Origin: Candidatus Latescibacterota bacterium
GTDB lineage: Bacteria; Latescibacterota; UBA2968
Assembly: GCA_965207885.1 (NCBI GenBank)
Contig: OZ242311.1
Location: 4,576,001-4,640,000 of the forward strand
DNA: 64,000 bases
Direction of reading: 5' to 3'
Made by a program: the position numbers and the translations under genes. This document shows, piece after piece, positions 1 to 64,000 of the stretch. How positions within the stretch are numbered: position 1 is the stretch's first letter; each line of letters starts with the position of its first letter. The notes under the pieces are model-generated. The model saw only the letters and a program-made list of their open reading frames with translations, was not told the DNA's origin and searched no databases.

Positions 1-343
1 GCAATGCAATGGTTTCGGGTGTCAACACGATGGTCATTCGCGCGGTGGTGTTTGTCGAGATTTTTATTTCTTTTTGTATGGGATGATATCCTACCAGACG
101 CGCTATTAGGACGTAATCACCAGCCTGCACATTGTTGAAAGAAAACCGCCCTGTCGATGAGCTCACAGTTCCCAATGATGTATTTGCAATGGTGATATTC
201 ACATTGGGTAGCGGCGTTCTTTCAGATGTTTGCACCACGCCTTGAATCCGACCCGTTTCATTTTTTGCCGCAACGGCATTGCATTGCCAGATCAGGAAGA
301 GGAGCAATCCTATCCATTTCATTCCATCCAGTACGTATCTCAT
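1..343 (-). CDS. TonB-dependent receptor, N-terminal part (signal peptide + carboxypeptidase-regulatory-like domain); runs off window
   Basis: Not in ORF track. Manual translation MRYVLDGMKWIGLLLFLIWQCNAVAAKKNETGRIQGVVQ...PLPNVNITIANTSLGTVSSSTGRFSFNNVQAGDYVLIARLVGY matches the N-termini of the two complete receptors in this window; GAGG SD upstream. Confidence 0.8.
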   Translation of the reverse strand, partial: MRYVLDGMKWIGLLLFLIWQCNAVAAKNETGRIQGVVQTSERTPLPNVNITIANTSLGTVSSSTGRFSFNNVQAGDYVLIARLVGYHPIQKEIKISTNTTARMTIVLTPETIAL

Positions 344-386
344 AAAAGCCTCTTTTCCAGATATTGCTGCTGGAAACAGTATTGGT

Positions 387-827
387 TTAGTTGAGATGAA
401 TATGTTGCGGGTTATAATGTATTTGAGGCAAGGGTGGTAGTATTGTATCTGAGAGGTTATCGCATTCTTTTGGAAAGTCGTCGCATTCTTTTTGTGAGGG
501 CAAAATGCCTGCGATCTCGCAGTCTTCGATAAATTCCAGGCGTTCCTGGGCGCTGGCGAGGCTGTCGCTCATAAGGCAAAATTCATCTGTGGGAAGCACC
601 AGTGTTGTCGATCCATAATTGACCGTAATATGCGATGCCTCAATCGTGCCCTGTTCGACTTGACTGTGTATTGCAAATATTGATTGGCACAATTTTGCGA
701 AGCAAGTGAGGCACATGCAGATATTGACATAGCCGTAAAAGAGGCAAATGTGGTCTTCTTTGTAGCGATAAACACAGATTGGGTGTGTGCCTTCGGTGTT
801 GTTTGCCAGAATTTGTGAATTGTCCAT
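387..827 (-). CDS. Cys/His-rich hypothetical protein with internal duplication (may extend to TTG at 1016)
   Basis: ATG at 827 with GGAGGA SD; 146 aa, 10 Cys; co-oriented in the iron operon. Confidence 0.6.
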   Translation of the reverse strand: MDNSQILANNTEGTHPICVYRYKEDHICLFYGYVNICMCLTCFAKLCQSIFAIHSQVEQGTIEASHITVNYGSTTLVLPTDEFCLMSDSLASAQERLEFIEDCEIAGILPSQKECDDFPKECDNLSDTILPPLPQIHYNPQHIHLN

Positions 828-1012
828 TGAGTGTTCCTCCAAATAGTTTGTGATTTGGTTATGGTTGGATGGGGTGGGCGATCTTTTTTTGCACTCGCTG
901 CCCAAATTGTGCGCCAGAATGAGTGCCATCAAGAGTGTCCAGATGAAAACGCCAGAGGGGATGCACAGCAACACGGATGCCCCACTGCTCACGAGAATGA
1001 GCGTTTTGGTTG

Positions 1013-2674
1013 TCAAGTCACAGGCTCCTCTTTGACTCTGGACGAAGGCCACATTGCACTGCGCCACAACAAATAGAACCAACCGATGATGGCCCCGAAA
1101 GTGAGGGCCGCGAAAATTGCGATAGTAGCCCAGACGCCCGTTGGTGTATCGGGCAGAGAAGATACAACTGGTGGGCCGGGTATCGCGCCTGGCCCATCAA
1201 ATACGGTTTTGTAAGTGGTATTGTCCCACATAGTGATTTGCAATTGAAGTGGAGTATTGGGTTTTGTGGTGAGGGTGGCCGTTGGTGCAGATGCCATTCC
1301 TTTCAAATTGACGGATTCGCCCTCCAATTCGCCTATAGAAACTCCTTTGTAATTTGGAAAACCTTTGCCCAAAAACTTTGCGGTGAGTCGCATGCCTTCT
1401 GATGGATTGCAAGGAACTGCACAGGTCATTTTTATTTGATAGGGGCCAACGGGTTGCTCCGCGATGACAAATGGCGGGGCGATTTGTGTGCCGTAATTGT
1501 AAATGCCTTCAATTGTGGAGAATACCGCGACAATAAAATATGCCAGTGTGAGAATGAAGGACACGGTTGCACCGCGCAGCCACGGAAATGCTTGCGAGGG
1601 AATAGATTTCTTGCGCACTACCCATAGGTACGTACCTGCTAAAATTGAAAACGACAGCACCAATCCAAAAATGCACCAGATGATTTTGGTTGCGAGACCG
1701 CCGAAATAGCCAAAGTGAAGGGGATCTACCAGATCTGTAATGAAAGGTATGGCTGCGAGGTCTGCGCTGTGTTGTATGGCAATAACTTCGCCGCTAAATG
1801 GATGCAACAGTATTTTGTTGGCTCGGTCTCTGACGAGTGGATTGCCCGCTTGTCCGTCCAAATAGACCGGTGCGCCAATACGAGTTGGCAGGCGCAGGGA
1901 CCGGATTGTTAGTCCGGGAAACGCCGCCTGGGCGCGTTTTGCGTATTCGTTGGGCGCGTGCAACGCGGGCTGTGGACCGTAATTGTCGAGTGATGTTTTA
2001 TCGACCTGAGGAAGAGGCGGTGGTAGCAGTGCTTTGTAGTTGTCTGCGGCTTGAAAACACACTTCAACAAAGTAGAACACGCCTGTAGCCGCACTCAGGA
2101 AGACGAATATGAGCACCCATATTCCCGTGGTTTTGTGCAGGTCTGACCAGAGCCTGCGCGGCCCTCTATCTGCGCGTAGTGAGAACAATTGTTTGAGCCA
2201 GCCTTTGTAAAAAAAGAATCCAGATAGACTTGATACGAGCAATGTAAATGCGGTGAGCGTGACGAGGACGATGCCTCGCGTGCCGTCGAAAAAACGCCGG
2301 TGAAAAGTGCGAAAAAAACGCTGCACATTAAAAAAACTGGTATGGCCTTTCAGCACGCCGGTATATGGATCGAGATAGACTTTTCGCGTTTGTCCGTTTA
2401 GGGATACATACGCCAGGGCAGCAAAACCATTGCCTTCGGGTGCATAAATGCCCGACGCGATTCCGTCGGGAAACTCATCGCCCAATGTTTTGTACATCGC
2501 ACTCCAATCATAAGGCGCGTTGCGGGTTTCGACGCGCATTGCGGGATTGAACAACCAGTCTATTTCATGGGATAGAGTGGCAAATGATCCGGAAAAGCAG
2601 ACCACAAAAAGCAGCAAGCCAGTGTTTAGCCCCAACCAGCCGTGTAGGCGAAAAAGTATCTTGCGCCAATTCAT
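1013..2674 (-). CDS. PepSY-associated TM helix protein (PiuB-like) with extra C-terminal region
   Basis: LHGWLG, FHRRF, DLHKTTG and PLHFGYFGG His-bearing TM motifs; follows a TonB receptor. Confidence 0.9.
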   Translation of the reverse strand: MNWRKILFRLHGWLGLNTGLLLFVVCFSGSFATLSHEIDWLFNPAMRVETRNAPYDWSAMYKTLGDEFPDGIASGIYAPEGNGFAALAYVSLNGQTRKVYLDPYTGVLKGHTSFFNVQRFFRTFHRRFFDGTRGIVLVTLTAFTLLVSSLSGFFFYKGWLKQLFSLRADRGPRRLWSDLHKTTGIWVLIFVFLSAATGVFYFVEVCFQAADNYKALLPPPLPQVDKTSLDNYGPQPALHAPNEYAKRAQAAFPGLTIRSLRLPTRIGAPVYLDGQAGNPLVRDRANKILLHPFSGEVIAIQHSADLAAIPFITDLVDPLHFGYFGGLATKIIWCIFGLVLSFSILAGTYLWVVRKKSIPSQAFPWLRGATVSFILTLAYFIVAVFSTIEGIYNYGTQIAPPFVIAEQPVGPYQIKMTCAVPCNPSEGMRLTAKFLGKGFPNYKGVSIGELEGESVNLKGMASAPTATLTTKPNTPLQLQITMWDNTTYKTVFDGPGAIPGPPVVSSLPDTPTGVWATIAIFAALTFGAIIGWFYLLWRSAMWPSSRVKEEPVT

Positions 2675-2722
2675 TTTGCCGTTCTATCCCGTTAGATGCC
2701 GTGTTGTTCAGGCCTTCTTTAA

Positions 2723-5113
2723 TCAAAATTGATAGCGGACGGTCGTGTCAAAGCTTCTGGGCGTGCCTCTAAACCCACCGATGCGACCGCCATAACCGCC
2801 TGGGAAATATTCTTTCCCTGTGAGGTTGTGCAAATTGACGGCGATTTTGAATCGGTCGTAGCGAATGAATATGCCACCGTTGACGACAAAGTAAGAAGGC
2901 AGGTTGTCGTCTGTTTGGAACGTCGTGCGCTCGCTGAGATAACTGCCGCCCAGGGCGAAACCGATTTGAGAAGCTGGAGAAAGTGGCATATCATAGCGAG
3001 ACCAGAATCCGATGGTGTTTTTTGGGTTATTTGGGTTCTTTTTTCCGACATTGTCCGGGTTGGTGTCTTTGGTAATTTCGGCTTTGAGGCTGCGCGCAAA
3101 ACTGCCGTGTACACTCCAGCGGTCGGTGATAATACCGGCCATGTCAAGTTCGAAACCCTGGCTTTGAATTTCGCCGACCTGAACTCTGCGATCTGGCATG
3201 TCTTCGGGCGGGTTTGGATCTCTGAGAATGACATTTTCTTTGGTGATGTGATAAAGCGCGAGGGTGGTATTAAAACGGTTGTCTAAGAATGACGATTTCG
3301 CGCCACCTTCTATTGTCCAGCTGTTTTCAGGATCAAAGGGGCCGCCATATCGGTCGGGGTCAAATGTGTAGCTGGAACGGACGGGTTCAAATCCCTGGCT
3401 ATAACTCAGATAGGTCGAGATTGACGGGATGAGCTTGAACACAGCACCGCCGCGCAAAGACCACTGAGAATCGCTGGCCCGGTTGTTCGATCCTTCTTCG
3501 GCTTTGTCTTCGAATGAGTCGTAGCGGGCACCTATCAGCACGTTGAGCTTATTACCGAGGGCGATCTGGTCTTGAAGATAAAAACCGAAGGCCGAGATGC
3601 GGTTGTTGAGGCGCGTGGTCAATTGGGAAATGCCCCGCGGAATATCTGCCCCGTAATAGGAATATTTGAGTGGGTTGTTTGCTTGCGCGAAAACGGGATT
3701 AAAGATATTGATATTGGGCACCGGCCCGCCCCGGCTGGCGTCTCGAGCGGTTGCAAAGCGGTAAAGACCTTCTGTGAGGGTGTATTCCACGCCCGAGAGT
3801 ACCGTGTGGTTGATTGATGCGGCGTTGATATCGTAGATCAAATTTGCGTTGACGGCTCGCTGCTGTTTTTCGCGATACTGATCTCGGAATTCGCGCAGCA
3901 TGGTTTCGCCGTCGGCGAGCAGGCCGCGGGGTTCGTGATATTCTTGCCGCCGTTGGTTGGTCAGGTAACTGGCCGAAACGTCAAATTTGAGGTGGTCTGA
4001 AAAGCGGTGGTCTGCGCGGAGGCGATAGACATAGGCTTCAATGCTGATAAAATCATCGGGTTCGTTGACGGTGTAGCTAAGTGGAAGCTCGACGAGTTCG
4101 TGGTTGAAAAAGGGGACGCCTCTATTGCGATGGCCTTTATTGAGTTCGTCAAACCATTCGCCGTTTATTGAAATAGATGTGCGGTCTGTAGGCAGCCATA
4201 TGAAACCGCCGTTGAAGGACGAGTAAATGAATTGTTCGTGTTGGCGGTATCCATCATCATTGGCATGGTTGACGTTGATTTTGTAGAGCAGTTTACCAAA
4301 ACCAGGGGTTACGGGTACAGGTCCTGTTGAAGAGAAGTTTGCCTGAGATTTTGAATAGGATCCGAGCGTAAGCTTGAGTTCGTTTTTTTGTCGCGCACTT
4401 GGTTGTTTGGTAATGACGTTAATAAATCCACCGGGTCGCGATTGCCCATAGAGCGCGCCAGCAGGACCTTTGACCACTTCGACGCGTTCTACGTCGTCTA
4501 AGCGCATTCGGTTGAAGAAGCCGTGTACCTGATTGAGACCGTTTTGCTTGACCGCGCCGTCTCCTGTGGTGCGAAAGCCGCGCATGTTAAAGTCGAGGTA
4601 TTCGCTGAAGGGATTGACACCACTGACGTTTTGCAGCACGTCAGTGAGATAGGTCAGCCCCTGGTCTTCGACGAGATCGCCATTGATGATTTGGACGGAC
4701 TGGGGCAAGTCGCGCAAAGCGGTGTTGGTGCGCGTTGCAGTGGTGCGGTCTGAGGCATACCCTTCTTCGACAACTGTGATTTCATTGAGGATGTATGGCG
4801 TGTCTTCAATGAGGGTGATTGCGATTTTGGGGACTTGCTTTGGGGTGACAGATATGGTTTGTTCAATGGTTTTATAACCGAGATAACTCGCGATCAAGAC
4901 ATGGTCTCCGTGCGGCACATTGGGAATCACAAAATACCCCTGGTTATCTGCCACAGCACCCAGGCGCGTGTTTTTGAGCACAATGCTCGCACCGGGAAGT
5001 GGATTATTTTTTTGATCTAAAACTTGTCCGCGAATAGTATTTGTTTGTGCGAGGACCGGTGTTGAATAGATCGCGAAAACAACGAGCAATAGTAACCGAT
5101 AAAAATTTGACAT
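2723..5113 (-). CDS. TonB-dependent siderophore receptor
   Basis: Start MSNFYRLL with GGAG SD; plug motifs PQSVQII and ERVEVVKGPAGALYG; C-terminal RYQF. Confidence 0.93.
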   Translation of the reverse strand: MSNFYRLLLLVVFAIYSTPVLAQTNTIRGQVLDQKNNPLPGASIVLKNTRLGAVADNQGYFVIPNVPHGDHVLIASYLGYKTIEQTISVTPKQVPKIAITLIEDTPYILNEITVVEEGYASDRTTATRTNTALRDLPQSVQIINGDLVEDQGLTYLTDVLQNVSGVNPFSEYLDFNMRGFRTTGDGAVKQNGLNQVHGFFNRMRLDDVERVEVVKGPAGALYGQSRPGGFINVITKQPSARQKNELKLTLGSYSKSQANFSSTGPVPVTPGFGKLLYKINVNHANDDGYRQHEQFIYSSFNGGFIWLPTDRTSISINGEWFDELNKGHRNRGVPFFNHELVELPLSYTVNEPDDFISIEAYVYRLRADHRFSDHLKFDVSASYLTNQRRQEYHEPRGLLADGETMLREFRDQYREKQQRAVNANLIYDINAASINHTVLSGVEYTLTEGLYRFATARDASRGGPVPNINIFNPVFAQANNPLKYSYYGADIPRGISQLTTRLNNRISAFGFYLQDQIALGNKLNVLIGARYDSFEDKAEEGSNNRASDSQWSLRGGAVFKLIPSISTYLSYSQGFEPVRSSYTFDPDRYGGPFDPENSWTIEGGAKSSFLDNRFNTTLALYHITKENVILRDPNPPEDMPDRRVQVGEIQSQGFELDMAGIITDRWSVHGSFARSLKAEITKDTNPDNVGKKNPNNPKNTIGFWSRYDMPLSPASQIGFALGGSYLSERTTFQTDDNLPSYFVVNGGIFIRYDRFKIAVNLHNLTGKEYFPGGYGGRIGGFRGTPRSFDTTVRYQF

Positions 5114-5182
5114 GTTGATTCTCCGCATTGATGAGATATTGGGGTTGAGAATTTTAAAAATCTGTACAACTCCATTTTCTTT

Positions 5183-5300
5183 TTGCATCTATGGTGCATA
5201 AATTTTATGTTTAAAACATGCTGCGCCTCCTTTGGGGTGTGGCTCTCTGCCATCGGTTTTCTGCTTTGACGGGCGATAACCGGTGGCATTTTTGTTTTTT
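5183..5300 (+). ncRNA. Candidate cis-antisense sRNA with own promoter and terminator in the TBDR leader
   Basis: TTGCAT-17-TATGTT (5183-5211); GU-rich hairpin 5221-5242; stem 5248-5258/5278-5288 followed by U-tract. The pairing works only on the + strand. Confidence 0.55.
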
Positions 5301-5310
5301 GTGCAGAACG

Positions 5311-6705
5311 CTACAATGATTGCAGAAAAGCGAGCAATGCGTCGCGGTCTGTTTTGGACAAGTTTCGCACGGCTTCGCGCGATTGTTCGGCTTCGCCGCC
5401 GTGAAACATAATGGCTTCGAGCAAGGTTCTGGCTCTGCCATCGTGTAAGAAGGCCGGAACACCGCTGACGGTTTCCGTGAGTCCAATGCCCCACAGTGGG
5501 GGCGTTTTCCACTCGCGGCCATCGGCTTCGTAGTCCGGACGATTATCGGCGAGGGCTTCGCCCATGTCGTGGAGCAACAAATCGGTGTAGGGGTGAATGG
5601 TTTGATTCGATAGTGACGAGATGCTGTGGTTGCCTGTTTTAAATGTGGTTGTATGGCAATTGGCGCAACCGGTTGATTCAAAGAGCGCTTCGCCTCGCAA
5701 TGCCTGTGGATCATCCCACAGACGCCGCGCGGGCACGGCAAGGGTTTGTAAGTAAAATGTGGTGACGTCCAGTATTTCCTCTGAGATTTCCGGATCGTCG
5801 TTGCGGCCATCGTGCTGGGGTTGTCCGGCTACGGATTCCTGAGGGAAATAGGGGTTGGTAACGCCCATGTCCTCGTTGTACGCGCCGGCAGTTTGTTGCA
5901 AAAGATCGGGGTTGTTGGCTTTCAGGCCAAAACGCCCCAGTTCTCTTTGGCCTGTTCGAAAATTGTACACGTAATTGGGGCGGCCCGATATGCCGTCTCG
6001 ATTGGCATCTCCGGGATCTGATAGGGCGAGGATATCGGACTCGGGGATGGCTTCCAGGAGGCCACGTCCAAATACGGGCGGGGCCATGCGTGCGGACAGG
6101 AGTACACCCGCGGGCAGTGGTTGATATGCGTCAACAATGGTGTAGATGGGGTGTTTTAAGTAAACCTGTTCGCCATCGGATAGGGTTTCCGTTGTTTCAT
6201 AAAAGCTGACTTGAACACGAGCTTCGAGTTTGACGCCATAATTTGAGCGGTCGCCGAGCTGTCCGCCAAAGCCCGGAACGGGTACAGGACCGCCGTGCGG
6301 GGTGAATCCGGGCAGGCTGACGCGCATGAGCATGGAGCCGACAAAGGGTGGTTCAGCGCCAAATGCACCGCGTCCCCGTCCGTCGCGCAGATGACATCCC
6401 ACGCAAGAGGTGTGGCTAAATACGGGACCCAATCCGGGGTTGACGTCTGCAGGATCCGTGACAAAGATCTGTTCAAAGGCGAAATCACCCGCAAAAAATT
6501 TGTCGAGTTCGTCGGGCGAGAGTGTTGGTATGGGCATTTCAAAAGCCTGGCTGGATGCGTCGAAGACGGTTGCCGCCTCCCCGCCAGATAGGGCACTGTC
6601 AGGCGAAGGAACGATATCATCGGGACCAGCAGGCTTGTCGCTGCCACAGGCCCAAAAGAACAGGATTGCGGCTATGATGTATAAAATATGGCGATCTGTT
6701 TTCAT
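5311..6705 (-). CDS. Di-heme oxidoreductase (DHOR) family lipoprotein
   Basis: Two CxxCH motifs (CVGCH, CANCH), GRFGLKA, TPPLWGIG, FLHDGRAR; lipobox FWAC; next to imelysin. Confidence 0.92.
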   Translation of the reverse strand: MKTDRHILYIIAAILFFWACGSDKPAGPDDIVPSPDSALSGGEAATVFDASSQAFEMPIPTLSPDELDKFFAGDFAFEQIFVTDPADVNPGLGPVFSHTSCVGCHLRDGRGRGAFGAEPPFVGSMLMRVSLPGFTPHGGPVPVPGFGGQLGDRSNYGVKLEARVQVSFYETTETLSDGEQVYLKHPIYTIVDAYQPLPAGVLLSARMAPPVFGRGLLEAIPESDILALSDPGDANRDGISGRPNYVYNFRTGQRELGRFGLKANNPDLLQQTAGAYNEDMGVTNPYFPQESVAGQPQHDGRNDDPEISEEILDVTTFYLQTLAVPARRLWDDPQALRGEALFESTGCANCHTTTFKTGNHSISSLSNQTIHPYTDLLLHDMGEALADNRPDYEADGREWKTPPLWGIGLTETVSGVPAFLHDGRARTLLEAIMFHGGEAEQSREAVRNLSKTDRDALLAFLQSL

Positions 6706-6767
6706 AACTCACTAAAGACACGAAACAGTGTACAATTGGTCGTTTCTCGGGACTGTTCACGACACAA

Positions 6768-6822
6768 AAAATAGCCTGTCCAACCCCACCCACCTCAGGA
6801 TGGTGGAGTTGGACAGTGTGGG
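6768..6822 (-). terminator. Intrinsic terminator/hairpin after imelysin gene
   Basis: Minus strand ctgtccaactccacc...ggtggggttggacag then gctatttttt. Confidence 0.6.
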
Positions 6823-6828
6823 GTCTGG

Positions 6829-7899
6829 CTACTGTTCTGCCCGTACCAGATCCATAACATCCCCTTCGAGCGTTTGTTGCAAAGTTGCAATGGCCTGTTG
6901 CGCCGCTGTTATTTGCGCGGCGTCGGAGGCGAGGGCATCGCGGAATGGGAAGGAGATTTTGCCAATTTCTGTAATGGTCGCCTGAATTTCCGCTTTGACA
7001 CGCTGGTCAAGGGCGGAGTCTTTGCTTTTGATAAATTCATCGAGGCCCATTGCTTCAACATTGTACCCCCCTTCATAAACATTTCGAATGCTGCGCATGT
7101 TGTCTTGAAAATCGAGGAGGGAGTTAAAGCTGAATTGCGATTCCACCAGGCGTGTGTCTTGCTCGGTAAAGGGATCGGCAATTTTGCCGTTTCCAACTTC
7201 GTCGGCAATGCCGACCATGCCGTTGACCATTTCCTGGACAGCGGCTTTTTGCGTGGTGTAGGCACTGCTTCCCGCGCCGGCATTTGCCACTTCTGCGCGG
7301 AAGTTTTCGCCGGATGCGATCCAACTCGTGTGCAAGTCTGTTGCCGCGTCTTCGAGCAATTCTGTTGCTGCGATCAAATAATCGTATTGGCGCGGGGTGA
7401 AGTCGTCGATGGTTTTGCTGCCGCCTTCGTCAAAGAGCAAAAATTCAATGGTGTGAAATCCCTTGAGTTCGTTGGCGAGGTTGTTTACAGATGTTTTGGT
7501 CAGGGGATCGCTGCTGCCCAGGACGGCTTCGAGGTCCGTGCGGTTGACGGGCCAGGAATCCAGCGCGGGGTCATAGCCGCTGAAATCAACGGGTCCAAAC
7601 AAAAAACCCTCGCTTTGTTCCCAGGGCGTACGCGCGGCCACCCATTTTGCTCGGGCTGTTCCCAGTGTAGCTGCCGAGGGCGCATTTTTGAGATTCGTCA
7701 CCGCGGTGAGGAGGTCTGTGGAGACGTCGGCAAGGTGTTTGTAGGTCGGGATAACTGTTTTGTCGGCAAAGTCGGTCAAGATGGGTGAAAAATCGTATCC
7801 AGGTTCTGGTTCTGGCGCGACCGGATTTTCGCCCTTGCTGCTGCAGGCCGTGAGGGAAAAGATGAGGATAATACCGAGTAAGGGTTTAATGCATTTCAT
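6829..7899 (-). CDS. Imelysin-like iron-regulated lipoprotein (IrpA/LruB type)
   Basis: Lipobox LTAC; WEQSEGFLFGP, DSWP, GFHTIE (GxHxxE) and ESQFS motifs. Confidence 0.92.
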   Translation of the reverse strand: MKCIKPLLGIILIFSLTACSSKGENPVAPEPEPGYDFSPILTDFADKTVIPTYKHLADVSTDLLTAVTNLKNAPSAATLGTARAKWVAARTPWEQSEGFLFGPVDFSGYDPALDSWPVNRTDLEAVLGSSDPLTKTSVNNLANELKGFHTIEFLLFDEGGSKTIDDFTPRQYDYLIAATELLEDAATDLHTSWIASGENFRAEVANAGAGSSAYTTQKAAVQEMVNGMVGIADEVGNGKIADPFTEQDTRLVESQFSFNSLLDFQDNMRSIRNVYEGGYNVEAMGLDEFIKSKDSALDQRVKAEIQATITEIGKISFPFRDALASDAAQITAAQQAIATLQQTLEGDVMDLVRAEQ

Positions 7900-7919
7900 G
7901 GTGATTCTCCTTTAAAAAG

Positions 7920-9161
7920 TTAGAATTGAAAACCGAGTGCAAAACTGGCGGTGTTTTCGCCATTGAAGTTGCCCGTGCCCACCCGGCGCATGGCATAGTC
8001 GCCTTTCAGGACGACGGCGTTGCCCATGGTGTAGTTGATGCCGAGCGTGTAAACGCGGCGTTGGAAACGCGGGTTGTCAAAAAAATTTTGTGGCATTTCG
8101 GCCATTGTGTCATAGCTATCAAATCGAAAGAACAGATGGCATTGATCCTCCTTATGCGAGGTGAAAAAGGGCATGATGTCGTAACCGGCTTCGGCGTAAA
8201 ACGCATACGCGGCACTGGCGACGGGCGTTCTCAAGACGTCGAGGTTGTTGGACAATGTGCGGTTGCGCTCGCTGACAATATCCGCATTTTGCAGGTTTCC
8301 GTAGAGGTACATGCCCTGTGCGCGGAAGCGGTTGTATCGCAGCACAGCGTGAATGTCAAAAATGGATACGTAGGCGTCCGTATCTTTCATGTCGGGTTTG
8401 GGGCGGTTGTCGGCACTGTTGCCGCGATAGCCCGATACGCCAAAGGTGAGGCCATCGACGAGGTGGTAGTCCAACCGACCCACAAGGGCCATGTTGGTTG
8501 CGCGGACTTCTTCAAAGCGCGTTTGATGCCCGCCCACTATCCAGTTTTGCGAATCGAAGCCCGTGGCGTCTAAGCCGTTGACGAGTTGGAGTTGATAGGT
8601 CAGGCGATTGGTGTGACCACTGATTTCAATACCGGTTTCGTGCCATATTGCCGGAATAACCGCGGTTTCCGATTCGGGGCGGCGGGTGCCAAAAAAGTCC
8701 GTGGGATGGTATTGCTCTGTGGTGAGACCCACCGCGACGTAGAAGTGGCCCAGGCGGATGTTGAAGGCGTCGCTAAATTCGCGTTTGATGTAGAGTTCTT
8801 CGAGGATGACTTCTCCACCTTTTTCCACTTCTGTTTCGTATTCGCCAAATTCCTCGTATTCGATTTCGAGGGCACCGCCCGTACCGCCGTGTTCGATTTC
8901 CACTTCGGTTTCCAGTTCGACACCGCGCAGCAGACGCAGTTCCATTTCGAGTGCCAAACGCGCAATATCTATGGTGGCGCGGCTATCTGGCGGCGAACCC
9001 GCTGGGCCGCTCTTCTGGTCGGGACCGTAATTGAAGTGGGAGTAGATGAGTTCACCGTATCCCGTGAATTTAATTTTGGGCGCTGACTTCTGGTCTTCGG
9101 CTATGATGCTTATGGGCAACGCGAGCGTTAGATAGATGCTAAATAAAAAAAGTCGGTTCAT
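7920..9161 (-). CDS. Outer-membrane beta-barrel porin (OprO/OprP-like)
   Basis: Signal peptide, EVEIEHGG motif, amphipathic strands, C-terminal F. Confidence 0.8.
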   Translation of the reverse strand: MNRLFLFSIYLTLALPISIIAEDQKSAPKIKFTGYGELIYSHFNYGPDQKSGPAGSPPDSRATIDIARLALEMELRLLRGVELETEVEIEHGGTGGALEIEYEEFGEYETEVEKGGEVILEELYIKREFSDAFNIRLGHFYVAVGLTTEQYHPTDFFGTRRPESETAVIPAIWHETGIEISGHTNRLTYQLQLVNGLDATGFDSQNWIVGGHQTRFEEVRATNMALVGRLDYHLVDGLTFGVSGYRGNSADNRPKPDMKDTDAYVSIFDIHAVLRYNRFRAQGMYLYGNLQNADIVSERNRTLSNNLDVLRTPVASAAYAFYAEAGYDIMPFFTSHKEDQCHLFFRFDSYDTMAEMPQNFFDNPRFQRRVYTLGINYTMGNAVVLKGDYAMRRVGTGNFNGENTASFALGFQF

Positions 9162-9177
9162 AAACCTCCCCTGAGCT

Positions 9178-9939
9178 TTATGTGCGATGTATGCGACGCT
9201 TTCGAGTGCGCCACCAGATGATCAGGCCGGAGATGGATAATCCGATCAGGCCCCAGGCGGCGATGTCGTAGAGATAGACAAACCAGTCGGCGAAGAAATA
9301 ACCCGTGTGAATCTGGTGTATGATCGTGTAAAGATCCCGTCCGGGTTCTGTGGATTGGCCGACAGAGGCCCAGGTTTTTCCGCCGTTGGAACTGGTGAGC
9401 AGGCCACCTGAGGTCCACAGGTTCAAATTTTGGGTGGAGCCTATGCCAATGCGCTGGAGGCGAACGCCTTCTGCAAGGGGCATAAATCCGAGGCCGACTT
9501 GCTCCCATATGATGCCGCCGTCGGTTGAGCGAATGAGGCCCAGGTCTTCGAGGACGACGTAAATGTGGTCGGGATTGTCGGGTGCGTAGGCGATGTCAAC
9601 GGCGCGTTCTGCAGCGAAGAGCATTGGGACTTCGGTCCAGGTTTTGCCGCCGTCTTCAGAAGAATAAAGGGCCGAGCGCGTGCCGCGATAGAGGTGTTGG
9701 GGGTCGCGGGGGTCAACCGCAAATGAGAGGGTGCGTTCAGAGGGCGCGCCGAGCAGGCTGGGGTGATTGAGCAAAAAACCCGAGACGGCGAGGAGTGATA
9801 AAAATATGAGTGCGCCGATGCCGATATAGCGATGGATTTTGCGGGAAAATCCGATGCGTTTTGTTCGCGTTCGGGGTTGCTTTTTGCGAAGCGGGATGGT
9901 TTTGCTCCCGCGTGTAGTAGCTTGAGATGTGTTACTCAT
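9178..9939 (-). CDS. PepSY-TM protein with BNR/Asp-box repeat periplasmic domain
   Basis: RKIHRYIG and HQIHTG helices flank SEDGGKTW, STDGGIIW and SSNGGKTW repeats. Confidence 0.8.
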   Translation of the reverse strand: MSNTSQATTRGSKTIPLRKKQPRTRTKRIGFSRKIHRYIGIGALIFLSLLAVSGFLLNHPSLLGAPSERTLSFAVDPRDPQHLYRGTRSALYSSEDGGKTWTEVPMLFAAERAVDIAYAPDNPDHIYVVLEDLGLIRSTDGGIIWEQVGLGFMPLAEGVRLQRIGIGSTQNLNLWTSGGLLTSSNGGKTWASVGQSTEPGRDLYTIIHQIHTGYFFADWFVYLYDIAAWGLIGLSISGLIIWWRTRKRRIHRT

Positions 9940-10511
9940 GGTGATTCTTGTTGTGAATAAATGACATTGAGGACTGTGAGGACCCTCTTGACGCCCGCGT
10001 TTAAGGCGCGTACCGATAAGGTTGCACCACTGATGCCGATAATGTCGCGGTTGAGGCGAATGTGATGATCGATGTTTTTGTTCGTGTATTGGGTCAAGAA
10101 TCGCTGCCGTTTGACCTCACCGCCTCGCGATTCGCGATAGACCATGATCCATACACCGCCAACGCGGTGGTCGGGTTTGACTTTGACGATGAAGGTGATG
10201 GGTTTGTAGAGGCCAATTTGATTCGTGATGATCGCATATCCCTGATGTCGGTCATTTTTTTTTGCCTGAAAAATCGTGAAATCGGGTTCTTCGAGGCGCC
10301 ACCCCAACCGTCGTTCAATGCGCCAGCGTTCTTGTGGGGTTGGGGTCCAGACTTCGCTCCAGAGCGTGTCTGCATCTGGGAAGGCTCTTTTTAGAGCCTG
10401 TTCTTCTGTGAGGTAAACAGTGATAGCCTCTGGGCCATCGGGACCCTGCGCGAATCCAAGTCCCGCCAGCAGGCAGACCATGGTACAGAGCACGTACTTA
10501 TTTTTTATCAC
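9936..10511 (-). CDS. FMN-binding (flavinylated) exported protein
   Basis: ISGATLS flavinylation motif, YRESRG motif, signal peptide; GTG start with GGAGG SD; stop overlaps next ATG. Confidence 0.88.
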   Translation of the reverse strand: MIKNKYVLCTMVCLLAGLGFAQGPDGPEAITVYLTEEQALKRAFPDADTLWSEVWTPTPQERWRIERRLGWRLEEPDFTIFQAKKNDRHQGYAIITNQIGLYKPITFIVKVKPDHRVGGVWIMVYRESRGGEVKRQRFLTQYTNKNIDHHIRLNRDIIGISGATLSVRALNAGVKRVLTVLNVIYSQQESP

Positions 10512-10557
10512 GGTTTCCTCCAGCCCGCCCAACCCCAGTTAGCCATAAATCATCCGG

Positions 10558-11676
10558 TTAGAAATACGATGCAATCGAAAAGAAGAGGCGTCCAATGCCA
10601 TCGCCTTTGTCGCCATTTGCTGGCGTTTTGTAGGTGGCGTTATAATCCAACTTGAAAGCCGTGTCTTCAACGGGACGGAAGTTCAAGCCAAAGGTGATCC
10701 CGTATTCCGAATCACCACTTACCGAGGTATCAAAATCGAGCCAGTCCCAGCGCACGATGGCTGTGAACACGGATTCTGATAAGAAATGATCGTGCCCAAA
10801 GTGAAAGTTGGTCTGTGCATAAGCACCGCGCTGGTCGCCATTAAATCCATCGGCGGTGGCCTGTCCGTATTCGCCCTGAAGTTCGATGGCTCCCTGTGTA
10901 AATAGCGCATCGAGACCGAAGATGGAGAGGCGGTTGTTGTCCGCATCGTCGTATTTGCCCGTGTGAAAAGAGGCGCCGAGGTCAATGCCCAGTCGCGGGC
11001 TGAAGCCGAACCGTCCGACGAGTGCTTTGTCGTTGTTGTTGTCCGTTTTTTGGCTGCCCCGTCCGCTTCGAATGCGGAGTTTACCGCCGGAGTTGACTTT
11101 TTCGTTGAACCCGTTGACGAGGTAGATTTCATAAGTTGCTACGGAGAGTTCAGAGGGATAAAAGGTGCCAAAGAAGCCCATTCCCGCCTCTGAGAGGGTG
11201 GATGGCATGATCTGACGGTTCACGGTGGGGCGTTCTGTCAGGTCGTTGAGCGGGCTATCGTGCAGGAGGTTAAAACGCCCGAGCGGGGAGAGTATGACAC
11301 CGCCCCGATAGTTGAAGGCTTCTTTAAAGGTGAAGTCCATGATGGCGAATTCGAGTTTGATTTCGCCATCGGTGTTGCTGCTGCCTTTGACGAGACCACC
11401 GTGCTCAAATTCGATTTCGCACGAAACGTGAATTCGGTCGGTGATTTCCGAAAAGATGAAGGGGATGAAACGGTGCTGGTCAAAGGTGCTGTCTTTTCCT
11501 TCTGTCCATTCAAATTCGTGGTCAATATATCCGCCGATAGCTACATTTCTGCCCATGCGTTTGATATAGGGTTTGTCGTATATGCTGCCGGGTAATTCGG
11601 GCCGTTTGTCTTCCTCGGCTATGGTGGGTAGTGCAAATGTCAGAGATAGAAACGAAACGAGTAGTTTGAAGCGCAT
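10558..11676 (-). CDS. Outer-membrane porin (OprO/OprP-like), first gene of iron/flavin operon
   Basis: MRFKLL start with AGGAGG; EIEFEHGG, GRFNLLH and ERP motifs; C-terminal YF. Confidence 0.82.
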   Translation of the reverse strand: MRFKLLVSFLSLTFALPTIAEEDKRPELPGSIYDKPYIKRMGRNVAIGGYIDHEFEWTEGKDSTFDQHRFIPFIFSEITDRIHVSCEIEFEHGGLVKGSSNTDGEIKLEFAIMDFTFKEAFNYRGGVILSPLGRFNLLHDSPLNDLTERPTVNRQIMPSTLSEAGMGFFGTFYPSELSVATYEIYLVNGFNEKVNSGGKLRIRSGRGSQKTDNNNDKALVGRFGFSPRLGIDLGASFHTGKYDDADNNRLSIFGLDALFTQGAIELQGEYGQATADGFNGDQRGAYAQTNFHFGHDHFLSESVFTAIVRWDWLDFDTSVSGDSEYGITFGLNFRPVEDTAFKLDYNATYKTPANGDKGDGIGRLFFSIASYF

Positions 11677-11717
11677 GCTTTTCCTCCTGAGTGAAACACA
11701 ATGCCATTCAAAGTGGG

Positions 11718-11831
11718 TTGACATGATGCACGGGAAACCCTACTTTGAATGTGAGTTGTGCTTTTGGTGTGACTCAGACCATCTTCCGCCGGGCTGGCAG
11801 GCTCTTGAAACGGGAGGTGGTCTTTTTGTTT
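11718..11831 (+). ncRNA. Candidate cis-antisense sRNA (~80 nt) with promoter and terminator in porin-operon leader
   Basis: TTGACA-17-TACTTT (11718-11746); hairpin 11752-11776 with UUUUG loop; 13-bp stem 11776-11788/11811-11823 then U-tract; GU pairs on + strand only. Confidence 0.62.
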
Positions 11832-11920
11832 GGCGGTCTATAAAAATGTTTTACTAATAAAACACTCGCCCAACAAATAAAACAAGTGTTGGGTTTATGT
11901 CAATATTTTTTTACTAATTT
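11821..11920 (-). promoter_or_regulatory. Conserved promoter/operator module, copy 1
   Basis: TTGACA at 11903-11898; CCCAACA-N11-TGTTGGG 11869-11893; TGTTTTA-N4-TAAAACA 11847-11864; near-identical to copies at 13141 and 18254. Confidence 0.8.
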
Positions 11921-11949
11921 AAATGAATGGGTGAACCCACCCGTTCACT

Positions 11950-12116
11950 AAAATCGGTCGGGCCACCAAACGTGTGGATGACCGACTGGCCTTATAGAGT
12001 AATGAAAAATCGGACGTGCCCTCATTTCCGGCAGCCTGAATTAGCTCTATTTACCCACTGCCATGAAAATGCTGTCCAGGGATTTTTGAACATTTTTGAA
12101 ATTGGCGGACACGTCC
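11950..12116 (-). ncRNA. Candidate structured RNA element A
   Basis: 10-bp closing stem GGACGUGUCC/GGGCACGUCC (12116-12107/12021-12012); downstream hairpin 11954-11985 followed by UUUU. Confidence 0.3.
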
Positions 12117-12190
12117 ATAGACGACTATAAATTTAATTGACAGTGCGATTAAAAAGCGCGATTAAAAAGTATGATAATGTATTGTAATAC

Positions 12191-12312
12191 CATTCACACA
12201 CCCTCACCGCTGGCGGCTTTGAGAACTATTATTTTGCCCAGCTACCACGAAAAGTGTAGGAGGCATCCCGGGACTTTGGAACTTAGCTTTGCAGGTGGCG
12301 GGTGTGTGAATG
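12191..12312 (+). ncRNA. Candidate structured RNA element B (long closing stem, internal hairpins)
   Basis: Perfect 13-bp inverted repeat cattcacacaccc/gggtgtgtgaatg extended by cacc/ggtg; promoter-like elements upstream. Confidence 0.42.
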
Positions 12313-12356
12313 AATAACTTTTTCACAATATACACTTATCTTCTGGAACTTCAGAG

Positions 12357-13070
12357 TCAATCATTCGCTGTCGATTCCCGGTTTTGCATCGCCACGAAGT
12401 GGCGTTCCACCCGGCCTGTCGCCAGCATCGTACCGATGAGCAGTAACCATAGAACAAAGGCAGGCCCACTGAAATGATGTATACCAACCGTCGCGTCTAA
12501 CCATATAAATTGCATGGCGATGCCGATAACCGCAGATGCGGGTGCAACATATCTGAGCTGACCGCCGACTTTCCACTGGTACCGCGCCGCGAGGATGAGC
12601 GCCAATCCAGCTGCCGAGAAACCGATTTTGCCGGTGAACCATCGAAGGTATTCGGTCGTCTCTGCCGTGGCGGTCACTTCTGGTGCAATGGCAACAAGCG
12701 CGATTGTACACACCCCGGAAATGATCGTAAAAAGCCCAGACACAGCGAACAGCACCGGTACCAGAGGTGTACCCAGTCGCGCCTTGATAATCCAGGTTCT
12801 CGACAAAAACCACGCACCTGCAACCAGCGCAGCACCCGAGATCAGCCTGCCAGCACCTCCCGTAGCGTAAAGGCCACCACTCTCTGAGATCGCGACGAGC
12901 GATTCAGCAAACGTGGGCTGATCCGCGTCGGCGGCGACTCGTCCAATAACGGCAACACCTGTTGCTAATGCAGTCAATATCAGAGACAGCCCACCTTTAC
13001 GGGCGTTGGAATCCTGTGGCCGATCGACTGTCGCCCCGGTCGAAGTTGATGGATGCGATGATTCTTTCAT
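12357..13070 (-). CDS. Multi-pass membrane protein (DUF4386-like)
   Basis: ATG 13070 with AGGAGGAG SD; about 6 hydrophobic helices; family assignment from memory. Confidence 0.65.
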   Translation of the reverse strand: MKESSHPSTSTGATVDRPQDSNARKGGLSLILTALATGVAVIGRVAADADQPTFAESLVAISESGGLYATGGAGRLISGAALVAGAWFLSRTWIIKARLGTPLVPVLFAVSGLFTIISGVCTIALVAIAPEVTATAETTEYLRWFTGKIGFSAAGLALILAARYQWKVGGQLRYVAPASAVIGIAMQFIWLDATVGIHHFSGPAFVLWLLLIGTMLATGRVERHFVAMQNRESTAND

Positions 13071-13120
13071 AATGATACTCCTCCTGTTGGATTCTGTAAA
13101 AAGTGGCCAAAAAAGTCTTA

Positions 13121-13240
13121 AAGTTTGGTTTGGTAGCAGTCTTTTTTGTTTTGTGATATATAAAAATGTTTTATTAATAAAACAATCATCCAATAAATAA
13201 AACAAATGTTGGGCTTATGTCAATATTTTTTTAATAATTT
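13121..13240 (-). promoter_or_regulatory. Conserved promoter/operator module, copy 2
   Basis: TTGACA 13223-13218; perfect 18-bp palindrome TGTTTTATTAATAAAACA 13167-13184; degenerate TCCAATA-N11-TGTTGGG. Confidence 0.8.
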
Positions 13241-13249
13241 AGGGATAAA

Positions 13250-13492
13250 TCAACACCGATTTGCCAATCGGTGACGGCAGGCAACGATAATAACAGACAG
13301 AATGGCAACACAGGCCACGACGTTGAGCACTTCAACCAATCCGCGCTCGAACCCCTGGAAAGAGAGCCAACCCAATATAGATAACGCGACAACGACTATG
13401 CCGATTCGCCTTTGAGGAAAACGCGAATCGGCCTTGCTGGTTTGAATCAGGAGAAAACCGATAAAAACGAGAGCCGCAAAGATAAGAATCAT
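13250..13492 (-). CDS. Small membrane protein (DUF3325-like position)
   Basis: 80 aa, 3 TM; directly follows PepSY-TM gene as in TBDR-DUF3649-PepSY-DUF3325 clusters. Confidence 0.65.
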   Translation of the reverse strand: MILIFAALVFIGFLLIQTSKADSRFPQRRIGIVVVALSILGWLSFQGFERGLVEVLNVVACVAILSVIIVACRHRLANRC

Positions 13493-13511
13493 AAAATTTC
13501 CCGTAATGGAA

Positions 13512-15176
13512 TCAGAGAGACGAATCTGTGGCTGTGCGACTCACATTCACTTCTGCGACGACAGGGGTGTCAACAGGTACTGGTGCTGTGGTCGCCTGGT
13601 CTGACACTTCTTCTGACAGATTTCGTTTCAGATACATGCCCCAGAAAAGGAGCACACCACAGCCCAGCAAAACAAGATCGACAACCGCGACGGCAAGACG
13701 GCCTTCGGCAAAAGCGGCAAACAGATGATCCTGGAATATCAGCGCGCGCAGTATAGGGGCCGATATTACACAAATGGCGGCCCCTCGCAACAGGTGCTGA
13801 TTGGCTCGCTGTTTGTGTGGGGTGTAAAACGCATAGACGAGAGCGCCAACCCAAAGCGTGCCGAATAACCAGCCACTGTACCCGTACCCAACCATTGGAT
13901 CAATCAGAGTGCGCAAGAGGGGCCACAATGCCAGCGTGCATGCCAGGGCAAAGGTCATGCCCCCGCAAATACCCGTTGTCAATACCGTCATGCGTTGGCA
14001 TTGGCGGCGGGTGCTATCGGTTGCATCGGGGGTAAGGCGTTTGGCTATCCAGATATATTGCCCGGAAGCCGCGATGAAAGCCCCGGCAATGCCCAGAATA
14101 AACCAGACCAACCGCGAAGAGAAACCGCCAAAATCGCCAAAATGAAGTGAAAACATGAGTCCAAAAAGTTTTGTTCCAGCAAAACTGCTTGTTGCTTCAA
14201 AAGCGGGTTCAAGGCCCAGATATTTGCCTGTGGCACCCTCATAGACGTGAGCCGGTGTTCTGGTGACACTGCGTTCAGAAAAACCGTCAATGATCACGCG
14301 TGCATTGGCATCGTTAGGGTGTGTGACAATGAGCCGCGCTGGACGAAAAGCGGGGTCGCGCGCAACAGCGTCGGCGAGTATGGCGTCGAGGTTCTTTGTT
14401 GGAACGACTTTGTCAGATGCTTCTGGCCAGGCTTTTTGAAACCACGGCCAAAAGTTCATCTGGCTGGTGTCACCGCCCGATGCGCCGATAGACATCCACG
14501 AAATCCAGGGGCCAGTATGTAATGCCATAGGAATCGCCGTTATGGCAATGACCGCAAAAAAGGGCAGTGCCCAAACGCCTAACAGGGTATGGAAATCTGT
14601 CCAAATGACGCGTTTGCCGCGTTTGAGGCGAAAATTAAAGAGTTTTTGGAAAAGTTGCCGGTGAGTGAAAACGCCCGTGATGAGCAATACAAACATGGCG
14701 AGAGATGCGGGACCGAGCACATAGGGTGCCACTTGATACGGCAAATGAAGATGGGTGTGCAACTCGGTGAAGAACCCCGCCATACCCGGTTCGGGGTCGG
14801 CTATTTCAACAAGTTGCCCGTCGTTTTGAAGCACTATGTGGGTGTGCGCGTTTTGGTGTTCGTTCTCGGTGCCACTTTCGTTGTGAATGTGCAGGTCCAT
14901 TTCTAACAAGGGGTGGTTGGGCCGCGGCAGCATGATCATGACCTGTTCGACTTCGCCTTCAGCTTTGGCCAGATGGTCTGCAACGAGTTGGTGCAGGTTG
15001 ATACGCGATTTGGCCTTGAGGTGCGCGTGGTGTTTTGGTGGTTCTTGCCATTGTTCCAACTCGTGGTGGAATACGGCCACCGAGCCGGACAACATGAGCA
15101 CAAAGATCAGCAAACCCAACAAGATGCCTGCCCATGTGTGGAGGGATAGATATTTGAGATATGTAAGTGATTTCAT
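13512..15176 (-). CDS. PepSY-associated TM helix protein (PiuB-like)
   Basis: LHTWAG, ELHTHLH, DFHTLLG and SLHFGDFGG motifs. Confidence 0.9.
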   Translation of the reverse strand: MKSLTYLKYLSLHTWAGILLGLLIFVLMLSGSVAVFHHELEQWQEPPKHHAHLKAKSRINLHQLVADHLAKAEGEVEQVMIMLPRPNHPLLEMDLHIHNESGTENEHQNAHTHIVLQNDGQLVEIADPEPGMAGFFTELHTHLHLPYQVAPYVLGPASLAMFVLLITGVFTHRQLFQKLFNFRLKRGKRVIWTDFHTLLGVWALPFFAVIAITAIPMALHTGPWISWMSIGASGGDTSQMNFWPWFQKAWPEASDKVVPTKNLDAILADAVARDPAFRPARLIVTHPNDANARVIIDGFSERSVTRTPAHVYEGATGKYLGLEPAFEATSSFAGTKLFGLMFSLHFGDFGGFSSRLVWFILGIAGAFIAASGQYIWIAKRLTPDATDSTRRQCQRMTVLTTGICGGMTFALACTLALWPLLRTLIDPMVGYGYSGWLFGTLWVGALVYAFYTPHKQRANQHLLRGAAICVISAPILRALIFQDHLFAAFAEGRLAVAVVDLVLLGCGVLLFWGMYLKRNLSEEVSDQATTAPVPVDTPVVAEVNVSRTATDSSL

Positions 15177-15487
15177 GGGCTTTCCTTTATGAAAAAAGGT
15201 AGAAGCGCAAAAAGCGTGGCGACAATCTGGGTTGTGCAGACGCGCTTGATAGACGGGTCAAAAAAGCAGTGAAAAAACGCGGCGGCCCACAGCGTTGTCC
15301 AGAGCAAAATGACCGAAACGATAAAACCATCGGCACCGCGCAAAAACAAAAATGTGAGTGCCTGGCTGACGACTGTTGCAAAGATAAAGGGCAATACGAT
15401 TGCGATAACAGTACGCCAGGGGGCATGTGTAAAAGCCCGACGGAAATTGCCAATTGGTTTTTTGGTGTCTGCCATTTGTGGTTTCAC
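15173..15487 (-). CDS. Small membrane protein (DUF3649-like position)
   Basis: 3 TM helices; stop overlaps PepSY ATG; start codon uncertain. Confidence 0.65.
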   Translation of the reverse strand: MKPQMADTKKPIGNFRRAFTHAPWRTVIAIVLPFIFATVVSQALTFLFLRGADGFIVSVILLWTTLWAAAFFHCFFDPSIKRVCTTQIVATLFALLPFFIKESP

Positions 15488-15539
15488 TTTTACAGTGAAG
15501 GTTCTGGCATTCTCTTGCAGAATGCCAGAACCGGTGTGT

Positions 15540-17864
15540 TTAAAATCCGTAGCCGATTGTCCAGATGGCTTCGAAAGGTCTGCCGGGGTGTACGCTACGG
15601 CCCGTGCCGCCCCACGCAGAGCTCACGTATTTTTCATTCGTGAGGTTGTGCAACACCATGTCAAAGCGCCAGCCGTTGCGTGAATAATACACGCTGGCAT
15701 TGAGCAATGTGTGCGGATCTATGCTGATGGTATTGTCGGTAGTAACCCATCGTTTGCCGACGTAATTGACACCTGCACCCAGACCCAGACCGCGCCACGC
15801 ACCTTCTGGTAATTCATAGGTAAGCCAGAGGTCGGCTGTGACTTCGGGTATCCTGATAAAGGCATTGTCTTTCAGGTCCGTATTGTCTTCGAGTACTTTT
15901 GTGCGAACAAAACCCAGCCCGGCAATGGCTTGCAAGCCCGGCGCAAGATCGCCGTTGAGTTCGAGTTCAAGGCCCCGGCTTCGCAGTTTGCCACTGGCAA
16001 TGGATGCACCAAAGGGGAATGCGGGGTCATTGGGGTCGGCTGTAGCTACATTGACTTTGGTCACCTGAAAAGCAGATGCTGAAACCTGGAACCGACTGTC
16101 CTCGGGTTGGATGCGCATGCCCATTTCCAACCCTTCGCCCACTTCTGGCTCTAACGGGTCGCCGTTGATGTCTGCGCTAAAGCTCGGGACGAAGGATTCT
16201 GAGTAGTTGCCGTATAGACTCACTTGCTCGCTTGCGTGCCAGACCAGACCCGCCTGTGGTGTCCAGGCTTTGTCTTTTTGGTCTGAAATCCTGCTATTGG
16301 CATAGTCATAACCCTCGTTAGTAACATAGTCATAACGCAGTCCGCCGCTCAGGATCAAGTCGTCTGTGATGGAGAAGTGATCTTGAAAGAAAACACCTGC
16401 CGCGTCAATTCTGTTATCTCCGGTAAAGTTGGGGTTCCAGGGTAGTTGGGATTCTGCAAGCGGCATTTCACTGTAGTCGGGATTTAGAAAGTTGATAATT
16501 GAAGCCTGGGAGGGATCATAGCCTGTTGCATACGCCGCTTTCTGTCGGCGTAAGTCCACGCCTAAGAGGAATCGGTTGGCATTGGAGCCGAGTTTGACAT
16601 CGCCTGCTAAGGTAAATTGGGCGGCCAATTGTCGGTTGTCTTGCTTTTGGCGCGCCGGAAAACGCGTGTAGTTTCCGGTTGATTCATCAAAAAAAGCTGG
16701 CAACCACAGGGAGCTAAATTCGTAGTTCGTGTCGAGGTATCGGAAGCGGTTTCCGACTGCCCAGTTGTCGCTGAGGAAGTGCTCAAAATCGTGACCAACA
16801 ATGAATTGGTTGCGCTCCAGTGTGTCTTGTGGGTGGTTGTTCACGCGTTCGACGGGTGCAACAAGCTCGCCGTTGTTGTTGATGGCTGTGCCAAAATCGG
16901 CAGGGCCTTTGTCACGAGTGACTTCCAAAAATAAGGTGAGTTTGGTGCGTTCGCTCATTCTCCAGCGCAGACTTGGCCCAAAGAAAAGACGACTTTTCTT
17001 TGTGTCGTAATTGCGCCAGTGATCGCCATAACTGTAAAGGCCTGGCAGGCGGTAGGTCACATTATCGGTTTGGCCGACTGGTCCGCTTAAGTCAATGCGC
17101 GTTTCTGCAGAGCCAAAAGACCCGCCTTGCAGTTCGATGCGCCTGAAGGGTTCGACGGTAGGACGCTTGCTGACCATGTTGATGAGGCCACCCGGGTCAC
17201 TCTGACCGTATTGAATGCTGTCGGGCCCCTTTAATACTTCGGTGGATTCCTGACCGAATGTTTCGGGGTCCATAGCACCGCCAAAATTATCCACGTTGAA
17301 GCCGTCGCGCAACAATGGGGCATCAAAGCCGCGAACGAGGAATGAGTGCTCCCGTCCATCTCCAGGGCCACCAAAAGCGACGTTTGGTGCCAGGGTGACT
17401 ATTTCTTCAAGTCCCTGTGGGCGTATTTTTTGTACTTCATCTTCGCTGAAGACCCGGATATTTCGCGGCACATCTTCAAGTGCGACTGGTCCGCGCAAGA
17501 CAGAGGGTTTTTCGTTTACGGCAAGCACCTCAATGCGCTTTAAGGCAAATGCAGATGCCAACAGCGTTGCACGGATTTCGGCAATTTGACCATTTTGCAC
17601 AGTAACGTCCTGCTTAAAAACGCGATACCCGACGTGCGAAATAACCAGTTCGTAGGTGCCCACCGGCACGTTTGTCAGCGTAAACGCACCTTTGTTATCG
17701 GTATATGCGCCCAGCTTTGTTTCACTAAGCCCTACGTTTACAAATTCGAGCGGTGCGCCCAAAGAATCTTCAACAACGCCTTTAATTGTGCCCACCTGTG
17801 CATCGGCGCGCGACGTGACCACAAAACAGGCAATCAGCAACAAAATCGTTCTTAAATGCTTCAT
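15540..17864 (-). CDS. TonB-dependent siderophore receptor
   Basis: Signal peptide, carboxypeptidase-reg-like domain, EVLKGPDSIQYGQSDPGG, C-terminal YGF; AGGAG SD. Confidence 0.93.
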   Translation of the reverse strand: MKHLRTILLLIACFVVTSRADAQVGTIKGVVEDSLGAPLEFVNVGLSETKLGAYTDNKGAFTLTNVPVGTYELVISHVGYRVFKQDVTVQNGQIAEIRATLLASAFALKRIEVLAVNEKPSVLRGPVALEDVPRNIRVFSEDEVQKIRPQGLEEIVTLAPNVAFGGPGDGREHSFLVRGFDAPLLRDGFNVDNFGGAMDPETFGQESTEVLKGPDSIQYGQSDPGGLINMVSKRPTVEPFRRIELQGGSFGSAETRIDLSGPVGQTDNVTYRLPGLYSYGDHWRNYDTKKSRLFFGPSLRWRMSERTKLTLFLEVTRDKGPADFGTAINNNGELVAPVERVNNHPQDTLERNQFIVGHDFEHFLSDNWAVGNRFRYLDTNYEFSSLWLPAFFDESTGNYTRFPARQKQDNRQLAAQFTLAGDVKLGSNANRFLLGVDLRRQKAAYATGYDPSQASIINFLNPDYSEMPLAESQLPWNPNFTGDNRIDAAGVFFQDHFSITDDLILSGGLRYDYVTNEGYDYANSRISDQKDKAWTPQAGLVWHASEQVSLYGNYSESFVPSFSADINGDPLEPEVGEGLEMGMRIQPEDSRFQVSASAFQVTKVNVATADPNDPAFPFGASIASGKLRSRGLELELNGDLAPGLQAIAGLGFVRTKVLEDNTDLKDNAFIRIPEVTADLWLTYELPEGAWRGLGLGAGVNYVGKRWVTTDNTISIDPHTLLNASVYYSRNGWRFDMVLHNLTNEKYVSSAWGGTGRSVHPGRPFEAIWTIGYGF

Positions 17865-18052
17865 ACTTTCTCCTTACAATTTAGAGATAGGGTAAATAAC
17901 CTTTAAACAACTGTGGGATGTTCAAAGACAACCCATCAGTCATATAAGTGCCTGTACTGCTCAAATCTTCCCTTACCCTCCTTTATTTATCTGTTGTGGT
18001 TGGCTGTGATTTTTTTATTTTTTCTTTATGCGTTGTGTTGCCACGCATAATA

Positions 18053-18137
18053 CTATAGGGGCTTAAGTTCCCTATGGTTGCTACATCCGGGTGATCGGTT
18101 GCGGACCGCCAAGTCAAAACCGATTACCCATTTTTTA
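18053..18137 (+). ncRNA. Candidate antisense two-hairpin element in TBDR leader
   Basis: Hairpin 18053-18077; 12-bp stem 18089-18100/18118-18129 then ATTTTTT; CATAAT at 18046-18051 but no good -35. Confidence 0.4.
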
Positions 18138-18234
18138 TACCTTAATATTGCAAGCGCAACTGCACACCACTTTGACCGCGAGCGGAGTTAATCCATCATG
18201 TCTCTTGATGGTCTCGAGAAAAAGAAAGTCCTGA

Positions 18235-18340
18235 AGTTTGGTTTGGTAGCAGTCTTTTTTGTTTTGTGGTCTATAAAATTGTTTTATTAGCAAAACACTC
18301 GCCCAACAAATAAAACAAATGTTGGGTATATGTCAACAAG
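18235..18340 (-). promoter_or_regulatory. Conserved promoter/operator module, copy 3
   Basis: TTGACA 18336-18331; CCCAACA-N11-TGTTGGG 18302-18326; TGTTTT-N6-AAAACA 18280-18297. Confidence 0.8.
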
Positions 18341-18474
18341 TTTTTTATTTTTTTCTCAAATTATGATAAGTCAGATTAATTTAGCTTTGGCGATTAACTG
18401 AAAAGGGTTGAATTTTTGGGACAAGTACCTATTATAGCGCAGTGTTTTTTCGATCTCAATGCGAGGAGAGTTAA

Positions 18475-19452
18475 ATGCCTGATAGATTAAAGGTCGCTGT
18501 TATTGGCGCGAGTGGCATTGGGCAGCACCACGCGCGATGGCACCATTTGTCGGGGTCTCAGGTGGTGGCATTTGTGGGGACTTCGGAGGAGTCGTGTGCA
18601 GAGACCCGGGAACAATTGCAGGCGTATTTTGGATTTGATGGGCGCGCTTATACAGATGTGACGCAGATGCTGACGACTGAACAGCCCGATGTGGTCGATG
18701 TTTCAAGTCCTTTTTATTTGCATAAAGAGCATGCAATTATGGCTCTGGAGAGTGGGTGCCATGTGGTGTGCGAAAAGCCCCTGTGCTGGGATGTGGGTAG
18801 GGATTTAGATGATATTTTGGCAGATGGACAGGCTGTGGTGCATTCGGCGGGGCAGGCGGGTAAGTCGCTGGTGATGTCTGCTCAATATCCCGCGGGGATT
18901 CCAGTTTATCGCGATTTTTACACGCGTGTGCGAGGGACATGGGATGCGATTGAATCGCTTGAGATGGAGATGGAGGTGAAGGGGCGCGGGGGACCAAAGG
19001 CGCGGGAAGATATCTGGATTGATGTGGCTTCCCATCCGCTGAGTTTGGTTCTGGGATTTTTGCCAGGGGGAGAAATCGATTGGGCAACGGCTTCGTGTGC
19101 AATAGGCGAGCGGGAGAATCGCGCGGGTTTTGAGGTGGTTACGCCCAATGGACGGTGCGATGTGCGGTTTGTTTTGCGCGATATCGACGAGGGGGTGCCC
19201 GTGCGGCAATTTGGCGTGAATGGCTTTTTGGTGAATTGGGAGGGGTTTGCCGATGAGGAGGGTATTTATCGCGCGCGATTGGTCCATGGAGATGAGGCTG
19301 TGATTTGTCGCGATTTTATGCATATTTTAATCGATGAATTTGGCAAGCATGTACGAGGGGAAGGTGGGCGGGTTGTTGTTTCTGGCGCGGATGCTTTGGT
19401 GAATTTGCAGTATCAAATTGCCCTGTTAAAGCAGGCGGATTGGTCTGTATGA
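18475..19452 (+). CDS. Gfo/Idh/MocA family oxidoreductase
   Basis: VAVIGASGIG Rossmann motif, HVVCEKP, DVASHPL. Confidence 0.88.
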   Translation: MPDRLKVAVIGASGIGQHHARWHHLSGSQVVAFVGTSEESCAETREQLQAYFGFDGRAYTDVTQMLTTEQPDVVDVSSPFYLHKEHAIMALESGCHVVCEKPLCWDVGRDLDDILADGQAVVHSAGQAGKSLVMSAQYPAGIPVYRDFYTRVRGTWDAIESLEMEMEVKGRGGPKAREDIWIDVASHPLSLVLGFLPGGEIDWATASCAIGERENRAGFEVVTPNGRCDVRFVLRDIDEGVPVRQFGVNGFLVNWEGFADEEGIYRARLVHGDEAVICRDFMHILIDEFGKHVRGEGGRVVVSGADALVNLQYQIALLKQADWSV

Positions 19453-20198
19453 GTGCGCGATCAGACATTGGGGTGGTGATTACCACGCACAACTATGGGC
19501 ATTATCTCGCCGCGTGTTTGGAATCGGTTTTGTCACAGACGCTTTTGCCCCGTCAGGTGTTGGTGGTTGACGATGCGAGTGAAGACAATGCGGCAGATGT
19601 TATGGCATCATTTTCCGATGTAGCGTATTGCCGCGTGGATTTTCGCAATGGCAACCGCGCTCGAAATTTTGGTTTTTTGAAGATTTCGACTCCTTATGTC
19701 GCGTTTTTCGATGCGGATAATGTGATGATGCCGCGCTTTTTAGAGGTGCTCTACAGCGCATTGGAAGAGGTTTCCCACGCGGCTTATGCTTATGGCGATC
19801 GCATTGTGTTTGCCGATGGCGATTTACAGCAGGGTGATTGCGAGGTGTCTGGCCCGTTTGATGTGCGGCGATTGCGCGCCGGAAATTATATCGATCTCGC
19901 CGCGTTGATTCGAGCTGATAGTTTTCCCGGGTTCGATCCCGCTGTGCGCCGATATCAGGATTGGGATTTGTGGCTGAATATCGCGCTCAGACAGGGGGGG
20001 ATCGGGCAGTATGTGCCCGAGACATTATATTATTACCGGGTGCATCCACACAGTGTAAGTCAGCGGGAAGACCGGGATCGGGCGATGTGGCGTATCCGCA
20101 GAAAATACCATCTCGGATGGGGCGCGCTACCCCTGCTGCGCCATTCTTTCAAGCTCTATCAATTCGCGCGGAAGACGAAGTCGTTTTGGACGAGGTGA
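19449..20198 (+). CDS. Family 2 glycosyltransferase
   Basis: VVDDAS, ARNFG, FFDADN (DxD), QDWDLW; ATGA overlap with upstream gene. Confidence 0.9.
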   Translation: MSARSDIGVVITTHNYGHYLAACLESVLSQTLLPRQVLVVDDASEDNAADVMASFSDVAYCRVDFRNGNRARNFGFLKISTPYVAFFDADNVMMPRFLEVLYSALEEVSHAAYAYGDRIVFADGDLQQGDCEVSGPFDVRRLRAGNYIDLAALIRADSFPGFDPAVRRYQDWDLWLNIALRQGGIGQYVPETLYYYRVHPHSVSQREDRDRAMWRIRRKYHLGWGALPLLRHSFKLYQFARKTKSFWTR

Positions 20199-20229
20199 GC
20201 GGTTGGGGCGACCTTTGTCCGCTGCCATC

Positions 20230-20258
20230 TTGACATGATGCGGTGTAGGCGTTACTTT
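20230..20258 (+). promoter_or_regulatory. sigma70-type promoter of sucAB-lpd
   Basis: TTGACA-17-TACTTT. Confidence 0.7.
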
Positions 20259-20313
20259 TTCCGTGTGTGTAAGATACACCTCTTGTAAAGGCTACAGAAA
20301 GGTGGGGATTGTT

Positions 20314-23106
20314 ATGTCATTCGATATTGCTGCAATTGCCAATGCCGATTATATCGACGCGATGTATGAGAAATACAAACAAGACCCAGATCTGGTGGAT
20401 GAAAGATGGCATATATTTTTTGCGGGTTTTGATTTGGGGATGCAGCGCGATGGTGCCGACTTGACTCCAGATACGTCAGATGAGAACCAGGCGGAGGAAA
20501 ATGTCATGGCGTTTCTCGATGCTTATGACACATTGGAGGAATATACCCGTATGGATGCGAATAGGCAGCAGGGGGCTATGGCCCTGGTCAATGCCTATCG
20601 CACATGGGGGCACCTGGTCGCCGATATTGCGCCGATGAGTTATACGCGCCCGCCGTATCCGCTATTGGAGTTGTCGGAATACGGCTTTACAGAAGAGGAT
20701 CTGGATCAAATCGTCGGCAATGGCGGATTTCTCGGTCCTACGGACGGGACGTTGCGCGACCTCGTTGCAAAGCTCAGGCAAACATACTGCGGTTCTGTGG
20801 CGGTAGAATACACCGATATTCCGTATAAGAGCCAGCACGAGTGGCTGGAGCAGCACATGGAACCGATCTTAAATTCGCCGAAATTCAGTGCGGAACAATG
20901 CCGGGATCTGTTGAGGCTATTGATCGAAGCACAGGAGTTTGAACAATTTTTGCATGTTAAATATATCGGGAAAAAGCGATTTTCTATTGAAGGCGGCGAA
21001 GCGCTGATCCCGATGTTGCACGCGCTTATTGAAACCGGGGCTGCGTTAAATGTCGAAGAAATGGTGATGGGGATGGCGCATCGCGGCAGGCTCAATGTGC
21101 TCACGCATATTATGCAAAAGCCCTATCCGGAGATATTCAGCGAGTTTGAGGGTGTTGAGTTGGGAGAGGGGTCGGGCGATGTAAAATACCACATGGGGTT
21201 CGCCCATGAGTATGTCACGCGCGATGGGCACACGGTGCATTTGGGATTGACGCCGAATCCGAGTCACCTCGAATTGGTCAATCCCGTGATTGAGGGCATT
21301 GTTTGTACGAAGCAAGAGACAAAAGGCGATGTTCAGCACGAGCATATCGTACCGCTGATCATTCACGGCGATGCCGCTTTTGCCGGGCAAGGCATTGTGC
21401 CTGAGACGATTTGTTTGTCCCATCTGGATGGCTATGATAATGGGGGTACGATTCACATTGTTGTGAATAATCAGATTGGTTTTACAGCATTGCCCCGGGA
21501 GTCTCGTTTTACAGCATATCCAACAGATGTGGCGAAGATTGTTAAGATGCCCATTTTCCACGTCAATGCCGATGATCCCGAAGCTGTGGTACACGCAGCG
21601 CGTATGGCTATGGCTTATCGCCAGGCGGTGAAAAACGATGTGATTATCGATCTGTGGTGTTATCGCCGATACGGTCACAATGAATCCGACGATCCCGCTT
21701 TCACTCAGCCTCTGCAATCTGCTGAGATCGCCGGGCATCCAACGGTTGTCGATTTGTATTCGAGGCGTTTGATTGAGCAAAATATCGCAACAGAAGATGA
21801 TGTCGATGCAATGAAGCAGGCTGTGCGCGAGAAGCTCGAGGCGGCATTTGTCGATGCGAAAAATCAAAAGACAAAACCGCGTGAGCCAACATTTGGGGGT
21901 GCGTGGAAGGGATTTGGGAAGGCGGGCGCAGATCGCACGGTAAAAACCGCGGTGCATAGAGAGAAGTTGATTGATATTGCCCAAAAGGCGACGATTGTGC
22001 CCGAGGGATTTAACGCTTATCGCAAATTGATGCGCCAACTCGATTACCGCATGCAAATGGTCCACGGTAAGGTGGGTATAGACTGGGGCTGCGCGGAGAT
22101 GCTCGCATTTGGCAGTTTGTTAGTTGATGGGTTCCCGGTGCGATTGGCCGGGCAAGATTCTCAGCGGGGTACATTTAGTCATCGGCAAGCGGTGTGGCAC
22201 GACGTCAAAAATGGCTCGATTTATTCACCGCTGAACCATCTATCGGATGGTCAGGGTGGTTTCAGGGTCTATAATACGATGCTTTCGGAATTGGCAGTGC
22301 TGGGCTTTGAGTTTGGCGTGAGTTATGCCAATCCCAATAAATTGACGATCTGGGAAGCCCAGTTTGGCGATTTTGCCAATGGCGCGCAGATGATTATCGA
22401 TCAGTTTATTTCCAGTTCTGAGGCCAAATGGCAAAAGATGAGCGGGCTGGTGATGCTCTTGCCGCACGGATTTGAAGGCCAGGGACCAGAGCATTCGAGT
22501 GCGCGGTTAGAGCGGTTTCAGGCGTTGTGTGCCGAAGACAATATGCAGGTGGGTTGCCCCACGCTACCCGCACAGTATTTTCATTTGCTGCGCCGCCAGA
22601 TGCTGCGTGCATTTCGCAAGCCCCTCGTTTTGATGATGCCAAAGAGTTTGTTGCGGCACAAAGAATCGACCTCAACGCTCGAGGATTTGTCCAGGGGCGC
22701 GTTTTATCCCGTTTTAGACGATCCCGCACAGCCCGATCCCAGCGCGGTGAAGCGCGTTGTTTTCTGTACGGGTAAGGTCTTTTTTGACTTAAAAGAGGGG
22801 CGGGACAAAAAGGGCGAGGAAAGGCTCGCACTGGTGCGGATTGAGGAACACTATCCTTTTCCGTGGGATGAGGTGGGTGCTATACTTGAAAAATACGGCG
22901 ATGCGGATATTTTTTGGGGACAAGAAGAGCCGCAAAATATGGGTAGTTGGGATTTTATGGAGCCAAAACTCCGCCGATTGCTCGATAACAAAAAGCCAGT
23001 GCGCTATCTGGGACGAAAGCCCACGGCTGCAACGGCCACGGGTATTCAGTCGGTGCATTTGGCCGAACAGCAAGAGATCGTGGAGATGGCTCTGGATTTT
23101 TCTTAG
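20314..23106 (+). CDS. sucA: 2-oxoglutarate dehydrogenase E1
   Basis: KRFSIEGGE, MAHRGRLN, GDVKYH, HGDAAFAGQG, WEAQFGDF, LPHGFEGQGPEHSS. Confidence 0.97.
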   Translation: MSFDIAAIANADYIDAMYEKYKQDPDLVDERWHIFFAGFDLGMQRDGADLTPDTSDENQAEENVMAFLDAYDTLEEYTRMDANRQQGAMALVNAYRTWGHLVADIAPMSYTRPPYPLLELSEYGFTEEDLDQIVGNGGFLGPTDGTLRDLVAKLRQTYCGSVAVEYTDIPYKSQHEWLEQHMEPILNSPKFSAEQCRDLLRLLIEAQEFEQFLHVKYIGKKRFSIEGGEALIPMLHALIETGAALNVEEMVMGMAHRGRLNVLTHIMQKPYPEIFSEFEGVELGEGSGDVKYHMGFAHEYVTRDGHTVHLGLTPNPSHLELVNPVIEGIVCTKQETKGDVQHEHIVPLIIHGDAAFAGQGIVPETICLSHLDGYDNGGTIHIVVNNQIGFTALPRESRFTAYPTDVAKIVKMPIFHVNADDPEAVVHAARMAMAYRQAVKNDVIIDLWCYRRYGHNESDDPAFTQPLQSAEIAGHPTVVDLYSRRLIEQNIATEDDVDAMKQAVREKLEAAFVDAKNQKTKPREPTFGGAWKGFGKAGADRTVKTAVHREKLIDIAQKATIVPEGFNAYRKLMRQLDYRMQMVHGKVGIDWGCAEMLAFGSLLVDGFPVRLAGQDSQRGTFSHRQAVWHDVKNGSIYSPLNHLSDGQGGFRVYNTMLSELAVLGFEFGVSYANPNKLTIWEAQFGDFANGAQMIIDQFISSSEAKWQKMSGLVMLLPHGFEGQGPEHSSARLERFQALCAEDNMQVGCPTLPAQYFHLLRRQMLRAFRKPLVLMMPKSLLRHKESTSTLEDLSRGAFYPVLDDPAQPDPSAVKRVVFCTGKVFFDLKEGRDKKGEERLALVRIEEHYPFPWDEVGAILEKYGDADIFWGQEEPQNMGSWDFMEPKLRRLLDNKKPVRYLGRKPTAATATGIQSVHLAEQQEIVEMALDFS

Positions 23107-23118
23107 GGAGGCGCGTAC

Positions 23119-24318
23119 ATGCCTGTTGATGTAGTTTTGCCCGAATTGGGAGAGTCAGTGACCGATGCCATTCTGGTCGAGTGGTTGAAATCGGATGGCG
23201 AGGCCGTGGCGGTAGATGAACCTCTTGCGGTTATTGAAACGGATAAAGCCGATGTCGAATTGCCCGCGCCTTCGGCGGGCGTGTTGCATACACTGAAGGC
23301 CGATGGCGATACGATTGAGGTCGGCGAGACCATTGCTACAATAGATGAGGATGGGAAAGCCGTCTCAAAGGCCGACGTATCGGAGAAGGTCGATTCGTCT
23401 GAAGAGCCTGTAGAGGCCGATGGTTTGAGTCCGGCAGTGCGCCGATTGGTGACAGAGCACGATCTCGATCCCGCGGCGATTACAGGGACGGGAAAAGACG
23501 GGCGATTGACCAAAGGAGATGTGCTGGCGTATCTCGATTCAGAAGTGTCGGAAGTACCCGATCCGCCCGTTTCTGAACCCGAAGCTCCTGCACCACCTCC
23601 TGCTGCCGCTGTTTCGAGCGGTGGTGAGCGGCGCGAACCCATGAGTCAAATTCGCACGCGCATTGCCGAGCGTCTGGTTTCTGCACAGCAGACAGCGGCG
23701 ATGTTGACGACGTTTAATGAAGTAGATATGAGCGGTATTTTTGATTTGCGCGCCAAATACAAAGAGATGTTTGCAGATGTACACGGCATATCCCTGGGTT
23801 TGATGTCCTTTTTTGTTCGTGCCTGTGTTATTGCTTTGCAGGAATATCCCGATGTAAATGCCAGTATCGATGGTTCTGATATTGTCTATCGCGATTATGT
23901 CAATATGGGTATTGCTGTGGGTACTGATCGCGGTCTTGTCGTGCCTGTTTTGAAGTCGGCAGAGCGCATGTCTTTTGCTACTATTGAGTCGGAAATTAAG
24001 CGCGTGGCGCTCTCTGCGCGAGAAGGCAAGCTGGGGTTGGATGAGTTGAGTGGGGGAACGTTTACGATTACCAATGGCGGGGTGTTTGGGTCGCTGTTGT
24101 CAACGCCTATTCTCAATCCGCCCCAGACGGGTATTTTGGGTATGCACGCGATTCAGAATCGTCCCGTTGCCGTGGGGGATGAGGTGGTTGTTCGCCCGAT
24201 GATGTATCTGGCATTGACTTATGATCACCGCCTGATTGACGGCCAGACTTCGGTCACATTCCTGGTTCGCGTAAAAGACCTGCTCGAAGATCCAGCGCGT
24301 ATGATGCTGGAAGTGTGA
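23119..24318 (+). CDS. sucB: Dihydrolipoamide succinyltransferase E2
   Basis: Lipoyl [24 protein letters not shown]. Confidence 0.96.
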
Positions 24319-24320
24319 TC

Positions 24321-24370
24321 CGCAGATGGACGCAGATGGACGCAGATGGACGCAGATGGACGCAGATGAC
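24321..24370. repeat. 10-bp tandem repeat (CGCAGATGGA)x5
   Basis: Four perfect units plus CGCAGATGAC. Confidence 0.95.
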
Positions 24371-24379
24371 GGATAAACC

Positions 24380-24405
24380 GTAGGGGCGATCCCTCGTGGG
24401 CGCCC
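24380..24405 (+). repeat. REP-like GTAG palindrome
   Basis: GTAG-GGGCG-atccctcgtggg-CGCCC. Confidence 0.6.
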
Positions 24406-24435
24406 GAATTTTTTACCGATTTTGAGGAGCCTCTC

Positions 24436-25821
24436 GTGGCAGATAATACATTCGATCTCATTGTTATTGGTGCTGGACCGGGAGGGTATGTCGCGGCGAT
24501 TCGCGCGGCGCAATTGGGCATGCGCGTGGCATGTGTTGAGAAACAGGCATTGGGAGGTACATGTCTGAATGTGGGCTGTATTCCGAGTAAAGCCCTTTTG
24601 GAGTCGAGTGAGTTGTTTCACCAGGCGGAGTCTTCGTTGGGTATTCACGGTGTAAAGACCGGTGGTGTGGAACTGGATTTGAAGGGTATGATGAAGCGCA
24701 AGTCCAGTATTGTGCGAAGGATGACGGGCGGTATTCGCGGCCTGTTTCGGAAGAATAATGTGACGCATATTTCGGGGCTGGGGCGGTTGGCTGGCGATGG
24801 AAAGGTCGATGTTGACGGGGATGTTTATTCGGCAGAGCGCATTTTGATCGCTACGGGCAGTTCTGCGATTGAGTTGCCCAATTTGCCTTATGATGGCGAG
24901 TATGTGATCAGTTCTACCGAGGCGTTGGCACTGGATGAGGTGCCCGGCAAGATGATTGTTATTGGCGCAGGTGCAATCGGTCTCGAGTTGGGGTCGGTGT
25001 GGCGTCGTCTGGGTGCGGAGGTGCATGTGGTGGAACTTTTAGATGAGATTACGCCGATGATGGACCGCGAATTGTCCCTCGGTTTGCAGAAGGTGCTGGA
25101 GAAGCAGGGGCTGAGGTTTTCGTTTGAGACGCGCGCGGAGTCGGCTGAGGTCCGCGATGGGAAGGTGATTGTGACTCTCGCACAGGGCGATGAGACGACT
25201 TCTGAGACGTGTGACCGATTGCTGGTCGCTGTTGGGCGAAGGCCAAATACCGATGGGCTGGGTGGCGAAGATGTGGGCTTGGAGATGGATGACCAGGGAC
25301 GCATTCTGGTCGATGACGTATTTGAGACAAATTTGCCCGGTGTCTATGCAATTGGCGATGTGATTCCCGGTCCGATGCTGGCGCACAAGGCAGAGGAAGA
25401 GGGTGTGGCTGCGGTGGAATGTATGGCGGGAAAGGCGGGGCATGTGAATTATGGCGCGATTCCCAATGTGGTGTACACACATCCAGAACTGGCATCGGTG
25501 GGGCTGACAGAGGAGCAGGTTGTGGCCGATGGCATTCCCTATAAGGTGGGCAAGTTTCCAATAGCTGCCAATGGTCGCGCGCATACGCTACAGGCGGTGG
25601 ATGGACAGGTGAAGATTATTGCACATGAAAAGACGGATCGCGTGTTGGGTATTCACATTTTGGCCGCACGCGCGTCCGATATGCTCGCCGAAGGGGTTCT
25701 GGCAATGGAATTTTCCGCGAGTGCAGAGGATATTGCGCGGACAATGCACGCGCACCCCACGCTTCCGGAGGCTCTTAAAGAGGCCGCGTTGAATGTAGAG
25801 AATGAGGCGATTCATATTTAA
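24436..25821 (+). CDS. lpdA: Dihydrolipoamide dehydrogenase E3
   Basis: GAGPGG, GGTCLNVGCIPSK, HAHPTLPE; GTG start with GAGGAG. Confidence 0.96.
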   Translation: MADNTFDLIVIGAGPGGYVAAIRAAQLGMRVACVEKQALGGTCLNVGCIPSKALLESSELFHQAESSLGIHGVKTGGVELDLKGMMKRKSSIVRRMTGGIRGLFRKNNVTHISGLGRLAGDGKVDVDGDVYSAERILIATGSSAIELPNLPYDGEYVISSTEALALDEVPGKMIVIGAGAIGLELGSVWRRLGAEVHVVELLDEITPMMDRELSLGLQKVLEKQGLRFSFETRAESAEVRDGKVIVTLAQGDETTSETCDRLLVAVGRRPNTDGLGGEDVGLEMDDQGRILVDDVFETNLPGVYAIGDVIPGPMLAHKAEEEGVAAVECMAGKAGHVNYGAIPNVVYTHPELASVGLTEEQVVADGIPYKVGKFPIAANGRAHTLQAVDGQVKIIAHEKTDRVLGIHILAARASDMLAEGVLAMEFSASAEDIARTMHAHPTLPEALKEAALNVENEAIHI

Positions 25822-25837
25822 GAAAATTTGAGAAAAC

Positions 25838-26129
25838 TTGACATTGCCTGTTTATATATGTAGCTTTAACAAAATATCACCTTTAAAGGCTTAATTTAAT
25901 GACATCCTCTGACACGCATACATCTATCGCTCACCAGACTATGATCGTTTTGTTGGTGAGAAAGGCCGCGTCCTGAAGACGGGTTTTAGGGGATAGGTGT
26001 GTCCATGCGTGAAAGAAGAGACCTTGCCTGATTCGTTCATAAAACAAATAAAATGAACAATTTAGGCTTGATTGTAGTTTATTTTTTAAGGCTGTGGCAC
26101 ACATTGTGACCACAGCCTTTTCTTTTTTT
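25838..26129 (+). promoter_or_regulatory. Promoter, structured leader with uORFs and premature terminator (attenuator) of ABC-F gene
   Basis: TTGACA-17-TAGCTT (25838-25866); terminator aaggctgtgg/ccacagcctt 26088-26119 with U-tract 13 nt before the ATG. Confidence 0.72.
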
Positions 26130-26142
26130 GAAAGTGTGACCA

Positions 26143-27936
26143 ATGACTATTTTGGAATTACATCATATTGCAATGGATTACGGTGCTCAGGATGTGCTGA
26201 TTGATGTGTCTTTTAAGATCAATAAAGGCGAAAAGGTTGGTTTGATTGGTGACAATGGCTGCGGAAAGACTACCATTTTGAAATTGATTGCAGGTATTGA
26301 AACACCCGTTTCTGGCACTGTGAGTAAGGTAAAAGGCATATCTACGGGGTATCTCGAGCAGCACCTGAAATTTCAGGCGGGAAGGCGTGTTGAAGAAGAA
26401 ATCGCCTCGGTATTTGAAGCAGTTATTCAGATGCAGCGCAAAATGCACAAACTGGAAGCTCAGATGGCAAACGGTGCGTCCGATCAGATCAATGCGGTGA
26501 TGGAACAGTACGGGCGCTTACAGGAGGCTTTTGAGCGGGCAGATGGCTATGCTTGTCAGGCAAAAATTGATGCGGTCATAGACGGACTGGGTATAGATGC
26601 CTGGCGGGACCAGTCTGTCGATGTATTGAGTGGCGGTGAAAAGAATCTGGTGGGCTTGGCAAAAATTCTGCTGGGCGAGCCCGATCTGCTGTTGCTGGAC
26701 GAACCAGGCAATCATCTCGATTTTGAAGGATTGGCCTGGTTAGAGACATTTTTGCAAAATTTAGACCGAACGGTGATTCTGGTATCGCACGATCGCTATA
26801 TGCTGGATCGGGTTGTGAATCGGATCGTGGAAGTTGAAGATGGTAAAGCCAGCACATATATAGGCAATTATTCGGCCTACCGCGCAGAAAAAATGCGTCA
26901 ATTGCTCTTGCAGAAAGCGGCATACGACAACCAGCAGAAGGAAATTCAACGGCTGGAGGAGATGATCAAGCGTTTTGAATTGTGGGGTGGAGAAAAAAAT
27001 ATACGACGTGCGAGAAACAAGGGAAAAATGCTGGATCGCATAGATCGGATCCATCGGCCAGTCATGGATCGCCAGCGCATTGATCCTGCATTTGGCGCGA
27101 TTCAAGGCAGTGGAAAAATTGCCTTAGAGTTGCGAAAGTACGGGCGCAAAGCAGGTCAGCGCACGCTGTTTCGAGATGTTGATTTGCTGGTGCAATCGGG
27201 CGAGCGCGTCGGATTGGTTGGGGGTAATGGGACGGGCAAATCCATGCTGTTTAAGGACATTATTGCCGAGGCTGCCTGGGAACACCCCACAATGCGAATT
27301 GGTCCACGCATTCAATTGGGATATTACGCACAAGAACACGAGATCTTAAATGACGACCGAACCATTCTCGAAGAGATCTGTTTGTCGGGTGAGTTGAGCC
27401 GAGATCAGGGGGGTGGGGTGTTGTCCAGGTTTTTATTTGGATGGCGTGATCTGGACAAAAAAGTCGGCAATTTGAGCGGCGGGGAAAAAAGCCGCGTTCA
27501 GTTGGCCTGTTTGATGGTGTCTGGGGCCAATATGTTGCTATTGGATGAGCCAACCAATCATCTGGATATCGCATCCCGCGAGCAAGTGGAAGATGCCCTT
27601 GAAGTCTTTGACGGTACACTCATAGTAATTTCACACGATCGCTATTTTCTCGATAAAATTGCCGAGCGAGTGATTGAAGTGCGCGACCTGAATTTGGAGT
27701 CCCATGTGGGCAATTTCTCAGATTTTTGGGCAAAATGGAGATCAGATAAAACGCCGGATGGAGAGATCGATTCTGAGGTTGAAAAACAAATTGAGGTGCT
27801 GGAAGATGAAAAATTGCGATTGGAACGAGGGATGGCATCGGCTTTTGAAAAAAGAGATTTCAAGCGAGGAGACCGCCTCAGCCGTCGATTGCGTCTGGTG
27901 GAACAGCAGATTGAAAACCTTTATGGGGCTTTGTAA
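26143..27936 (+). CDS. ABC-F family ribosome-associated ATPase
   Basis: Two NBDs (GDNGCGKT, LSGGE, LLLDEP, SHDRY twice), no TM segments, PtIM linker, C-terminal coiled coil. Confidence 0.93.
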   Translation: MTILELHHIAMDYGAQDVLIDVSFKINKGEKVGLIGDNGCGKTTILKLIAGIETPVSGTVSKVKGISTGYLEQHLKFQAGRRVEEEIASVFEAVIQMQRKMHKLEAQMANGASDQINAVMEQYGRLQEAFERADGYACQAKIDAVIDGLGIDAWRDQSVDVLSGGEKNLVGLAKILLGEPDLLLLDEPGNHLDFEGLAWLETFLQNLDRTVILVSHDRYMLDRVVNRIVEVEDGKASTYIGNYSAYRAEKMRQLLLQKAAYDNQQKEIQRLEEMIKRFELWGGEKNIRRARNKGKMLDRIDRIHRPVMDRQRIDPAFGAIQGSGKIALELRKYGRKAGQRTLFRDVDLLVQSGERVGLVGGNGTGKSMLFKDIIAEAAWEHPTMRIGPRIQLGYYAQEHEILNDDRTILEEICLSGELSRDQGGGVLSRFLFGWRDLDKKVGNLSGGEKSRVQLACLMVSGANMLLLDEPTNHLDIASREQVEDALEVFDGTLIVISHDRYFLDKIAERVIEVRDLNLESHVGNFSDFWAKWRSDKTPDGEIDSEVEKQIEVLEDEKLRLERGMASAFEKRDFKRGDRLSRRLRLVEQQIENLYGAL

Positions 27937-27954
27937 ATCACATTGTCATATTAC

Positions 27955-27995
27955 AACAAAACACCGCAACAAATCTGTTGCGGTGTTTTGTTTTT
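27955..27995. terminator. Bidirectional intrinsic terminator
   Basis: 17-bp perfect inverted repeat between convergent genes. Confidence 0.85.
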
Positions 27996-28012
27996 AGACT
28001 GTTTTGCCCCGT

Positions 28013-28318
28013 TTATTCCAGATCTTTGAGGGGGGTTGAAAGGGCATCTCGAAGTATTTTGCCGGGTTTGAACCCCACTTTGCGTCGCGCAGGCACATAG
28101 ACTTCTTCACCCGTTCGGGGATTGCGTGCGCGAGGACGGGCATTGGTGCGTTTGACTTCCCAGCTTCCAAAGCCTCGAATTTCGATCCTTTCACCTTCAA
28201 TAATAGCTTCTGCAAGAGTTTCAAAGAGTACATCTACGGCTTGTTTCGCCATTGTGTTTTTGCAGTCGATTTCATCTGCAAGTATTTTTGCCAGGTCTGC
28301 CTTGGTGATAGTTTGCAC
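28013..28318 (-). CDS. HU/IHF family DNA-binding protein (IHF-beta-like)
   Basis: TKADL, RIEIRGFGSW, ARNPRTGE, FKPGK; GTG start with GGAGG. Confidence 0.92.
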   Translation of the reverse strand: MQTITKADLAKILADEIDCKNTMAKQAVDVLFETLAEAIIEGERIEIRGFGSWEVKRTNARPRARNPRTGEEVYVPARRKVGFKPGKILRDALSTPLKDLE

Positions 28319-28407
28319 TCGCCACCCTCCACAAAAAATATTAAACGGTTTAATAGTTTTATAAAAATGAGGCGGAGTATCAAGCAAATAATGAAGCGAC
28401 TATTCAC

Positions 28408-28439
28408 AAAAAAACGGCGACCTCGCTGGATGGTCACCG
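28408..28439 (-). terminator. Terminator after tRNA
   Basis: cggtgacc/ggtcgccg followed by U-run on minus strand. Confidence 0.7.
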
Positions 28440-28449
28440 CGATGATTTA

Positions 28450-28526
28450 TGGTGGGCGCACAGGGACTCGAACCCCGGACCAACGGATTATGAGTCCGTC
28501 GCTCTAACCAACTGAGCTATGCGCCC
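28450..28526 (-). tRNA. tRNA with CAT anticodon, probably tRNA-Ile2 (lysidine); elongator Met not excluded
   Basis: GGGCGCATAGCTCAGTTGGTTAGAGCGACGGACTCATAATCCGTTGGTCCGGGGTTCGAGTCCCTGTGCGCCCACCA, 77 nt, encoded CCA, C4-G69, paired G1-C72 (not initiator). Confidence 0.92.
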
Positions 28527-28614
28527 TAAAATTTAGTTTTGCTAATCCAACGCGAAAAACAAAGATAAGGAACATAGATAAGTTGTCAACTGAAAACTGG
28601 ATACCTTATGAAAG

Positions 28615-30387
28615 TTATTTTGGCTCAGCCATCGCTTTTCGCTGGGCAGTAAGGTGGCGATGTTTTTCCAGCGTGGCGCGCAAATCGTCGGGGGAAAGCG
28701 ATTGGCGCAATTGCTTTTCGAGTAGTTCGATTTCGCTTTCGAGACTTTTGAGTTGGAACTTGTGAATATAATCTTGAATGGGAACATCGATGTTGGGATT
28801 CTCAATGCCAATTTCCAGAGATAGGTCGGTCAATATGCGGCACAAGCGTTCATCGTTGCACTGATTGATGAGGTGCGCGGCTTCAATGGATTGTTTCTGT
28901 TGTCGGTTGCGGGCAATCAGGGTGGCGATTTGCCGGTAAGTACTATTTGTAAAGTTGTCGGGAGAAATTTGCTTGAATACGCTATCGGTGGTTTCGGGAT
29001 GTTGCATCAGGAAGGTGAGCAATTCGCGCTCAGAACGGGGCCGCGTATCATAAGATTCGGGTTCTGGTTGTCCATTTTGCGGTCTCGTGGTGCGGCGTTG
29101 CGTTTGGGCAATGCCAATGAGGACTTTTTCATCTATCCCGATTTTTTCGGCGATGTCTTTGATTAGAAATTGTTTGAGGGCGTTGTCTGTGATGCGCCCA
29201 ATGAGTTCGGCCAATGCGTGTGCCGTTCGGGTTTTGCCATCTACGGTGGAGAGGTCGTCGCGTTGGGCAAATTGTTCTATGAGAAAATCGATGGCGGATG
29301 CGGCGTTTTCGGTGAGGCGCAGAAGGCCATTGAGTCCATGGGCGCGCACATAACTGTCGGGGTCGTGGTCTTCGGGAAGGGTGACAACGCGAACTTCGAG
29401 ACCCACTTCAAAGAGCGATCCGATCCCTCGCATTGCAGCGGTTGCACCGGCGGTGTCGCCGTCAAAGATGAGTATGGTTTTGGGTGCATAACGCCTGAGC
29501 AGGCGCGCCTGGTCGGTTGTGAGTGCTGTACCAGAGGATGCGACCGCGTTTTCAATGCCATACTGCGCGAGAGCAATGAGGTCCATATACCCTTCTACAA
29601 CGAGTGCTACACCCGCGTCGCGAATGGCGTCTCTATTGCGCCACAGGCCGTACAGAGTGGCACTTTTGTTGTACACAGGGGTTTCCGGAGAGTTGATGTA
29701 TTTGGCCTGTTCGTCGGGATCGAGGGCGCGCGCGCCAAAAGCGACCGGGCGACCTGTGGCTGCGTGAATGGGGAAGGTGATGCGGTTGCGAAAGCGGTCG
29801 TAAAAACCGCCTCCTGTTTGCCTTTGTAAGACCAGTCCGGCGCGTTCGAGTATTTGTGGAGAGAAGTCCCGACGGGTAGCGATTTGCAAGAAGCCATCCC
29901 ATTGATCGGGCGCGTAACCGAGGGAAAAGGCATCGATTACGTCGCGGTTTATGCCGCGATTTTCGAGGTAGGCCATTGCATCGGCGGCTTTCTCATCCTG
30001 TGTGAGCAGGTGGTGAAAATATTTGACCGCGAGTTCATTGGCGCGATAGATCTGGTCAAAGACTTCCTGCTGGTCCGGGTCTGCGGGTTTTGCATCGGGC
30101 AGGGCTATGCCCGCGCGATCGGCGAGTTGGCGGACGGCTTCGATAAAGCTGATGTTTTCTATGTCGCGCAGAAATGTAAAGCTGTTGCCGCCCGCGCCGC
30201 AGGCGAAACACTTGTAGATCTGTTTTTCTTGTGAGACGTTCAGGGAGGGTGTGGAATCGTCGTGGAAGGGACACAGTCCGACAAAATTTTTGCCCCGGCG
30301 GGTCAGTGCAACGTGGTCGCCTACGACATCGACAATATCGATAGACAGGCGCACTTGATCGATGATGGTTTCTGGAATGCGCGGCAT
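28615..30387 (-). CDS. dnaG: DNA primase
   Basis: CPFH...CFAC zinc finger, KYINSPET, VEGYMD, FDGD, DPD. Confidence 0.97.
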   Translation of the reverse strand: MPRIPETIIDQVRLSIDIVDVVGDHVALTRRGKNFVGLCPFHDDSTPSLNVSQEKQIYKCFACGAGGNSFTFLRDIENISFIEAVRQLADRAGIALPDAKPADPDQQEVFDQIYRANELAVKYFHHLLTQDEKAADAMAYLENRGINRDVIDAFSLGYAPDQWDGFLQIATRRDFSPQILERAGLVLQRQTGGGFYDRFRNRITFPIHAATGRPVAFGARALDPDEQAKYINSPETPVYNKSATLYGLWRNRDAIRDAGVALVVEGYMDLIALAQYGIENAVASSGTALTTDQARLLRRYAPKTILIFDGDTAGATAAMRGIGSLFEVGLEVRVVTLPEDHDPDSYVRAHGLNGLLRLTENAASAIDFLIEQFAQRDDLSTVDGKTRTAHALAELIGRITDNALKQFLIKDIAEKIGIDEKVLIGIAQTQRRTTRPQNGQPEPESYDTRPRSERELLTFLMQHPETTDSVFKQISPDNFTNSTYRQIATLIARNRQQKQSIEAAHLINQCNDERLCRILTDLSLEIGIENPNIDVPIQDYIHKFQLKSLESEIELLEKQLRQSLSPDDLRATLEKHRHLTAQRKAMAEPK

Positions 30388-30445
30388 GTAAGGAACTCCC
30401 CGGGGAGAGGAGATGGAAGCTGTAAATAAGTGTTGTAGGCTAACT

Positions 30446-32398
30446 TTAAGCTGGATCAACCCAATCGCCGCCGGCGCGTATCAGGTCAATCAGTTCGTCA
30501 ACCGCGCCTTCTGTGGGGATATTGCGTTTGACGATGTCTTTGCCCTTGTAGAGCGTGATTTTGCCGGGACCACTGCCCACATAGCCGTAATCGGCGTCGG
30601 CCATTTCGCCCGGGCCGTTGACTATGCAGCCCATAATGCCAATTTTGACGCCTTTGAGGTGGTTGGTGTGGCTTCGAATCAGGGCGGTGGTTTCCTGCAG
30701 GTCGAACAGGGTGCGCCCGCACGAAGGACAGGATATGTATTCGGTTTTGGAGATGCGGGTGCGCGTGGCTTGCAAGATGCCGAAGGCCGTGCGGGTGAGG
30801 GTGTGATCGTCTATTTGATCGGATGTATTTTCGAGCCACAAGCCATCGCCGAGGCCATCGACGAGCAGTCCTCCGCAGTCTGTGGCGGCGTGGAGCATGA
30901 AGGCGTCATTGGCTGAATACTTTGTTGCGCTATACGTTCGGCGGATGACTACGGGTATGTTGCAGGACCAATCTGCAAGCAGGCAGAATGCGCGGCGCAG
31001 TTCGGGCATGGCGTGGGTGTTGTGAGTTAGCAGGACGAGCACTGCACAGGGATCGGCCTTGAGCGCATGGATAAGTGGTTCGTCGAGTGCGTCGAGTTCG
31101 GCACGGACAAAGGTGATGCGCTCGGATGTGTGATTGGCTTGCAAGTATGCAGCCGCAGAAAAAATCGGGTATGCGGCGGATGCGGGCGACCAGGCCCGGG
31201 CATTTTGAATGACGCCAAGCGTGCCGGGGAGTTCAAAATCCAGGGTGTGATCGCCGATGTTAAGAAAGTCAACGGCCATGTCGGCGATATGCCATTTGTC
31301 GAGTGCAGCGTCATACGAATACCCAAAAGGTTGCAGGGATTCGGGGGTGATGGTGCCCTGCGGGGTGGCAATGACGATTGGGACACTCGGTTTGCCGATT
31401 TTTTCAACCTGTCGCGTTGCGCGGCGGGTGTAAGAAAATGGATCGATATGGGATGTTTGAATTTCCGGTATTGGCGCGTGATCGCTTCGGTTGCGATAGC
31501 GGGCGACCAGTGCTTGCGCTACGGGGATTTCGGCTTCGGGTTCTTCGGTGAGGGAGACGCGAATGGTATCGCCCAGGCCGTCTTCGAGCAGCGCGCCTAT
31601 GCCCACGGCCGATTTGATGCGTCCGTCTTCGCCATCGCCAGCTTCCGTGACTCCCAGATGGAGCGGATAGTTCATGCCTTCGGCCATCATCTTGTTTACC
31701 AGCAGGCGATAGGCTTGAACCATGATTTGCGGATTGCTGGCTTTCATGGAAAATACGATGTCGTGATAGTTGAAGTCAATGCATATCCGCGCAAATTCAA
31801 GGGCGGATTCGACCATGCCGAGTGGGGTGTCGCCAAATCTGCTCATAATGCGGTCTGAGAGCGACCCGTGGTTGGTGCCAATCCGCATGGCTGTGCCGTA
31901 TTCTTTGCAGATTTTGACCAGTGGCGCGAATCTGTCGCGAATGCGGTGTAGTTCCCCGGCGTATTGTGCATCGGTGTATTCGATGATCTGAAATTTTTTT
32001 TTGTCGGCGTAATTGCCGGGGTTCACGCGCACTTTTTCCACGATTCGGGCCGCGATTTCAGCGGCGTTGGGCGTGTAGTGAATATCGGCTATCAGTGGGG
32101 TGGTATAGCCCGCAGATCTGATTTTTTTTCGGATGTTTTCGAGGTTGCGGGCTTCGTTCTGGCTGGGCGCTGTTATGCGCACGTATTCACATCCGGCGCA
32201 GATCATGCGGATGGACTGGGCGACCGTGCCATCGGTGTCCATGGTATCGGTTGTGGTCATTGACTGCACGCGAATGGGATTGTCGCCGCCGAGTGGTACA
32301 CCCCCGATATCGATTTCGCGGGTTTTGAAGCGGGCGTATTCCGTGAGCGAATTGCAGTATTTGCCCGGAGAGATGAGCAGGCCGCTGGTTATGGACAT
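30446..32398 (-). CDS. ispG: (E)-4-hydroxy-3-methylbut-2-enyl-diphosphate synthase, long form
   Basis: RVQSMT, ADIHY, RIGTNHGSL, HLGVTEAG, SCPSCGRT, GCIVNGPGE. Confidence 0.97.
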   Translation of the reverse strand: MSITSGLLISPGKYCNSLTEYARFKTREIDIGGVPLGGDNPIRVQSMTTTDTMDTDGTVAQSIRMICAGCEYVRITAPSQNEARNLENIRKKIRSAGYTTPLIADIHYTPNAAEIAARIVEKVRVNPGNYADKKKFQIIEYTDAQYAGELHRIRDRFAPLVKICKEYGTAMRIGTNHGSLSDRIMSRFGDTPLGMVESALEFARICIDFNYHDIVFSMKASNPQIMVQAYRLLVNKMMAEGMNYPLHLGVTEAGDGEDGRIKSAVGIGALLEDGLGDTIRVSLTEEPEAEIPVAQALVARYRNRSDHAPIPEIQTSHIDPFSYTRRATRQVEKIGKPSVPIVIATPQGTITPESLQPFGYSYDAALDKWHIADMAVDFLNIGDHTLDFELPGTLGVIQNARAWSPASAAYPIFSAAAYLQANHTSERITFVRAELDALDEPLIHALKADPCAVLVLLTHNTHAMPELRRAFCLLADWSCNIPVVIRRTYSATKYSANDAFMLHAATDCGGLLVDGLGDGLWLENTSDQIDDHTLTRTAFGILQATRTRISKTEYISCPSCGRTLFDLQETTALIRSHTNHLKGVKIGIMGCIVNGPGEMADADYGYVGSGPGKITLYKGKDIVKRNIPTEGAVDELIDLIRAGGDWVDPA

Positions 32399-32416
32399 TG
32401 GTCGTCTCTGTGGTTG

Positions 32417-33052
32417 TTAGTAGGGACGGGTTTTAAACCCGTTCCTACTTGGATTCCTCAAGCATTTCGTCGATTTTTTTCGCGCTTCACCGGCTTCTTT
32501 GTTCAGCTTTTCAATTAGAGGAGGCGTTTTTTCGATCTGAATGCCCAGTTTTTCGAGCAGGGTTTTTACGTCGGGAAACATGGCCTGTACACCGTCGGCA
32601 ATCATCCGGGCGGATTTTTGAAGCGGTGCGCCTAAGGTGGAATTGTCGATGAATTCGGGCACGCGGCTGTGAATGGGATGGGCACGAAAAAATATGGTGA
32701 TCAGACCTAAAATCAATGCGCCTTGAACCAGCCCCAGAGCAATGCCGCCAAATGCGTCAATCGCGCCGAGGGGAGAGGTCCGCAGCATTCCGTGAAGGGC
32801 GCGCCCGAGAAAATAGCAGGCGGCCAGGACAGCCACAAATACGACGAGGAATCCGAATAGCGCGGCGCCGCTGCCGAGGTCTTCTGTTGTATCGAACAAA
32901 GCGCGCGCTGTTGTTTCGCCATAAGTGAGGGCAAAACCATAGGCCAATATCACGCTGAACAGCATGATGAGGCTTTGTACCAGCCCAATTTGCCATCCTT
33001 TTCGAGCGAACCAGAAGAGGCCGAGGGCAAAAATGAGATCGACGATGTTCAT
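32417..33052 (-). CDS. cvpA: CvpA family (colicin V production) membrane protein; 3' end probably frameshifted
   Basis: MNIVDLI...GWQIG, LGAIDAFGG; typical position after rpsU. Confidence 0.8.
   Translation of the reverse strand: MNIVDLIFALGLFWFARKGWQIGLVQSLIMLFSVILAYGFALTYGETTARALFDTTEDLGSGAALFGFLVVFVAVLAACYFLGRALHGMLRTSPLGAIDAFGGIALGLVQGALILGLITIFFRAHPIHSRVPEFIDNSTLGAPLQKSARMIADGVQAMFPDVKTLLEKLGIQIEKTPPLIEKLNKEAGEARKKSTKCLRNPSRNGFKTRPY
32420..32448. repeat. REP-like palindrome
   Basis: GTAGGGACGGGTTTTAAACCCGTTCCTAC. Confidence 0.7.
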
Positions 33053-33128
33053 GTGAGGGGGAATGGATAAAAAAAAAGCGATAGCCACCCTGAGTGATTA
33101 TCGCTTAATTCGAATAATTGCGAAAGAC

Positions 33129-33326
33129 TTAGCGGGTGTATTGCTGGTCCATTTTGATCCGCTTGCGTCTTGCTGCGGCAATTTTGCGTTTCCGACGTTC
33201 ACTCGGTTTTTCAAAGTGCTGATTTTTCTTCATGTCGGAAATAACACCGGCTTTTTCGCAGGCCTTTTTGAACCGCTTGAGTGCTCTTTCGAACGGTTCG
33301 TCGTCGCGTACGAGGACACCAGGCAT
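33129..33326 (-). CDS. rpsU: 30S ribosomal protein S21
   Basis: ERALKRFKK...FEKPSERRKRK; promoter TTGCAA-17-TATGTT at 33414-33386. Confidence 0.96.
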   Translation of the reverse strand: MPGVLVRDDEPFERALKRFKKACEKAGVISDMKKNQHFEKPSERRKRKIAAARRKRIKMDQQYTR

Positions 33327-33602
33327 GCCGGGAATCACCCCTTTCTTTGGAGAATGTGATGAATAACTAAGACGAATTTCAATATAACATATAAAATGTC
33401 CCGCACTTTTGCAACTCGTTTTTCCCCCTTCGTCCCTCTTTGGCTATACGCCTTGAATTTGTTCAATAAAAAAACGTCTTTGTTCATTTGAAGGCGTCTT
33501 TTATTTTTAATGCGGGATTGTTGGACTTTGGGTTTGAATGGGAACTCAAAAAAGTGTCGGGCGTTTTGGATGGGGGAAAAGGATTACCAAACGGAGGGGC
33601 GA

Positions 33603-34910
33603 ATGCAGTCCACAAATGAAAATAAGATCGACGACAAGCTCAAGGATTTACAATTGCGCCTGTCCAGCCAGAGTTTTTTAACGGCTTATTTTTTTCTTTT
33701 GGCGGTCCTTATTGTCATCGTATTCCTCATTTATACCCAGCTTTACGTGGTACAACCCATGCGGCAAGAAGCCAGACGTATGGGAGAGTTATACGCGTTT
33801 ATGCACGGTGTGGCTACGTTGGACACTATTGAGGTCAAGGGCTTTTATAAGGATGTCATTTTTCACACTGTCCAGAATCCCAATTTTCCGGTTGTAATCA
33901 CAGACGAACAGGGTATTCCACGATACTGGAAGGCGATTGACATTCCTCCCTTTGGTGACCGTACCCCCGAAACCCTGGGCAAAGTGATGGACAAGGCTTA
34001 CGCGCTCGATCGGGAAAATGACCCATTGCGGTTTGAATATCCCGGCTCAGAATGGGATCCAGATAATAAACCCGTCAAGAAGGAACCGGAAATCTGGAGA
34101 TTGCACTGGGGGGCGTCCGCGCTGGAGAAGCGTTTGAACTGGTTGCCCTGGGTTGCTTTTGGGGTGACGATCGTATTTACTGGGGGTGGATATCTCGGAT
34201 TTCGTTATATTAAGAATAGAGAACAGCGATCTCTTTGGGTGGGGATGGCTCGGGAAACAGCCCATCAGTTGGGAACGCCGCTGTCTTCGCTGTACGGTTG
34301 GTTGGCGTTGTTGAAGGACGAGTTGGATGCAGAGGGTGATAAAGAGAGCAGTCAGAGGCTGAAAGATATTCTGGGGGAAATGGATCGGGATACGAGTCGA
34401 TTAGACAAGATTGCTTCTCGTTTTAGTCTGATTGGTTCCACGCCCGAATTGCGATTGGATCTGGTGCGCGATGTGGTGGCTGAAACAGCGGGTTATTTGC
34501 GCGCGCGCTTGCCGGAGAATGTGCAAATTGTGGAGGAACTGGACGATGTGCCGGTTGTTCCAATCAATCGGGAACTTCTGGGGTGGGCGTTTGAAAATCT
34601 TTTCAGAAATGCCGCCGATGCAATGGAAGGCCGAGGGGGCCGCATTGATGTGTCGTCGCGCGTGGAGGAACACCGGGTGGTTATTGAAGTGCGCGATACG
34701 GGAAAGGGCATGCCTTCGCATATGTTTAAGCAGGTTTTTTTGCCGGGTACCAGTACCAAGAAACGCGGGTGGGGACTCGGTCTGGCATTTGTGAAACGCA
34801 TTGTGGAAGACTATCACAGTGGAAAGGTGTATATCAAAGAAAGTGTACCAGGTCAGGGTACGACATTTGTCATTTTGCTGCCTTTGTCTCCGGCAGATAT
34901 AGATGACTAA
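33603..34910 (+). CDS. Membrane sensor histidine kinase
   Basis: 2 TM, H-box ETAHQLGTPLSSL, N-box, DTGKG, GWGLGL. Confidence 0.93.
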   Translation: MQSTNENKIDDKLKDLQLRLSSQSFLTAYFFLLAVLIVIVFLIYTQLYVVQPMRQEARRMGELYAFMHGVATLDTIEVKGFYKDVIFHTVQNPNFPVVITDEQGIPRYWKAIDIPPFGDRTPETLGKVMDKAYALDRENDPLRFEYPGSEWDPDNKPVKKEPEIWRLHWGASALEKRLNWLPWVAFGVTIVFTGGGYLGFRYIKNREQRSLWVGMARETAHQLGTPLSSLYGWLALLKDELDAEGDKESSQRLKDILGEMDRDTSRLDKIASRFSLIGSTPELRLDLVRDVVAETAGYLRARLPENVQIVEELDDVPVVPINRELLGWAFENLFRNAADAMEGRGGRIDVSSRVEEHRVVIEVRDTGKGMPSHMFKQVFLPGTSTKKRGWGLGLAFVKRIVEDYHSGKVYIKESVPGQGTTFVILLPLSPADIDD

Positions 34911-34945
34911 TAATCCTTTATCAATCATTAAAAGCAGAGGTACAT

Positions 34946-36514
34946 GTGAATCAAACGCAAGAAGCTAAGCAGATTTTGTGGGCAGATGACGAGATCGATT
35001 TGTTGCGACCCCATCAAATTTTTCTCAAGGATCGGGGATATGATATAACCCCTGTGACCAATGGCGACGATGCTATTGCCATGGTTCAGAAACGCGGATT
35101 TGATGCGGTATTGCTCGATGAAATGATGGCTGGACGAGATGGGTTGTCAACTCTGGCGGCGATTAAGGATATCAATCCGCATATTCCGGTTATTATGATT
35201 ACGAAAAACGAAGAAGAACGGTTGATGGAACAGGCCATTGGACAGCGGATTGACGACTATTTGACCAAGCCCGTGAATCCGAGTCAGATTTTGCTGGCGT
35301 GCAAAAAGTTGCTCGATGCACGTCAAATTCAAAAAGACCGCATGGGGCTGGACTATGCGGCTGCATCCAACAGGTTGCGCGAGGCCCTCGTCCTGGCCGA
35401 TTCATGGCGAGATTGGATCGATCTTCACGTGCGGCTGTCTGAGTGGGATTTGGAATTGGATCGCTTTTACGATCCGGGCTTGCGCACTATGCACGACGAT
35501 TTGCGCCGCGCCTGCAATTTGGCGTTTGGCAAGTTTATCGAGGATAATTACAGCCAGTGGGTGCAAGACGAAGAAGATTCGCCCACGCTTTCTGTGGATA
35601 TTGTATCCGAATTTGTCGCGCCCTGTGTGCAAGATGGACAACAGGTGTTTTTTGTGGTGGTCGATTGTATGCGATTGGATCACTGGCTTGCCATTTTGCC
35701 ATTGTTGTCCGATATTTTTGATATTGAGCAACACTACCACTACTCTATTTTGCCGACTGCGACGCCGTATTCCCGCAATGCCATTTTCAGCGGCCTTTTT
35801 CCCATTGATCTCGCGGGAATGTATCCCGATGAGTGGCAAGTCGCGCGTGACGACGACATGAGTCGCAACCGACACGAGCACCAATTGCTCGATCAACAGC
35901 TCGCAGAAATTGATCCAGAATTGGATTTGGATACGCGCTACGTCAAAATACTGGATATTGCAGAGGGTAACCGGCTGGCGAAGAAGGTGCATTCTTACCG
36001 GTCTTTCCCGATTATGGCAGTTGTGGTCAATTTTCTGGATATGCTCACGCACGGTCGTTCCGAATCCGAATTGTTACAGGAAATGGCGCCCAATGAGCCT
36101 GCTTATCGGTCTTTGACGCGGTCGTGGTTCTCACATTCGTCTCTTTTCGAGATGTTGCGCAAGCTGTCCGAGACCGACTCGACGGTGGTGCTGACGACAG
36201 ATCACGGCTGTATGCTGAGTTCGCGGGCTTCTCTGGCTTATGGCAATCGGGATACTTCGACGGGGATTCGCTTCAAATACGGCAAAAATTTGCGATGCGA
36301 TAACCGCCACGCGATGCATATTCGAGATCCCGAGGCTTTTGGTTTGCCGAGTTTGGGACAGGGGACTCATTACATTATTTGCAGGGAAGATTACTTTTTT
36401 GTGTATCCCACCAATTTCAACGAGTACCAGGCCAAATACGCCAATAGTTTTCAACACGGGGGAATCTCCCTTGAAGAGTGTATTTTGCCGGTTGCTATTA
36501 TGCGCGGGAAATGA
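34946..36514 (+). CDS. porX: PorX-like response regulator (REC + PglZ/alkaline phosphatase domain)
   Basis: ILWADDEIDLL, LLDEMM, VVDCMRLD, LPTATPYSRNAIFSG, TTDHG, FQHGGIS; followed by tsaE. Confidence 0.88.
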   Translation: MNQTQEAKQILWADDEIDLLRPHQIFLKDRGYDITPVTNGDDAIAMVQKRGFDAVLLDEMMAGRDGLSTLAAIKDINPHIPVIMITKNEEERLMEQAIGQRIDDYLTKPVNPSQILLACKKLLDARQIQKDRMGLDYAAASNRLREALVLADSWRDWIDLHVRLSEWDLELDRFYDPGLRTMHDDLRRACNLAFGKFIEDNYSQWVQDEEDSPTLSVDIVSEFVAPCVQDGQQVFFVVVDCMRLDHWLAILPLLSDIFDIEQHYHYSILPTATPYSRNAIFSGLFPIDLAGMYPDEWQVARDDDMSRNRHEHQLLDQQLAEIDPELDLDTRYVKILDIAEGNRLAKKVHSYRSFPIMAVVVNFLDMLTHGRSESELLQEMAPNEPAYRSLTRSWFSHSSLFEMLRKLSETDSTVVLTTDHGCMLSSRASLAYGNRDTSTGIRFKYGKNLRCDNRHAMHIRDPEAFGLPSLGQGTHYIICREDYFFVYPTNFNEYQAKYANSFQHGGISLEECILPVAIMRGK

Positions 36515-36523
36515 TTGGGTACT

Positions 36524-36967
36524 ATGTCAAATAGGACGATTACACGGGTATCTTCGTCGCCCGATCAAACACATGGGTTTGGACGCGATCTCGCGGCGCA
36601 GATCGAGCCGGGCGATTGCGTTGCCCTCACAGGAGATTTGGGCAGTGGCAAAACCTGTTTTGTACAGGGTGTTTGCGCGGGCTTGAATGTGACCGATTAT
36701 GTGACGAGTCCGACTTTTGTCATCGTCAATGAATACGAGGGGGTTTCGCCCGCTAGAAAGCCTATGCCGGTGTATCATTTTGATCTTTATCGATTGGGCA
36801 GTCCCGATGAACTCTATGAGATTGGGTGTGATGATTTATTTTACGGCGAGGGTGTGTGTTTGATTGAGTGGGCAGATTTGGGGGGCGATCTGATTCCCGA
36901 CCATGCCATTGATGTGCATTTTGTCCATGTAGGGGAGATGGTTCGGAACCTGACGATTGAATCGTAG
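36524..36967 (+). CDS. tsaE: tRNA t6A biosynthesis ATPase
   Basis: GDLGSGKT, VTSPTF, HFDLYRL, IEW. Confidence 0.95.
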   Translation: MSNRTITRVSSSPDQTHGFGRDLAAQIEPGDCVALTGDLGSGKTCFVQGVCAGLNVTDYVTSPTFVIVNEYEGVSPARKPMPVYHFDLYRLGSPDELYEIGCDDLFYGEGVCLIEWADLGGDLIPDHAIDVHFVHVGEMVRNLTIES

Positions 36968-36997
36968 CGTCATTCGGTCAGACCGGGAGGGAGTGAC

Positions 36998-37795
36998 GTG
37001 TTCCAAAGAGGATATAATCGCAGATCCATTTGGATGTGTTGGCTCTCATACGGTACGCTTGCCCTGTGTGTTTACATTATGGCATTTGTACCGGTTTGGG
37101 CACAGCAAGACTTACAGCCGCGGCAATTGGTTGAAGCCCCCACGGCGGGTTTGTTGCCCAGTCGCGGTCTGGGGTTGGATCTGCGGTTTTATGGAGGCGA
37201 TGGGATTTTGGGGGGTGTATCGGTCGGTTTGTTCAGCCGGGGTATGGTTGGGGTGTCTTTTGGCGGGAGCGATCTTTTGGGAAACGAGGCGGTGAATTTA
37301 AACCCGCGGATCGAGTTTTCAGGTCGCGTGCGGGTGCTTGAAGAGGGATATACAATTCCGGCTCTGGCAGTGGGTTATACATCGCAGGGATACGGGATGT
37401 TCGATGATGAGTTGATGCGCTATACCCGCAAGTCCAAGGGTGTTTATGTCGTTGCCAGCAAAAATTTCAAGTTGCCTTTGGGGCATACGGGTCTTCACGT
37501 TGGGGCGAACCGAAGTTTTGAAGATGGCGATGGCGATAGTGATTTTACGGGTTATGTCGGAGTAGATACAGGGTTTGGAAAATATGTGGTGGTGCTGGCG
37601 GAATACGATTTTGGATTGAACGATAATTCGGACAATAGCCTGGGTTCTGGAAAGGGATTTTTCAACGCCGGTATCAGATGGACGCTGTCTGAGGCATTTG
37701 CTCTGGAATTTGATTTGAAGAATATTTTCCGCAATGGCATGCAAAATCCACATCCCGATCGGGAGCTTCGCATTGCGTATTTTGGAAAATTTTGA
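36998..37795 (+). CDS. Outer-membrane beta-barrel protein (YjbH-like)
   Basis: Signal peptide, PTAG motif, AEYD, C-terminal F. Confidence 0.65.
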   Translation: MFQRGYNRRSIWMCWLSYGTLALCVYIMAFVPVWAQQDLQPRQLVEAPTAGLLPSRGLGLDLRFYGGDGILGGVSVGLFSRGMVGVSFGGSDLLGNEAVNLNPRIEFSGRVRVLEEGYTIPALAVGYTSQGYGMFDDELMRYTRKSKGVYVVASKNFKLPLGHTGLHVGANRSFEDGDGDSDFTGYVGVDTGFGKYVVVLAEYDFGLNDNSDNSLGSGKGFFNAGIRWTLSEAFALEFDLKNIFRNGMQNPHPDRELRIAYFGKF

Positions 37796-37812
37796 TTTTT
37801 TTGAGGGTGGGC

Positions 37813-38817
37813 ATGAAACGCGTGGTCGTTGTCTTAAGCGTCTTTTTATTTTTGCTTCCGCTTCAAGCTGAGGAAGAAATGTCTCGTCGCCCGGTTGCAA
37901 CTTATTCTATTGTCGCCCGCGATTCGACCACGGGACAACTCGGTGTGGCCGTGCAATCGCATTTTTTCTCTGTTGGTCCCATTGTGCCCTGGGCTGAACC
38001 CGGCGTGGGAGCTGTTGCCACGCAATCTCTGGTCGATCCCGCTTATGGACCGCTCGGTCTGGATCTGATGCGGATGGGGCGGACTGCTCCCGAAGCGCTC
38101 AAAGCGCTCGTTTCAGCGGATAAGGATGCCGAAGTACGCCAGGTTGCAATGGTTGACGCCCATGGCAATGTTGCCGCTCATACGGGCAAGCGCGCCATTT
38201 ATGCCGCCGGGCATCAAACCGGTACGCAATATTCCGTGCAGGCCAATCTGATGGAAAAACCCACGGTTTGGGCTGCGATGAGCAAAGCCTATGAATCTTC
38301 CACGGGTGACCTTGCCGAGCGCATGCTCGCAGCCCTTGAAGCAGCAGAAGCCGAAGGCGGCGATATTCGCGGCAGGCAATCGGCTGCTATTCTCATTGTA
38401 GGTCCCAAAAATACAAATAGGCCATGGACATGGGGAGATCGATTGTTTGAGCTCCGCGTTGAAGATCATCCCAATCCCGTTGTTGAGTTGCGCCGGCTCG
38501 TTACCTTGCAACGCGCCTATCTCAAGCTCAATGAGGGCGATGAATGGCTTGGTAAGGGCGATATTGAAAAGGCACTTGTCGCCTATCGCACGGCCACTGA
38601 GATCGTGCCCGATAAAGCCACCAATGGCGAGGCCACCTTTTGGGTTGGCGTTACCCTCGCCGAGAAGGGCAAGCCCGATCAGGCGATCTCCTTTCTCGCC
38701 CGGGCATACAAACAGAACAAACGCTGGGCTGAGATTCTTTCCCGACTTCCCGCTTCCGAACTCCTTCCCGACGACCCCGATCTCATCAATCGTCTGGTGC
38801 AGGGTATGAAAGAGTAG
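37813..38817 (+). CDS. DUF1028 (Ntn-hydrolase-like) protein with C-terminal TPR-like helices
   Basis: TYSIVARD, GAVATQS, GGDIRGRQSAA, LRVEDHPNP. Confidence 0.85.
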   Translation: MKRVVVVLSVFLFLLPLQAEEEMSRRPVATYSIVARDSTTGQLGVAVQSHFFSVGPIVPWAEPGVGAVATQSLVDPAYGPLGLDLMRMGRTAPEALKALVSADKDAEVRQVAMVDAHGNVAAHTGKRAIYAAGHQTGTQYSVQANLMEKPTVWAAMSKAYESSTGDLAERMLAALEAAEAEGGDIRGRQSAAILIVGPKNTNRPWTWGDRLFELRVEDHPNPVVELRRLVTLQRAYLKLNEGDEWLGKGDIEKALVAYRTATEIVPDKATNGEATFWVGVTLAEKGKPDQAISFLARAYKQNKRWAEILSRLPASELLPDDPDLINRLVQGMKE

Positions 38818-38819
38818 AA

Positions 38820-38920
38820 GAATCTACGAATCAGCGAATCAGCGAATCCCGCCCCGCCCCCCAAAATCAGTATGTACTGCCATTCGTCTATTCGTCTATT
38901 CGTCTATTCGTCTATTCGTC
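38820..38920. repeat. Composite element with opposed 8-mer tandem arms
   Basis: (CGAATCAG)-type units, then C-rich core, then (ATTCGTCT)x4.9. Confidence 0.85.
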
Positions 38921-39364
38921 CATCCACTCAAACATTTTGTAGTGGTTGCCATCCATTCCCATTGCGTTATAAGTTTTTTGCGCTCGTTCGTTTTCCCGTT
39001 CGACATAAAGCCGGAGTCCGCGCAGGTCGGCGGATTGTTCGACTCTGGTTTTTAAGTTTTCATACATCATCCGGAAAACGCCGCGTCGCCGTGCGCCGGG
39101 AATTACATAGACCGAATGAATCCACAATACGGTTCCGTTGCGCCAGTCACTCCATTCGGGGACGGTGAGCAAGCAGCCGACGACTTTACCGTCTAACTCG
39201 GCAATCCAATACGCCCCTTTGTGGGGATCGTCAAAAACGGCCTGTACGCCTTTTTCAACGGTTGGTTGATCCAGTGTAAGATCTTCCGCTTCTTTTGCCA
39301 TTCGGATCTGAAAATCTACGATATTGGACGCATCTTTTCGTCGCCCCCGACGAATCTCGATCAT
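38912..39364 (-). CDS. GNAT N-acetyltransferase
   Basis: WIHSVYV..RRRGV, RLYVERENERAQKTY. Confidence 0.9.
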   Translation of the reverse strand: MIEIRRGRRKDASNIVDFQIRMAKEAEDLTLDQPTVEKGVQAVFDDPHKGAYWIAELDGKVVGCLLTVPEWSDWRNGTVLWIHSVYVIPGARRRGVFRMMYENLKTRVEQSADLRGLRLYVERENERAQKTYNAMGMDGNHYKMFEWMDE

Positions 39365-40098
39365 AATCCCTTCTTCCATTTGCGATATAGCTCGAATGTT
39401 TCTTCATCTGGCGGATAGTATTTGCCCGGGGAGAGATTTTCCGTGTCCAGGCGCTTTCTGATCCATTCTTCGAGGTCGTCGTATTCTATCGCTTTTTGAG
39501 CCATTTCCGGCGCGACTTTGCGCGGGATGACCACTACGCCGTCGTCGTCGGCTACGATGTAGTCTCCCGGTCTGACGAGGACGCCATCGACCTGTACCCA
39601 GTCATTGGTCGAATAGGGCGTTCCAACGCGGGTGCCGAGGTTTGATGTTTTGCCATATCCCCACAACATGACGCCGTAGTCTTTGACGGTGTGCATGTCG
39701 CGGATGCCGCCATCGCAGATCAGCCCATCAACTCCTCGCTGTTTTAAGCGAAGAAATTTGATGTCTCCGCCAATGGACATCAATTTGGTGCGCATGGATT
39801 CCATGACGATGACATCGCCCGGACCGGCGAGTTCAAAGGCGGCGTATTCAGGGGATTCTTCGCCGTCTGGTTTTTCTTCGTCGGCATCGGGGCGCGAGGG
39901 CACAAAGCGCACGGTGATTGCTCTGGCGACCAGTCGTTCCCCGGGGTTCATGGTTTGCAGATTGGGCATGTAGGTGTATCGCGCGTCATACCCATTGCGA
40001 GCGAGCACATCGACTACAGCGGTTGTGTTCACGCGCTTGAGTGCTTCTCGCGTTGCTTTGTCCAATACGTGACCGGGGGTGGGTTGTACAATTGCCAT
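39361..40098 (-). CDS. RraA-like / HMG-CHA aldolase family protein
   Basis: PGDVIV, GGDI, DGGIRD, VRPGDYIVADDDGVVVIP. Confidence 0.85.
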   Translation of the reverse strand: MAIVQPTPGHVLDKATREALKRVNTTAVVDVLARNGYDARYTYMPNLQTMNPGERLVARAITVRFVPSRPDADEEKPDGEESPEYAAFELAGPGDVIVMESMRTKLMSIGGDIKFLRLKQRGVDGLICDGGIRDMHTVKDYGVMLWGYGKTSNLGTRVGTPYSTNDWVQVDGVLVRPGDYIVADDDGVVVIPRKVAPEMAQKAIEYDDLEEWIRKRLDTENLSPGKYYPPDEETFELYRKWKKGL

Positions 40099-40112
40099 AT
40101 ATTCTCCTGTTT

Positions 40113-41093
40113 CTATTTGCTTTCGTTTTCGACTGCCTGGATCAATGCGATGATGTATCCAAATTGGAATGCCCACGCCTGGGTTACGCGGCTTGAGACG
40201 CCTTCGGGAGCTGTGTCGTCGGGATGGCGGGGGGCGTGGTCGGGCATGAGCATGTAGGGATAGCCGGCCTGGTGTAAGGCTTTTACGATTTCGTACATGT
40301 TGACGTCGCCTTCATCTGGCCAGGTTTCGCAAAAGTCGTGCAGGCCTCCGCGGATGTTTCTGAAGTGTATGTTGAAGATTTTTTTTCTTTCTGCGAAATA
40401 TTTGACGATGGGCGGGAGTTCTCCGGCCGGGTTTTCCAGTCCTTCAGCGGCTACGCCACAGCAGAAATTGAATCCGTGATAGGGGCTGTCAACCAGTTCG
40501 CTGAATCGCTTCAGGCCTTCAAATACGGGATAATTCCATTTTTCTACGCCGTTTAGCACAGGTGCTGGCGGGTCGTTGAGGTGGCACGCCATCTGTATTT
40601 TGTATTCTTCTGCTACGGGTATGATGCGTTCGAGAAAGTACGCGGCCCGTTCAAAAGCTTCTTCTCGGCTCACGCGACCGATGTCGGTGAGGGTGTCGTT
40701 GTCGTATTCGGAGAGGACAAAAGAGCTGTACGTTGTTCCGCCGCGACCCGGCCTGCGCCCGGTGCGCTGTACAAGGCCGCCGGAAGGTGCGCGCAAGACG
40801 CAGAAGTTGTAGTTTAGACCTCGCAGTCCGGCTTTATGCGCGTTTTCGATGTATTGACAGAACAGGTCGATGTCTTTGTCGCGTTGCGGGTCTTTTGCCA
40901 TGGGGATGCTGTCCATTGGGGGGACGTGAATCATTTCGAGTTCGACTCCGTAAGCGGCTGCTTCTTCTCTGTGCCGCGTGAGGGTGTCGGCATCCATGCC
41001 ATCGACTGTGGCGTCAAAATGGGTGACGCCATGGCGAGATAGAAATTCCATTTCTATTTTTGATGTGCCTAAGTACTGTGTGCCTACGTACAT
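40113..41093 (-). CDS. Mannonate dehydratase-like protein (UxuA family)
   Basis: IPVAEEYKIQMACHLNDPP, FNFCCG, NIHFRN, DEGDVNM, MPDH. Confidence 0.85.
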   Translation of the reverse strand: MYVGTQYLGTSKIEMEFLSRHGVTHFDATVDGMDADTLTRHREEAAAYGVELEMIHVPPMDSIPMAKDPQRDKDIDLFCQYIENAHKAGLRGLNYNFCVLRAPSGGLVQRTGRRPGRGGTTYSSFVLSEYDNDTLTDIGRVSREEAFERAAYFLERIIPVAEEYKIQMACHLNDPPAPVLNGVEKWNYPVFEGLKRFSELVDSPYHGFNFCCGVAAEGLENPAGELPPIVKYFAERKKIFNIHFRNIRGGLHDFCETWPDEGDVNMYEIVKALHQAGYPYMLMPDHAPRHPDDTAPEGVSSRVTQAWAFQFGYIIALIQAVENESK

Positions 41094-41118
41094 GATATTT
41101 CTCCTTTTCAAAATGCAA

Positions 41119-41263
41119 CCACCGATGAACGCAGTGACGAATCAACGAATCAACGAATCAATGAAACAGGTAATGTACATGAAAGCCGTCATTGCGGCAT
41201 GGTTTTAGCCGCAATCCAGAGGTTTTGGGTGGTTGGGCGGGGTTCGTCTATTCGTCTATTCGC
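41119..41263. repeat. Second composite 8-mer element with nested REP-like hairpin
   Basis: (ACGAATCA)x3 41137-41160; GTCATTGCGG...CCGCAATCC 41188-41217; (TTCGTCTA)x2.5 41243-41263. Confidence 0.8.
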
Positions 41264-42384
41264 ATTTGCGAGAGGGCGTCGTCGAGTTTTTGGACGGTGC
41301 GGTCAATGTTCTGGAGTTTGTCCAGGCCGAATAGGCCCAGGCGAAAGGTTTGAAAATCTTCTGGTTCGTCGCATTGCAAGGGTACGCCAGCGGCGATTTG
41401 AAGGCCCGCGTCCATAAATTTTTTTCCGGTGTGTATGTCGGGGTCTTCGGTGTAGCTGACTACCACTCCCGGTGCCTGGAATCCCTCTGCGGCTACGCTT
41501 TTTATGCCTTTGCTGTTTAAAAGTGCCCGCACTTTGTCGCCGAGTTCGCGTTGTTGCGCGCAAATTTTTTCAAAGCCGTAATTTTCGGTTTCTTTCATTG
41601 TGTTGCGAAAAACTGTGAGGGCATCCGTAGGCATGGTTGCGTGATACGCATGGCCGCCACCTTCGTAAGCTTCCATAATTTGAAGCCATTTGTGCAGGTC
41701 GCAGGCAAAACTGGTGCTGGTTGTGGATTCAATTTTTTCTAGTGCAGAGGAAGAGAGCATGACGAGGCCACAACACGCAGCGGCACTCCAGCCTTTTTGT
41801 GGGGCGCTGATCAGGATATCGACACCGCTGGCTTTCATATCGACCCAGATTGTTCCCGAGGCGATGCAGTCCAATACCAGGAGGCCGCCAGCAGCGTGTA
41901 TGGCATCTGCTACGGAACAGATGTAGTCGTCGGGCAGAATGATCCCGGATGCGGTTTCGACGTGTGGCGCGAAGACAAAGTCCGGTTTTTCCGATGCGAT
42001 TGTCTCTGTGACCTCTTCGATGGGCGGAGGTGCAAATGGGGCGTGTTTGTCTTCGCCTGTGCGCCGCGCTTTAAGGACTATGGATTGGGATGGGATGTCG
42101 CCCATTTCGAAGATTTGGGTCCAGCGATAGCTGAACCATCCATTGCGAATGACCAGGCATTTTTTGTCTGTGGCAAATTGTCGCGCTACGGCTTCCATGC
42201 CAAATGTGCCACTGCCGGGTACGACAATGACCGCGCTGGCGCAATACACTTTTTTGAGTGTGGTGGAGATATCTCGCATGATGCTCTGGAAGGATTGCGA
42301 CATGTGGTTGAGTGCGCGGTCTGTATAGACGACAGAGTATTCCAGGAGTTTATCGGGGTCACTATTGGGAGGTAAACTCGACAT
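41248..42384 (-). CDS. Class V PLP aminotransferase (alanine-glyoxylate type)
   Basis: GSGTFGMEA, HVETASG, DCIASG, SAPQKG (PLP Lys). Confidence 0.9.
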   Translation of the reverse strand: MSSLPPNSDPDKLLEYSVVYTDRALNHMSQSFQSIMRDISTTLKKVYCASAVIVVPGSGTFGMEAVARQFATDKKCLVIRNGWFSYRWTQIFEMGDIPSQSIVLKARRTGEDKHAPFAPPPIEEVTETIASEKPDFVFAPHVETASGIILPDDYICSVADAIHAAGGLLVLDCIASGTIWVDMKASGVDILISAPQKGWSAAACCGLVMLSSSALEKIESTTSTSFACDLHKWLQIMEAYEGGGHAYHATMPTDALTVFRNTMKETENYGFEKICAQQRELGDKVRALLNSKGIKSVAAEGFQAPGVVVSYTEDPDIHTGKKFMDAGLQIAAGVPLQCDEPEDFQTFRLGLFGLDKLQNIDRTVQKLDDALSQMRIDE

Positions 42385-42417
42385 GTTCGCCTCTATGAAA
42401 GAGATTGGTGATGTGAT

Positions 42418-43386
42418 TTATAGTTCTACTTCGGCGATGGCTATGCCGCTTTCTCCTGCGACGGCATATAGCAAATAGATGTGGCCATTTTCTTCAAAGA
42501 TTGCGGGGTCGCGCAACTGGTTGACGTGTCCATAAGCCACGCTGCGAATAGAGGGTTCCAGAGGTGCATCTGCACCTTCCCATGGATGTTCTGGGCACAG
42601 GATTTCTACGCTTTCTGTTTCGCGCCAGTTTTGCCAGTCAGCCGATATGTCAATGGTGCTGAGTAATATGCTTTCGGGTACGTCTCCTACCTGTGTCCAG
42701 AATATGTACAGGGTATTTTCACGTTTTAATAGGGCTGCGTGGCGCATGTTTTTGTTGAATAGCAATGGGCCTTCTTCAAAGTGTGAGAATCCGTCAGTTG
42801 ACCGATAAAATTGGCCCGGCATTGCCATGCCATAGACATAACCCGCGTGTCGAAAAATTCTGAGGTAGCTTTTGGCGAAGGTTTCTGGGCGCGCTGTGAA
42901 GTTGATTCCATCGGCAGATGTGGCGACGCGGCTGATTTGATGTGCGAGTTTTTCGAGGCCGTGATAGTACATGACAATGGTTTGATCGGTGTGGCTGACG
43001 TGTACATCTGGCGATGCGATATGCGGTGTGGTGGCTTCTGTCACCAGGTCGTGGGATAATTTTTGAGGGCCTTTTTCCGCATGCCAGAGTGTTTTGATTT
43101 GTGCTATGTCTTTTTCTGATGCGGTGAGTGGCTGTGTGGGAAAATGCGATTCGGCGAGTTGCAGGGTTCCCGGTGGATGTATTTTCCAGGGTCCGCGCAG
43201 GTTATCTGTGTATGCGAGGCGGATGTACCGGCCTTTGTGGTCGGCAAAGTAGAGGTAATACGATCCGAGTGGTTCGGGTACCCAGTCGGGTACGCGGATT
43301 AGCGAGGGTCCCTGGATGTTGTGTCCGATACTCGGATGCAAATCCGGGGTGATGATGGGGGCATCGAGTAGTCGCGTGACGCGCAT
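42418..43386 (-). CDS. Five-bladed beta-propeller glycosidase-like protein
   Basis: GPSLI, YYLYF, ASPDVH and LRDPAIF blade motifs. Confidence 0.6.
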   Translation of the reverse strand: MRVTRLLDAPIITPDLHPSIGHNIQGPSLIRVPDWVPEPLGSYYLYFADHKGRYIRLAYTDNLRGPWKIHPPGTLQLAESHFPTQPLTASEKDIAQIKTLWHAEKGPQKLSHDLVTEATTPHIASPDVHVSHTDQTIVMYYHGLEKLAHQISRVATSADGINFTARPETFAKSYLRIFRHAGYVYGMAMPGQFYRSTDGFSHFEEGPLLFNKNMRHAALLKRENTLYIFWTQVGDVPESILLSTIDISADWQNWRETESVEILCPEHPWEGADAPLEPSIRSVAYGHVNQLRDPAIFEENGHIYLLYAVAGESGIAIAEVEL

Positions 43387-43404
43387 GTTATTTTTCCTTA
43401 GTGC

Positions 43405-44397
43405 TTATACCAGTCCTGGTGTGAAGAGTACCATGTCGTCTTCAAAATTTCTCAATGGCGCAATGCCGAGTTTTTTGAGTGTATTGTGATAGATTTTGAC
43501 TCCTTCTTCCGGGCTGATAAGGCCATCTGCGATATCGCGCAGGACTTCGACAAATGCTCTGGGATTTTCAGCGCCTTTGATGCGGCGGCCAAAGAGGGCG
43601 ACGCGTGCGCCGTGTTTTTTGGCTTCAGATATGAGTTTGAATGAATCGTAAGTGGTGCTCGTTGGTCCGCCGAGGATGCCGACGACGACTGTGGAATCGT
43701 AGTTGACGAGGGCTTCCATAGATTCTGGGCCATTGTAGGCTATTTTCAAAAATTCGGGTCGCGATGCCCGGGGTATGCCGGCGAGCATCCGGGCGATCTG
43801 GTCATTGACGTATGCGGGGATGTCTTCTGCGCGCAACCCGCAGTCCGCTATATTGGGATTAAAGACTTCGAGGAAGTATCGAAATCCTTTGCGTGTGGCT
43901 TCTGTTCTGAATGTTTTAAACTGCATCAGTGAGAGCCAGTCTGTATCCAGGTTGTTGTTGAATGTGATGGAGTACAGGCCGAGGTCGATATCTGGTTTTT
44001 GGTCGGGTTGGGGCAATAGCGTGCCGTATTGCGCTTCTTCAATTGTGGGTGAGGCAAAGGGGCGAGACGGAAGGGAGGTGTATTCTGCGCCTGTTGCATC
44101 CCACAGGTCGGTTGTGTCGTTGGCGCGCACGGCAGGTGTTACGGGCGATGTGTCAAAGAGCCGTTTCTCATGTGCCAGGACATCCATAGTGGAGACAGAG
44201 GTCAGTAAAACGTCGATTTTTGCTTGTTCAGTGATATCCACAAGGTCATCGTAATAGGCTTGTATAGATGGCGTGGCATCTGTGAGTGTTGCAAGTCCTT
44301 TTGACATGTCGGGATCAGCGGCATACGCGATGATAAATGCATCGCTGTTGGGATTGCTGCGTATGTCGGCGAGTTTTGTGTCTAATGATTTTTTCAT
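43405..44397 (-). CDS. Conserved hypothetical, class I aldolase-like TIM barrel
   Basis: FLEVF, FLKIAY, VGILGG and ALFGRRI resemble DhnA/LacD-type motifs. Confidence 0.55.
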   Translation of the reverse strand: MKKSLDTKLADIRSNPNSDAFIIAYAADPDMSKGLATLTDATPSIQAYYDDLVDITEQAKIDVLLTSVSTMDVLAHEKRLFDTSPVTPAVRANDTTDLWDATGAEYTSLPSRPFASPTIEEAQYGTLLPQPDQKPDIDLGLYSITFNNNLDTDWLSLMQFKTFRTEATRKGFRYFLEVFNPNIADCGLRAEDIPAYVNDQIARMLAGIPRASRPEFLKIAYNGPESMEALVNYDSTVVVGILGGPTSTTYDSFKLISEAKKHGARVALFGRRIKGAENPRAFVEVLRDIADGLISPEEGVKIYHNTLKKLGIAPLRNFEDDMVLFTPGLV

Positions 44398-45059
44398 CTG
44401 TGTCCTTTTCCTGTTTTGTGAATTAAGATCACATCGGCTCCGATGAATTCGATTTCTGTTTTATAGGTGTTTCCCAACCATTCAAATGTGGATTTTGAAA
44501 AAAAACAGATGTGTGTTGGGTCTCTTTTGTAATGCCAGTTTTTAAATGCGGATTTGTCGATTGCGAGTTTGGTCATGATGCCGAGTATGCCGCCAGGTTT
44601 TACAAGGCGATAAAGTCTTTGCAGTTCACGTTGGGGATTTTTCAGGTGTTCGACGACTTCTGTTGCTGTTACAAAGTCGTATTCGCGCTGGAAGACTTCG
44701 GGGTTATGCGCGTAAAATTTGTCGTATATATCGACGGTATGTCCGGATTCTTGAAACATGAGGGATAATGTCGGTCCGGGACCGCATCCGAAATCCAGGC
44801 CGTGCGCGCGTTTGGGTAGGCGCGCTTTCAGGGGGTTGCAAATTCGCGATAAAAATGCCCTGTATTTTGGGTCTTCTGGATTATTTCTGTGCAGGTCGTA
44901 CCGCTGTTTTTCCTCTTGTTCTGATAGGTGAAAAGTTTTGGGGACAAAGACGAGGGAACAATCCGTACAAATCAGATATTCTCTGAATGTGTCGCGGAGA
45001 TAGTGGGTTGTGTTCTGGCTTTTGCAAAGCGGGCAGGTTTCCGCTGGCGAGTTGTGCAT
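44394..45059 (-). CDS. Class I SAM methyltransferase with N-terminal Zn ribbon
   Basis: CPLC/CTDC, LDFGCGPG, TEVVEH, DPTHICFF. Confidence 0.88.
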   Translation of the reverse strand: MHNSPAETCPLCKSQNTTHYLRDTFREYLICTDCSLVFVPKTFHLSEQEEKQRYDLHRNNPEDPKYRAFLSRICNPLKARLPKRAHGLDFGCGPGPTLSLMFQESGHTVDIYDKFYAHNPEVFQREYDFVTATEVVEHLKNPQRELQRLYRLVKPGGILGIMTKLAIDKSAFKNWHYKRDPTHICFFSKSTFEWLGNTYKTEIEFIGADVILIHKTGKGHR

Positions 45060-45190
45060 AGTGATAGATTAAATGATGTGGCGTCTCAAAATCCCATTGT
45101 ATTATTCGTGCAATGAGAATATCTTTGGCTCCGACCCTGCATAAGGTAACAATTTATCCATTTTTCACAATACACAAAACGGAGAATTTC

Positions 45191-46819
45191 ATGACTGGTT
45201 ACGATGCTATGGCGCGTGTGCTCAAGGCAGAGGGTGTTGAATTTCTGGTGGCATTTCCCCATCAGACACTGATTGAAGCGTCGGCGAAGGCGGGGATTAC
45301 CCCTATTATTTGTCGTCAGGAGCGCGCGGGTGTCAATATGGCCGATGGTTTTAGTCGCGTGTCCAATGGAAAAAGGTTTGGCGTTTTTACGATGCAGCAA
45401 GGTCCCGGCGCGGAAAATGCGTTTGGGGGCGTGGCACAGGCGTATGCGGATTCGGTGCCCGTGTTGCATTTGCCCGGTGGGGAAGCGCTGTCGCGTCAGG
45501 GTATTCATCCCACGTTTGAAGCGGTGCGGAATTACCGTCATATTACGAAGTGGGCGGCTCAAATATACGCGGTAGAGGATATTCCGGTTATGATGCGTCG
45601 CGCGGTTGTACAGATGAAGAGCGGGCGTTTGGGTCCCGTGTTGTTGGAGATGCACAGGGAGGCGATGGCTGCCGAATATCCCGGTGAGGAGGTCGCTTAT
45701 ACGCCGGTTCAGGCCCGGCGCTCTGCCGCTGCGTCTGAAGATGTGCGCGATATGATTACAGATCTTCTCAGCGCTCAGCGTCCGGTTATTATTGCGGGGC
45801 AGGGGGTGTTGTATGCAGAGGCGACGGAAGAATTGATCGAGTTTGCCGAGTTGGCCAGTGTTCCCGTGATGACGACGCTTGCGGGTAAGAGTGCTTTTCC
45901 AGAGACGCATCCGCTATCACTGGGTACTGGCGGACACACATATACGTTGATGGTCAAGCGGTTTTTGGCGTCGATGGATTTTGGATTGGGTATTGGTACG
46001 AGTTTTACGCGCAATACATTTACCACGCCGATGCCAGAGGGGGTTCCCCTGGCTCAGGTGACGAATTGTGCCGAGGATATGGGTAAGGATTTCGAGGTTG
46101 CAGTGGGCGCGCTGGGGGATGCGAAGCTGGTTTTGAGGCAGATGATTGAGGAGGTCAAGCGACAGGTTGGCGAGGGTGGGCGCGAGAACGATGCCGAGGA
46201 TCGGGTCGCCGCTGTGACCCGGGAGTTTGCCGATTTATGGGAGCCGCATTTTACGTCGGATGAGATTCCGATTAGTCCGTATCGCGTGATTCGAGAGTTG
46301 GAGAATGCGGTCGATGTGGGCAATACGATTATTACCCACGATTCGGGTTATCCGCGGGATCAACTCGTTCCGACGTGGAAGCCCGTGACGCCGCGCGGGT
46401 ACCTGGGATGGGGTAAGTCAACGCAACTCGGATATGGTCTGGGGATGGCAGTGGGCGCAAAGTTGGCTGCGCCGGAGAAACAGGTGATCAATTTGATGGG
46501 TGATGCGGCGTTTGGGATGGCAGGGCTGGATCTGGAGACGGCTGTTCGGGCAGATATTCCGATTTTTACGGTTGTGCTCAATAATGGCGTGATGACGAAG
46601 TACGATTCGCATATGCCGTATGCTTCAGATCGCTTTGGGAGCAATGAGTTGAGCGGAAATTACACCCATGTGAGCGCGGGGTTGGGCGCACAGGCAGAGC
46701 GCGTGGATACGCCCGACGAACTCGCACCCGCGATCCATCGCGCACTCGCCGCGAATAGAGAGGGCAAAACCGCTGTGCTGGAGGTTATGACCAAGGCAGA
46801 GCCAAATGTTCCGACGTAA
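45191..46819 (+). CDS. Thiamine pyrophosphate-requiring enzyme (acetolactate synthase-like)
   Basis: RQER..MADG, QGPG, GDAAFGM...LNN ThDP motif; GGAG SD. Confidence 0.9.
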   Translation: MTGYDAMARVLKAEGVEFLVAFPHQTLIEASAKAGITPIICRQERAGVNMADGFSRVSNGKRFGVFTMQQGPGAENAFGGVAQAYADSVPVLHLPGGEALSRQGIHPTFEAVRNYRHITKWAAQIYAVEDIPVMMRRAVVQMKSGRLGPVLLEMHREAMAAEYPGEEVAYTPVQARRSAAASEDVRDMITDLLSAQRPVIIAGQGVLYAEATEELIEFAELASVPVMTTLAGKSAFPETHPLSLGTGGHTYTLMVKRFLASMDFGLGIGTSFTRNTFTTPMPEGVPLAQVTNCAEDMGKDFEVAVGALGDAKLVLRQMIEEVKRQVGEGGRENDAEDRVAAVTREFADLWEPHFTSDEIPISPYRVIRELENAVDVGNTIITHDSGYPRDQLVPTWKPVTPRGYLGWGKSTQLGYGLGMAVGAKLAAPEKQVINLMGDAAFGMAGLDLETAVRADIPIFTVVLNNGVMTKYDSHMPYASDRFGSNELSGNYTHVSAGLGAQAERVDTPDELAPAIHRALAANREGKTAVLEVMTKAEPNVPT

Positions 46820-46843
46820 GTGTACAGGCACTCGTTCAATGAA

Positions 46844-47728
46844 TCAGTGGATGAATTCCTGGCCGATTTTCCATACCCCTTTCTCGCGGAAAGCGGGAAT
46901 GGTCTGGCGGCGGGCGGCGTTGGTGACAGCAGGTGCCGAAAGCGCATTCTGTCTTATGTAATCCGATAGATTGATGATTGCCTCTCCCTTCAAATAGCTC
47001 AGTCGCTTGTGCAACGATTCTGTGAGAGCCAGTGATAGAATTCCTTCCATCGTCCTGGTCGTTCTGTTATCTCCATAGTCTCTGAATGCCCGGTAGTACG
47101 TCTCTTTCTCCGAGTTGCGAATGATAAGGCGCGGCAGGCCGAGTTGCAGGAGTTGAAAATTGATAATGACCCGCCCCATGCGGCCATTGCCGTCGCAAAA
47201 GGGATGGATGGTCTCGAAGTCCAGATGAAATCGGGCAATTTTATCCAGGAAGTAGGTGTCGAGGTCGCTGGAATACTCGATGAGGATATTATCTATCATG
47301 CGCTCTACATGTTCAGATGCTGGCGCAATATGAGTACCCACCCGCACGTATTCTCCCTGCTGGCGAAACCGTCCTGCAATGTCATCGTTGATGCCGCCGA
47401 TAAGCATCTGATGCAAAAGTAGCATCAGGTCTTTGTTCAGTTCGCTATCTTTGGCTCTGTTGCGCTTATATGCTGTGACGCGAGCCAGGTTTTTCGCCTC
47501 AAAGACTTCCCGCACAGATACATTCCGAGATAACATCTGCTCCAATAGGATTTTTTCTGTTTCATTGAGGGTGAGGGTGGAGTTTTCAATGGCGTTTGAG
47601 TTGTACACGCTCTCAGGTACCTCTACTTCGTCAATCATCGACAGTAGCGATTCTTTACCCTGGCGCAAGGTATCGTACTCTCGTTTCAGAGTCTGGATGC
47701 GGTTTTTTGTCGGTTGTCTGCTTGCCAT
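46844..47728 (-). CDS. Fic family protein (class II) with C-terminal HTH-like tail
   Basis: HPFCDGNGRMGR catalytic motif; SNAIEN inhibitory motif. Confidence 0.92.
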   Translation of the reverse strand: MASRQPTKNRIQTLKREYDTLRQGKESLLSMIDEVEVPESVYNSNAIENSTLTLNETEKILLEQMLSRNVSVREVFEAKNLARVTAYKRNRAKDSELNKDLMLLLHQMLIGGINDDIAGRFRQQGEYVRVGTHIAPASEHVERMIDNILIEYSSDLDTYFLDKIARFHLDFETIHPFCDGNGRMGRVIINFQLLQLGLPRLIIRNSEKETYYRAFRDYGDNRTTRTMEGILSLALTESLHKRLSYLKGEAIINLSDYIRQNALSAPAVTNAARRQTIPAFREKGVWKIGQEFIH

Positions 47729-47761
47729 ATCATTAGAATAACCGATTCACGGTATATTGTC

Positions 47762-47845
47762 AAATTTTAGTGAATAGATAAGTCAAAATGGGTATCATTC
47801 ATGGTAAATTGCTAAATTTTAGTGAATGGATAGGTTAAAATGGGT
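47762..47845 (+). repeat. 32-bp imperfect direct repeat
   Basis: aaattttagtgaatagataagtcaaaatgggt (47762-47793) / aaattttagtgaatggataggttaaaatgggt (47814-47845). Confidence 0.85.
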
Positions 47846-48208
47846 GCTCTTGATAAATTCCACAATAAGGCTATGGAAGTGGCGTTTTTCGCTGACCAAG
47901 AACGACGGCGGGGTAATGAGAAACAGGCAGCGGAGTTGTTTAAGCAGGCACTGGACCTGGAGCTTAAGGCCCTTGATGAGATAACCGAGCCTGTTGAACC
48001 GAGATACTCAGTATTGCATCGCAGTGCTGGTTGGCTGGCTTTGGACTGCAATAAACCACGCTTAGCAGAGCAACTGGCATGTAAAGCCCTCGCTGGCGAA
48101 CCTCATCCAAAAATCGCTGAGGAACTGCGCGATCTGCTGGCGGAAACCTACGCACGGATGCACGGCAAATCCAAGGGTGCCGCCGTGACCAAAACCGCTG
48201 ATGACTAA
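47840..48208 (+). CDS. Small all-helical (TPR-like) hypothetical protein
   Basis: 122 aa ORF with amphipathic helices. Confidence 0.72.
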   Translation: MGALDKFHNKAMEVAFFADQERRRGNEKQAAELFKQALDLELKALDEITEPVEPRYSVLHRSAGWLALDCNKPRLAEQLACKALAGEPHPKIAEELRDLLAETYARMHGKSKGAAVTKTADD

Positions 48209-48308
48209 CTGCCCTTACAAGCGAGTTACTCGAGCGCATGTCCAGATTTCTACAACAACAAGGTTTTCTCTGAATTCCATCGCTCCAAAAATTCAGGAGG
48301 TTAATTAA
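48201..48308 (+). CDS. 35-aa bridging ORF coupled to both neighbours
   Basis: ATG overlaps upstream stop region; its TAA overlaps next ATG (TAATG). Confidence 0.3.
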   Translation: MTNCPYKRVTRAHVQISTTTRFSLNSIAPKIQEVN

Positions 48309-49990
48309 TGTGGATGTACTCCCATTGTAATGGAATGGACCAGTATAGCCGTTACTTAAATGTGGGTCTTTACAGGGATACGCCTCTGTCCATCGGGAGT
48401 TCTGCGAAGGTTTGCCACGGGCAGTTTGGTCAATATCTTAAAGACAGATTAGAAATCCAGCGAATACCCTATGGCCTTTCAATGGCAGATATGATTGTCG
48501 AGCGTGCTCTAATTCCCGATCTCTTCGTCCGGTTACCTTCCGAATATTTTGCAAGTTGGGACAATTTCCCGCTTACAGAAGACTCCGAAATGTCAGAAGA
48601 GTTGAAACCTGCCGATTACCATAGCGTGTCTATTCCTGATGACGGCACTTGGTCGCTTGAATCTCTTTTGCATCCTTATGATGGAGAACTGAAGAGTGAT
48701 TTTGTCGGTCGGTTCTCAGGGGAAGTCCCTCGGACTCTGAAGAAACAGGAGCACTCTAATGGGGATTATTTCCGACCATATGAAGCATATTTTTCCTATT
48801 GGAAAAGCTATATTTTCGTAGAAGCTCTCGATGGCTATGAACATATTGATAAATTCCTATCGTGGAAGACAGGTCGAGAAATTTTGATATCGAGATTTAC
48901 AAATGTGAGCCAGCAGTGGGAAGAGAATTACAAGGATGTTTTCACACGACTCTCCTTTTATAGAACGGCAAAAACAATTTTGACCCTATGGGAGGCCCCT
49001 CGCATTTCAATTACCTATAAGGAACTTTCAGAGTTTATCCAAAAGGTAACGAATTGTAATTCTGAATTGCTAGAACAGGATATGGAAAAGCTCTTGATTC
49101 TGTTTGGACACTGGGAAAAACGACAGAAAGAGGGAAGACGGTATTATCCACAGGCGATAGAACTCCTCAGACAAGATATATATTTTCTTCTTGAATGGCT
49201 TTGTATCCTGACCAATAAGCCGCAAGAAGTCTATTTTAAGAAATGGAGCTATAATATAGAACCACATGATATCTGGGTACAACTCAAAGAGGTAATCTCT
49301 TATGAAGAATTTGAATTAGAAAGGAGATTTATTAGATATGTACCAAGCTATGCTGAGATTTTAAAAAAAGAGGGATATATAACGGATGTCAAAAGCGTCT
49401 ATGCGCGGCTTGCTGAACAGGAGAGCTTTTGGCCTTGGATCCGCGCTTTCTCTGATTTACACGACCAAATAGTACCAACGAGTTCCACAAAACCTCTTGT
49501 TTTCAAACAACCTCGAATTCTTGATCATCTTCTTGTATTAGCAATTCGTACGGAAGTATTAATTCGGGCGTTTTTTAGCAAGACCGATCAGGCTGAAGAA
49601 GTCCGGGATTTGCGTCTCGTATTTGATAAGTTCTCAAAAAAATTACCTGATAGATCGAAAGAACGAAGTATTTTGGGTACGATTTCTGATACAGAAAAAT
49701 GGAATAAAACTGAACTAAGCGGAAGACCTGACGAAATTTTTGGGAATATAGACCAAATTTCTCAGAAGAAGAAATGGAGTAAATTTCAGCATCATATCTT
49801 TTTATCTCTAATGCGATTTGTGACCGCACGAAATTATTTTGCCCACCACTCCTTCAAAGATGGAACGTTGAATTACCATGTAGAAAAACTCCCGGAACAA
49901 ATTTTGACTTCTTGCTTGGAAAGTGTGATTTATATGGATTCTGTCGTTCAAAAAATTATCTCAGACGATAAAAACCAAGTCTGCTCCTGA
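48308..49990 (+). CDS. AT-rich hypothetical protein with C-terminal HEPN-like RxxxxH motif
   Basis: AGGAGG SD; ARNYFAH near C-terminus; composition visibly AT-richer than flanks. Confidence 0.75.
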   Translation: MWMYSHCNGMDQYSRYLNVGLYRDTPLSIGSSAKVCHGQFGQYLKDRLEIQRIPYGLSMADMIVERALIPDLFVRLPSEYFASWDNFPLTEDSEMSEELKPADYHSVSIPDDGTWSLESLLHPYDGELKSDFVGRFSGEVPRTLKKQEHSNGDYFRPYEAYFSYWKSYIFVEALDGYEHIDKFLSWKTGREILISRFTNVSQQWEENYKDVFTRLSFYRTAKTILTLWEAPRISITYKELSEFIQKVTNCNSELLEQDMEKLLILFGHWEKRQKEGRRYYPQAIELLRQDIYFLLEWLCILTNKPQEVYFKKWSYNIEPHDIWVQLKEVISYEEFELERRFIRYVPSYAEILKKEGYITDVKSVYARLAEQESFWPWIRAFSDLHDQIVPTSSTKPLVFKQPRILDHLLVLAIRTEVLIRAFFSKTDQAEEVRDLRLVFDKFSKKLPDRSKERSILGTISDTEKWNKTELSGRPDEIFGNIDQISQKKKWSKFQHHIFLSLMRFVTARNYFAHHSFKDGTLNYHVEKLPEQILTSCLESVIYMDSVVQKIISDDKNQVCS

Positions 49991-50020
49991 TTCACGTTTC
50001 CTATTGCTTATCCTCTCCCT

Positions 50021-50071
50021 ACATCCTTTCCACCGCATCCCGTATCTTCTTATCAAATCGCTCAATCAACG
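50021..50071. repeat. 51-bp direct repeat copy 1 (gene-end remnant)
   Basis: 45/51 identical to 50612-50662. Confidence 0.85.
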
Positions 50072-50108
50072 AACGAAAGGTCAATCGGTCTTAATTTGCC
50101 TGCGCTAC

Positions 50109-50236
50109 TTATTGCCAATCCTCTCCAGTGACCTGTTTAAGCACGGTTCGGACGAATTGATCGTCGAGATATAGACCTGCATAGCTCAGGCAAGGGTGAT
50201 GGTCGGCGAGGCATTGAGTATCCACCCCTCACTCAC
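50109..50236 (-). pseudogene. Internally deleted DUF3368/PIN-like toxin remnant
   Basis: N-terminal VSEGWILNASPTITLA* joined to C-terminal AGLYLDDQFVRTVLKQVTGEDWQ*; overlaps UPF0175 stop. Confidence 0.65.
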
Positions 50237-50480
50237 TGTTTACTTCCTCTGCTATTTCGTCCACACTGTATTGGAATACTGAAACCTCAAACCGGCCCAG
50301 TGCCTCAATGAACTCACTGCGGGATAGTCCAGCAATCTCAGCCGCCCGGCTTTGAGAAACCTCCCCCATCTCGTACCATTTCACAGCGGCAGCCAAACGC
50401 AATTCTTGGGCGAAATGATCCGGGTCTTTTCGCACCGAAGAGAGCGCGTCTTCTGGCAGTTCAAAAGTGACTGTTACCAT
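50229..50480 (-). CDS. UPF0175 family antitoxin-like protein
   Basis: ELRLAAAVKWYEMGEVSQSRAAEIAGLSRSEF; own promoter TTGATT-17-TATATT at 50578-50550. Confidence 0.88.
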   Translation of the reverse strand: MVTVTFELPEDALSSVRKDPDHFAQELRLAAAVKWYEMGEVSQSRAAEIAGLSRSEFIEALGRFEVSVFQYSVDEIAEEVNSE

Positions 50481-50611
50481 GTGATTCTCTCCTGATAGAC
50501 CAATTTGTGTTGCGTGTAATCGTCCTACCACAGTCGCGTGGTTTTTTACAATATATGAGAACGCAATTGTTGAATCAAATCATTACTGCTATTTCACTTC
50601 ACTCGCTTCCC

Positions 50612-50662
50612 ACACCCTTCCTACCGCAACCCGTATCTTCTTTTTAAATCGCTCAATCAACG
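50612..50662. repeat. 51-bp direct repeat copy 2 (gene-end remnant)
   Basis: Minus frame reads LIERFKKKIRVAVGRVWEASEVK*. Confidence 0.85.
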
Positions 50663-50681
50663 TATTCCCTATTCTTAGGTC

Positions 50682-50948
50682 TCATTGTTTTTCGATAGCC
50701 TCGGGCGCAATAGCAGTCGGCTGACTTTCCAGATAGAGCGTGTCATAGCTCAGGTCTAACTCACCTGGCCATTCCACGGAACCTGCTACTACACGGACCG
50801 CCTGGAAGGTGGCGCGATTCTGAAGGCGCACAAAGACGCCGCGCTGGAGATAGGGGTTCACATCGAATATCCGCTGTTCACCGTTCTCAAATATTAATTC
50901 CAGTTGGTAATCTTCGAGTGGGCGTACCTGCTTGACATAGGGATTCAT
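50682..50948 (-). CDS. DUF2442 domain protein (orphan antitoxin-like)
   Basis: VRPLEDYQLELIFENG...GSVEWPGELDLSYDTLY. Confidence 0.85.
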   Translation of the reverse strand: MNPYVKQVRPLEDYQLELIFENGEQRIFDVNPYLQRGVFVRLQNRATFQAVRVVAGSVEWPGELDLSYDTLYLESQPTAIAPEAIEKQ

Positions 50949-50965
50949 TTCAGTCTCCCAAACCA

Positions 50966-51847
50966 TCATCTATCACCCGATAATTTCGCATACTCAATTT
51001 CCAGTGGCTGGGTGATGCGTTTAGCAATTTCCAGGAGGTCGGGCCGGTTGGGTGGGACATCTTTTTCCATTTTTCCATCGGGATAGACTGTTACTGTGTC
51101 TATCCTTTTTATGAATCCCTTTTTGGCTGTCGCGCGATTGAACTGGAGGCCGTCTTTTGAAATTGCCATGCGAGTCTGTAAAATGTGTCCTTCGCCGATG
51201 ATGCGAAAAAGAAAGCCCAGGATGCCGGATGTTGGGCGCCCTGTAAGTCCTTTGATCTCGTCATAGGCAACCCAATTTCCAAAATCCAGCAGTCGATAGG
51301 TCATCACCCGCTGATTGGTTACTTTGAGATTCGGCGTCGAAAGCGTATCCATGTACGAATATCGATCCGGCTTGCCGGGCTGGTCTTCCCACCAGATTCG
51401 CACATTTACTGCCAGTTCTGGCGTTGGGGCTTCCACTATCTCTCGGATGACGCGATCTACCCGATAATCTATTTCTGTATTCTGTTTGTATTGATAGGAT
51501 AACTGCGCGTACTGGGGCATTGCGTTTTCCGGGCGTGCGGTCACTTCCATAAATGCCTGAAACCAGTTTTCGTACCCAATAAATAGCGGCAGTCCCTGCG
51601 GATCGCGCGCCCTTGCCTTCTGTGCGAGATAAAGGATCATCTCTCCCTGAAAACGCGCACCATTGGTCGTTGCTGTCGGGTCGTAATCGCTACATTGCCG
51701 CATCGCCTCTATGATCTCTGCCCGACTGACCACCTGATACCCCGGGCGCGCTGTATCTGCCTCGACACCTGCTGGACGATGCAGTGATAAGAAAAAACAA
51801 AGGAGGGTTGCAATTCTCAACCCTCCTTTGTAGTGAAAGCCCGTCAT
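50966..51847 (-). CDS. Hypothetical (possibly exported) protein; 5' end uncertain
   Basis: 293 aa ORF; N-terminal codons overlap a terminator hairpin. Confidence 0.65.
   Translation of the reverse strand: MTGFHYKGGLRIATLLCFFLSLHRPAGVEADTARPGYQVVSRAEIIEAMRQCSDYDPTATTNGARFQGEMILYLAQKARARDPQGLPLFIGYENWFQAFMEVTARPENAMPQYAQLSYQYKQNTEIDYRVDRVIREIVEAPTPELAVNVRIWWEDQPGKPDRYSYMDTLSTPNLKVTNQRVMTYRLLDFGNWVAYDEIKGLTGRPTSGILGFLFRIIGEGHILQTRMAISKDGLQFNRATAKKGFIKRIDTVTVYPDGKMEKDVPPNRPDLLEIAKRITQPLEIEYAKLSGDR
51792..51831 (-). terminator. Intrinsic terminator after coiled-coil protein gene
   Basis: 14-bp stem acaaaggagggttg/caaccctcctttgt followed by U-run. Confidence 0.75.
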
Positions 51848-51876
51848 GTTATCCCTAATTCGTTACGCCACGCTGT

Positions 51877-52731
51877 CTAATTTTTCAACACAATGAGGAT
51901 GCGCTGACCGACGAGCAAGGGATCGGAAAAGGAGATGGTGACGGTTTGGGCTGCTTTATCCTCGCTGAGTGCGTATTCTTTGTCTTTGCTCAGTTTGCCA
52001 TGGTCGTCGCATACGGCGGCGAGTTCGCCCTGTACCGTAATGTTTTCTCCAATGGCAACTTTCTTGACGTCGGTGTTGTCAACATCGGGGAAATTTATAA
52101 TCTTGTAGTTTTTGCGAATCCTTCGCCAGGTATGGAGATACCCCTGTTCTTTCAGATTATCTTCAATACCGATATAGACGAGGACTGAACTGATAATTTC
52201 CTCTGCATCCTTAAGGTCTTCCTGGGTGACTTTAAGGTCTTCCTGGGTGACCTTAAGATCTTCCTGGGTGACCTTAAGATCTTCCCGGGTAGCCTGAAGG
52301 TCATTATGCGCTTTTTCGAGGGCTTCTGTTACGCGTTGAAGGCGACTGGTTTGCTCGAATAGGCTGTTGCGAAGGCTGTCGCGGGAGGCTGTGGCTTGTT
52401 CGAGGTCACCTCGCAGAGTGGTAGTGAGACGCCTGTACTCTTTCATTTCATTGGTAAGGCGGTGGAGGGTGGTCAGCAAAACTTTATTTGATTTGCTGGT
52501 ACTGTCCATTTGCGCACGCACAGAATCGATGCGGACATTTAATCCCTCAACTACATGGTTAAGAGAGTCTATCAGTGCTTCATCGCGTTTGGCTTCTTCT
52601 TCTATTTGCATAACGTAGGGACTTTCCTTAATTATTTCCTCTTCGCTGGGCAAAAACGCGATGTACAAAAGAAGGGCCAATGCGATGGCGGCAATGCCAA
52701 TCACCAGGATAATTTGTTTGTTGTTTTCCAC
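51877..52731 (-). CDS. Membrane-anchored coiled-coil protein
   Basis: GTG start with AGGAGG; N-terminal TM; long heptad region. Confidence 0.78.
   Translation of the reverse strand: MENNKQIILVIGIAAIALALLLYIAFLPSEEEIIKESPYVMQIEEEAKRDEALIDSLNHVVEGLNVRIDSVRAQMDSTSKSNKVLLTTLHRLTNEMKEYRRLTTTLRGDLEQATASRDSLRNSLFEQTSRLQRVTEALEKAHNDLQATREDLKVTQEDLKVTQEDLKVTQEDLKDAEEIISSVLVYIGIEDNLKEQGYLHTWRRIRKNYKIINFPDVDNTDVKKVAIGENITVQGELAAVCDDHGKLSKDKEYALSEDKAAQTVTISFSDPLLVGQRILIVLKN
52211..52294. repeat. 21-bp in-frame tandem repeat x4 (VTQEDLK)
   Basis: ttaag(g/a)tcttcctgggtgac(c/t) units. Confidence 0.9.
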
Positions 52732-52858
52732 GAGGTACCTCCTGATTTGAGGGTAAAAAAACGGTTGCAAAAAATGGGTTTTGGAGAGCAAGGGATTTTC
52801 TATGGGGCTGTCCCTGCTCTGAATTATTTGCGTGGTGAAACTGTGTGGTCCTCCCTTT

Positions 52859-54286
52859 TTATGGTGTTATTACGGTTTCGCGGTTGGGAAACCCGCCGCC
52901 CAATGCGAGGTGAAGGTCTATGCGCGCCTGGAGTCGTTGCTGGCGCACAACGAGCAATTGGCTTTCGGTCAGGTAAGCCGTGTTGCGCGTTTGAAGCACG
53001 GTCAACAGGTCTATAAGCCCTCTGTAATATCTATCTTCTGCCAAGCGGCGCGCTTCCCTCGCCTGTTCAGCGGCGGTTTCCAGAGCGGTCTGGCGTTTTG
53101 CCAGATGTGCCTCTGCTGAGAGTGCATTTTCAACTTCGCCATATGCTTGCAAAACGGTTTGGGCAAATAGTGCGGCGGCTTCGTTTTCCCTGGCACTGGC
53201 CAGGTCGATGTTGCCCTGTATGCGTCCGCCCTGTAAGAGGGGTTGTGTGAGGTTGGCGATCAGGCTCCACACGCTGAAGTCCCCATTGAGCAGATTGTCC
53301 AATGCGTCGCTGCTGGTTCCGCTCGAAGCGGTCAGGCTGATGCGCGGATAACGCAGGCGTTTGGCGGCTTTGTGATTGGCCTGAGACGCGGCAAATTGGC
53401 GTTCAATAGCAATGAGGTCGGGGCGTCGAGAAATGAGATCTGCCGGAAGGCCCGCGGGCACTGGATTTGGCACCCGGGGAAGGTCGCCGGCAATGGCGAA
53501 TGTGCCCGATGGATAGCGACCGATGAGCACTTCGAGTTGGCGAATAGCCATTTCATAGCGTTGTTCGCGCTGGTGCAGGCGGTCTTGAGATAGCGCGAGT
53601 TCCGATTGGCTCTGGCGCATGTCGAGCGAGGGTCGCACACCGCGTTCGTAGCGCGTGCGTACTTGTTTGTGGTTGGTGAGGCTATTTTCGTACGTTGCCT
53701 GCGCGAGTTCGAGTTGACGCCTGGCTTCGATGGTGGCAAACCACGCTTTGGCGGTTTGTGCCGCCAGTGACATGCGCGCGCCCCGGTACATAGCCTGTGT
53801 GGCTTGATAGGTGGCCTGTGCAGCCGCAGCACTTGCGCCAAGCCGTCCCCAGAGGTCGATTTCCCACGCGGCATTGATGGAAACGCCATAGGTGGTGTTG
53901 GTGTTTGAGAGTACTTCTCCAGGCGCCTGACCGGGGAAGGGAAATCCGATGAAGTTTTGTTTGCGTCTCAATCCCGATGATCCCGCGCTGAGTTGTGGGT
54001 ATAGGGGTGCGCCGGCCAATTTGGCCTGTGCGCGTGCGGCTTTGAGACGCGATGCAGCAGCGTGCAGGTTGTGGTTGTATGCGAGTGCTTGCGCGATTAA
54101 GCTGTCGAGACGGCTATCGTTAAATGTCGCCCACCAGAGGGTGTCTGCAGGTGTTGTTGTGGCGGTTTCTGTCTGATAAGCACGAGGTGGCTGGACAGGG
54201 GATTGTTGCACGCGAGGCGCTGAAGCACAAGCTATCATGAGAGCAAAGCAGAGTGTAAAGAAGTGCCAGGCCGGGTGGGTACTCAT
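52859..54286 (-). CDS. Outer-membrane efflux factor lipoprotein (NodT/OprM type)
   Basis: Lipobox MIAC, WWATFND, WEIDLWG, LISRRPD, ALGGG. Confidence 0.92.
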   Translation of the reverse strand: MSTHPAWHFFTLCFALMIACASAPRVQQSPVQPPRAYQTETATTTPADTLWWATFNDSRLDSLIAQALAYNHNLHAAASRLKAARAQAKLAGAPLYPQLSAGSSGLRRKQNFIGFPFPGQAPGEVLSNTNTTYGVSINAAWEIDLWGRLGASAAAAQATYQATQAMYRGARMSLAAQTAKAWFATIEARRQLELAQATYENSLTNHKQVRTRYERGVRPSLDMRQSQSELALSQDRLHQREQRYEMAIRQLEVLIGRYPSGTFAIAGDLPRVPNPVPAGLPADLISRRPDLIAIERQFAASQANHKAAKRLRYPRISLTASSGTSSDALDNLLNGDFSVWSLIANLTQPLLQGGRIQGNIDLASARENEAAALFAQTVLQAYGEVENALSAEAHLAKRQTALETAAEQAREARRLAEDRYYRGLIDLLTVLQTRNTAYLTESQLLVVRQQRLQARIDLHLALGGGFPNRETVITP

Positions 54287-54382
54287 TCTCGATCTCCTGA
54301 ATGAATCTGACTGCTGATTGCGCTTATCATAAAGAAACTTTTATTTTTGTCAATATATATCGCAATCGGAGAGGATTAGATT

Positions 54383-55330
54383 ATGGCGACGCATTGTTTT
54401 GAGGGCATACTCGAATGCATGTCGGTTAATATAGGATTGACACTGGGATCGGGGCAGGTGTTTCGGTGGGGACGAGATGTCGATGGGTGGTGGAAGGGTA
54501 TTGCTTATGGCGTGGTTGTGCACCTGAGACAGATGGGAGACCAGATCCAATATCGCGCGTCGTCTGAGCGGGTGGCTACATACTGCGGGGAGATGGCGAT
54601 TGGTGATTTTTTGAGGTGGTATTTAAGATTGGATCACATGCCCCGGATCAGGGTGCCGCGCGGGGATACCTATTTGCGAAAGGCGCGGGATTTGTTGAAG
54701 GGGTTGCAATTTGTTCGCCAGGATCCATTCGAGTGTATTATTTCTTATGTTCTCTCGGTTCAAGCACATATGTCGTTGACTAAAAAGCGGATCGGATTTA
54801 TTGCGCGAACTCTGGGCGAGAGACAGGTTTTTGAGGGCGAGACTTACTGGACATTTCCAGGGCCGGATGCCCTATCTGAGTTAGACAGCAGATTTTACAG
54901 GCGTTACCGTTTTGGCTGGCGTTCGGAGCGGGTGGCAGAAACTGCGCGGTTTATCGCCGGGGCGGTGAGCGATGGGGCAGACCTGGATACCTGGCGGTGT
55001 ATTTCCGATGATTTGCACGCGCTGTCCGGCAGTGGGGTTGGTATTAAGGTGGCGCGGTGTATTGATCTGTTCGCACTGGATCGGCTCTATGCTGTTCCGG
55101 TTGATACATGGGTGCGAAAATTTGCCCGAGAATGGTACGATGTAACGGGTTCAGATGCGAAGATATGCCAGTGGGGTGAGGCGCGATGGGGTAAGTGGGC
55201 GGGCTATTGCAATGAGTATTTGTTCGCGTATTATCGCGAGTTGTATGGTCCCACGCTGTACGATCGGGTGCTTTCTTTTGATGCTTCTGATGAGGCTTCA
55301 GCGGTGATGCCGTTTGAAAATACGGGCTGA
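54383..55330 (+). CDS. 8-oxoguanine DNA glycosylase (OGG1-like)
   Basis: TLGSGQVFRW, QDPFECIIS, GVGIKVARC (Lys), PVDTWV (Asp). Confidence 0.88.
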   Translation: MATHCFEGILECMSVNIGLTLGSGQVFRWGRDVDGWWKGIAYGVVVHLRQMGDQIQYRASSERVATYCGEMAIGDFLRWYLRLDHMPRIRVPRGDTYLRKARDLLKGLQFVRQDPFECIISYVLSVQAHMSLTKKRIGFIARTLGERQVFEGETYWTFPGPDALSELDSRFYRRYRFGWRSERVAETARFIAGAVSDGADLDTWRCISDDLHALSGSGVGIKVARCIDLFALDRLYAVPVDTWVRKFAREWYDVTGSDAKICQWGEARWGKWAGYCNEYLFAYYRELYGPTLYDRVLSFDASDEASAVMPFENTG

Positions 55331-55336
55331 TTGTTT

Positions 55337-56608
55337 TTATTCTCTCGCGTATTTGGGGTTACCAAAGCCGTCGTTGACGATGTGAGAGCGGGCGGGGATT
55401 TCGGATTTTTCGGGAATGATGAGATCCAGTTCGGTGCTGTTTTCAACAATTGTGCCGTCGCCCACGCGCACGTGATCTCCAAGGATGATTTTTCCCGGAT
55501 CGCGGGAACCAGAGCGCACGGTGCCGAGCACGACTGACGATGCGATTTGACAGTCTGTGCCCGTTTCGACAAAACCGTAGATGTCTGTGCCGCTGCCAAT
55601 TGTGGATCGGTCGCCAATGACGACGGGACCGAGCAAGGTGGCATCTGTGCCAATTCTTACGAAATTGCCAATGGTGGGATGTCGTTGCCGCGCTCTTCCT
55701 GTCAGTCCGCCGAGCGTGCAGGGGTAGATGATGCATCCGTAGCCTATGATGCCGGTTTGACCGGTTGTGAGGCCGCGGTGAGGGTGTTCGAGAAAGTTGG
55801 CGTCTGCAATGGTGGTTTCCGGGTGAAGGTCGGCCTGATAATAGCGCCCGCCGAGTTCTGAAATGGCACGGGGCAGGAGGGGGATGGGTGTGCAGTTAAA
55901 ATTTTCGACCACGCCGGTTTGCGTGAGGGCATTGGCGATGTCGTGATAAAACAGGACGCGCCATCCGGGATAGGCACTGGCGACGAGTTGCATCTGATAT
56001 GCGAAGACAGATTGCAGGCCTTTTTCGGCGAGAAATGCTTCGTAGAGATCAAAGTCGCGCGCTTCAATGGCTTTGTCAATGACGGGAGCAAATGTGAAGG
56101 CGGCGAGGTCGCTGTCATCCAGGTTGTGTATTTTGCGTGAATACGCATCCCACACGGCGGGATCTTTGAGCGATGCAAAGCGGTTCCAGAGTGCGCGGGT
56201 TTTGAGTTGGGGCAGCCGAGAAATGAGCGCGAAGGCCGATTGTAGCGCAGCGTCTTCTATAGGACCGTTTTTGTCCTGCGCAGCTTGAAGCGATTGGTAG
56301 ATCATGGCGTAGAGTTGGTCGGCAATTTCTTCGATGTTTTCAGTCAGGGTCGCCTGCGCAGCCTGGGACGCGTTGTGGGAGCCTGGTGCGACGCATTCGA
56401 GCATGTTGCCGAGGACGGTTTCGAGGAGATCGCGATTGACAAAACCGCGACCCGATCGCTGCGAGAGAATCCCGCGGTTGATGGGGTCAATGCGCAGAGC
56501 AGCCAGTTCTTCTGCTGTGTAAATCGGTCGAATTTGTTCGATTACTTTTTCGAGGAGCGGGCGTTTGCGGTTTGCATACGCGGCGTCGAATAAGGTGGTG
56601 TTGTTCAA
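55337..56608 (-). CDS. Divergent serine O-acetyltransferase-like hexapeptide protein
   Basis: DLHPETTI, TLGG, RHPTIG, LLGPVVIGD; long N-terminal helical region. Confidence 0.7.
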   Translation of the reverse strand: MNNTTLFDAAYANRKRPLLEKVIEQIRPIYTAEELAALRIDPINRGILSQRSGRGFVNRDLLETVLGNMLECVAPGSHNASQAAQATLTENIEEIADQLYAMIYQSLQAAQDKNGPIEDAALQSAFALISRLPQLKTRALWNRFASLKDPAVWDAYSRKIHNLDDSDLAAFTFAPVIDKAIEARDFDLYEAFLAEKGLQSVFAYQMQLVASAYPGWRVLFYHDIANALTQTGVVENFNCTPIPLLPRAISELGGRYYQADLHPETTIADANFLEHPHRGLTTGQTGIIGYGCIIYPCTLGGLTGRARQRHPTIGNFVRIGTDATLLGPVVIGDRSTIGSGTDIYGFVETGTDCQIASSVVLGTVRSGSRDPGKIILGDHVRVGDGTIVENSTELDLIIPEKSEIPARSHIVNDGFGNPKYARE

Positions 56609-56635
56609 AGAAAATTCCTTTGTGATCCTGTTTGT

Positions 56636-57439
56636 TCAACTTCCGGTGGAGCGATAATGACGCACACCGATTTTCCATATCTGGAGAGTAATAATGAGGA
56701 ATATGACGCAAATCAGGGGCGCGACCCACTGCAAGATGGCGGGCAATCCCATGGGGTCGCCGCGTTCGAGGATTGCCAGCGTTGGTAGGTAATTTACACA
56801 CGCAAGGGGTATGATGTAAGTAAAAAATTTGCGAAACCAGATGCGGTAGATAGGTAAAGGGTACTGTGCGGTCTCCACACCGCCGTAAGTCATGGTGTTC
56901 ATGAGTTCGAGAGATTCGGTAGTCCAAAACGCAATGGTGGCTTGTATGACCATGAGGCCGATAAAGAGACAAGCACCGCCAAATATGGCGGTGAAGACGA
57001 GATAGATTTTTGGTACAGACCATGCGATGTCGAGGGCGTAGCTTGCCCAGGAGAAGACAGCGATGCCCTGGAGCAGACGGCCAACGCGGCGGAGGGTGAG
57101 TTCATAGCCTGCGAGTTGCAGGGCGGTGCTGCGGGGGCGAAGCAAGAGGCGGTCGAAGTCGCCGCTTTTGACCATGGTGCCGAATATGTCAAAGCCGCGC
57201 GAGGCTGCGTCGGCAAAGGCGAAGGAGATGTTGATGAGGCCGTAGAGAAAGGCCACTTCGGGGAGGGCCCAGCCCTGGATGTGTTTGAATCGCGCGAAGA
57301 GGGAGGCAATGGCGAGAAATTCGACGCCGGTGGTGAGGAAATGTCCAAATGAGAGCATGATGAATGACGCGCGATATTGCATTTGGCTGCGGACAGATTG
57401 GCTGAGATAGTGGATGTAGAGGCGAAGCGCGTTGGCCAT
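56636..57439 (-). CDS. ABC-2 family permease (DUF990 type)
   Basis: QMQYRASF, GDFDRLLLRP, YPLPIY, YRSTGS. Confidence 0.88.
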   Translation of the reverse strand: MANALRLYIHYLSQSVRSQMQYRASFIMLSFGHFLTTGVEFLAIASLFARFKHIQGWALPEVAFLYGLINISFAFADAASRGFDIFGTMVKSGDFDRLLLRPRSTALQLAGYELTLRRVGRLLQGIAVFSWASYALDIAWSVPKIYLVFTAIFGGACLFIGLMVIQATIAFWTTESLELMNTMTYGGVETAQYPLPIYRIWFRKFFTYIIPLACVNYLPTLAILERGDPMGLPAILQWVAPLICVIFLIITLQIWKIGVRHYRSTGS

Positions 57440-57443
57440 CGCA

Positions 57444-58274
57444 TTATCCTCCTTGTGCGACGAGGCGGCGAATACCGCGGGTGAGGATGAGGTGCCCGGC
57501 AATGATCAGCGCAATCAGATAGGCGATTTGAAACGGCAGGTGATACCAGATTTGTTCTGGTGGGATGTGGCCCATGTAGAAGCGGAAGGGGATGTCCATG
57601 AGGTATCGAAATGGGAGGATGTTGATGGCTGCCTGTGCCCAGTCGGGAAAAAAGAGCAAGGGGATGATGATGCCGCTGAAGAGCCAGGTCAAACTACTCA
57701 GGAATACGCCCAGGCCCTCGCCAGATATGGTCCACAAGAGGGCAATGGTCAGGAGATTGGTGATGGCTGCACTGATGAGGACGGCAAAGAGCATCGATAC
57801 GAGCCAGGCACATGTGGCCGGGATATTGGGAGGCATTTGCAGGTTGAAGAAGAGACTGGCTGTGATGAACATGGGGAGAGCGCGGAAGACGCCGGGCGCG
57901 GTGCGTTGTGCTATGGCGCGACTGTACCAGAAGAAATACAGGTTGGTCGGGCGCACGAGTTCATAGACGACATTGCCCGAACGCACCATGGCGCGCACGT
58001 CGGGGTCGGCACCCTGGTAGGGAATGAGAACGAGAAATGCCTGGCCGAGCCATATATAGGTGATAACCTCATCAGCGGTCATGGGTTGTGGCGCGGTGGT
58101 TGATCTGTAGAAGGCTTCAAAGATCATGACGCGGATGAGGCCCCAGAAGAGTTGGGTGCCGAATCCCGCGAATGCCGCGGCGCGGTATTGCAAGAGGGTG
58201 CGAAATCTGGCGGAGAGTACGGCTATGTACGGTTTGATGGCCAGTGATGATGTGCGATTAGCGATTTTCGGCAT
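57444..58274 (-). CDS. ABC-2 family permease
   Basis: LQYRA, RSGNVVYELVRP, SGIIIPL, QGG. Confidence 0.88.
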   Translation of the reverse strand: MPKIANRTSSLAIKPYIAVLSARFRTLLQYRAAAFAGFGTQLFWGLIRVMIFEAFYRSTTAPQPMTADEVITYIWLGQAFLVLIPYQGADPDVRAMVRSGNVVYELVRPTNLYFFWYSRAIAQRTAPGVFRALPMFITASLFFNLQMPPNIPATCAWLVSMLFAVLISAAITNLLTIALLWTISGEGLGVFLSSLTWLFSGIIIPLLFFPDWAQAAINILPFRYLMDIPFRFYMGHIPPEQIWYHLPFQIAYLIALIIAGHLILTRGIRRLVAQGG

Positions 58275-59235
58275 AGAGACGCGAAATGATTTCTTCGATG
58301 GGGGTGTTTTCGACAAAGAGGTCGCGCACGGGGTGCTGCGCCGTGATGCGGGCGATCAAATCAGCCGTGGCAACGCGGTCGGGGTCAAATGTGAGATGTA
58401 CGCGGTGTCCGTCGCGCAATACGACAGATGCGTCGGGGTCGGTGATGTCTTCTGTGCCTTCGAGATCGACGATGAGGCGGCGCTCTGTGGTGACGCGAGC
58501 GCGAAGGTTTTCGAGCGGGCCATCGGATAGTATCTGGCCCTGTCCTATGACCATTACCCGCGTACAGAGGGCTTCGATGTCGTCCAGGTCGTGGGTGGTG
58601 AGGATGACGGTGACATCGCGCTCCTGGTTGAGGCGTTTGATGAAGTCGCGCACGGCGAGTTTGGAGACGACGTCGAGGCCAATTGTCGGTTCGTCTAAGA
58701 AGAGGATTGATGGATGGTGTATGAGAGCAGCGGCGAGGTCACAGCGCATGCGCTGGCCCAGGCTGAGCTGGCGCACGGGTATGTCGAGAAGAGATTCGAG
58801 GTCGAGAATGGCGATCATTTCGTCGCGGGTTTGCACGTATTGGTGATGATCGACGCGATAGATGTCTCGGAGCAGGTCAAAAGATTCGATGACGGGCAGG
58901 TCCCACCACAATTGCGTGCGTTGCCCAAAGACCACGCCGATTTGTGCGACGTGGGCGATGCGTTCTTTCCAGGGGATGCGACCGAGAATTTCACAGCGGC
59001 CAGAATCGGGTACGAGGATGCCGGATAATACTTTGACGGTGGTGGATTTGCCCGCGCCATTGGGACCGATATAACCGATGAGTTCGCCGGGTTCAATTGT
59101 GAAGGAGATACCGTCGAGGGCAGTTATCTGGCGGTAGTTGCGGTGCATGACGCCGCGTAGCGCACCCCACACACCGGGCTGGCGTTGGGCGATTTGGAAG
59201 GTTTTGACGAGGTTTTCGACAATGATGTGGGGCAT
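58258..59235 (-). CDS. ABC transporter ATP-binding protein
   Basis: GPNGAGKST, LSLGQ, LFLDEPT, TTH. Confidence 0.94.
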   Translation of the reverse strand: MPHIIVENLVKTFQIAQRQPGVWGALRGVMHRNYRQITALDGISFTIEPGELIGYIGPNGAGKSTTVKVLSGILVPDSGRCEILGRIPWKERIAHVAQIGVVFGQRTQLWWDLPVIESFDLLRDIYRVDHHQYVQTRDEMIAILDLESLLDIPVRQLSLGQRMRCDLAAALIHHPSILFLDEPTIGLDVVSKLAVRDFIKRLNQERDVTVILTTHDLDDIEALCTRVMVIGQGQILSDGPLENLRARVTTERRLIVDLEGTEDITDPDASVVLRDGHRVHLTFDPDRVATADLIARITAQHPVRDLFVENTPIEEIISRLYAENR

Positions 59236-59359
59236 GGCGCAATATGCAGGGTTATATTTCTCCGTGTTTATTAGACGGGTATCTCGGCGGGTGTGTTTTG
59301 ATTTGTGGGAATTTTTTTAACTAGACGAATCCCGCGAGCTATGGTTTTGCATGAAAATA

Positions 59360-59394
59360 GCGTGCCCGATTCGTACGTACAGAATCGGGCACGC
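59360..59394. terminator. Hairpin after nfuA
   Basis: 13-bp stem gcgtgcccgattc/gaatcgggcacgc. Confidence 0.65.
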
Positions 59395-59421
59395 GCTTTT
59401 GTAGAGATGGAATCCAGATAT

Positions 59422-60006
59422 TTACTGCGTGGTCTGGTAATACGGGTTGGTGCCTTCGGCGTGGTCTGTGATATCGCGGATGTTTGCAATTTCGGGAACG
59501 GCTTCTTTGATCATGACTTCCACGCCCTGTTTGAGGGTGACATCGACCATCCCACAGCCCTGGCATCCGCCGCCAAATTGGAGAAAGGCCGTGTCTTCTT
59601 TTACATCGACCAGTGATACGTGACCGCCGTGTGCAGCAATGCCCGGGTTGATTTTTTCGTCGATTACCATTTGGATTTTTTCGGCCACGCTGCCTTTGAG
59701 GTGTGGTGGAACTTTGTGCGGGTTGTCAATTTTGAAGCCGCGTCCCATCAGGCCATCGACAAAATCGAGCGTGATGTCCTGGGTATAAGGCACGCTGTTT
59801 TCGTCAATGTAAATGTCGAAGCCGTCGTATGGTATCGCGGTGTCGCGGTCGGTGTCCTGTCCTTCAGCCACAAAGGCGAGGCGGTAATTGGCCTGCAGGG
59901 GCGATGTTGCCTCGGCGGTGATGCGCACGCCTGTAATCACCTGTTCTTGCTCGTTTATCAAGCGGGTGATTTCTGTTTGTGCAACGTCTGTGACGGTGAT
60001 TTCCAT
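59422..60006 (-). CDS. nfuA: Fe-S carrier NfuA
   Basis: Degenerate A-type domain + INPGIAAHGG, GGGCQGC, TLKQG, DITDH..GTNPYY. Confidence 0.9.
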   Translation of the reverse strand: MEITVTDVAQTEITRLINEQEQVITGVRITAEATSPLQANYRLAFVAEGQDTDRDTAIPYDGFDIYIDENSVPYTQDITLDFVDGLMGRGFKIDNPHKVPPHLKGSVAEKIQMVIDEKINPGIAAHGGHVSLVDVKEDTAFLQFGGGCQGCGMVDVTLKQGVEVMIKEAVPEIANIRDITDHAEGTNPYYQTTQ

Positions 60007-60025
60007 GAAGTTTCTCCTATGTCAA

Positions 60026-60508
60026 TTACGGCATTGTGACTTGTAAGAGTTCGTCTGCTTTGTGCGCGAGATGATTTTCAAGCTGGTGCCCATCTCCCAT
60101 CAGGTCTTGCAATGTAATGCGGTCGAGCATCTGGTCAACCACAAATTGGATGGCATTCCAGAGGGAGCGAATTGAGCAATCGACAGCATGTGTGCAGCAG
60201 GCTTCATAGCCGGTGTGTTCATCGCAAAAGCCTTCGTTGAAGAACGGGTCGCCGAGGGCACCGAGTACATCGGAGATCAGGATTTCACTTGCGGGACGAG
60301 CCAATTTATACCCGCCGGCTTGACCGCGTACGCTTTCGACGAGGTCGCCCAGGCGCAAGAGGCGAACGAGCTTGCCGACATGGGCGGTGGATAATCCTTC
60401 GGCGCGGCTGATTTCGGGAATCGAAATGCTACCGCCGGTTTCAGATGCGCGCTGTGCTACCTGCATGAGACAGCGAAGGCCGTATTCTTCTTGTGTGCTC
60501 AATTTCAT
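60026..60508 (-). CDS. Rrf2 family transcriptional regulator (Fe-S binding)
   Basis: YGLR, VESVRGQAGGYKLARP, C-X8-CC-X5-C. Confidence 0.92.
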   Translation of the reverse strand: MKLSTQEEYGLRCLMQVAQRASETGGSISIPEISRAEGLSTAHVGKLVRLLRLGDLVESVRGQAGGYKLARPASEILISDVLGALGDPFFNEGFCDEHTGYEACCTHAVDCSIRSLWNAIQFVVDQMLDRITLQDLMGDGHQLENHLAHKADELLQVTMP

Positions 60509-60536
60509 AAAAGAACCTTTTCAGTGAGAGGCACTG

Positions 60537-60977
60537 TCAAAACATGCCCAATTCGAGTTTGGCCGCTTCTGACATGCGTTCTGGCGTCCAGGGAGGGTCG
60601 AATACGAGGTCGAGTTTGACATCGTAAACGCCTTCGGCAGATCGGGCTGCGGATTCGACCTGTCCGGGCAAAATACCCGCGGCGGGACAATTGGGGGCTG
60701 TGAGTGTCATTTGGACGTAGGTATTGCCGTCTTCTTCTACTTTGATTTCGTAGATGAGGCCCAGTTCGTAAATGTCAACGGGGATTTCTGGATCATATAC
60801 TGTTTTGAGTGCTTTTACGATTTTTTCTTTTACGGCTTCGGTGTCGATGGGGCCTTCTGGCGGGGATTTTTCGGGCGGTGATTCCGGGGCTTCAATATCG
60901 TGAACTTCTTCAGTATGGTCGGAATCATTGTTGGACGGTGCGTCTGTGTCTTTGCGGAAGATGTTCAGGAGGCTCAT
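60537..60977 (-). CDS. sufT: DUF59/SufT Fe-S assembly protein
   Basis: VYDPEIPVDIYELGL, MTLTAPNCP, PPWT. Confidence 0.9.
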   Translation of the reverse strand: MSLLNIFRKDTDAPSNNDSDHTEEVHDIEAPESPPEKSPPEGPIDTEAVKEKIVKALKTVYDPEIPVDIYELGLIYEIKVEEDGNTYVQMTLTAPNCPAAGILPGQVESAARSAEGVYDVKLDLVFDPPWTPERMSEAAKLELGMF

Positions 60978-60980
60978 GTG

Positions 60981-61433
60981 TTATCTCTCTGTGGTTATAG
61001 GCGTTTGGACATTGTCTATGGCTGCTCGGAGCGCGTGCCACGATAGGGTCGCGCATTTGATACGGGTGGGATAGTCGCGCACGCCGGCAAAAACGAATAG
61101 TTTGCCCATCTGGTCGAGGTCGAGATTGCTGGATGGGTCGGTGAGCATCGCATGAAAGTCTTTGAAATAGGTTTCTGTTTCGCCGAGGGTTTTGCCTTTG
61201 ATGGTTTCGGTCATTAAAGAAGCCGATGCTTTGGAAATGGCGCATCCCGAACCCTGAAAGCCAATGTCTTTTATGCGGTCGCCGTGGAGTTGGAGATAGA
61301 TCTGTACTTTATCGCCGCAAAGGGGATTGTAGCCTTTGGCAAAGCGGTCTGCTGGATCGAGTACGCGAAAATTTCTGGGGTTTTTGTTGTGATCCAGAAT
61401 GAGTTGCTGGTAGAGTTCGCGCAAATCTGACAT
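60981..61433 (-). CDS. sufU: SUF system NifU-family protein
   Basis: NPLCGD, GCAIS, RIKCATL. Confidence 0.93.
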   Translation of the reverse strand: MSDLRELYQQLILDHNKNPRNFRVLDPADRFAKGYNPLCGDKVQIYLQLHGDRIKDIGFQGSGCAISKASASLMTETIKGKTLGETETYFKDFHAMLTDPSSNLDLDQMGKLFVFAGVRDYPTRIKCATLSWHALRAAIDNVQTPITTER

Positions 61434-62713
61434 CAGCCAAAAATCTTTCGTACGCTGTGAAGGCCAGAGACCAGTGCGTCAATGTCTTCACGCGTGTTGT
61501 AAAATGCCAGGGAAGCACGCGTTGCTGCGGGTATGTCGTAGTGTTTCATAATGGGTTGCGCGCAGTGGTGCCCGGCGCGAACGGCGACGCCGGCCTGGTC
61601 GAGAATGGTGCCCACATCGTGGGGATGAATATCGGAGAGGGTAAATGAGAGCACACCTACTTTGCGCTCGGCTGTGCCGATCAGATTGAGGTCCGGCACG
61701 CCGCGCAGTGCGTCGTGTGCGTATTCCAGCAGATTGGCTTCGTATTTTGCCGCGCCATCAAAATCAATACTGTTGAGGTAATCAATGGCGGCTCCCAGGC
61801 CAATACTGCCCGCGATATTGGGCGTTCCCGCTTCAAATTTGTTGGGCAAGTTTCCGTACGTAATACTGTCGAAGTCAACGCTCTGGATCATGCTACCCCC
61901 ACCCTGGTAGGGCGGCATGGTATCGAGATATGTTTCGCAGCCGTACAGGACGCCAATACCCGTGGGTGCGAACATTTTGTGTCCCGAAAAGGTGTAGAAT
62001 TCACAACCGAGGGCGCGCACATCCACGCGCTGATGGGGCACGGCCTGTGCGCCGTCGATATGTACGGGCACGCCGTGGGCGTGTGCGATTTGCACGATTT
62101 CTTCCACGGGATTGACTGTGCCGAGCACATTGGAGATGTGTACGATGGAGACGAGTTTTGTGCGCGAAGAGAAAAGGGTTTGATACGTGTCCATGCAGAG
62201 TTCGCCCCGGTCGTTCATGGGGATGACGCGCAGTTTGGATCCCTTTTCCCGGCAGAGCATCCACCAGGGGACGATATTGGAATGGTGCTCCATTTCGGTG
62301 ATGATGATTTCGTCGCCCTCGCCGATTTGCTCGCGTCCAAAGGTTTGTGCAATGAGATTGATGCCTTCGGTGGTTCCGCGCACAAAGATGATTTCCCTGT
62401 CTGAGGCCGCATTGATAAAGGTCGCCACCTTTCTTCTGGCGGCTTCATAAGCATCGGTCGCTATTTGCGAGAGGTGGTGTACGCCTCTGTGTACATTGGC
62501 ATTCTGGTCGGTGTAATAATGCGAGAGGGCATCGATGACCGCGCGGGGTTTTTGCGCTGTGGCGCCATTGTCGAGGTACACGAGCGGTTGGCCCTGCACT
62601 TGTTGGCCCAGGATGGGGAAGTCCGCGCGAATGCGGCGCACGTCAAAAGGCTGTGCCGGGCGCACGGCTGGCTCGGGCGGTTGGAGTGTTAAGATGTCCA
62701 GAGGCGAATTCAT
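61433..62713 (-). CDS. sufS: Cysteine desulfurase
   Basis: YLDNGATAQKP, SGHK, RAGHHCAQP. Confidence 0.96.
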   Translation of the reverse strand: MNSPLDILTLQPPEPAVRPAQPFDVRRIRADFPILGQQVQGQPLVYLDNGATAQKPRAVIDALSHYYTDQNANVHRGVHHLSQIATDAYEAARRKVATFINAASDREIIFVRGTTEGINLIAQTFGREQIGEGDEIIITEMEHHSNIVPWWMLCREKGSKLRVIPMNDRGELCMDTYQTLFSSRTKLVSIVHISNVLGTVNPVEEIVQIAHAHGVPVHIDGAQAVPHQRVDVRALGCEFYTFSGHKMFAPTGIGVLYGCETYLDTMPPYQGGGSMIQSVDFDSITYGNLPNKFEAGTPNIAGSIGLGAAIDYLNSIDFDGAAKYEANLLEYAHDALRGVPDLNLIGTAERKVGVLSFTLSDIHPHDVGTILDQAGVAVRAGHHCAQPIMKHYDIPAATRASLAFYNTREDIDALVSGLHSVRKIFG

Positions 62714-64000
62714 GCGATGTCCCTTGCATCGATGTGTTCGAGGCGGGTGTCGATTAAGTCGCTCAGGTGCGACCGCACGGGGGCGAGGGTCACGCGCCCG
62801 ATAATGTCATCGGCAAAAGCGCGGAGCAAAATTTGCTTTGCCTCGGTTTTGGGAATGCCGCGCGCTTGCAGGTAAAAGAGCGCGTTTTCGTCAAGTTGCC
62901 CTATTGTTGCGCCATGCGAACACTTGACTTCATCGGCGTAGATTTCGAGTTGGGGTTTGGTGTTGACGCGCGCGTTGTCCGAAAGCAGAATATTTTCGTT
63001 TTGCTGGTAGGCATCGGTGTGTTGCGCTTTTTGATGGACGTGAATTTTTCCCCGAAAAATCGCACGAGAAGATCCTCCCAAAATCCCTTTGTAGAGTTCG
63101 TGGCTGGGGCAATGGGGTTCGGCGTGTTCAAGCAGGGTGTAGTTATCGACTTGTTGGGATCCTTCGAGGGCATAAAATCCATTGACGGTGGCTTCACTGC
63201 CTTCGCCGCGCAGGTACGCGCTTACGTCGTTGCGAACAAATGCTCCGCCGAGCGTAAAATCGTGAAAGGTCATCCTGCTGCTGCGTCCGAGTTGTGCCTG
63301 AAAATTGGCGACGTGCAAACCCGCTGTGCCCTGCAATTCGAGGCGGATACAATTTACGCTGGCATTGTCGCGGGCTATGATTTCTGTGACTGCATTGGTA
63401 AAATAGGTCTCTGTGCCCGTTCCCGCATAGGTTTCAACAAGCGAAAGCTGGCTGTTTTCATCCGCGATGATCAGGTTGCGCGGATGAGATATTGTGGGGA
63501 TTTCTGACGCTGTTGTGATAAAGAGGATATGCACGGGGGCTTCGACTGTGATATTGCGCTGAACATGGATGAATATGCCATCGCGCATGAATGCCGTGTT
63601 GAGAGCGGTGAAGGCCAAATCTGTGGTTTGTGCAAGTTTGCCCAGGTGCGCTTTGACGAGTGGATGGTCGTAAACGTCGGCGAGGTTGGCAATGGTTATG
63701 CCTTCTGGTACGTCAGATGTGTGTTCTGGCGCGTAATGCCCATTGACGAATACGAGGCGGATGCCTTGCAGGTCGGGATAGATGAAGGGTTCCAGTTCTG
63801 CATCTGCAAGAGTGGCAGGGGCTGCAGGCTCAAAGTTGGTTCTGATGAGCGCAGATGGATTCATACTTTTCCAGGCTTCATCCGCTGTGGTGGGATATCC
63901 CAGGCGGTCAAAGTCGGCGATTGCCTGTTGGCGCAATGCTCTCAGTGGCTGGCCATTTAGGCTGGATTCAAATTTTTGAATCCAGGATGTGTGATTAGAC
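62710..64000 (-). CDS. sufD: Fe-S assembly protein SufD (start codon just outside window)
   Basis: Frame open to window edge (SNHTSWIQKF...); PQLEIYADEVKCSHGATIG, FYLQARGI. Confidence 0.94.
   Translation of the reverse strand, partial: SNHTSWIQKFESSLNGQPLRALRQQAIADFDRLGYPTTADEAWKSMNPSALIRTNFEPAAPATLADAELEPFIYPDLQGIRLVFVNGHYAPEHTSDVPEGITIANLADVYDHPLVKAHLGKLAQTTDLAFTALNTAFMRDGIFIHVQRNITVEAPVHILFITTASEIPTISHPRNLIIADENSQLSLVETYAGTGTETYFTNAVTEIIARDNASVNCIRLELQGTAGLHVANFQAQLGRSSRMTFHDFTLGGAFVRNDVSAYLRGEGSEATVNGFYALEGSQQVDNYTLLEHAEPHCPSHELYKGILGGSSRAIFRGKIHVHQKAQHTDAYQQNENILLSDNARVNTKPQLEIYADEVKCSHGATIGQLDENALFYLQARGIPKTEAKQILLRAFADDIIGRVTLAPVRSHLSDLIDTRLEHIDARDIA

Follow-up and report, generated by a model that had tools for sequence, protein, structure and literature searches.

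A predicted cis-antisense small RNA gene conserved with the leader of a probably iron-regulated operon in Candidatus Latescibacterota

The locus and its gene-neighborhood

The window analyzed here is a stretch of 64,000 nucleotides (contig OZ242311.1, positions 4,576,001 to 4,640,000 of the forward strand) from a Candidatus Latescibacterota genome of 6.23 Mb, which is available as a single contig with 51% G+C; coordinates are those of the window unless the genome is named. It contains an operon on the - strand that codes, in this order, for an outer-membrane-like protein of 372 residues, an FMN_bind protein, a PepSY_TM/BNR protein, a BBP2 porin, an imelysin, a di-haem oxidoreductase and a TonB-dependent receptor (Table 1). 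From its predicted promoter the operon mRNA is predicted to start at about 11867, which would give it a 5' UTR of about 190 nt. Inside this predicted 5' UTR, and on the opposite strand, lies a small RNA (sRNA) gene with a promoter and a terminator of its own, as a first-pass annotation of this DNA had proposed; the promoter, hairpins and terminator are found where that annotation had put them, to within one base. The sRNA gene sits between two - strand genes.

Two consecutive hairpins and a U-tract make up the predicted sRNA, whose 5' end, judged from the distance to the -10 hexamer, is predicted at about 11752-11754 and whose 3' end is predicted to fall in the U-tract. RNAfold closes hairpin 1 on a UUU loop, and the G-U hairpin with a UUUUG loop that had been described earlier is this same structure minus one pair; the 13-bp terminator likewise corresponds to the outer stem of hairpin 2, with its two G-U pairs, and the ensuing U-tract. 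The segment folds on the + strand with -31.7 kcal/mol (z -2.15; 6 of 200 shuffles equally good), as against -17.2 kcal/mol on the - strand (z -0.96; 32 of 200 shuffles equally good). Read on the - strand, the bases of the U-tract are the A-rich start of the leader, which is common to three operator-bearing promoters. Coding potential of the RNA was considered and rejected, as a frame of 32 residues on the + strand is broken by 1-nt indels in relatives.

Table 1. Features of the antisense locus and of the related cassettes (window coordinates)
Feature	Position	Strand	Remarks
First operon gene	10558-11676	-	372 aa; signal-peptide-like N-terminus; no Pfam or NCBIfam family
Shine-Dalgarno AGGAGG and start ATG of first gene	11688-11683; 11676-11674	-	
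Predicted operon mRNA promoter	11874-11903	-	TTGACA 11903-11898, 18-nt spacer, TATTTG 11879-11874
Palindromic operator (probable), 18 bp	11847-11864	unstranded	TGTTTTACTAATAAAACA; four genomic sites
Inverted repeat enclosing sRNA promoter	11705-11718 with 11737-11751	not called	extendable to 11696-11719 with 11736-11760
sRNA -35 hexamer TTGACA	11718-11723	+	matches the tRNA-promoter consensus of the genome
sRNA -10 hexamer TACTTT	11741-11746	+	17-nt spacer after -35
Predicted sRNA, ~79 nt	~11753-11831	+	predicted start 7-8 nt past -10; predicted end in U-tract
Hairpin 1	11753-11775	+	10 bp, 5 G-U; predicted 5' end of sRNA
Hairpin 2 (intrinsic terminator)	11776-11823	+	13-bp outer stem, 2 G-U; small apical stem-loop
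Apical motif of hairpin 2	11791-11804	+	GGGCUGGCAGGCUC; near-invariant in alignments
Terminator U-tract	11824-11831	+	UUUUGUUU
Second cassette, sRNA-1	5183-5300	+	between di-haem oxidoreductase and TonB-dependent receptor genes
Promoter of second cassette	5183-5188; 5206-5211	+	TTGCAT, 17 nt, TATGTT
G-U-rich hairpin and terminator of second cassette	5220-5243; 5248-5288	+	terminator followed by T-run
Third terminator-like hairpin and T-run	18089-18138	+	hairpin 18089-18129; 12 bp, 1 G-U

Phyletic distribution and linkage to the leader

The whole leader was recovered by BLAST, with identities of 85-94%, from 11 further genomes within the genus. A covariance model constructed from 12 sequences and searched against 151 sampled genomes of the phylum detected the sRNA in 15 of them, as a single copy in each and always within one family, f1, where it spans three genera (10 of 19 genomes of g1, 1 of 1 of g4 and 3 of 3 of g9); with this model it was not found in the other 13 sampled families. 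One further g1 genome, G004, was shown by BLAST to carry it. The relatives are Candidatus Latescibacterota MAGs.

At the loci retrieved via the first operon gene the sRNA is always antisense and lies 70-170 nt upstream of the start codon. Orthologues of this gene are present in 18 further genomes of the family, and 14 of these have the sRNA; by comparison, nine g1 genomes have neither the first gene nor the leader, and none of them has the sRNA. In G004 the first three genes of the operon are missing, and the sRNA and leader stand directly before the porin orthologue (94% identical). Since G004 retains both in spite of the gene loss, the sRNA cassette travels with the leader, as a cis element should. 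The other four of the 18 orthologue-bearing genomes, from g2, g3 and g5, are without a detectable sRNA; it would be dispensable there, and we count this against the explanation preferred below.

The antisense promoter conforms to a housekeeping consensus

The two hexamers of the sRNA promoter match the pattern TTGACA-17-TAnnTT, which is found within 120 nt upstream of 16 of the 47 tRNA genes of this genome. TTGACA-N17-TAnnTT occurs 151 times genome-wide, as against 8-28 times with the other spacers between 14 and 20 and 3-13 times for permuted -35 words, such that the pair is enriched about tenfold at this one spacing. In view of these counts a match to the consensus is very probably a real promoter, and the sRNA is most likely transcribed by the housekeeping sigma factor. 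When we required a consensus promoter to be followed within 200 nt by a strong hairpin and a T-run, 25 such units of less than 200 nt were recovered in the genome; nine are tRNA genes, and the sRNA is among the rest.

Across 16 homologues the -35 hexamer is TTGACA in 13 and TTGACT in three, and the -10 hexamer is TACTTT in nine, TATTAT in three, TAATTT in two and TACCTT and TATTTT in one each. Their spacing is 17 nt in all 16, and the spacer sequence is free to vary, most of all between genera. The first-pass annotation had pointed to a closer likeness with the sucA promoter that included the first six bases of the spacer. This identity does exist in the present genome, where the 12-mer TTGACATGATGC is common to both promoters (four genomic occurrences, two of them in apparent coding stretches). 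However, the six bases read TGATGC in only four of 12 same-genus homologues, the others having TGGTGC (four), TGAACC (two) or other sequences (two); thus, the spacer identity is not conserved, and the likeness of the two promoters comes down to the consensus. A by-product of this analysis is that TTGACA-17-TAnnTT can be put forward as the housekeeping promoter consensus of the phylum.

Covariation and strand-specific wobble pairs

In an alignment of the 16 homologues from three genera 98.8% of the 423 pair cells are paired, a value that comes from an alignment fitted to the covariance model; none of 500 shuffled controls reached any of the measures, and slid controls were 35-45% paired. Eight pairs are changed on both sides, seven of them in the terminator stem, where they amount to 7 of the 12 modelled pairs. 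Hairpin 1 is paired in 100% of its cells, its changes being mostly from G-U to G-C or A-U, and on the - strand this hairpin is unable to form. With a structure-blind MAFFT alignment of 10 sequences, RNAalifold recovered hairpin 1, with three double-changed pairs, and the apical stem; the long stem 2 was not recovered from these 10 sequences on account of indels in the distant ones. Four distant homologues folded singly adopt the same two hairpins, with z-scores of -4.2 to -5.4 that were equaled by none of 200 shuffles.

Helices are symmetric between the two strands except for their wobble pairs. The 423 cells comprise 301 Watson-Crick pairs, 117 G-U, no A-C and five others, and the pairing of the two hairpins is 98.8% in the + strand versus 71.2% in the - strand. 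The presence of G-U cells without any A-C cells, along with the T-run and the promoter, indicates that the conserved structure is that of a + strand RNA. The case illustrates cleanly how G-U pairs, being strand-specific, can tell which strand of an antisense pair a conserved structure belongs to. The existence of the RNA gene, its structure and strand, the conservation of its promoter and terminator and its linkage to the leader are results of computation on these sequences. The apical motif GGGCUGGCAGGCU is near-invariant while the stems below it covary. As pairing in cis does not need such conservation, the motif hints at another partner, and it points to a possible role as a first-contact loop, a protein site or the site of a target in trans.

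Rfam searches and RNA libraries

At the gathering score Rfam recognized nothing in the whole window except one tRNA, and at E<=10 both strands of 11500-12400 gave spurious matches only. One of these, to Trp_leader (11876-11974), was set aside as chance: it scores 24 bits against a cut-off of 41 and lies in the promoter region. None of the Rfam families of iron-related sRNAs (RyhB, PrrF, NrrF and similar) matches the sRNA. The first-pass annotation, which had spoken of a possibly undescribed antisense-RNA layer, had suggested an Rfam scan; no family accounts for the sRNA, which, judged by this comparison, represents an RNA family that is new and belongs to an uncultured phylum.

Six RNA runs contain 6-25% of the sampled words. 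Unstranded Logan contigs from four runs of a single study, of depth 2-8 and 95-99% alike, cover 11520-11827, 11613-11854 and 11680-11911. They are without common ends, one of them crosses the predicted mRNA promoter, and they may include DNA. In all four runs T11762 reads C, which changes a U-G pair of hairpin 1 to C-G.

The operon leader and its probable iron-dependent operator

The operator palindrome is found, with up to two mismatches, at four places in the whole genome: 11847, 13167 and 18280 of the window and genome position 3342952. A block of about 90 nt is common to 11823-11921, 13143-13241 and 18256-18345, in each case upstream of a - strand gene; read on that strand it consists of TTGACA, 18 nt, the -10-like TATTTG, 9 nt and the 18-bp palindrome TGTTTTAYTARYAAAACA. 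The fourth site, with the same geometry, precedes a gene for a DtxR-like protein (genome 3342397-3342918; Fe_dep_repr_C, 39 bits; N-terminal domain 25.5 bits against a cut-off of 26), which is followed by feoA and feoB. Based on this site and on the distribution of the others, an iron-dependent repressor probably uses the palindrome as its operator, and iron regulation of the operon is likewise probable, both assignments being drawn from gene content and the placement of sites. The iron label that the first-pass annotation had attached to the operon is borne out to the extent that its operator also precedes the DtxR-like-feoA-feoB operon. No copy of the palindrome was found at the sRNA's own promoter (11700-11760). 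The genome also encodes one Fur-family protein, far from the sRNA locus, and RNase III; Hfq was not found in it. A compact iron regulon with its predicted operator is a further by-product of this study.

The sRNA and mRNA promoters are convergent and about 114 bp apart, and the sRNA terminator ends about 15 bp short of the operator. With the predicted mRNA start, the sRNA would be fully complementary to about +36 to +115 of the leader. This overlap is deduced from the predicted mRNA promoter and operator, and no other part of the argument is as weak: the -10 element of the mRNA promoter reads TGCTTG, TGTTTG or TGTTTA in some relatives, i.e. has no A at position 2, and our confidence in this promoter is therefore moderate; were the mRNA to start downstream of 11753, it would not overlap the sRNA. 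About 60 nt separate the pairing region from the Shine-Dalgarno sequence downstream of it, and a direct block of translation is therefore not expected. Attenuation, which had been suggested earlier, finds no counterpart in the mRNA leader, where no terminator-like structure inducible by the sRNA was found; in genus g9 the sequence that comes after the leader hairpin is poor in U and has no U-rich tract. The leader as a whole folds on the - strand with a z-score of -3.38, and it holds no credible small ORF on that strand. A type I toxin-antitoxin RNA was rejected, since the sRNA overlaps no credible small toxin ORF there.

That the sRNA promoter lies in an inverted repeat had been noticed in the first-pass annotation; the arms are present and can be extended beyond the limits given there. 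A promoter-enclosing repeat stands at the same place in 15 of the 16 homologues, with a sequence that differs per genus. Wobble pairs give no call as to its strand, with 11 G-U cells in the sRNA sense and 9 in the mRNA sense beside 261 Watson-Crick and 21 other cells. As only the mRNA would span both arms, the repeat is probably a hairpin of the mRNA leader that has the antisense promoter as its loop.

Related cassettes at other loci

The same architecture had previously been proposed to recur at 5183 and 18053. It does so at 5183, where 10 other genomes conserve a promoter, two hairpins and a terminator (202 Watson-Crick, 39 G-U, one A-C and one other cell over 10 distinct sequences). The promoter of this cassette is TTGCAT, or TTGGAC in relatives, followed by 17 nt and TATGTT or TATTTT; its hexamers are kept and its spacer is variable; we place the real start of the adjacent receptor gene at ATG 5111. 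The proposal fares less well at 18053, where the leader of a TonB-dependent receptor gene (15540-17864) has a terminator-like hairpin but no consensus promoter that we could find in this genome, and where the stretch has an orthologue in only one genome. This terminator is paralogous to that of a third cassette type seen in relatives, which lies before a porin gene, combines TTGACG-17-TATATT with two hairpins and a terminator and directly abuts the operator element in two genomes (G013 and G015). The succession of gene start, antisense promoter, sRNA, terminator, operator and mRNA promoter is encountered at several loci of the cluster and accordingly represents a recurring module. The covariance model R1 scores the other cassette types at 14-24 bits, much of which derives from the shared tail of mRNA-promoter elements; the three types are possibly paralogous.

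Proposed mode of action and alternative explanations

The explanation that we favor, with moderate confidence, is that an independent + strand sRNA of about 79 nt damps the iron-repressed operon by pairing with its leader in the manner of a threshold. The sRNA promoter would be constitutive, and any leader transcribed at a time when the DtxR-type repressor occupies the operator would be paired by the sRNA. The resulting duplex of about 80 nt, perfect in its pairing, would then be cut, for which RNase III is the obvious candidate, or be inactivated otherwise, and the operon would be expressed only if mRNA synthesis exceeds the supply of sRNA, which amounts to a threshold or noise filter. Strong transcription of the mRNA should for its part occlude the sRNA promoter and silence it, resulting in a sharper switch. 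Both the sign and the mechanism of this regulation are what we infer from the arrangement described above, as are the ends of the sRNA and its overlap with the mRNA.

A broader scheme, in which the small DtxR-type iron regulon of this family has two stacked layers of control, is possible though we would not expect it to be the answer: each promoter would have the shared operator and, in leaders and intercistronic spacers of the gene cluster, modular cis-antisense cassettes, of which three types were encountered, would each act as a mutual-exclusion switch with the convergent mRNA promoter, the excess of G-U pairs being selected. Such pairs would let the sRNA keep its fold and resist nucleases, the complementary stretch of the mRNA would stay open for pairing, and the apical loop would make the first (kissing) contact.

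Alternatively, the RNA might be a trans-acting regulator comparable to RyhB, PrrF or NrrF, with the leader merely encoding it and the apical motif as its seed. The near-invariance of this motif amid covarying stems, which goes beyond the needs of perfect pairing in cis, is what this idea would explain; nevertheless, we think it rather unlikely. A simple scan found 54 complementary sites with up to two mismatches, compared with a mean of 71 for 20 shuffled motifs, and no obvious target near a start codon. Moreover, the sRNA promoter has no copy of the regulon operator, the iron-sRNA families of Rfam do not match, no Hfq was detected, and the sRNA occurs strictly with a single leader.

It is also conceivable that convergent transcription itself matters, either through interference or as an insulator that stops antisense polymerases before they reach the operator, and that the RNA is functionless. 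The facing promoters and the terminator placed just before the operator suit this notion, and the levels of the Vibrio cholerae sRNA MtlS are described as being set by transcriptional interference (PMC6597380). We regard it as distinctly unlikely nonetheless: hairpin 1, which termination does not need, is kept fully paired, and on the + strand only, suggesting that the RNA molecule itself is under selection. Activation or stabilization of the mRNA, for instance through sRNA-directed cleavage that gives the mRNA a stable hairpin at its new 5' end, would resemble the activating logic of GadY. The long hairpin predicted for the inverted repeat, just 3' of the pairing region, could indeed cap a processed mRNA, but the analogues on uptake genes described in the literature cited here are repressors, making activation quite improbable in our estimation.

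That the conserved structure should belong to the - strand mRNA, as a riboswitch, leader or protein site of which the + strand signals are accidental mirror images, could draw on the 85-94% identity of the whole leader within the genus and on its - strand z-score. It is very improbable given the 117 G-U and zero A-C cells, the loss of 28% of the pairs of the hairpins on the - strand, a - strand fold of the segment that is no better than shuffles, the location of the T-run and promoter hexamers on the + strand, and the want of an Rfam match on either. Finally, chance promoter- and terminator-like signals giving spurious antisense transcription, which is often noise according to a caveat in the discussion of PMC7366714, are hardly credible in the face of covariation across three genera, hexamers at a fixed spacing and a strand-specific structure.

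Comparison with known antisense systems

The first-pass annotation held antisense layers of this kind to be usual for plasmid, phage or type I toxin-antitoxin loci. This does not hold as stated, as chromosomal cis-antisense sRNAs acting on uptake genes are described (PMC7366714, PMC6597380). On the comparative evidence the cis-antisense sRNA gene reported here is real, and the type of chromosomal control that it represents is already known. Uptake genes reported to be under cis-antisense RNA include susC with the DonS-type sRNAs (PMC7366714), fatA and fatB with RNA-alpha (PMC5524678) and mtlA with MtlS (PMC6597380).

MtlS of Vibrio cholerae is described as repressing its transporter post-transcriptionally, its level being inverse to transcription of the target (PMC6597380). 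Like the Latescibacterota sRNA it is a short cis-antisense sRNA with a promoter facing that of the target; by its description, MtlS has its promoter within the reading frame of mtlA, whereas the Latescibacterota sRNA gene is wholly confined to the 5' UTR. Neither their sequences nor their taxa are related. IsrR of Synechocystis is a chromosomal cis-antisense RNA reported to set the accumulation of the iron-stress mRNA isiA (PMC2758717). With 177 nt it is internal to the isiA coding region, unlike the 5' UTR antisense RNA found here, and instead of an uptake system it targets what is described as a chlorophyll-binding antenna protein, which builds up when iron is limiting.

RNA-alpha has a length of several hundred nucleotides and lies opposite a coding sequence. 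On the Vibrio anguillarum plasmid pJM1 it is described as a second negative layer on fatA and fatB beside the metal repressor (PMC5524678). The sRNA described here would resemble it as an antisense RNA that forms an extra negative layer on iron-transport genes, but RNA-alpha is plasmid-borne and its synthesis is reported to need Fur, whereas the present sRNA is short, chromosomal, antisense to a predicted 5' UTR and without a copy of the operator at its promoter.

The DonS-type sRNAs are described as cis-encoded RNAs of 78-128 nt in the polysaccharide utilisation loci of Bacteroides (PMC7366714). By that description they are, like the Latescibacterota sRNA, short, cis-encoded and located at the 5' end of genes for outer-membrane uptake; they likewise have several paralogous loci per genome, belong to the same superphylum (FCB) and act negatively on their locus, which in Latescibacterota is what we infer. 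They differ in belonging to glycan loci with a promoter of the Bacteroides type, whereas the present RNA has a TTGACA-17-TAnnTT promoter and lies in an iron regulon under a DtxR-type operator. A susC-type receptor gene with the RNA antisense or divergent to its 5' end, which characterizes DonS, is not seen at the sRNA, whose adjoining gene codes for the family-less 372-residue protein; of these two loci it is the one at 5183 that precedes a TonB-dependent receptor gene. The threshold and occlusion logic that we propose would match that of MtlS and of antisense control of iron genes, and it would fit the DonS-type sRNAs.

A search of the full-text literature for small or antisense RNAs of Latescibacteria or Latescibacterota returned nothing relevant, and it appears that no regulatory RNA has yet been described for the phylum. 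For a phylum that has no cultured members, comparative data alone provide a testable and well-delimited sRNA family together with its promoter, its structure and the target predicted for it. If the cassettes work as proposed, thresholding of outer-membrane uptake by RNA would extend from the glycan loci of Bacteroides to metal uptake elsewhere in the FCB superphylum.

The operator-bearing promoters and an apparent iron regulon

Three - strand operons in the window have in common a roughly 90-nt promoter-operator block (see the table below), within which lies an 18-bp palindrome, TGTTTTAYTARYAAAACA, that occurs at just four sites across the genome. The fourth of these, at genome position 3342952, is upstream of a gene for a DtxR-like repressor, which is followed by feoA and feoB. 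Because this site precedes the repressor gene and the feo genes, the palindrome-bearing operons and the DtxR-like-feoA-feoB cluster together look like a compact iron regulon whose repressor is autoregulated.

The leaders of the two operator-bearing promoters other than that of the sRNA locus have a further stretch in common (+ strand …AAGTTTGGTTTGGTAGCAGTCTTTTTTGTTTTGTG), with no evident hairpin in it; seen from the mRNA strand, the stretch is a 5' leader rich in CA and in A.

Coordinates of features in the window
Feature	Position	Strand	Remarks
Second conserved sRNA-like unit	5183-5300	+	promoter, G-U-rich hairpin, terminator
Promoter-operator block	11823-11921	-	
Promoter-operator block	13143-13241	-	
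Promoter-operator block	18256-18345	-	
Common leader stretch	13085-13160		
Common leader stretch	18200-18262		
Terminator	18089-18138		paralogue of the terminator of the third cassette type

Antisense cassettes along the operon

The second sRNA-like unit sits between the genes for the di-haem oxidoreductase and a TonB-dependent receptor, and we place the start of the latter at the ATG at 5111 rather than at 5188. At the corresponding position four relatives (L101-L104, aligned to window ~5150-5300) have, instead of the unit, the 3' end of a + strand gene that carries a terminator of its own; the C-terminus of the gene's predicted product looks ferritin-like by eye.

Eight relatives (L079, L082, L083, L084, L085, L086, L088 and L014) carry a third type of antisense cassette, which immediately precedes the porin gene and lies roughly 2.6 kb below the sRNA locus. 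It consists of a promoter (TTGACG-17-TATATT), two hairpins and a terminator of the form GGGTGATCGGTG...ACCGATCGCCC. The window genome has no such cassette upstream of its porin gene, since the gap there, from 9161 to 9178, is only 16 nt.

One relative of the same genus (G004; locus L012, 1578-2990) lacks the operon's first three genes, and there the sRNA-bearing leader directly abuts a porin gene 94% identical to window 7920-9161.

Genome-wide signals and further candidate sRNAs

The housekeeping promoter consensus of the Latescibacterota genome, derived from tRNA genes and from an enrichment in spacing, with 151 sites having a spacer of 17, is TTGACA-17 nt-TAnnTT; strong AGGAGG ribosome sites are also in use. 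Orphan promoter-plus-terminator units lie at genome positions 405418, 3694583 and 5554016. Two further short units of this make-up, on the - strand outside the window at 1042347 and 1144773, open with near-identical words (…ctcaagtt.tc.gcttgagata…) and may represent two copies of another sRNA family.
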